Below are positions 1-64,000 of a stretch of DNA of 64,000 bases, in pieces; the stretch's first letter is position 1, and every line of letters begins with the position of its first letter. Below the pieces are notes generated by a model, which did no database searches, was not told the origin of the DNA, and worked only from the letters and a program-made list of their open reading frames with translations. The position numbers were made by a program, and so were the translations under genes. The DNA is from Octopus vulgaris (taxonomy: Eukaryota): NCBI GenBank assembly GCA_951406725.2, contig OX597821.1, forward strand, positions 22,816,001 to 22,880,000. The letters run 5' to 3'.

Positions 1-433
1 AGAAACTCAGATACTCCAGTGTTCCTGGTGATGAACCTGATTGAAGGATCATTATCAATCATGGCCTGGATCTCACCAACAAATCCAGGAATTCTTTTCT
101 TTTCAGAATGATCAGAGTGAGTTTTCCAAGCTGCCGTACCTTCGTAATCACCATTAGACTCATCCGACTCTTTCCAGTTCCTCTGCACTCTCCTCAGATT
201 GACACACAAACACTCTGAAACATTCGTATTGGGGCTTCTGATGAGAATACCAAGCAGTACAGCATGTCGATTCCAAATTTCTGGCAGAGTGAATTGCATC
301 ATGGTGCTGTTTTTCTCACAGATGGTGCCCAACAGACCCTACTATGCTGTGTAGTCGACAAAATCAAAAACAAACAATGCACATGCGCAAAATAAAAAAT
401 ATAAAATGGCGGCAATTTACCCATCATACTCTG
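1..433 (-). mobile_element. 5' end of a Tc1/mariner-superfamily DNA transposon (TIR plus N-terminal transposase), running off the window edge
   Basis: My translation from ATG 302 to the edge is open for 100 codons: MMQFTLPEIWNRHAVLLGIL...ISECLCVNLRRVQR-like first HTH...EIQAMIDNDPSIRFITRNTGVSEF. This fits a paired-HTH transposase N-terminus. The terminus CAGAGTATGATGGGTAAATTGCCGCC abuts TA at 434-435. Confidence 0.75.
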
Positions 434-1162
434 TATATATAAATATATATAGAAGTGAGTAGACAAATAAAAAAAATTTTATTTAAAAGTTTCATTGCAA
501 TTGTGATAAGAATTTTGCTTCCCGGCCACGTGTCAAAGATACGCGTGTCTTTACATGGTTGCTCAACTTGCTAGAAATAGCAGCTAAATTTCTCTCAAAT
601 CAACCCTACTGTCTTACAAAGTGAACACATGTACACCAAAGATTAAGCAGTTCTGGATACACCATCCTTTTTTTTTAAATCAGTGGTTTTCAATCTTTTT
701 AACTTTGTCATATACCATGGATCAATCACAGGATAATGCTCCACATTTAAATTGCCATTTAACACTGATAATTAATATAGCAAATACAACCATTTAAAAA
801 CCACTCTTTATCATTTTTGTTTTATCAGACCAGATATGGGGATATGAAGTGTTGTTGTCAATATTTTGCTGTTGCTGTTGGTGATGATGGCAGTGGTGGT
901 GGTAGTGTTTAAATACTATAGCTATATCAAATAAGGTTAGCAATTACTATTTAGAGCTTGTATCAAAATACACAAAATTTTCATAGGAAGGAAGTGGGGG
1001 AGAGAGAGAGACAGACAGACAGACAGACTGAGAGAAAGAGATGCACAAGCAGAGAGAGACTATTATATGTCAGAGATGTTATTGAAAAGTGTCAATTTTT
1101 TTGCATTGTCATATCAAAGCTGTCTAAAATATGCAACTTTTTTTTTTGGCAAGGAAGGGGTG

Positions 1163-1193
1163 TGAACGTGTGTGTGTGTGTGTGAATGTGTGA

Positions 1194-1238
<45 letters not shown>

Positions 1239-1279
1239 TGTGTGTGTGTGTGAGTGTGTGTGAATGTGTGAGTGTGTGA

Positions 1280-1310
<31 letters not shown>

Positions 1311-1333
1311 TGTGAATGTGTGAGTGTGTGTGA

Positions 1334-1420
<87 letters not shown>
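1163..1420. repeat. (GT)n microsatellite with GAAT interruptions
   Basis: Directly visible. Confidence 0.97.
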
Positions 1421-1421
<1 letters not shown>

Positions 1422-2603
1422 TACATCTCCCTTTATATATATTTTTTTTAAATTTCAAAGGAAATTTAATATTTTTATAATTATCATTATGCTTTTTTAA
1501 AAATCAAATTGAATATAAAATATTGATAGAAAGAAAAACAAAAAAAATGAATAATTTTCCCAAGTGAATCTGATTCACTAAAAAACTACTAAATCTTTAA
1601 AAATTCAATATGGACCGTTTCACTATTCACTGAACTTTATTCATTCATTCTGTAATGAATAATGAGTGGTACTGTTTACACAGATAATTAAATTTTTTTT
1701 TTTATTAATTAATCATATGTATTAAATGGTAATCTATTTTAGCAGTGTTATCATGAAATGAATAGCCGCCGAAGTAAGGAATTTAAACATAAAAGACTAG
1801 TTCAAAATTCAGTGACTGTTATTAATATGATGTTTAATTAATTTTACAAATTAGAAATTGAATAAATATAATCTGTTTTGTCTTTTTTTTCTTTTTAACT
1901 TATAATCATCATTCTTTCATAATCGTTTTAACATCTGCTATTTCACACTTGTATGGTTCAGAGACAATTTTTTTGAAACAGATTTTTCTGTAGCTGGATG
2001 CTTTCCTTGTCAGCAAACTTCGCCTCTTTTCACGTCCACGAGCAGACGTGCTTTTGACGCAAAGACTGGAAACAAACAACACTGCTTGTATGATGGTGAT
2101 GCTTGTTTACAATCAGCATGTGAAGTCAAGACAAGAGTAAACACACACATGCACACAATATATATGCACACACATGCATGCGCACCCGCCCACACACACA
2201 CTCTTTCCACAGTAGGCAAAAAACTTGAAATTTTAAGGAGGAGGAGGAGGATAATGAGGAGGAAAAGAATGAGGATGAGTACAAGGAGGAGGATGATGAT
2301 GATGACGACGCAGAGGGCAAAGAAGAGAACAATGACGATGACAGTGATGACCCTGACGTTACCAGTCCTGCTTGAGTTGTACAGACGCTACCTTGTCCAG
2401 TGTCAGAATCAGAAATTCAAGGGACCAACATGGTTAGTTAAAAATTTATAATCAACATCACAAGGCTTTGGTTAGCCTCAAGGATACAGTAGAAAGCACT
2501 TGATCAAGGTGCCATGCAGTGGGACTGAAACCAGATCCATGTGGTTTGGGAACAAGCTACTTACCACCCAACCACACCAATGCCATAAAGAAAATAAATA
2601 AAA

Positions 2604-3002
2604 CTAGCAGTATCGCCCGGCATTGCTCGGGTTTGTAAGGGAAATAACTATATAAGCATTTTTAGAGATGTAAAGTATAATAGCCATCTCAATATGGCTA
2701 ACCACAAAAGGGGAGGGGGTGTTACTGTAGCTTTTTACGTTCTGAGATTTAATAATAAATTTTTAGAGAGTTACTTCCCTTATATATGCCAAAAATGTAT
2801 TAAAAATGGGAAAAATTGATGGTAAATTTTTTTTTAAATCGTTGACTCATCGTAGACGCGCGCTAATACCCAGAAGGCTCGATATGAATCACGACTATAA
2901 GATACCCGGTTTTGGTTAAACTGCACCGCAAAATGTGGGAGTAGTTAGGAATCTAAATCATAGGAGACAGACAGCACACAACCTCACTTTTATATATAAA
3001 GA
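2604..3002 (-). mobile_element. Non-autonomous Helitron
   Basis: On the minus strand it reads A|TC TTTATATATAAAAG ... CCCGAGCAATGCCGGG hairpin ... CTAG|T: 5'-TC, 3'-CTAG, subterminal hairpin, A/T insertion site, no TSD. Three copies in the window. Confidence 0.8.
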
Positions 3003-3019
3003 TTACAAAAGACACTCAC

Positions 3020-3149
3020 AAAAGGTTTCTTCTTCTTTTTCTCAATAAGATCTTTTTTCCAAGGCGGAATGGTGTTTCTGGGTTTGTCAGTAGCTGTGGT
3101 TTCTGTGTGTTTCTCTTCTCGAGAGTGCTTTTTTGATTCTCTATGAGAC
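3020..3149 (-). CDS. Internal coding exon of uncharacterised host gene: (R)SHRESKKHSREEKHTETTATDKPRNTIPPWKKDLIEKKKKKPF
   Basis: Strong polypyrimidine acceptor (ttttcttctaaatttcag|G), donor TTT|gtgagt, 130 nt open, phase 2 to 0. Confidence 0.8.
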
Positions 3150-3227
3150 CTGAAATTTAGAAGAAAAAAAGAAAAGGTAAAATAGCATGGAAAATGTTAT
3201 ACTTCCTTTCTTTTATATATATATATA

Positions 3228-3722
3228 CTAGCAGTATCGCCCGGTGTTGCTCGAGTTTGTAAGGGAAATAACTATATAAGCATTTTTAGAGAGTTATAGC
3301 CAAAAAATAGCAAAAAAATGCATTAAAAATGGAAAAAAATGATGGTAAATTTTTTTTAAATCGTTGACTCATCGTAGACATTTTTAGAGAGTTACTTCCC
3401 TTATATAATAGCGAAAAAATGCATTAAAATGGAAAAAAATTATGGTAAATTTTTTTAAAATCATTGACTCATCGTAAACATTTTTAGAGAGTTATTTCCC
3501 TTATATAATAGTGAAAAAATGCATTAAAATGGAAAAAAATTATGGTAAATTTTTTTAAAATCGTAGACTCATCGTAGACGCGCGCTAATACCCAGGCAGG
3601 CTCGATATGAATCATGACTATAAGATACCTGCTTTTGGTTAAACTGCACCGCAAAATGTGGGAGTAGTTAGGAATCTAAATCGTAGGAGACAGACACGCA
3701 ACTTGACTTTTATATATAAAGA
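3228..3722 (-). mobile_element. Non-autonomous Helitron (same family) with three internal ~100-bp subrepeats
   Basis: Same TC...hairpin...CTAG termini. The unit catttttagagagtt...gactcatcgtaga is repeated three times. Confidence 0.8.
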
Positions 3723-4145
3723 TTTTGTTTTTGGATTTGGTTTGCAAGATTCTTTATATGAGTTTGTGTGTTGAAGCATATTCCGTTGTGTCTGGGGAGA
3801 ATCATTTTCTTTTTGTGCCTTATAATGTAACACACTCACCGGTAAAATTTCCACTTATTTCTTATTTTTATTTTCCTAAAATTTTCATTGTCTTTTCAAT
3901 AGTCTTGACAGTGTCCGTTATTTACACTGTGTTCCCTTTTGTCTGTTTGTGTGCATGTGTGTGGGTCAGTGTGTGTGTGTGTGTGCCTATGTATGCATGT
4001 ACGTATGTATGTGTATATGTATGTTTGCATGCATGTGTATGTATGTATATATGTATGTATGTGTGTGCATCTGTATGTATGATGTAATACATAATTCTCC
4101 TTAACACTAAACGACATGAAAATTAAAAGAAAATTTTAAAAACCA

Positions 4146-4180
<35 letters not shown>

Positions 4181-4183
<3 letters not shown>

Positions 4184-4579
4184 TCTTTTACTTGTTTCAG
4201 TCATTTGACTGCGGCCATGCTGGAGCACCGCTTTTAGTCGGGCAACTCGACCCCGGGACTTATTCTTTGTAAGCCTAGTACTTATTCTATCGGTCTCTTT
4301 TGCCGAACCGCTAAGTGACGGGGACGTAAACACACCAGCATCGGTTGTCAAGCAATGCTAGGGGGACAAACACAGACACACAAACACACGCATGCACATA
4401 TATATATACATATATACGATGGGCTTCTTTCAGTTTCCGTCTACCAAATCCACTCACAAGGCTTTGGTCGGCCCGAGGCTATAGTAGAAGACACCTGCCC
4501 AAGATGCCACGCAGTGGGACTGAACCCGGAATCATGTGGTTGGTAAACAAGCTACTTACCACACAGCCACTCCTGCGCC
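4181..4579 (-). mobile_element. tRNA-derived SINE family A (~400 bp)
   Basis: Head GGCGCAGGAGTGGCTGTGTGGTAAG with B-box-like GGTTCAGTCCC, internal (TA/TG)n, tail ...GACTGAAACAAGTAAAAGAGT. More than 10 copies in the window. Confidence 0.9.
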
Positions 4580-4789
4580 TTTATATATATAATACTTTAA
4601 CTAGTTCCAGCTGGAGAGTAATGACCATGCTGGGGCACTGCCTTGAAGGGTTCTGTCAAACAAACTGATCTCAGAACTTACTACTTTCCTAGATCTAGAA
4701 CTAAAGCTATTGCTCTTTTTCTTTTTTTTTTTTGCAAAACCGTTGAGTGTCTGTAAGTGCATGTGTGTGCATGAATATAGACATGCATG

Positions 4790-5181
4790 CATTCTTTCAC
4801 TTGGTTCAGTCATTTGCCTTTGGCCATGCTGGAGCACCACCTTAAAGGGTATTAGTCAAACAAATTGAACCCAGGACTTATTGTTTGTAAGCCTAGTATT
4901 TATTCTATCAGCCTCTTTTGCCGAACTACTAAGTTACAAGGACAAAAACACACCAGCATCAGTTGTCAAGTGATGGCAGAGGGACAAACACAGACACACA
5001 CACACACACACATATACACACAACAAACTACTTTCAGTTTCCGTCCACCAAATCCACTCACAAGGCTTTGGTTGGCCTCAAGGATACAGTAGAAAGCACT
5101 TGATCAAGGTACCTTGCAGTGGGACTGAAGCCAGAACCATGTGGTTTGGGAACAAGCTACTTACCACCCAACCACACCTGC
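4790..5181 (-). mobile_element. SINE family A, diverged copy
   Basis: Colinear similarity to 4181-4579. Confidence 0.8.
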
Positions 5182-5342
5182 ATGTGTATATTAAAATGTA
5201 TGTTCTAAGAAGGTCATAAGTAGGTAGCAACAAACACCCCACCACCTCATATTTTCCTTAATCTTCCTCTCCATCAACAATTCCCTGATGTTGCTCAACC
5301 ATGTTCTTCCTACAGCTCTTTTATCCATCTCAGTGGTTAGAG

Positions 5343-5540
5343 CAGTGGTTTTCAACCAGGGTTCTGCGGAACCTTAGGGTTCCGCCAGTACAGTGCAGGG
5401 GTTCCGCAAGAAGTTACAAAAATGCTAAAATCAGCAGTAATTTTTAAGTCTCCTGTGCAGAAATTATTGCACAGGGGTTCCTCGAGTCAGTGGAATGTTT
5501 CCTTGGGGTTCCTCTCCAGCAAAAAGTTTGAAAAGCACTG
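5343..5540. mobile_element. hAT (Charlie-like) MITE with 8-bp TSD GGTTAGAG, inserted in a tRNA-SINE head
   Basis: TIRs CAGTGGTTTTCAAC / GTTTGAAAAGCACTG; TSD at 5335-5342 and 5541-5548. Confidence 0.9.
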
Positions 5541-6157
5541 GGTTAGAGTGTCAGGCTAACAATCATGAGGTAGTGAGTCTGATTCCCAGACTGGGTTGTG
5601 TGTTGTGTACTTGAGCAAGACACTTTATTTCACATAAATCCAGTTCACTCAGCTGTAAAAATGAGTTGTGACATCATCAGTGCCAAGCTGTATCAGCCTT
5701 AGCCTTTCCCTTGTATAACATCAGTGATGTAGAGAGGGGAAGCTGGCATGCATGGGTGACTGCTGGTCTTCCATAAAGAACCTTGGAGGGAAACTTTCTA
5801 AGTGCAATATCATGATCATTCATGACCGAAGGGGGTCTTTTCCCTTTATCCTTTACCCATGAATAATCATATTCTTATAAAGGAAGAGTGCCATAGAGTG
5901 TCACATTACATAACCAAACCAATTCATTTTCTGCTTCTTAACAGTAGAGTCTACTGATTTGCAGACTTCCCAAGAATGTATTTCCTAACACCCTCGTTAG
6001 TTCTACACTTTGTATTAGGAATGCAAAACATCTTAACATCTTTCTATAGCATTTTATTTTAAAGGCCATGCTTGCTCTCACTTTCAGCATCTAACCTCCA
6101 ACATATGCTCACATAAAATGCAGTTGAAATTACGATTTCTCTTAACATATCTTGGTT

Positions 6158-6565
6158 ACTCTTTTACTCTTTTACTTGTTTCAGTCGTTTGACTGCGGCC
6201 ATGCTGGAGCACCGCCTTTAATTGAGCAACTCGACCCCGGGACTTATTCTTTGTAAGCCCAGTACTTATTCTGTCGGTCTCTTTTTGCCGAACCACTAGG
6301 TGACGGGGACATAAACACACTAGCATTGGTTGTCAAGCAATGCTAAGGGAACAAACACAGACACACAAACACACACACATACATATATATATACATATAT
6401 ACGACAGGCTTCTTTCAGTTTCCGTCTACCAAATCCACTCACAAGGCTTTGGTCGGCCCGAGGCTATAGCAGAAGACACTTGCCCAAGGTGCCACGCAGT
6501 GGGACTGAACCCAGAACCATGTGGTTGGTAAACAAGCTACTTAACACACAGCCACTCCTGCGCCT
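6158..6565 (-). mobile_element. SINE family A
   Basis: Full-length copy, highly similar to 4181-4579. Confidence 0.9.
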
Positions 6566-6681
6566 ATTTACAGAAACCTTTCTTATTTTTTTCTATTGCC
6601 TAATTTTGGTATTGTTGCCGAAGGTGCTGCAGTGAATATTGTGCATTTTTACTTCAATCTCTCATCTTCCATTATTATTAG

Positions 6682-6892
6682 TGGCAAGCTGGCAGAATCG
6701 TTAACATGCTGGACAGAAATACTTAGCAACATTTCAGCCATCTTTACATTCTGAGTTCAAATTCTGCCAAGGTTGACTTTGCCTTTCATCCTTTCAGGGT
6801 TGATAAGTTAAGTAAGTACCAGTCAAGCCCTGGAATCAACTAGACCCCTCCCCACTAAATTTCAGACCTTCTACATGTAGTAGAAGGGATTG
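6682..6892 (+). mobile_element. SINE family B (MetaSINE-like core), diverged
   Basis: Head GGCAAGCTGGCAGAATCGTTA, B box GAGTTCAAATTC, core GCCTTTCATCCTTTCAGGGTTGATAA...AAGTACCAG. Confidence 0.75.
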
Positions 6893-7454
6893 TTTTACCA
6901 AATATTCAAGTACATCGCTCTCTCTATCTCTCCACACACACACATACATCATCATTATTTGGCATCCACTTTTAATTGGATTAGACAGAATTTGTTGAGG
7001 CAGATTTCCTACACCTGGATGCTCTTCCTGTTGCCAACCCTCACATATTTCTAACCAAGGTGATATTTACCCATACCTAGACATGTTTTTCATGGGAGAC
7101 TGGAAAGAACAACACTGCTTGTATGATGGTGATGCCTATTTACAACCATCACATAATATCAAGACAAGGGTGCACACATATAGACACATACATACATTAC
7201 ATATATATACGTGTGTGTTTGTGTGCACATATATGTGTGTGTATATTTGAGCATATATAATATGAGAGAAAGTGAAAGAAAATGGAATTCACGAGATTCT
7301 TTATTAATCACTATGATTGTTTTTGTTTTAACTCATCATGCATCGGTCCCTCACAGATGGGATGTTATTCAAACAGTTGTGGTGCATCACAGCATACTTC
7401 AAGATGTATTTTTAAATGGCATAATGGTGATGGCCATTTATACATTTTGTTCTG

Positions 7455-7701
7455 GGCACCTGTGTCAGTGACACATGTAAAAAGATTCGAGCGAGGTCAT
7501 TGCCAGTACCGCCTGACTGGCCCCTGTGCAGGTGGCACGTAAAAAGCACCCACTACACTCTCGGAGTGGTTGGCGTTAGGAAGGGCATCCAGCTGTAGAA
7601 ACTCTGCCAGATCAAGACTGGAGCCTGGTGCAGCCACCTGGTCCGCCAGTCCTCAGTCAAAACCGTCCAACCCATGCTAGCATGGAAAACGGACGTTAAA
7701 C

Positions 7702-7732
<31 letters not shown>
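7455..7732 (+). mobile_element. Repeat family C: RTE-type 3' end/SINE ending in (GAT)n
   Basis: GGCGTTAGGAAGGGCATCCAGC...CCCATGCTAGCATGGAAAA...TTAAACGATGATGAT. Other copies near 15362, 25945, 27690, 31236, 40830, 41790 and 49275. Confidence 0.75.
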
Positions 7733-7734
<2 letters not shown>

Positions 7735-8156
7735 GTTGAGAGAATCACAGTTCCCTAATACAATAATTGCATTCAATAACTGATCCCAAACTTGCTCGAA
7801 TCATGGGATCAATTAATAAATGTGATTATTGTATTAGGGAACTATGATTCTCCAAATTTATCTGAGAAATGTGTAAGCTGGAATAAAATGAATAAATATC
7901 TATTAACTCTGTGACTTTTCTATGACACACTGTAACACCATATCAAATATACTTGGTGACTAAGCTTTGGATTTACAAATTAGACTGGTAATGGTTTGTT
8001 TAAGTATAGATTATGAGGATTTCTCTACTTATCACAGGTCAATTTAGTTAACCAGGTTTGCTTCGTTTTCTTCACAGAGAGCTTATAAAGTATTTGGTTA
8101 GATCTTTAATCCCCTTTTTCATTTGATATTTACACACACTATATATATATATTTGA

Positions 8157-8237
8157 GGCTCTGATGAAGCTGTAAGATGTTACTTAAGCACTCAATTATG
8201 AGTCCGCTGCATCTTGTAGCAGAAACAGCTGTAAGCT
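8157..8237 (+). ncRNA. Type I hammerhead ribozyme-like motif (minimal, palindromic stem III)
   Basis: GGCT-CTGATGA(8161)-stem II GCTGTAAGATG/CATCTTGTAGC-GAAAC AGCT GTA(8233)-AGCT. The core matches CUGANGA/GAAA/NUH; the first stem II pair is an A-A mismatch. Confidence 0.7.
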
Positions 8238-8284
8238 AATGTAGTTCATAAGATAATTGTTTATTTCTTTATCATCTTACTTAC

Positions 8285-8365
<81 letters not shown>

Positions 8366-8430
8366 TATATATACACCTTATTCATTGACAAGAATAGTGT
8401 TGACTGATTTTGAAGTTTTAGCTTGCTAAC

Positions 8431-8480
8431 CTGATAAAGGATGACAGACCAAAATTTTCAAAGTCACTTCCAGCACCATT
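8431..8480 (-). CDS. Candidate 50-nt coding exon NGAGSDFENFGLSSFI(R)
   Basis: Acceptor ttcttattcttttacaag|A, donor CAG|gttagc. Phase 0 to 2, joins exon 3149-3020 in frame. Confidence 0.55.
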
Positions 8481-8618
8481 CTTGTAAAAGAATAAGAAAT
8501 GTATTGAGGAATTCTTCAGTTTAATGTAAAACAAACATAAATTTATATATATATGTATGTGTATGAGTGTATATGCATATGTGTATACATATGCATACAT
8601 GAATGTTATATATATATA

Positions 8619-8649
<31 letters not shown>

Positions 8650-8822
8650 ATATATGTGCATATATGTATGCATATATATATAGGTATATACATATATGTA
8701 TGTATATGCACATAGAGAAACATACACACACATACACACACACACACACACATACACATGCATATGTTCAAAAATACATGTGAATGTGTGGGTACATGGG
8801 CATGTGGGGGTATATATCTGAC

Positions 8823-8898
8823 TGTCATCTTGAGCCTCTGGTTTGTAAATTGATGACACGTTCTGCTCCAGTTCACAACAAGAATTCTGACATCATCA
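8823..8898 (-). CDS. Candidate coding exon (S)DDVRILVVNWSRTCHQFTNQRLKMT
   Basis: Acceptor tatctcgaag|T, weak donor ACA|gtcaga. Phase 2 to 0 bridges exons 11405 and 8480. Confidence 0.3.
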
Positions 8899-9674
8899 CT
8901 TCGAGATAATAACAACAACAACAACAAACAATAATAATGATAATAATAAGGACAAGGAAGAAGATTGAAATGAATAATCATGCTATGGCAGTGATGATGG
9001 TGTTGTAGTTATGATGGTGTAGTAGTGGCAGTGGTGCTGGTGGGGTTTTATGGGGGGTGGGGGGTGGAGGGCAAGTGAGGGAGGGAGGAAGGTTAGAGAA
9101 GAGGAATGTGTAAAAAAGAAGTAAGGTTGTTTCCATATGATATTTGTGTGATATAAGATCCCTTTCCACCCCACCATCTTGGCCTTCCATTCCCTTCTCT
9201 CATAAAACATTTAATTGAAGACCACCACCACCACCTCGAATCCAGAACAAGGACAAAAACAAAAACATAAAAAAACAGAAAGAAAGAAAGAACGGTGAAT
9301 AAAAGTAAAAAATAAGGAATGTCAAAAGAAATGAAAAGATTGTCAGCGGGGTGGCGTGAGGCGGGTTATGAAGTGTGGGGCTTGAGAAATGATGTGTAGT
9401 GGGGTAGCAGGGGGGGAGAACAAAATCAAAATACAGTATAAAGTAATTTGAAAAATATAATGAACAACAATGGTTTTGAATTTTGGCACAAGGCCGGCAG
9501 TTTTAGGAGGATGTGGTTTGTCAGTTTTTAGTTGGTAGTTTATTTTATTGACTTCAGATGACATGAAAGACAAAATCAATTTAAGAGGGATTTGAACTAG
9601 AAGACATTTTTTTTTTCTTCTTCTTGTCAGATTCTGTCAGATCACCATCTTAATAATAATAATAATAATAATCT

Positions 9675-10330
9675 TTTCTACTATAGGCACAAGGGGTGAA
9701 ATTTGTGGGAAGGGATAGCCAATTACATTAACCCCCAGTCAGTGCTCAACTGGTACTTATTTCATCAACCCCGAAAGGATGAGAAACAAAGTCGACCTCA
9801 GCGGAATGTGAACTCAGAATGCGAAGATAGACAAAAGTACTAAGCATTTTGCCCAGCATGTAAATGATGCTGCTAACCCACCACCTGGAGGAAGAGGAGG
9901 AGGAGGAGGGGGAAGAAGAAGAAGAAGAAGAAGAAGAAGAAGAAGAAGAAGAAGAAGAAGAAGAAGAAGAAGGAGAAGGAGGAGAAGAAAAAGAAGAATT
10001 CTTTCTATTATAGGCACAAGATCAGAAAATTATAGGGGTGAGGGGGCCAATTGATTACACTGACCCCAGTACTCAACTGGTACTTATTTCACCAGTCCCC
10101 AAAGTATGAAAGGCAAAGTCAACCTTGGCAGAATTCAAAGGGTCAAATCAGAAGAAATGCTATGAAGCATTTTGTCTGAAGTGCCAGCAATTTTGAGATC
10201 AAGGAGATCAGTCAATAACATTGACCCCAGTATTAGACTGGTACTTTCTATTATCGGCCCTGGAGGGATGACAGGCAAAGCTGACCTCAGCGAAATTGAA
10301 CCAGAAAAATGTGAGGTGAAATCATATATG
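9675..10330 (-). mobile_element. Cluster of diverged SINE family B copies around a (GAA)n tract
   Basis: Repeated CTGGTACTTATTT...CCCGAAAGGATGA...GTCGACCT core in reverse orientation. Confidence 0.7.
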
Positions 10331-10455
10331 AAGAAGAGAAAAATAATGTTTATTAAAATCTTTTCTACTACAGGCACAATTTTGGGGAAGGGGTTAAGTC
10401 AATTACATCAACCTCAATCCTCAACTAGTTAAGGTTCATGGTTTGGTGGTTAGGG

Positions 10456-10656
10456 CAGTGGTTTTCAACCAGGGTTCCGCCAGTACAGTCCAGGGGTTCA
10501 GCAAGAAGTTACAAAAATGCTAAAATCGACAGTAATTTTTAATTCTCCTGTGCAGATATGTGTGCATAGGACAATTAAATTATTGCACAGGGGTTCCTCG
10601 AGCCAGTGAGATGTTTTCTTGGGGTTCCGCTCCAGCAAAAAGTTTGAAAAGCACTG
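10456..10656. mobile_element. hAT MITE with 8-bp TSD GGTTAGGG, inserted in a tRNA-SINE head
   Basis: Same TIRs as 5343; TSD at 10448-10455 and 10657-10664. Confidence 0.9.
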
Positions 10657-11404
10657 GGTTAGGGTGTTGGACTCATGATCGTAAGGTTGTGGTTTTGATT
10701 CCTGGACTGGGTAACATGTTCTTGAGCAAAACACTTCATTTCACGTGGCTCCAGTCCAATGAGCTGGCAAAAATGAGTAATCCTGCAACAGGCCAGCATC
10801 CTGTCCCAGTTGGGAATATATACGCCATGAAACAAGCCCTTATGAGTCAGCATGCTCAAGAAGGTGACTTTACCTTACTTTTTACCGGTACTCAACTAGT
10901 ACTTAATTTATCGACCCCAAAAGGATGAGAGAGAAAGTCGACCTTGGCAGAGTTTTATCTCAGAACGTAAAGACCAAGGATAATGCTGCTAAGCATTTTG
11001 TCCAGCGGGGCAACAATTCTGCCAGCTCGCCACCTAATGTTTATTATAATATAAGGAAAATCAATTGAAAATGTAATTAACAATAAATAAAAAATATCTA
11101 AAAATAATATGTTCCCACCACACCTTTCGAAGGCATATTTTTTTTGTGTGCATGTTTTTCTGTTCCCTACTGCCACACGACAAGACCTCCTTAAAATAAA
11201 TATTATTGAGAAATGTCACAAGGGGCAACAGAGGGTTGCAATATATCTTGGCAATTAATCACACATTTTTCTTTTTTTTTAGTGTTTTTTTTTTCCTGGA
11301 AAAACCTATGAGTTGTAGGAATACCATTAAAAGAGAGAGAGAGAGAGAGCTAGCTGTAATTGCCTGACTCCAACCAAACCCCAGTCACAACAAACAACAC
11401 TAAC

Positions 11405-11518
11405 CTAAATGATTTCTTTATTTTGGTGATGTTGGCAGTTGTGGTAGCAGAGGTGGTGGCGGCAGGAGTGGTGGTGGTAATGTTGCTAGTGCTGTAGTGG
11501 AGTGTGTCTGGTAGTAAT
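11405..11518 (-). CDS. Candidate 114-nt symmetric coding exon (R)LLPDTLHYSTSNITTTTPAATTSATTTANITKIKKSF
   Basis: Acceptor ttttacacctacacacag|A, donor TTAG|gttagt. Phase 2 to 2, in frame with the first exon. Confidence 0.6.
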
Positions 11519-11617
11519 CTGTGTGTAGGTGTAAAAATAATGTGCGTGGGTGTAGTGTATGTGTAATAATCATTTATATGTGTATGATAATCATGTGTGT
11601 GTGTGTGCGTATGTATG

Positions 11618-11648
<31 letters not shown>

Positions 11649-11859
11649 CTGAGTTCATCCCTTCTTGCTTGGCTCATGTTGTTATTCTTTTTTGTTTTCT
11701 TTAACGTCAGTTTGATATACATTTTGTTCCACGACCATATTCATCAAACAAGAATAACACTGAAAATGACTTTTAAAATTTATTTGCCACAGGGGCATGA
11801 GACAAGAGGACCATTACCAGAACAGCTTACAATTTCTGTGCATGTATGTATGTGTGTGG

Positions 11860-12260
11860 GGGGATTACATTAGAATAAAAAATTAGGGGGAAAAGAGTGG
11901 AGGAGGAAATGAGAAGGAAGTACACCCAGACAAAAGTACACATATAAAAATCTATGATGCAGGGTCCTGTTACAGGAGAACCTTCAGCTCGAGCCAATCA
12001 AAGAACCCCAAAGATCCAGGGTCACACTAACCAACAAGGGCACAAGCCCTTCGTCAATTGTTGTTCTCCAGTCTAGGTATGTAAGTCTATTCACTCAGTT
12101 TTACGATTCTTCCACACTTTGACAAACTCAGGTGGAAGTGGAGAGCACTTCCCTCTCCACTTTCACTTTCGTTTTCAAGTGCAACTTTAAAATAATCAAT
12201 GTGGATCTGATAGAAGAGGAAGGTGTCTTTCCTCAATCCTTTCACTTTTGTTCACCACAC
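11860..12260 (-). mobile_element. Possible decayed 3' end of an L1/Tx1-like LINE
   Basis: Short frame LKLHLKTKVKVEREVLS resembles Tx1-type ORF2 C-termini, followed by a 3'UTR-like tract. Recognised from memory only. Confidence 0.35.
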
Positions 12261-12272
12261 ATTCTCTTTTAT

Positions 12273-12337
<65 letters not shown>

Positions 12338-12602
12338 GCGTGTCTTTGTCCCACATCACCATTTGTCAACCAGTGTTGGTGTGTTTACATCCTTGTAACT
12401 TAGTGGCTCTGCAAAAGAGACTGATAGAATAAGTACCAAGCTTAAAAAATAAGTACTGGGGTTAAATCATTTGACCAAAAACCCTTCAAGGCAGTGCTCC
12501 AGTATGGCCGCAGTCAAATAACTGAAACAATTAAAAGATAAAAATAAAAAAAGAGAACTACAGTGGACTGAGAAAAGAAATGGAAATGGTATGGAACTTT
12601 GA

Positions 12603-13154
12603 CCCTTCAGCATTCAGATTATTCTATCAAATGTAAAAGACCCCACTTTAGATATGAACAAACATGGATTGCACCTTGAAGGTTCCCCTTATGAGACACA
12701 AGTCCGGGCAAGGTTATTTGTGGAAGACCAGCAGTCACCCATGCATACCAGCCTTCCCTCTCCACACCACTGATGTTATCCAAGAGAAAGGCAAAGGCTG
12801 ATACAGCTTGGCACCAGTGACGTCGCAACCCACTTCTACAGCTGAGTGAACTGGAGCAACGTGAAATAAAGTGTCTTGCTCAAGAACACAACATACATCC
12901 TGGTCTGGGAATCAAACTCACTACCTTATGATTATGAGCTCAACACTCTAACCACTGAGCCATGCAATGCTTATTTATTCACATTGTTTTGAATCTATCC
13001 TGCATTATCTTGTAACTTCGAGATTTCAATGAAGTGGTTACATATTTTTTAGACTAACATTGTTGGGTAGGTGTGAAAGGCCAGATTTGGCCAGTTTGAA
13101 AATAAAACAGGAAAAATATTCTGGCTGGATGTGGCCAGTTTAAATGCTAAAGGG
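12603..13154. mobile_element. piggyBac-type MITE interrupted by a tRNA-SINE (~12655-12965, minus strand)
   Basis: Ends ttga|CCCTTCAGCATTCA ... TAAATGCTAAAGGG|ttaa; the inner SINE has a tRNA-like head on the minus strand. Confidence 0.6.
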
Positions 13155-13279
13155 TTAAGGAAGCAGGTGTAACTTCAGTCATAGATGGAGTATTCAGAAT
13201 GGTAACTACTAATCTGAAATCCTGATTAAACAAGTTCCAACTCACAAGTAGCATGGAGCTGCAGCAGAGGGCTGTCCTT

Positions 13280-14388
13280 AGTCCCTGTTACTTGCTAGGG
13301 AGTCAATAGCCTTGGTGAGCTCTGCTATAGATGGTGGACAGTCAAGTTACACATGACTGGCAAGATCTTGACACTCTCGATTGCAGCCTCAGCTACTGTA
13401 GTCTCCCGTGAGTAGAGATCCTGGTAGTGCTTCACCCATCTATCCATTTGCTTGCTTTGATCCCTGATGAGATCTCCAGTAGTTGATTTCAGAGGGGCTG
13501 ACTTGGTTGCGGATGGACCGAGGGCCTTCTTCAAACCGGCATACATCCCACGGGTGTCGCCCCTGTCAGCAGCTGACTGGATACTCTGACAGATTTCCTG
13601 CCAATACCTATTTGCACAGCGTCTGGCTGTCAGTTGGGTTTTATTTCTTGCCTTTCTGAGTTCTTCGAGTGACTTTGTAGAAGAATCACTCTTGTATTGC
13701 ATCAGAGCTGCACGCTTTGCTTCGATAACTGGCTCCAGCTCTGAGAGCCCAGCAATGAACCAATCTGGGTTTTGCCTTTCTCTCATGCCGAAAGTATCTA
13801 TTGATGTGGTATACAAAGCTTCCCCGATATAATTCCACCTACTTTCAGCAGAGGAGGTTGGGCAGCTACTGAGGGCAACCTTGATAGAAGCAGCAAAACA
13901 TTTTCGCAGTGTAGGGTCCGAGGTTCTGGCAGTGTTAATGCGTGGTCGGCCCACTTTCATGGAGCGATGGACTTTTTTAGGCAGAATCCTCACCCTACTT
14001 CTAATTAGTGAGTGGTCTGTCACAATCGGCGCTGTGGTAACTGCGGGTCAGTTGAACAGAATTCAGAAAGGATCTCCGTGTAATGATGAGATCCAGCTGA
14101 TGCCAGTGGTGAGATCTTGGATGTCTCCAAGATGCCTTGTGGGATGGCTTGTTAGCAAAGAATGTGTTTGTGATGCACAGGTTATGGTATGTGCAGAATT
14201 CGAGTAGTCTCTGACCATTGTCATTCATGTTGCCAATACCAAAGTGTCCAACACAAATGGGCCACGAATCATGGTCAGATCCCACACGAGCGTTAAAATC
14301 CCCTAGAAGGTAGATGTTTTCAGTTGTTGGTATATTTTTTATGACACAGTTGAGATCTTGGTAGAACTGGTCCTTGGTCTCCTCTGAG
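13280..14388 (-). pseudogene. RTE-clade LINE fragment (AP endonuclease C-terminal half plus linker), frameshifted
   Basis: [46 protein letters not shown] motifs. Frameshift near 14020; truncated at both ends. Confidence 0.9.
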
Positions 14389-14409
14389 TATATATATATA
14401 TACTTATAT

Positions 14410-14540
<131 letters not shown>

Positions 14541-15645
14541 TATATTTGTGTATTTATATATGCATACATATATATATATCTAAAATCATAAAAGAGTAGA
14601 AAGAGACATAATATACAAACATACATGCACATGCACACATACACGCACACATGCACATACAGACACACACATACTCAGAGCTATTCATGTGTGAGAAAAT
14701 CAGTGGAGCAGATCTTTTAAACATGAATATGCTTTATTATATTTGTTCTGCCTGAACTGCACAGTCGCTCCCTTGTCATACTTGCCATTGTAAATGCAGT
14801 GAACAAGGAAATGGCAGCCTTGAAAATCTATAAACAACAGCCTATTGTTAACAAATATGTGATACATTATCGACACAAACACACACACAAGAATAGTAAA
14901 TTTCTACTTTGCAAAAATATACAATAGGCCATCAGTTTAATGTAAAATTTTTTATTATTACTGAACACGAAAATAAGCATTTATATACATATATATATAT
15001 ATATTGAGTATGGTAGATGAGTTCAGCAAAAATTTAGATTATTTAGATTCTGATGAATATGGTACTTAACCTGAGGCACTAGAATTTAGTACGGTATTAT
15101 CCATACAATTTCAAAGTAAGGTGATTAAAATCAAAATAAGGAACAAGGATATCCAGAAGTAATGCAGTACGACCGTTTCATGCAACTGCAATCATTATAT
15201 CAATTTAAAATGCAGAGCAATCCGCAACTGCAAAAAGACATTGAATTTAATTAAATTAGGACAGATGGACACAGAATAATTATACCTAAAATCTCCAAGA
15301 AATTAAGGAGATAGACAAAGAACTCGCTGCATTCACTCCAGCATAGAAGCTACTCATATATATCATCATCATCATCATCATCATCGTTTAGCGTCCGCTT
15401 TCCATGCTAGCATGGGTTGGACGGTTCAACTGGGGTCTGTGAAGCCAGAAGGCTGCATCAGGCCCAGTCTGATCTGGCAGTGTTTCTACGGCTATATATA
15501 TATATATATATATGTATGTAAACACAAACACATATACATACTCATTTACATATATATATATACATACACACACATTTATATATATATATGTAAACACACA
15601 CACATATACATACTCATTTACATATATATATATATATATACACAC

Positions 15646-15788
<143 letters not shown>

Positions 15789-15957
15789 CCAAACCAGAGA
15801 GTAGAGCTTGGTGCAGTCCTCTAGCTCACTAGACCCTGTCAAACCATCCAACTCATGCCCGCATGAAAAACACACACACACTCACACACCCACTCATACA
15901 CACACACACACAAATTCACACATACATATATATATACACACATATGTATATACATAT

Positions 15958-15992
<35 letters not shown>

Positions 15993-17581
15993 CGTACATG
16001 CACATACATACATACATGTGCTCACATGTATACACGCATGTACACACGCTCCGCTTTATTAAAATGTTTCACTCTAGATTTTTAATTGTGTGTCGTTGTT
16101 GTTTACATTTTGCAAACATGGGTGGAAACAGGAGATCGGTGCTGCATTGTTGTGGAATGTCTGTTCTCATCAGAATCAGCAGTGGCAGCAGCAGCAGCAG
16201 CGGGGGGGGGGGGAATGGTGTGGGAGGAAAAAAAGTGAATGTTCTTTGCTTCATAGAATGAAAAAGTCCCATGGAGTGGGGAGCGGGGGAGTGGAGGTGG
16301 GAGTGGTGGTGGGGGGTGGAGGTGGGGTTTCAGAGGGAGAGGGAACAGCAGAGTCACCTGGGGTCATTGGTTGCATTTAAAATGGGATGGTGTGTGGTTG
16401 GGAAAGGAGAGAGAGAGAGAGAGACGGTGAGAGAGAAGGTGGGGGCGGGGGAAATGGTAATGAGCTAAGGAGTCTGAGATATGTTTCTCATAGGTTATGA
16501 ATGGATAGTGAAGGGGGGGGCTTTGTGGAGGGGGAATGAGAAGGGTGTTTGAAGAATTCAGATGTTCAGGGTTCGCTCCCCACACCCTGCCTATCAATTC
16601 CTACTACCACCACTGACACAACTACAACCACCACTGCCACCACTAAGATTAAGAAACAAGAGGATGATGAGGTGCAGCAACCTTACTGGTGGTGACAGTG
16701 ATGGTAGTGGTGATAGTGATGATGATGATGATGGGGTATGACAGTGGTACTGGTGATGGTGGGAATGGTGTTAGTGGTGGTGGCAGTGGTAGAGATGATG
16801 GGGATTTGGTGGTGGTGGTGGTGGTAGTGGGCGATGGTGGGCATGGCAATGAATAGTTGTGATGATGGTAGTGGTGGTAGTGGTAGCAGTGGTGGGTGTG
16901 GTGTTAGTGGTGATGGTGGTAATGGTGGCAGTGGTAGTGATGGTGGTGGTGAGAGTGGTGATGGTACTTGCTGTGGTAGTAGCGGTTGTGCCTGTCTTTC
17001 TGAAAGTAATTATTAATAATGGTGGTGGTGGTTGTGGTGGTGGTGGTAGTATGGTGGTGGTTGAGAGAGAATGGAATTGACAGTAGTGGTATTGTTGGTA
17101 TTGGTGGGTGGGGATAGTGGTGTTGCTGTTCCAGATTGTCTCAGCAGTATTGTTGATGATGGTGGTGATAGTGATGATGGTGTTGGTGGCAGTGACAGAT
17201 ATAGTAGTGTTGGTTGTAGTAGATGAGGTTGTACAGATTACAGTAATCGTGACAAAATTAAGGGATGAATTAAAAGTGGAAGTACTGAAGAAGTTACACA
17301 ATTAAGTCAGCAGTTGAAAGGGTTGGTACCATCATTACACCTCAGTAGTACCTTGTATCCCCCCCACCGGTGACTATTTCCATCTCCACCACTACCACCA
17401 CAGCTAATATCACCACCACCACTCCCTATCATCACATCTCCACCATCCAACTTGACTACCCTAACCTCACTGTCACGCCCTAGTCTTCCTCAACACCCAC
17501 CACCAACAACAACCATCAATGCCAATACAATTATCATAAAACTAAGATACCACCACCACCAATTGTTTATATGTGTGTATA

Positions 17582-17819
<238 letters not shown>

Positions 17820-17830
17820 TATATACATAC

Positions 17831-18098
17831 AAAACAATTGCAGCGTGGAAGGTGTTTATAAGCCATTTAAGAAACACACAAAAGCCGTTCGATTCACTTC
17901 AACATTTAAGTTTAATTTGTCAAAATATTTTCGTCGCTAAAATCCGCGACCTGTTCACTGATTTTTGTTAGTGAACAGGTCACGGATTTTAGCGACGAAA
18001 ATATTTTGACAAATTAAACTTAAATGTTGAAGTGAATCGAACGGCTTTTGTGTGTTTCTTAAATGGCTTATAAACACCTTCCACGCTGCAATTGTTTT
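17831..18098. repeat. Near-perfect palindrome (129-bp arms, 10-nt spacer) inside (TA)n; probable Penelope-like inverted pseudo-LTR
   Basis: 17831-17959 is the reverse complement of 17970-18098 with one mismatch seen. Confidence 0.9.
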
Positions 18099-18153
18099 CG
18101 TTTCAGCACACGATCTCAGATCAAATTACTTGCTATGCGAGTACATCTCCGTA

Positions 18154-18256
<103 letters not shown>

Positions 18257-18287
18257 TATATACATATATATATACATATATATATAC

Positions 18288-18328
<41 letters not shown>

Positions 18329-18331
<3 letters not shown>

Positions 18332-18592
18332 AGGCACAATGGCCCAGTGGTTAGGATAGCGGACTCGCGGTCGTAGGATCGTGGTTTCAATTCCCAGACC
18401 GGGTGTTGTGAGTGTTTATTGAGCGAAAACACCTAAAAGCTCCACGAAGCTCTGGCAGGGGGTGGTGATCCCTGCTGTACTCTTTCACCACTCTTTCTTC
18501 TGTCTTCATTCGAAGACTAAAAAACAATGCGAACGCATTGTGACCAGCGATGTGTAACTACATCTGATGGACTGGTCGGTCACGTGACATGA
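18329..18592 (+). mobile_element. tRNA-derived SINE (family E type)
   Basis: A box TGGCCCAGTGG, B box GGTTTCAATTCCC, flanked by (TA)n. Confidence 0.75.
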
Positions 18593-18855
18593 CGATATAT
18601 ATATATATATATATATATAGGCTATATATATATATATATATATAGACCATAGGCTGAAACAGCTGTAAGTAATTTTTAAGATTTCATTAATTTATATTAT
18701 GACTTAAAATCTGTATTTGTATTATTATCTTATCTATTGATTTATATAATATTTTGTATGCTTTTGATGTTCTCTTTTGTAGAATAAATAATCTAACATT
18801 ATAATATCTGTAAGTTGATGAACAAACTAAATTTGTTTCTCCATTTTCTTATTTG

Positions 18856-18889
<34 letters not shown>

Positions 18890-20299
18890 TTTTACTTGTT
18901 TCAGTCATTGGAATGCAACCATGCTGGAGCATTGCTTTGCTAGATTAATCAAACAAATAAATCCACATTATTATTTTAAACATGGTACTTATTCTTTCAC
19001 TCTCTATTGCTAAACTGCTACATTGCAAGGAAATATGCAGACTAACACTGGTTATCACCTAATGGTAGGAGACCACACACACACACACACAATCGGCTTC
19101 TCACATTCTCCATCTACTAAATTCACTCACAAGGTATTAGTCAACCCAGGGTTTTAGTAGAAGACACTTGCCCAAAGTGCCATGAAGTGGGTCTGAACAT
19201 GAAACCAGGAGGTTGCAAAGAGAGCTTCTTAACCACATACCTATGTCTGTGCCTTTATATACTGATCACTTAGATTTGCCAAATGGATAGAATAATTTTT
19301 CCTGAAGAGATCAAATGAGACTGAAACAATGTGATATAAAGAGCAGAGAAGTTATTCCCATGAAAGTTAAACCAAAACAGGCTTTCAATATTTTTTAGAA
19401 TGTCCAGAAAAATCACTATTTACCTGTAAACATATGTTAAAATGATTCATTTCTGACCAGATATCGATACTGGGAGGGAAAATGTCTTCCAGAGCTACAC
19501 AGCATTATCTTTTAACATGAAACTTTTTGTCTAAGTAAATCATGTCCATTTTATGTCATGCCTGTCACAACAGGTAAATGAAAATTGTGACCAGAGACAT
19601 TGCTGTCAAGCAAACACGTTAGCATTTTTTGGAAACTTCAAGATTAGTGTAAAATAAACACCATGAGATTTTTTTATGCTCCTCAGGAGAAATTCAGAGG
19701 AATTGGTAATTAATATTTTCAGGTGAAAAAGCCAATCTCAAAATGCTGAGCCTTACGAAGGAGATGATAGAGGAATGAGATATGTGGCACATTGCTATGC
19801 TCAAGAAGACCTACCCATCACAACAGAAAGCACCCAGTGTAATGTGGTTGGCATTAGGAAGGGCATCCAGCCATAGAAACCAAGCTAAAACAAGTGTGTG
19901 TGTGTGTGTGTGTGTCTTTGCATTTGTGTTTGTCTCCTACCATCAGACTATAACTGCCATGTAACAGTGAGAGGTCCTTTGTTGCCAGCAGAGGTAGGAG
20001 CTATCTGAACTTTGCACAGGCTATTCTTATTCTAGTAGCTTCACTCTCAGAGCATCCACCCCCCACCACCCGCTACTGACTTGGTCACCTAGGTTATGGA
20101 AGCTATCGACTACTTCAAGTTTTTTCCCTCGGGCATGTGATGGAATCTGTTTCCTGTACATCTTCAATGTTTATTGCCCCTGCGCATCTACCACACACAA
20201 AAAATATCTCCCCTGTTAACTTTCCTCTGATATTGCTGCACCTCTTATGTGTCTATTGTTTACACCAGGTACAGCTTATGGAGTTTCTACCTACGCCTT

Positions 20300-20885
20300 T
20301 TCTGTAGATCGAGGAGGGCCATCTACCTGAAGGGATTTGTGATTTGTTTACCTTCTTACTCACTGAGACTTTGGATTTTGCTAGATTGATTCTAAGGCCC
20401 TTTGATTCTAGACCTTGCTTCCACACCTAAAACTTCTTCTCTAGTTCTGGTAGCAACTCAATTATTAGAGCAAGGTCAAGGGACAGCCTGTCTTGAATCC
20501 CTCTGTTACTGCCTGGAGGACTATGATGAATAAGAGAAGGGTGAGGACTGATCCTTGGTGAACCTCTCACCAACCCCTCATCTATCCCTAGTTTCCACAT
20601 TGACCACCAGATAAGGGATCAAGGATCCTGTCAAAGGCTTTCTCCAAGTCAATGAAAGCCAAGTATAGAGGTTTATTCTGGCTAGGAATTTCTCCTGCAG
20701 CTGTCTTACCAGAAATATAGTATCAGTGGTGCTTCTCCATGGCACAAACCCAAACTGCATCTCGTCTAACCCACTCCATGACTTTCATTACCTGATCCAA
20801 ACAGTTTGATACCTCTGTAATTATTCCTATCTAATGCATCACCTTTACCTTTGTAGCAGTTGACTATGGTGCTGCTACACCAGTC
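20300..20885 (-). pseudogene. RTE-like reverse transcriptase fragment, decayed
   Basis: YKGKGDALDRNNYRGIKL and MQFGFVPWRSTTDTIFLVRQLQEK motifs with frameshifts. Confidence 0.85.
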
Positions 20886-21360
20886 ATATATATATATATA
20901 TATATGCACACACCCACACACATAGATTATGGCTGGCTGAAGAGGTCTAAGTAAGACAGAAACATTCTCATTGCTTTCAGTTGTTTTTAACAACCACATC
21001 CACTCCAATCTTCACAGTCTATATTGTTCAAAGATTTCATTGAAGTAATCTTTCATGTCCACTGCTTTTACATTTTAATCACTCCTAGAGGGAGATTTTG
21101 TCTGCTAATTACTAAGATAATCTCCATTGATCAAATTTTTTGAACTCATTATGTTAGATATGTGAAACTCTGCCTTAAGTGCCTTAATTGGCATTTTTAA
21201 AAGAAAAAAAGGGGAGGGAGAGAATATAAGATATTTCTTTCCATAAATGCGAAAAGAATGCAGAGGAGTTAGGTTTGAATGAAGGGGAGGAGAAGGAATC
21301 TTCTGGATCATCATAACTAACATCATCATTTAATATCAGTTTTCCATGCTGGCATGGGTT

Positions 21361-21430
<70 letters not shown>

Positions 21431-21508
21431 GAAATGACAAGGATGAAACACAGAGAAAAAAGAAAGAGATAGAAAGGAAATGAGAATGAATTATATATAT
21501 ATAAATAT

Positions 21509-21541
<33 letters not shown>

Positions 21542-21819
21542 TAGATATACAGACAGACACCCAGACAAGCAGACAGACAGCTAGATAGATAGATACACAC
21601 ACAGACAGAAAGAGAGAGAGTGACAGAGAAAGAGAGGTAGGAGAGAAGATAATTTCTCTAAAAATGGAAGCTGGGAATTGGTCTTGTTTTCTTTTTTTTT
21701 TTCTGTTTTATATTATATTTTAGATGCACCACCAAGTGCAATATTGCAACTGTCTGTACAAGGGTTTTTCCCAGCCCTTGCAGTTTGGAGTATTGTTGTT
21801 GTTGCAGTCATTATTGATT

Positions 21820-22030
21820 GGCGGCAAGCTGGCAGAATAGTTACCATGCCAGACAAAATGCTTACCGACATTTTGCCCATCTTTACATTCTGAGTTCAAA
21901 TCCTGTTAAAGTGAATTTTACTTTTTATCTTTCCAGGGTCGATAAAGTAAGTACCAGTTGGACACTGGGGTCAATGTATTTGACTTACCCTTACCTCTGA
22001 AATTGCTGGCCTTGTGCCAAAATTCGAAAC

Positions 22031-22091
<61 letters not shown>

Positions 22092-22308
22092 TAATGTGGC
22101 AAGCTGGCAGAATCAGCAGCAAGCCATGTAAAATGCTCAGCAGTATTTTATTCATCTTCATGTTTTGAGTTCAAATTCAGCTGAATTTGCCTTTCATCCT
22201 TTCAGAGTCAATGAATTAAGTACCAGTGAAATACTGGGGTCAATGTAACTGACTAGTCCCCTCCCCCAAAACCACCAAAAGTTCAGGCCTAGTGCCTTTA
22301 GTAGAAAG

Positions 22309-22310
<2 letters not shown>
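21820..22310 (+). mobile_element. Two tandem diverged SINE family B copies with (ATT)n tails
   Basis: GGCAAGCTGGCAGAAT heads at 21820 and 22097; tails ...GGCCTTGTGCC...ATTATTATT. Confidence 0.75.
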
Positions 22311-22338
<28 letters not shown>

Positions 22339-22341
<3 letters not shown>

Positions 22342-22675
22342 TAGTTTTATTTTCATAACGTGCTTTCACTTCACTACCGAGCGCAGCTCTGTGTGCCTTG
22401 GGTATGTGCTGTGCTTTGCTGTGATGCTCTTATGGTTACTGTATTGAAAATGTTCTGCATAGGATGTGTGCAGTGCCCAGTAGTGCAATTTTCTGTATGT
22501 TGTATATATTTGTAAGTCCTGATGTTTTTCTTATGTATTTGTCTAAATATTTTTTTTATCATACCTAATGCGCTCACTGTGATAAGGAATTGTTTCTGTT
22601 TTTAGATTCCACATTCAAGTTACCTCTATTTCCAGGTCTTTTTATTTTGAAAGTTTCTCCATTTCTTTTAGAGAA
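22339..22675 (-). mobile_element. 3' end of an R4/Dong-like RLE LINE in (TAA)n
   Basis: Reverse-complement similarity to 36870-37185 (ALGMIKK motif and 3'UTR). Confidence 0.8.
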
Positions 22676-23062
22676 ATGTTGTCATCTGCTGGCAGAATCA
22701 TTAGCACGGGTGAAATGCTTAACGGTATTTCGTCTGAGTTCAAATTCCGCTGAGGTGTCATTAAAGTTAGCATCATTATCGTTATGGTAGCATTAATTGT
22801 ATTGACAACGATAATGATGCTAACTTTAATAACACTTTGGAAATTAGTAGGAAGTAATATAATGTACTATTGACTATGTATATTTGCATCTAGGTACTAA
22901 TATATGTATGTTTATTATCACAATATCAAGTTGAAAAACTGAAACATTGAATGTGGAACATATATATGTTTACTAATTTATATTATTTATTTGCATTATT
23001 ATGTATATGTATATTTTTATATGTATAGGAGTGTGAGTATATGCACTCAAATGTATATGTAT

Positions 23063-23189
23063 ATCTCCGAAGAGGCCTTATGATACTTTTGTAAATGTCT
23101 CATTTAGATCCATATATTGACCTACCATAAAAGGCTAATATTGGTAAAATGAGACATACTTATCTACATGGCCGAAACAGCTGTAAGAT
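23063..23189 (+). ncRNA. Hammerhead-like motif with long stem II insertion
   Basis: ATCT-CCGAAGA-GGCC...GGCC-GAAAC AGCT GTA-AGAT. Stems I and II pair; the core has C in place of U. Confidence 0.6.
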
Positions 23190-23422
23190 GTAATCTATAC
23201 TTATATTTATATTTACTTATATCTATATTCTCTTTTTTTGTATATATTCTACTTATTATACAACATTACTCTTTTATGTACATTCCTTTATGTACACTGA
23301 TTTGTTCTGCATTTTTATGTTTAACCGTACAGTCTCTTATGTGGTGGTTTAATAAAGTATGTGATTGAGTATTATCTGATAATTGATATTTGATTTAGAT
23401 GTATTTCTCCATTTTCTTATCT

Positions 23423-23482
<60 letters not shown>

Positions 23483-23902
23483 CACACACACACAAAATCA
23501 TCATCAGCATCATTGTCTTGTATGTGTCAGATTGGTTCGAATAAAAGATAGCAAGATGAGATTTGAGTGAGATTTGGCTGTTACTTCTAGTAGGGTTTAG
23601 TAACTATGTAAATGCTTATTTGTTTACTATTGTTGCCATTGATAGTTTTTGATGTTATTTCTGGTCTTGTTGTTGTTGTTGCTGCTGCCGCTGCTGCTGC
23701 TGTTGTTCAGCCCCAGAATCAGCATGATGAAGCCTGAGCTAATAAAGGAAGATGTGTTGACCTGCTAAAAATAGCAACTCAATTCCCTTCCCACCACGTC
23801 CGCCCGCCCTGCCCGCCCGCCCCGCCCGCCCCGCCCGCCCAAATATCACACACCACCACACCCTACTGTTGTTGTTGTTGTCGTCGTCGCCGTTGTTCTT
23901 AC

Positions 23903-23944
23903 CTGGCGCTATGTTTGTGTAGAATTCGGTAAGTCTTGATGCAA
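23903..23944 (-). CDS. Possible small exon (ASRLTEFYTNIAP)
   Basis: Perfect donor CCAG|gtaaga at 23903. The acceptor is ambiguous (23934 or 23944). A unique-sequence island among low-complexity tracts. Confidence 0.3.
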
Positions 23945-25183
23945 CTTTCACACGGATATCAATGTAACATTGTTGTTTATGTAAGTAGGGGGAGGAAAGG
24001 CGTGGGGGGGGGGGGGCTGCAGAGGCGGGGGGTGGGGGTGGGGGTGGCAGCAACAGGGAGGAATGTTTAATGGTGTAGCAAGCTTTAGTGATGGTGCAAC
24101 GATAGGTAACAGAGGTGGTGATGGCAGCGGTGGGGGTGGGTGCGGGTTCGGGTGGTGGTGGTGGTGGCGGCGGCGATGGTAGAAGCGATGCTTGTACCGG
24201 TACTGGTAATACGAGCTAACAGGGTGGGGGGAATTAACAGGGATGGTGATGTCAGAGTTTAACACAGGAAGGTGGTGGGGTGGTGGTGATGGTGGGGGTG
24301 GCGGCAATGATGGGAATGGGGGAGATGAAGGGTGAGGGTGAGAGAGTTGGTGGGGGTGGGGGTGGGGGTGATGGTTATGTAGTATGTAAGGGAGATGGTG
24401 TTGGTTTTCGTGGCAGTGGTGGTCGCAACAGCATTGATGATGGTAGTGATGGTGGTGGTCGTGGTGGTGGTGGTGGTGACGATGGTGGTGGTAAAGGTGG
24501 CAATGCTGGAGGGGTGGTGGTGGGGTGATGATAGTGATAGTGATGAAAATGGTGGTGGTGGTGCGATGGCAATGGTGACCATGGTAGTGGGGGAGGGGGC
24601 TATGGTGTAGCAGCAGATAAGAGGGGTGGTGAGGGAGGTGGTGGTTTTGTTATTTTTCAGCTTCTTTAGAACCCACATTGGTGGCATTGTCTAATTTCTA
24701 TTTCTTTCTTTCTTTCTTCCTTCCTTCCTTCCTTCCTTCATTTCTCTTTTTTTTGTTTGTTTTTTTTGTTAGTTGTTTTAGTATTTTTGGTAAAGAAGGC
24801 AGTTTCGATGAAGACAAGGAAATATAACAGAAAGTACAAATGAATTATTACACTTATGTAATGTCACACACACACCACATACACACACATACACACACAT
24901 ACATACACATCTATGAAGGTGAGATAGATATGAAATAAGAATAGATAGAGATATAAAAATAACTCGTTAATTAAGTTAGTGAGGTAGAGTCAGACAAGTA
25001 ATAATGTGTCAGGTATTGTAGGTATGCTGGTTGGTTGGTTGGTTGGTAGGTGATTGGGTGGGTGTGGTGATGTAATGATATTAAATGGGTGTGTATGTAG
25101 GTAGGGATGAGTGGGGAGGTAGGGAAGTAGGTAGGTAGGCTGGTAATCTAGATTGATAGATTGACAGATGAAAGGTAGAAAGG

Positions 25184-25215
<32 letters not shown>

Positions 25216-25253
25216 TAGATAGATAGATAGATAGATACATAGATAGGCAAAAA

Positions 25254-25310
<57 letters not shown>

Positions 25311-25536
25311 CAGACAGACATACAGATAGATAGATAGACAGATAGAGAGATAGATATAGGAATGGACAGACATAGAGACAGGCAAACAGACAGACAGATA
25401 CAAAGAGAGAGAGAGAGATTGGTAAATAGATATATAGGTAGACAGAGGTAGATAGATACATAAATAGACAAATAGCCAGAGAAAGTATAAATAGACTGGT
25501 AGATAGATATAAAAATAGATAGATATAGATAAATAG

Positions 25537-25581
<45 letters not shown>

Positions 25582-27049
25582 TATATAGGAATAGATAGAC
25601 ATATAGTTAGTTAGACAGACTCACAGACAGACTGTCAAGTAACTAGACATAAAGAGCTCGTTAGACAAAGTTCAATAGACAAAGATAGATAGATAGATAG
25701 ATACATACATACATATACAAACAGACACATTCATGTCGAGAGATAAGTAGATAGGATCAATAGACAGGGAGAGAGAGAGAGAAAGATAGATATAAATTTA
25801 ATAACTACAACTAAGTTTCCCTATTTCTAGATCATCATGTACTCCACCACCAACCCACTTCATCATATTGGTTTCAAATTTTGGCACAAGACCAGCAATT
25901 TTGGGGTAGGGGTTAAGTTGATTACATTGACCCCAGTGTTCACAATCATCATCATCATCATCATCATCATCAACATTTAATGTCTGTTTTCCATGCAGAC
26001 ATGGGGTGGACGGCTAGACAAAAGTTGGCAAGGTTAGGGGCCACGCCAAGTTCCAAAGTCTGTTTTCACTTGGTTTCTACAGCTGGATGCCCTTCCTAAC
26101 ACCAACCACTTTACAGAGTGTACTTCGTGCAAAACTTTGTGAATGAATTTGGTAGATGGAAACCGAAAGAAGCCTTTCGTGTGTGTGTGTGTGCTTGTAT
26201 ATGCATGTTTGTTTGTTCCCCACCACTGCCTGACAACCAGTGTTATTTTGTTAATATCCTTGTAACTTAACAGTTCAGCAAAAAGATTGATAGAATAAGA
26301 ACCAGGCTTTGATAAAAAAAAAATTAAGTATTGAGGTCAATTTGTTCAACTAAAATCCTTCAGGCCATTGTCCCAGCATGGCTGTAGTCTAATGATTGAA
26401 ACAAGCAAAAGAAGAATGCACTTTATAGAGAGTTTTATAGAGACAATGGTCCATTAATTTTGGTATATATACCACCATATACATATTTTATAACACTAAT
26501 GAAAGGGCAACCATTTGAATTTAAATAAACAGAGAATTATATTTGCCCCTATAATTTAACATCAAGTTAATTCAAATGAATTAATTAATGAGTTAATTCA
26601 AATGGTAAACACAATAGACTTTTTGATTTTAGTATGAAGACATCAATTTGGTTCACTGAATTGAGATCCAGAAACAATAGAACATTTAGTTGTAATGTAA
26701 CAGAAGGATGATCCAGCTTTTATTGTATTTCATTGTATTGAAGTATTTCTTAGTTAAATTTGGTTTTATCACTGATAGACAACTACAGAGACAGCTTAGT
26801 GGTGAGAATCAGAGAAGCAGAATGTATGTATACATATGAATAGCCGCATACACAAAGAGGCAAACACACACTCATATAGGTATAGTAATAAATTGATAGG
26901 TGGATAGACAGACAGATGGATAGATAGACAAATTGATAGATAGAGAAACAGCCTGAACACATCCAGAAACCATTACCAGGAAAAATAGACATTAAATGAT
27001 GATGATGTTTCCATTTCCTTCTGGTGAGGTTCCTAACTGATTGGATTAA

Positions 27050-27922
27050 TAGCATACTGGACAACTAAAGGACACGTTAGTGCTTCATTTCCTGCCGGCA
27101 GCATCATATTATAACTAGAGACAATAGCTTCATTCTTTTTCTTTTGAGAAATGTTTGGTCAACAGAAAAGACTTGTGCCTGTGGCATTTGGTCTTAGACA
27201 TGAGAAAAGCAAAAGTTGTTTCATGCCAAGTGGTCGAAGATGACAACAAGCTGCAGTTCAGACTTTGATGAGCCAAAACAGATACACGCGACCAATTAAA
27301 CGAATAAGTATACAGCTTTCTTGCAGCACTTTGTTCAAATGTTTGGAGAAGGCAACGATAATGGACCAGAGATGATGTTGAACTTTAGCACCAACCTCAA
27401 TGACCTGTCATACCTTTCAGCAGAAGACATAGAGTGCTGTGAAAAAGATAGTGACAGCAGCTGAAATATGGCATGTGGCAAATAACTATATGAGGGACAA
27501 ATGACTTGGTTTAGACTGTCTGCCCAATGAGTTTTGTGTATTTATGCCAGGCTTATTTTCTTGGCAGATGAGTACTACAACTATCAACAAAACAGGGAAT
27601 AGGGGTACAACTGACAAAGCAATAGACATTATTAATAACTTCAAATCTTATAACTTTAGTGAATGCTGAGTTAAAGACTTTGCCACATAAAAAGTACTGG
27701 TGATGAGTGCCATGTAAAAAGCACCAAGTACACTCTGTAAAGTGATTGGCATTAGAAAGGGCATCCAGCCATAGAAACCAAACCAAAACAGACTGTGGAA
27801 CCTTGTGCAACCCGCTGGTCTCAGCAGTTGCTGTCAAACCATCCAAACTATGCCAGCATGGGAAACTGACATTGAATGTTGAAAATGATAATGATTATGA
27901 AGCGATGACAATGTTGATGACA

Positions 27923-27960
<38 letters not shown>

Positions 27961-29380
27961 GTTGGCACTTGTCATTGGTAGTGCAGTTTGGAAAGCACAG
28001 TTCTGTACATTTCAGAGCAAATCTATCTATAACAACCGAACAACTACCACTTCCTATGACACACAGTGGAATGAGGGTGGATAACAAACCTGGCTTAAAT
28101 GGTATTCTGATCAATTTGGATTAATAAGAAAACTTTGGACTGCATCAGCTATCATCACTTGACAATTATCTTTAGCACAGGTAGTTTCAGTCCCGTCTTT
28201 TCACTTTTTTATGGTTGGACTCATCAATATACAAGTGGAATCTATTTGGTGATTGGACTAAGTGATCACCAATCAAAATCATTTTGAATTACAAATTTGA
28301 TCTATCAAATATGACCTCTCTCTCATCTCATAACTTTATTGTTTTACTAGCAGTATCGCCTGACGTTGCTCGGGTTTGTAAGGGAAATAACTATATAAGC
28401 ATTTTTAGAGAGTTATAGCCAAAAAATAGCAAAGAAATGCATTAAAAATGGAAAAAAAATTATGGTAAACTTTTTTTTAAATCGTTGACTCATCGTAGAC
28501 ATTTTTAGAGAGTTACTTCCCTTATATAATAGCGAAAAAATGCATTAAAATGGAATAAAATGATGGTAAATTATTTTTAAAATCGTAGACTCATCATAGA
28601 CGCGCGCTAATACCCAGAAGGGCTCGATATGAATCACGACTATAAGATACCCGGTTTTGGTTAAACTGCACCGCAAAATGTGGGAGTAGTTAGGAATCTA
28701 AATCGTAGGAGACAGACACACAACTTCTCTTTTATATATAAAGATATGCTAATTCTCAAGCAGAAACTAGTGTTGTCAAAGAGTAATCTATTTGAATTGG
28801 GGCATGAGAGAGCTGTGGCAGCCCATGTGAATATCATTATAGCAGTGTCAGACATCATAGAGATTGAAGTGGTCAGTACCATTCTAAAAAGTAAAAGGCA
28901 GTGATCAAAGCAAAAATCAATTTCGAGAAGTCAGTTTATTTGCAACTCCACATCTGGAGAGGAAAGACCATGTCACCAGTGTGGACTGACATCTAGCTAA
29001 GCTGCTTGTAGTTCTGGTTAAATCTGGACCTCCATATAGATAAGAACTGAGACAAGATTACAAATAAGGTGGCTAGACTCGTCCAGTAATGGGCTGAAAG
29101 GAAGCTATCCTTGAAATGTTAGGCACAGGTGGCAATCATTTATTACAGCTTGACCATTGCAGCCAACTTCAGTTCTTGTCAGACCAAATTAGACTCTCTG
29201 CTCTTTTCTTGTTAATTGCTCCTTGCTGAGGGACACATAAGACTGATCAGACAATTATCAGCTGCCTCTGTGCAGGGGACTTAGTCCTATGGCTAAAAAT
29301 TTGCAAACATACACTGAGGATACAATATCTGAAGAAGTTAACCAATGGTGAGTTATGTATGGTCACCTTTGGTCAGGTAC
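27050..29380 (+). pseudogene. Heavily decayed L1/Tx1-like ORF2 (RT) split by a family C repeat and a Helitron
   Basis: Residual motifs GLDCLPNEFC (~27508), ITLVNAELKTL (~27650), LINLD (~28107); many stops. Confidence 0.55.
28347..28744 (-). mobile_element. Non-autonomous Helitron (same family), two internal subrepeats
   Basis: A|TC...hairpin...CTAG|T termini; similar to 3228-3722. Confidence 0.8.
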
Positions 29381-29744
29381 ATTTTCTATCTACTTTGCTT
29401 TTATCACTAATAGATGACCACACAGAGTGGCTTAGTGGTTAGGGTATTCAGTTCATAATTGTAAGGTCATGAGTTCAATTCTCAGTGGCATATTGTGTCT
29501 CTTCTGCAAGACACTTTATTTCACATTGCTCTAGTTGACTCACCTGGCAAAAATTAGATGTACCTGTATTTCAAAGGGCCAGCTTTGTTACATTGTGTCA
29601 TGCTAAATCTCCCTGAAAAGTATGTTAAGGGTACACATGTCTGTGGAGTGCTATAATTAATTTCATGGGCAGGCTGTTTCATTGATCAGACCAACTGGAA
29701 CCCTTGCTACCATAACCAACTGTGTGCTAGTTGTGTGTGTGTGT

Positions 29745-30092
29745 GTAGTCATTTGACAAATAAACCCTAGGACATAGTTCTCTTGTAAACCTAGAACTTA
29801 TTCTATCAGTTTCTTTTGCCAAACTGATAAGTTATAGGGATGTAAACACACCAACACCAGTTGTCCAGTGGTGGTGAGGGAGAAACACAGACACAAAGAT
29901 ACACACACATAGATATATACATTTATGTGTATAATGAGCTGCTTTCAGTTTCCATCTACCAAATCCACTCACAAGGCTTTGGTTGGCCTGAGGTTATAGT
30001 ACAAGACACTTGCCCAAGACACTGTGCAATGGGACTGAACCTGAAACTATGTGGTTGGGAAAAAAGCTTCTTACCACGTACCCACACCTGTA
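29745..30092 (-). mobile_element. SINE family A, diverged
   Basis: Colinear with the family A copies. Confidence 0.75.
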
Positions 30093-30141
30093 GACATGTT
30101 TGTGTGTGTGTATATATATATATATACAGTATATATATATA

Positions 30142-30395
30142 CAAAATAAGAAAATGAAGGAATACACTTTAATCAATCATCAACTACCAGACAATACCCA
30201 TTCACATAATTTATAAACCAACTACATAGGAACATGTATACGCATGCACACTTTTGGTTTTTTCTATGATGTAAAGGAATATTTTTTCATTATATATGTG
30301 TTTGTTGAGCTATAATGTATTGTATTGTATTATATTATTATGTTATTATATTATTATATTATTATGTTGCTGCATTCTATGTGTTATTTTCCATC

Positions 30396-30451
<56 letters not shown>

Positions 30452-31020
30452 GCCTTTTGTAACTTAATACAATTATCTCTGGACTTTGTATATGTACACT
30501 TTCATGTGGATGTATGTATATTCTAATATATTGATTTGACTAACTGTAACCTTATATGTATGTATATTATTATGTATATACTTATATATATATGTAGGTG
30601 CATGTATATATACACTTATATGTACGTGTATATTATGTATATGTACTTATTCTTGTATATGTGTACCTTCTCCTATATTCATATTTGAATTGTACTTTAT
30701 AATCTCTGAGAAGCCTTGGGATATATATGTAAGTATCTCATTTATAACCACATATTACCTTAACACACCTGGCTAATATGAGCATAATGAGATTTTCCTA
30801 TCTACATGGCTGAAACAGCTGTAAGTTCTAGTTTATATTTATATTTATTTATACGTATTGTACTTATGGTATCATATTACTCATTGATGTGTACTGTTTT
30901 GTTCTGTATTATTGTGTTTGATCCTGATGTTCCTATGTAGTTGGTTAATAAATTATGTGAATGGGTATTATCTGGTAGTTGATGATTGATTAAAATATAT
31001 TCCTCCATTTTCTTATTTTG
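30142..31020 (+). mobile_element. Non-coding element with ~93-bp inverted ends and an internal degenerate hammerhead motif (30702-30825); Penelope-like/retrozyme-like
   Basis: 30142-30234 is the imperfect reverse complement of 30927-31020. The body is similar to 23030-23425 (CTGAGA AGCC...GGCT GAAACAGCTGTAAG). Confidence 0.6.
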
Positions 31021-31202
31021 TATTATGAATTTGAGGTAAAACATTTTACCTTCGCCCATATAATACAATAAATGAATTAATTGCATTGCAATTCTTAGCA
31101 TTTATATATTAACTTGACTGGGTGCTTTACTGGCAGTATATTGGATATATGTTATCCCATAGAGGGTTACACTCACAACCCCTATCTCACTTTGTAATTT
31201 CA

Positions 31203-31235
<33 letters not shown>

Positions 31236-31236
<1 letters not shown>

Positions 31237-31494
31237 TGCGCAGGTGGCACATAAAAAACACCATTTGAGCATGGCTGTTGCCAGTACCGCCTGACTGGCC
31301 CTCATGCTGGTGGCACGTAAAAGCACCCACTACACTCTCGGAGTGGTTGGCGTTAGGAAGGGCATCCAGCTGTAGAAATTCTGCCAGATCAGATTGGAGC
31401 CTGGTGCAGCCATCTGGTTCACCAGTCCTCAGTCAAATCGTTCAACCCATGCTAGCATGGTAAGCGGACATTAAACGATGATGATGATGATGAT
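31236..31494 (+). mobile_element. Repeat family C
   Basis: Similar to 7455-7732, (GAT)n tail. Confidence 0.8.
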
Positions 31495-32084
31495 GTCCAG
31501 TAACGCTGCCGTAATCTCCTTTAGAGAGACTTAGTAATTTTAATATTTCTATTATTGAAAACAAGTGGATGTATTCCACTGAAACTAGGTAAATAAAGCC
31601 TTCGAACTGGGACGATCAGTAGCAACACCTGCAAGTCTGACCACGCTGCATTGATAAGGGGCAACAACCCTGAAACGTCGTCTAGCTGTCTGACTGGCAG
31701 GATGAAGCGACTGACCTCCCTTGTTCGAAGGTTTGTAATGGACGCAGGTTCGTGTGTCAAATAGCTAGCTTGAGGCGGTGGCCTCTTGGAGCTAACCAGC
31801 GACAGCTTTAGTCTTATATTTACAAGACTGCCATTTTAGTATGGCGATAACTATTAATTTATATATATATATATATATATGATTCTGTGTAAAAACCAAT
31901 TTGTCTGGAGCCCAACCATGGATTTACAATATAGAATTGTGATGAACTATAAACTTGGACTCTGCCGTAAGGATACTTGGAGTTCTTCACTAATCTAAAC
32001 AATATTGTTATCTGGGTATACCAACAGAGTGCTTATGAAGTATTTTGCCCGAATTGATAATCCCTCACTATTAGCTGTATATAT

Positions 32085-32492
32085 ACTCTTACTCTCTTTA
32101 CTCTTTTACTTGTTTCAGTCATTTGACTGCGGCCATGCTGGAGCACCACCTTTAGTTGAGCAAATCGACCCCGGGACTTATTCTTTGTAAGCCCAGTACT
32201 TATTCTATCAGTCTCTTTTGCTGAACCGCTAAGTGACGGGGACGTAAACACACCAGCATCGGTTGTCAAGCAATGCTAGGGGGACAAACACAGACACACA
32301 AACACACACACATACATATATATATATATACATATATACGACAGGCATCTTTCAGTTTCCGTCTACCAAATCCACTCACAAGGCATTGGTCGGCCTGGGG
32401 CTATAACAGAAGACACTTGCCCAAGATGCCACGCAGTGGGACTGAACCCGGAACCATGTGGTTGTTTAGCAAGCTACTTACCACACAGCCAC
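32085..32492 (-). mobile_element. SINE family A
   Basis: Near full-length copy. Confidence 0.9.
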
Positions 32493-33067
32493 ATATATAT
32501 GTCTACTTCTAGATATATACAGGTCTGTTGTTTTGGACCAAACAGCCAACTATACATTAGTGTGGTTGCAGTGTCAAGCAAAGCCTATAATTCTATGTGA
32601 GATACACTAAGTTACTAAACCAAACAACTACTTACTAATTAGGTAGCAATCATGAAAGTACATTTAGGCATCGAAATATTTGGTGTGACGTAATGAAATA
32701 GCTATGTAACTGTATAACTCAAATTCTGACTACTTATGTGAAATCATGAATATCGGTAAGATTCTTCCTAGATGCTTATCATTTCCACCATCACCATTAT
32801 CATCATTTTTGTCATAGTCAAATACCAGCACCTTCACCATCAACATCAGCATCACTGCAATCACTATCAATAACCAACGCCGCAATCATCATCATTCCAA
32901 AGATACCACCTTCATCATCATTGTAACCATCAATACCTATATATATATATAGATAAATAGATAGATAGATAGATACATACATACATACATATACAGACAG
33001 ACACACATATACCTACACATACATACATATATATTTATGTACCCACACACACATACAAACATATATA

Positions 33068-33484
33068 CTCTTACTCTTTTACTCTTTTACTTGTTTCAGT
33101 CATTTGACTGTGGCCATGCTGGGGCACCGCCTTTAGTCGAGCAAATCGACCCCGGGACTTATTCTTTGTAAGCCCAGTACTTATTCTATCAGTCTCTTTT
33201 GCTGAACCGCTAAGTGACGGGGACGTAAACACACCAGCATCGGTTGTCAAGCAATGCTAGGGGGACAAACACAGACACACAAACACACACACATACATAT
33301 ATATATATATACATATATACGACAGGCTTCTTTCAGTTTCCGTCTACCAAATCTACTCACAAGGCATTGGTCGGTCCGGGGTTATAGCAGAAGACACTTG
33401 CCCAAGATGCCACGCAGTGGGACTGAACCCGGAACCATGTGGTTGGTTAGCAAGCTACTTACCACACAGCCACTCCTGTGCCTA
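33068..33484 (-). mobile_element. SINE family A
   Basis: Full-length copy, very similar to 32085-32492. Confidence 0.9.
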
Positions 33485-33952
33485 TATATAGATATATAGA
33501 TATATATAGATATATACATAAAAACACACACGCCCACACATATATGTATATATATGTGTGTGTGAGTGTGTGTGTGTGTGTGTATACATACATATGGCTT
33601 TATGTATGTTTATATATGCATATATGTGTATATGTATATATATGTATGAGTGTGTATATTTATGTATGTATGTATTGATTATTTGCTGGTGCATTTGGCA
33701 AACATCTTTATGAGAGGAAGTAAAGATGACTAAACCCAGAGTAGTATATTACTGCTATCTCTATTAGCACCACATCTTGGAATGCTGAATGTAAAGCTTG
33801 AGTGACTAGCTAGCTGCCTAGTAAAGTATCTATTTGCTCCTGTATATTTTTCAGTTTATCCATTAATCACTCTGTTTCTCCATTCACCTGCCTACCTGTT
33901 GCCCATCTACCTGTGTAGCTCTCTCTCACTCTCTCATACGCTCTCTCTTTCA

Positions 33953-34020
<68 letters not shown>

Positions 34021-34612
34021 TTCTCTCTCTTTCACTCTCTCTCTCTCTCTCTTTCTCTCTCTTTTTAACTTTTGCCTAGGGCGAGCCCATAGCAATATCA
34101 TATCTTCTCCACTATTTCAGTATTACGTGTTAAAAGTGAAACAAAAACGTTTCTCTATTTTATGTCAGATACTTTCACTTTAACAATAAAAATAATAATA
34201 ACAATTGAATTATATGTAGTAAGTAATAATTAAAATCAAACTAAAGTAACATGACAAACAAAAGTAAAAATAGCAATTGGTATAAAATTGCATCAATGAT
34301 TTGAACTTGAATAAGTGGTTTCACATGAATGGGAATAAATTAAAAATAAAATTAGCGTGCAGAAATGGAATAGTCCAGATGGATAATAAAAAATTAAATT
34401 AAAGAAAAGACTATTGTCTATAAAGTATACAATGTAGAGAAAAAAGGTCGCGTTTTTTTGCGCTCTGTAAAATTCGGTTAAAAAAGAAAAAAGAACAAAA
34501 TGTGAATTGTGGTTGCGGAATTGGAACGTCGGTTGGTGCGGTTTCGCGTCGCACTGGTTCTGTGCGTCGCACGTTTTCTGTTCGGGAGGCCGTTTTTCGG
34601 TCTGAGGCAACT

Positions 34613-35977
34613 ATGAGCCGCCTCTACCAAACGGATGAGATGGAAGGGAGAAATTTCTCTGAAAATTCGTCGACATCTGAGGAGGAGTTGGCGGTGAAAA
34701 AAATGGAAAGCACCTACGCAGGTATAACGAAGAAGTCAACAGAAAAAGAGATAGACCTGGCTAAGTTGACGGACTTCCAGGAGTTCATGAAGGAGGAGGA
34801 GAAGGGAGAGGTTGAGCTGTTGCCTCTAGCAGGGCGCGGAGACTGGTTCCATCGTAGAACCATTAAATATAAAGTATTTATGAATGGAGGTAGAAAAATG
34901 GAAGTGATTAACATGGAAGAAATTGAAGAGGCTTTCAAACAGACAGGAGAAGAAATTGTGTACATGACAAAAGGATTAGAATATGGAACCATAACGGTAC
35001 AATTTAAAAGTGAGAAAGCAGCCAGGATTATAGCAGCCAAGGTGGTGAGTACAGAAAAGTTTTACTTGTTCCCCTCGTATTTGAATAGAAGGACCACCAG
35101 AATTAGGGTGGAAGGAATACCTCCACACCTAGAGGGCGAATTAATAACGGCTGCGGTTATCAAAGGAAATGAAGATAAAGTGGACATCCTCCACGCCATT
35201 ATGAAATATGAAGGCGTGAGAGGTGCCACACTAGTAATGAACATACAGACGGAGACGGAAGTTATAGAAAAGCTTACGGACAGTATAAAAACTGGAAATA
35301 TTATTATGAGAGTGTGGGTGCAGGGTAGGGCGCCCAGGTGCTACAAGTGTGGCCTGAGGGGTCACATAAGAGCCTACTGCCCTCCCCCACCAAAGGAAAA
35401 AGAAAAGGAAATCGTCGCGGAAGCCCCAAAAGAGGAAGAAACCAAAGAGAACCAAAGGGAAAAAGAAACGACAGAAGAAGAGGAGATGCAACAAGAGTGG
35501 GAAGAAGGAAGAAAAAAAGAGAAAAAGAAAGAAAAAGAAAACTGTGCGAAGCTCCAACCCACCCCAACACCACCCGCACCCTCTGAATCCCACCCTTCCC
35601 CTGCAGACAGTGAACCCACCCGCTCCCCTCCAACAAGAAAACAAAAGAAAAATAATAATACATACAGACAAGAGTTTGAAAACGAACCCAGGTCGAACAT
35701 TTATATTGTGACTGAACAGAAAGAGGTTGAAAGGGTAATGGAGGAGTATGAATGGTATGAAATGGATGGGATAAGATATGCAGTGCTGGAAAAGAAGAAT
35801 ATAGATGAGTTTGTGTTGCGGTGTGAAAGGGAGAATTGGGAGGTGAAAGATACAAGAATGAGCGATGAATTTGTGGAATATATGGAGGACAGTTTCGGAA
35901 TAAGAATGGATATGGATGGTCTTCGTATTGGGAATGAACATTCAGGTGACAGTGAAAACAAAAGGACAGGTAAGTGA
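34613..35977 (+). CDS. Intact LINE ORF1/gag-like protein (454 aa from first ATG) with RRM-like region and single CCHC zinc knuckle; L1/Tx1-type
   Basis: Uninterrupted ORF. Motifs TYAGIT, TRIRVEGIPP, GRAPRCYKCGLRGHIRAYC (CX2CX4HX4C); E/K- and P-rich tail; purine-rich retroelement composition. Confidence 0.85.
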   Translation: MSRLYQTDEMEGRNFSENSSTSEEELAVKKMESTYAGITKKSTEKEIDLAKLTDFQEFMKEEEKGEVELLPLAGRGDWFHRRTIKYKVFMNGGRKMEVINMEEIEEAFKQTGEEIVYMTKGLEYGTITVQFKSEKAARIIAAKVVSTEKFYLFPSYLNRRTTRIRVEGIPPHLEGELITAAVIKGNEDKVDILHAIMKYEGVRGATLVMNIQTETEVIEKLTDSIKTGNIIMRVWVQGRAPRCYKCGLRGHIRAYCPPPPKEKEKEIVAEAPKEEETKENQREKETTEEEEMQQEWEEGRKKEKKKEKENCAKLQPTPTPPAPSESHPSPADSEPTRSPPTRKQKKNNNTYRQEFENEPRSNIYIVTEQKEVERVMEEYEWYEMDGIRYAVLEKKNIDEFVLRCERENWEVKDTRMSDEFVEYMEDSFGIRMDMDGLRIGNEHSGDSENKRTGK

Positions 35978-36125
35978 TGCTGGCGGAGGGGGCCGTTAGC
36001 ATCGCTTTCATATTATCATTTTTTCATTTTCATTCGCTCATAAATTTAATCATATTGTTCTATGTCCCCCATGTTTTGTTATGTCCGCCATTCTTCGTAG
36101 CCCCTGGTGGGTAATAAAGAAATAA

Positions 36126-36432
36126 CATGGAGGAAAGCACCTTCGAAAAATGTCTTGGTGCGACTATGAAAGGTATCTAATCAGTGGCGGTAAATTTGCC
36201 ACAATAGAAGCAAGGTTCGAGTCAATGGAGTGTGCAAGGGAGTACTCGAATCGAACTTGCAAAGTGGAAATATTTTATTTTTACCTTTATATCTGGGGCG
36301 TAGAACGTCCCGGAAAAAAATTTAAAATGCCCCCTCCCCCAGAAGTAGAGGTAGGCTGGATTGTAGCCACACTTCTATACAAGAGGGAGGACAAGATCCA
36401 ATTGATCGAAATTACAAGAGACAGGCTAACAA
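36126..36432 (+). pseudogene. Frameshifted fragment of a diverged paralogue of the upstream ORF1
   Basis: The pieces MEESTFEKCLG / YLISGGKFATIEARFESMECAR / ILFLPLYLGRRTSR / EVEVGWIVATLLYKREDKIQLI align by eye with ORF1 MEEIEEAF / YMTKGLEYGTITVQFKSEKAAR / FYLFPSYLNRRTTR / HLEGELITAAVIKGNEDKVDIL. Confidence 0.7.
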
Positions 36433-36644
36433 TTCCAGTCTGTTATATATTTTGAGTATTGTTATCACTAGTGATATCAAGACATAACTTTGTATTTTGT
36501 ATTTTGTGTAGATGTATATATATATAGATGTACATGTAATATGTACACATATATACATGCACTAGCACTATCACCCGGCAATGACGGGTCTTTAATGCTA
36601 GTATAAACACTCACACACACATTGGATAGACTTCTTTCAGACTA

Positions 36645-36697
<53 letters not shown>

Positions 36698-37185
36698 GGT
36701 CACAGAAAACGAGAAAGCAACCATACTCTGGGATATGCCGATACACACAGATAGAGAAATTAAGGCCAACAGACCAGATATAGTTGTCAGAGACCATGAA
36801 GAAAAAAAATGCTTTCTAATTGATGTATCAATACCGGCTGATGACAACGTGTCTCTAAAAGAAATGGAGAAACTCTCAAAATACAAAGACCTGGAAATAG
36901 AGGTAACTAGAATGTGGAATCTGAAAACAGAAACAATTCCTATCATAGTAGGTGCATTAGGCATGATAAAAAAATATTCAGACAAATACATAACAAAAAC
37001 ACCAGGACTTACAAACACATATAACATACAGAAAATTGCACTACTAGGCACTGCACACATCCTACGCAGAACACTTTCCATACAATAACCATCAGAGCAT
37101 CACAACAAATCACAGCACATACCCAAGGCACACAGAGCTGCGCTCGGTAGTGAAGTGAAAGCACGCTATAAAAATAAAACTACTG
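36698..37185 (+). mobile_element. 5'-truncated R4/Dong-like LINE (restriction-like endonuclease domain plus 3'UTR) in (TAA)n
   Basis: ILWDMPIHTD...NRPDIVV...LIDVSIP...EKLSKYKDL...PIIVGALG; (TAA)n on both sides. Confidence 0.9.
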
Positions 37186-37219
37186 AATAATAATAATAAT
37201 AATAATCTTATTATTCAGT

Positions 37220-38525
37220 TACTGAAATATGTAATCTTGACAGAAAAATACGAAAACTGTTGACAATGCATAGAATGCACCACCCTAAGGCAGATATAGA
37301 ACGACTTTATCTGCCAAGAAAAGAGGGAGGCCATGGACTATTACAACTGGCAATAACAATGAAGAATGCTACAATTGGCCTAGACACCTACCTGAAAAAC
37401 TCTGAGGACTGGATGTTAAAACTCAGTAAAAAAAAAACAGGCAAAGGAATATCTAAGTGAATTCCGAATACAACAAATTTCGGAATTAGACATACAAGAA
37501 ACAAGCACAGAAAAAGCTAAACGCATGAAAACCCGTGCTAAAACTGCTGCCTTAGATATTCTGAATGATAAGTGGCAAGAAAAACCTCTTTATGGTAAAT
37601 ACCCAAAGAGAGCGAATAATGCAGATGTTGACAAAGCCCTGACCCATCAATGGCTTATGGCCTCTGGCTTAAAATCGGAAACAGAAAGGTTTATCATAGC
37701 AGCTCAAGATCAATGCCTACCAACAAGGAACTACCAGGCCAACATATTAAAGATCGGCAGTAGCCCAACATGTCGTGTACGTCAACAACAAAGTGAAACC
37801 ATTGATCATGTTATCTCCAAGTGCAGTCTTCTAGCGCCTACAGAGTATCTCAACAGGCATGATAGAGCAGCACAATATATTCACTGGGTAATCTGCAAAA
37901 ACCTGGATTTGCCCCATGAAAAAAACTGGTAGGAACACAAACCACCTCCAGTGCTTGAAAATGACCACATTTCACTCCTCTGGAACTTCACCATTCAAAC
38001 TGACAGAAAGATAGATGCAAATAGGCCAGACATCATATTGAAAGACTTCAGACAAAGAACATGCCTCCTCATTGATATGACTGTCCCAATCGATATAAAC
38101 GTATCTGTCAACCCTACCAAAAACTGAGCAAATATAAAGATCTTGAAATAGAAATCAGCAAAATGTGGAACTTGAAGACTAAAACAATACCTGTTGTCAT
38201 AGGTGCCCTGGGAATGATAGCAAAAGGGGCTGATCGCAACTCAGATACCAGGAAACCCAAAATGGCAGAAATTCAAAAGATAGTGCTCATGGGAACTGCT
38301 CATATCCTTCGCAAAATACTTTCTATGTAACCTCAAGTTTTAAAACAAACACAACTTTCGCTTTTTTTTTTTTTTTTAGGCATTCACTAGTACAACACTA
38401 AATACAAAACCAAATATATGGCACACTAGGCATTGCAATACGAACTTCCAACCTGTTGCCTCTCGAGGTCTCTGGGTGAGACTTGGAGCCAACTTGTACA
38501 AATATAAAGCAAAAGTCAAACATAC
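37220..38525 (+). pseudogene. Second, different R4/Dong-like LINE 3' portion (post-RT, CCHC remnant, RLE) with stops and frameshifts
   Basis: HPKADIERLYLPRKEGG, AAQDQ, ETIDHVISKC, RHD, NRPDII motifs; ends in (TAA)n. Confidence 0.9.
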
Positions 38526-38534
38526 AATAATAAT

Positions 38535-38583
<49 letters not shown>

Positions 38584-64000: not shown

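Follow-up and report, generated by a model that had tools for sequence, protein, structure and literature searches.

An amplified ORF1-only LINE-type element of Octopus vulgaris with a 3' tail shared with an abundant SINE

A 64,000-nucleotide stretch of the Octopus vulgaris genome (contig OX597821.1, positions 22,816,001 to 22,880,000; hereinafter the window, to which all coordinates refer) contains, on the + strand at 34449..36124, a full-length non-LTR element of ~1,676 bp that encodes ORF1 only. The element has defined boundaries, sits within an older repeat that lost a few letters at the target site, belongs to an amplified family and ends in a 27-nt tail that is shared with a SINE. The explanation that we regard as probable is that it represents a full-length copy of a multi-copy element, encoding only a predicted RRM-RRM-CCHC ORF1 protein, that likely arose when a LINE with two ORFs lost ORF2, and that its predicted hairpin tail would let the reverse transcriptase (RT) of a partner LINE copy both the element and the SINE.

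Boundaries and insertion site

The edges of the element come from a comparison of 34090-36490 with the contigs of four public runs, denoted X1, X3, X5 and X7; the assignment of X7 to RNA is a guess, and no expression is deduced from that run. Empty-site joints, which connect 34444-34446 to 36124-36130 and skip 1677-1684 bases, are present in three of the four runs (X1, X3 and X5) and account for seven of the 15 joints listed, none of these coming from X7 (there are 35 further joints). At the empty site, the host repeat has the letters ATTTGAA or ATTTGAAT, which are absent from the window, corresponding to a target deletion of ~7 nt (7-8); the empty forms are paralogous copies of the host repeat and need not represent the orthologous site. 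A tandem or circular form of the element exists as well, being captured in an X1 joint that runs tail to head, from 36124 to 34452, at a depth of 246.7. The 5' edge placed by this joint agrees with that of the empty site to within a few bases (34447-34452), and one X1 contig begins at 34449; the copy is therefore full length, extending over about 34449-36124, and starts upstream of position 34540, where an earlier note on the window had placed its beginning. That note had missed the tail-to-head joint and also the nature of the flanks, described below.

No TSD was detected at the element, as had been stated previously, the empty site revealing a target deletion instead; the best pair in the flanks is A-rich, only 8 nt long and in part made up of tail sequence. 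The pair AGAAAAAA/AGAAATAA was rejected as a TSD on two grounds: all SINE copies carry these bases as part of their tails, and a deletion is evident at the empty site. Terminal repeats are lacking in the element as well. Thus, the empty site, the target deletion and the lack of both a TSD and terminal repeats characterize a discrete insertion with retrotransposition-type ends; target truncation, TSD and blunt ends are all described among the outcomes of non-LTR insertion (PMC4494074).

Both flanks are halves of one older ORF1-bearing repeat. The left half (34250..34446, + strand) belongs to a decayed element of very high copy number, with a frame open from 34062 that reads KEKTIVYKVYNVEKK immediately before the insertion; the right half (36125..36490, + strand), a frameshifted relative of ORF1, resumes with NMEESTFEKCL and continues into a frameshifted RRM region. 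The right flank is similar to the 454-aa ORF of the element (tblastn E 0.001) and to relatives of this ORF (blastx E 1.5e-9). In contigs, the two flanks are joined (34446 to the right half), and together they read as one interrupted ORF1. The summed depth of the host repeat in X1 is of the order of 1e5-1e6, with 1.6e5-9e5 in the left half from 34171 onward and zero at 34090-34170. The element is thus inserted in an older relative of itself; a target preference may be suggested by this one locus together with hints.

The 5' UTR (34449..34612, + strand) is rich in CpG, with 17 CpG dinucleotides in 34447-34612 vs 8.7 expected, compared to 35 vs 59.7 expected in the ORF, and would be a likely location for an internal Pol II promoter.

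The ORF1 protein and its family

The ORF (34613..35977, + strand) runs from ATG to TGA in an A-rich coding strand (38% A) and encodes 454 aa; it is intact and, as originally noticed, specifies one CCHC zinc knuckle. In a structure model built from an alignment of 29 sequences, with pLDDT ~90 over residues 80-260, an RRM domain is predicted at residues 75-159 (34835..35089; pLDDT ~90), which resembles a La-protein RRM chain (Z 9.7, rmsd 2.5, 82 residues aligned). It is followed by a predicted second RRM-like or ferredoxin-type domain at residues 160-240 (35090..35332; pLDDT >90), which resembles an ACT-type chain (Z 8.4, rmsd 2.5, 78 residues aligned). The best Foldseek matches are tandem-RRM proteins (E about 1e-5), the alignments covering residues 75-240. 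The single knuckle, C-x2-C-x4-H-x4-C, occupies residues 243-256 (35339..35380); among the 29 aligned relatives, in which it is the one conserved knuckle, C243 and C246 are invariant and C256 is conserved in >90%. In Pfam, the knuckle matches zf-CCHC under the cut-off (E 0.085), and in a profile search, it matches nucleocapsid knuckles (E 2.6e-7); there is no Pfam match to Transposase_22 at E up to 1. Feature similarity in the ESM Atlas, which provides leads only, is 0.92 to eukaryotic CCHC proteins and 0.89 to ZCCHC3-type clusters. The C-terminal domain (residues 361-454, 35693..35974), common to several subfamilies, is modelled with low confidence (pLDDT ~70 or less), and a putative consensus splice donor, CAG/GTAAGT (35967..35975), overlaps the last codons and the stop.

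The protein is therefore predicted to consist of two RRM-type domains and one CCHC knuckle, which corresponds to the type I ORF1, where the RRM(s) directly precede the CCHC knuckle (PMC4120745). According to the same source, type I ORF1 occurs in I, Jockey, R1, Tad1, plant L1 and L2 elements and in part of the CR1 elements; the type I proteins that it tabulates for Jockey, L2 and CR1 have three knuckles. RRM/CCHC ORF1 variants of non-mammalian animals have been called consistent with Tx1 (PMC5203782).

The ORF1-only form has been amplified as a family, with both near-identical and diverged copies and an ORF end common to several subfamilies. The body of the element is covered in all four runs, albeit by no single contig that spans it whole. 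In X3, the contigs near-identical to the ORF include 34672-34857 (1 difference, depth 1883), 34904-35059 (10 differences, depth 889) and 35660-35826 (5 differences, depth 1494), and depths of the other X3 contigs listed go down to 14-22; depth is not to be equated with copy number. The passage from the UTR into the tail is covered by the X3 contigs 35982-36122 (depth 1322, with 11 differences and 9 gaps) and, at a depth of 17, 35961-36121, which both end at the end of the tail. At 27 nt, the tail is below the 31-letter rule for bridging, so that the UTR-tail link formally misses that rule; a 27-nt repeat should cause no false join if, as assumed, the contigs were built from 31-letter words. 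Upstream, the stop codon is crossed by the X5 contig 35831-36029, which is 87% identical to the window (26 differences, no gaps, depth 48), has 146 and 52 letters on the two sides of the stop, and agrees in its listed changes with the subfamily of the relatives P0001 and P0005. Two further contigs, X5 35823-35997 and X7 35849-35997 (2 differences each), extend 20 letters beyond the stop. The possibility raised in the earlier note, that the ORF1-tail junction is unique to this copy, is refuted by the high-depth UTR-to-tail contigs and by the diverged subfamily that crosses the same stop.

At the protein level, 237 representatives match at E up to 0.001. The first homology search returned only two proteins, both O. 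vulgaris gene models; the other relatives looked up include proteins from O. vulgaris, O. sinensis and O. bimaculoides. The C-terminus of the ORF (34-96 residues) is present in 25 of 152 stored proteins, at 58-97% identity. Among these 25 gene models, 22 depart from the ORF at residue 452-453, the position of CAG/GTAAGT in the window, one leaves it at residue 449, and two end at the RTGK stop, together with two further cluster members (four in total). The 13 of the 25 that were looked up are all from O. vulgaris; taken together with three cluster members, they are distributed over 11 different long contigs. An endonuclease (EN) or RT Pfam domain is found in none of the 25 gene models with the ORF C-terminus, nor is an EN or RT domain found in 35 longer relatives; the 33-aa linker of P0005 and P0154 does not map to the element. 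At least 25 gene models, including one that is CFAP65-like and one that is TACC-like, have absorbed the ORF end together with the splice donor and are probably annotation artefacts. Three collections, of viral sequences, metagenomes and prokaryote genomes, with no octopus loci among them, contained neither relatives nor tail matches, and Rfam yielded only microsatellite-driven miRNA matches, all outside the element.

Over 995 positions covered by six near-identical contigs (two of which overlap slightly), there are 16 differences from the window (1.6%), which would correspond to a few million years at the rate of PMC13282606, with the qualification that other species may be represented by the runs. 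The 40 differences listed, of 278, include 11 ORF changes that are private to the window against essentially all contigs; eight of these are nonsynonymous and three synonymous, as neutral drift predicts. Selection on this copy is accordingly rejected, and the copy looks intact through its youth; of the two causes that had been proposed for the intact ORF, recent insertion is borne out by the near-identical contigs and selection is not. Between subfamilies that are 13-17% apart in DNA, no gap interrupts the frame, a conservation that would suggest that the master copies are under selection; the amino acid identity of the subfamilies in the C-terminal region, ~66%, is by a rough estimate not above that under neutral change.

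The 3' UTR, the tail and the SINE

From the stop to the end of the tail, the element has 147 nt (35978-36124), close to the ~145 nt given previously, all three + frames of which are closed by stops; no ORF of >=100 aa starts on the + strand between the stop and position 36150. In the T-rich 3' UTR (35978..36097, + strand), no endonuclease or RT remnant is seen, in agreement with the original description. The tail (36098..36124, + strand) consists of a predicted hairpin with a 4-bp stem and a 5-nt loop (36100-36112), an AATAAA motif (36113-36118) and the terminal GAAATA, which abuts the host sequence directly, without poly(A).

As first reported from the letters of the window, this tail is shared with a SINE. 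It is identical to 50672-50698 at 26 of 27 positions and differs from the minus-strand tails at 57529-57555, 60031-60057 and 57345-57371 at two, two and three positions, respectively; the five tail matches in the window compare with 0.00 expected (0 of 100 shuffles), and a sixth tail, at 50856-50882, has five mismatches. These tails belong to three SINE copies: one on the + strand with two units and two tails (50467..50883; 15-nt TSD with one mismatch), one on the - strand with three units, the last partial, and two tails (57240..57759; 12-nt exact direct repeat near the ends), and a monomeric one on the - strand with one tail (60031..60257; possible 6-8-nt TSD, by eye). The 12- and 15-nt direct repeats at the ends of two SINE copies contrast with the target deletion at the element. 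The SINE has stretches that, by eye, resemble the A and B boxes of a tRNA-like head as given by the consensus, and ARAGORN finds no tRNA in it; it may belong to OK, OR1, OR2 or another family. It is very abundant, with a summed depth of ~4e5 at 36104, in the tail, in X1. Octopus SINEs were reportedly named by Ohshima and Okada in 1994. According to PMC13282606, SINEs as a whole account for 11.6% of the genome in O. vulgaris.

The clear similarity between the element and the SINE is confined to the 27 nt. Whereas the SINE copies are identical to each other at 41-52 of the 55 positions upstream of the tail, the element and the SINE are only weakly alike over these 55 nt (shuffle fraction 0.03-0.10) and at chance level over the nearest 30 nt (0.16-0.66). 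The same fold of the tail, with the 4-bp stem and the 5-nt loop, is predicted for the element and for three of the four SINE tails folded, and is weak in the most decayed one; in one SINE tail, a G-U pair of the stem is replaced by G-C. Longer stretches around the tail fold with z of -1.6 to -2.1, and the entire UTR folds no better than shuffled sequences (z -0.41). The lone mismatch between the element and the nearest SINE tail is located in the predicted loop. In tails of the stringent type, the stem-loop is bound by ORF2p with a specificity set by the loop, as described for zebrafish L2 (PMC4176376), and the loop mismatch would thus speak against one enzyme for both, except if other copies of the element lack it.

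Origin of the element and its place among LINEs

Were the element propagated by the machinery of a partner LINE, as we favour, known LINE biology would suggest the following course. Pol II transcription would start from the CpG-rich 5' UTR, ORF1p made in cis would coat its own RNA, and ORF2p of the partner would bind the 3' hairpin in trans and carry out target-primed reverse transcription, with the SINE competing for the same ORF2p via the same hairpin. The element would then best be regarded as a parasite in which ORF1 has been retained to package its own RNA. The three-part system put forward in the earlier note, with an autonomous LINE, an ORF1-only element and a SINE, is borne out with respect to the multi-copy ORF1-only element with its own, SINE-shared tail, but the autonomous LINE was not observed: none with this tail is seen in the contigs listed from the four runs, and the protein relatives revealed no ORF2 linked to this ORF1. 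No longer fused ORF1-ORF2 proteins were found either (weak evidence), and the 518 loose ends and the 35 joints beyond those listed could conceal a branch that continues from the stop into ORF2. The parent clade is most likely L1-Tx1, an assignment that we make with modest confidence because it derives from the architecture of ORF1, which also occurs in Jockey, I, L2 and CR1; the type I ORF1, found in R1 as well, is compatible with more than one clade. Recently active L1-Tx1 families number 13 in O. vulgaris, where CR1 is likewise represented by 13 families (PMC13282606); the L1-Tx1 families average about 5.4 kb according to Table 1 of that paper.

An alternative that is unlikely but carries some weight is a chimera, with an ORF1 from one LINE clade and a tail captured by template switching from the SINE or from an unrelated LINE, such that a foreign RT is used. 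The edge of the similarity is sharp at 27 nt, and a hairpin, a short A-rich end without poly(A) and the lack of a TSD, all features of the element, are reminiscent of L2/CR1-type 3' ends. The single-knuckle ORF1 differs from the three-knuckle type I proteins of Jockey, L2 and CR1, and shuffling of ORF1 between clades has been proposed (both PMC4120745). Nevertheless, the weak residual similarity over the 55 nt upstream of the tail fits an old shared UTR, and HAL1, HeT-A and Ag-Sponge are described as having arisen by internal deletion (PMC5786205). In a wider form of the same idea, a Tx1-type ORF1 joined to the tail of an unrelated LINE or of the SINE would preferentially land in or beside its relatives, form head-to-tail arrays and provide ORF1p in trans to the SINE, which would hold a large share of the genome, that is, an economy of LINE, half-LINE and SINE around one 27-nt hairpin; we consider this distinctly unlikely.

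It is improbable that most members of the family are autonomous LINEs with ORF2, from which the ORF1-only form split off as a minor deletion product and was copied only to a limited extent. Depth, indeed, does not equal copy number, and other continuations may lie beyond the joints and ends listed, but the UTR-to-tail depth of 1322 falls within the 889-1883 of the ORF contigs of the same run, the 13%-diverged subfamily keeps the same stop and UTR start, none of the 25 gene models splices into EN or RT and, as weaker evidence, a longer fused form was not found. Less probable still is a domesticated host gene (ZCCHC3- or L1TD1-like) or the Gag gene of an LTR element: this reading draws on the intact ORF, the feature similarity of 0.89 to ZCCHC3-type clusters (a lead only) and the nucleocapsid-like knuckle, and conflicts with a dispersed multi-copy insertion with an empty site, with eight nonsynonymous among the 11 listed private ORF changes and with predicted RRM rather than capsid folds; self-matches are limited to low-complexity A-rich sequence, and therefore, there is no LTR pair. 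Scarcely credible, finally, is a tail that represents an extremely truncated SINE inserted independently behind a one-off ORF1 fragment, a case that the earlier note had itself raised. Although the SINE has very many copies and the good match does not extend beyond 27 nt, the empty site lacks the ORF, the UTR and the tail as one block, which puts the 3' edge of the insertion at the end of the tail; high-depth contigs with family-level variants end at 36121-36122, and in another contig, the tail is joined to the 5' end of the element itself.

In our preferred reading, with a partner LINE, the octopus element joins HAL1, HeT-A and Ag-Sponge among the non-autonomous LINEs that encode ORF1 only, apparently with an origin of its own. 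HAL1 has a poly(A) 3' end, and poly(A) is what the mammalian L1 RT recognises, whereas the octopus element has a SINE-shared hairpin tail and no poly(A). HeT-A is telomeric, with a long 3' UTR and head-to-tail arrays; the octopus element resembles it in one tail-to-head joint and differs in its presence on at least 11 long contigs and in its 147-nt 3' end. The three ORF1-encoding non-autonomous LINEs named in PMC5786205 are derived from L1 (HAL1), Jockey (HeT-A) and CR1 (Ag-Sponge). Like the octopus element, HAL1 is non-autonomous and encodes ORF1 alone, with a coding capacity preserved over time (PMC3627910, PMC5786205), but it comes from the L1 clade, in which the mammalian ORF1p is type II (coiled coil-RRM-CTD), as opposed to type I in octopus. 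HAL1 proper is excluded given the lack of a Transposase_22 match, the tandem RRM plus CCHC in its stead and the lack of poly(A). HeT-A of Drosophila shares with the octopus element an ORF1-only organization and a type I RRM-CCHC protein (PMC5786205, PMC4120745), but the ORF1 of Jockey has three knuckles (PMC4120745) and that of octopus one; the single knuckle and the dispersed distribution exclude membership in HeT-A or Jockey. Ag-Sponge of Anopheles, which is set beside the octopus element by description only, is likewise a bipartite non-autonomous LINE with ORF1 present, but CR1-derived (PMC5786205).

With respect to the tail, the closest likeness is to the stringent SINE-LINE pairs, such as UnaL2/UnaSINE and ZfL2 and those of the L1 clade in monocots and Chlamydomonas, which share a short 3' stem-loop tail; there, however, the sharers are a SINE and an autonomous LINE, whereas the visible sharer here is non-autonomous and protein-coding. 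Tx1-clade LINEs resemble the octopus element in the RRM and CCHC variants of ORF1 consistent with Tx1 (PMC5203782) and in that Tx1 elements often target other repeats (PMC4494074), the octopus copy being located in one; SINEU, which is mobilised by Tx1, differs in ending in poly(A) (PMC4494074). The literature covered here on the element, its class and the SINE, in part as excerpts and with PMC4758252, PMC3627910, PMC4824008, PMC3531059, PMC10294476, PMC3747384 and PMC11203168 among it, mentions no octopus ORF1-only or SINE-tail-sharing element; Repbase, Dfam, the Zenodo library of PMC13282606 and subscription papers are outside this scope, and the family may be catalogued.

If the favoured reading is correct, the octopus element would be a fourth lineage of ORF1-only LINEs, distinguished by its mollusc host, its type of ORF1 and the youth of its copies, and the retention of ORF1 with loss of ORF2 would be a recurrent strategy. 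The C-terminal end of the ORF with its splice donor, absorbed in at least 25 O. vulgaris gene models, is a practical issue for annotation. The tail is shared with an abundant SINE, and the 27-nt motif is therefore a probe for the LINE behind the SINE expansion in octopus; the element itself provides a natural test of the need for ORF1p in cis.

Arrangement and relatives of the half-LINE

In public sequencing run X1, one contig joins the tail of the half-LINE, the ORF1-only non-LTR element of the window, to its head (36124 to 34452; depth 246.7, which is not a copy number), that is, the element occurs in a tandem or circular form. The C-terminal domain of its ORF1 (the C-terminal piece) is present twice in each of the gene models P0004, P0005 and P0154; the latter two have an identical 33-aa linker and lie on different chromosomes. 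In the O. vulgaris gene models P0002 and P0042, the sequence behind the C-terminal piece looks like that of further members of this ORF1 superfamily, the same arrangement as in the window. This hints at targeting or clustering, although gene-prediction bias may also account for it.

Four distant relatives (P0059, P0075, P0118 and P0146; 740-861 aa) have the same RRM-RRM-single-knuckle core as the half-LINE ORF1, and a shared C-terminal region; three of them come from ENA contigs of 3-6 kb. These proteins are candidates for the ORF1 of full-length elements.

A perfect splice donor (35967-35975) overlaps the last ORF1 codons and the stop, about 140 nt upstream of the AATAAA, and gene models from subfamilies 66% identical are predicted to use a donor at the same place. 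Such a donor could yield chimeric transcripts or affect 3' end formation.

SINE multimers and relatives with other tails

Two copies of the abundant SINE that carries the half-LINE tail (50467-50883 and 57240-57759, the latter on the minus strand) are multimers, and the later units of both restart at one internal point, GGTATTTCGTC, which suggests an inherited quasi-dimeric subfamily. Six older SINE-like repeats in the window (6670-6894, 9651-9886, 21810-22351, 43491-43698, 45449-45673 and 47077-47529) are 70-85% alike to the 5' and middle part of the SINE and lack the 27-nt tail; they have head and body in common with the SINE and different tails.

Other repeats and the host repeat

Also abundant is a second repeat family, about 420 bp long, of which the 64-kb window contains more than 10 copies (4151-4591, 6156-6574, 32078-32519, 33061-33498, 40110-40500, 44657-45075 and 49616-50000 among others), with likeness up to 95%. 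ORF fragments that by eye resemble other retroelements (13325-14537, 36735-37206, 37525-37932 and 61707-62045) may be RTE-type endonuclease/RT and Penelope- or R4-like pieces; 36834-37206 has an inverted copy at 22318-22692 (92%).

The host repeat split by the half-LINE (34250-34446 and 36125-36490) is decayed, ORF1-bearing and of very high copy number. Contig joints from 34446 to 36425 (depth 1045 in X1 and 321 in a second run, X3) reveal a variant without 36125-36425, possibly another non-autonomous family that is shrinking to a non-coding element.
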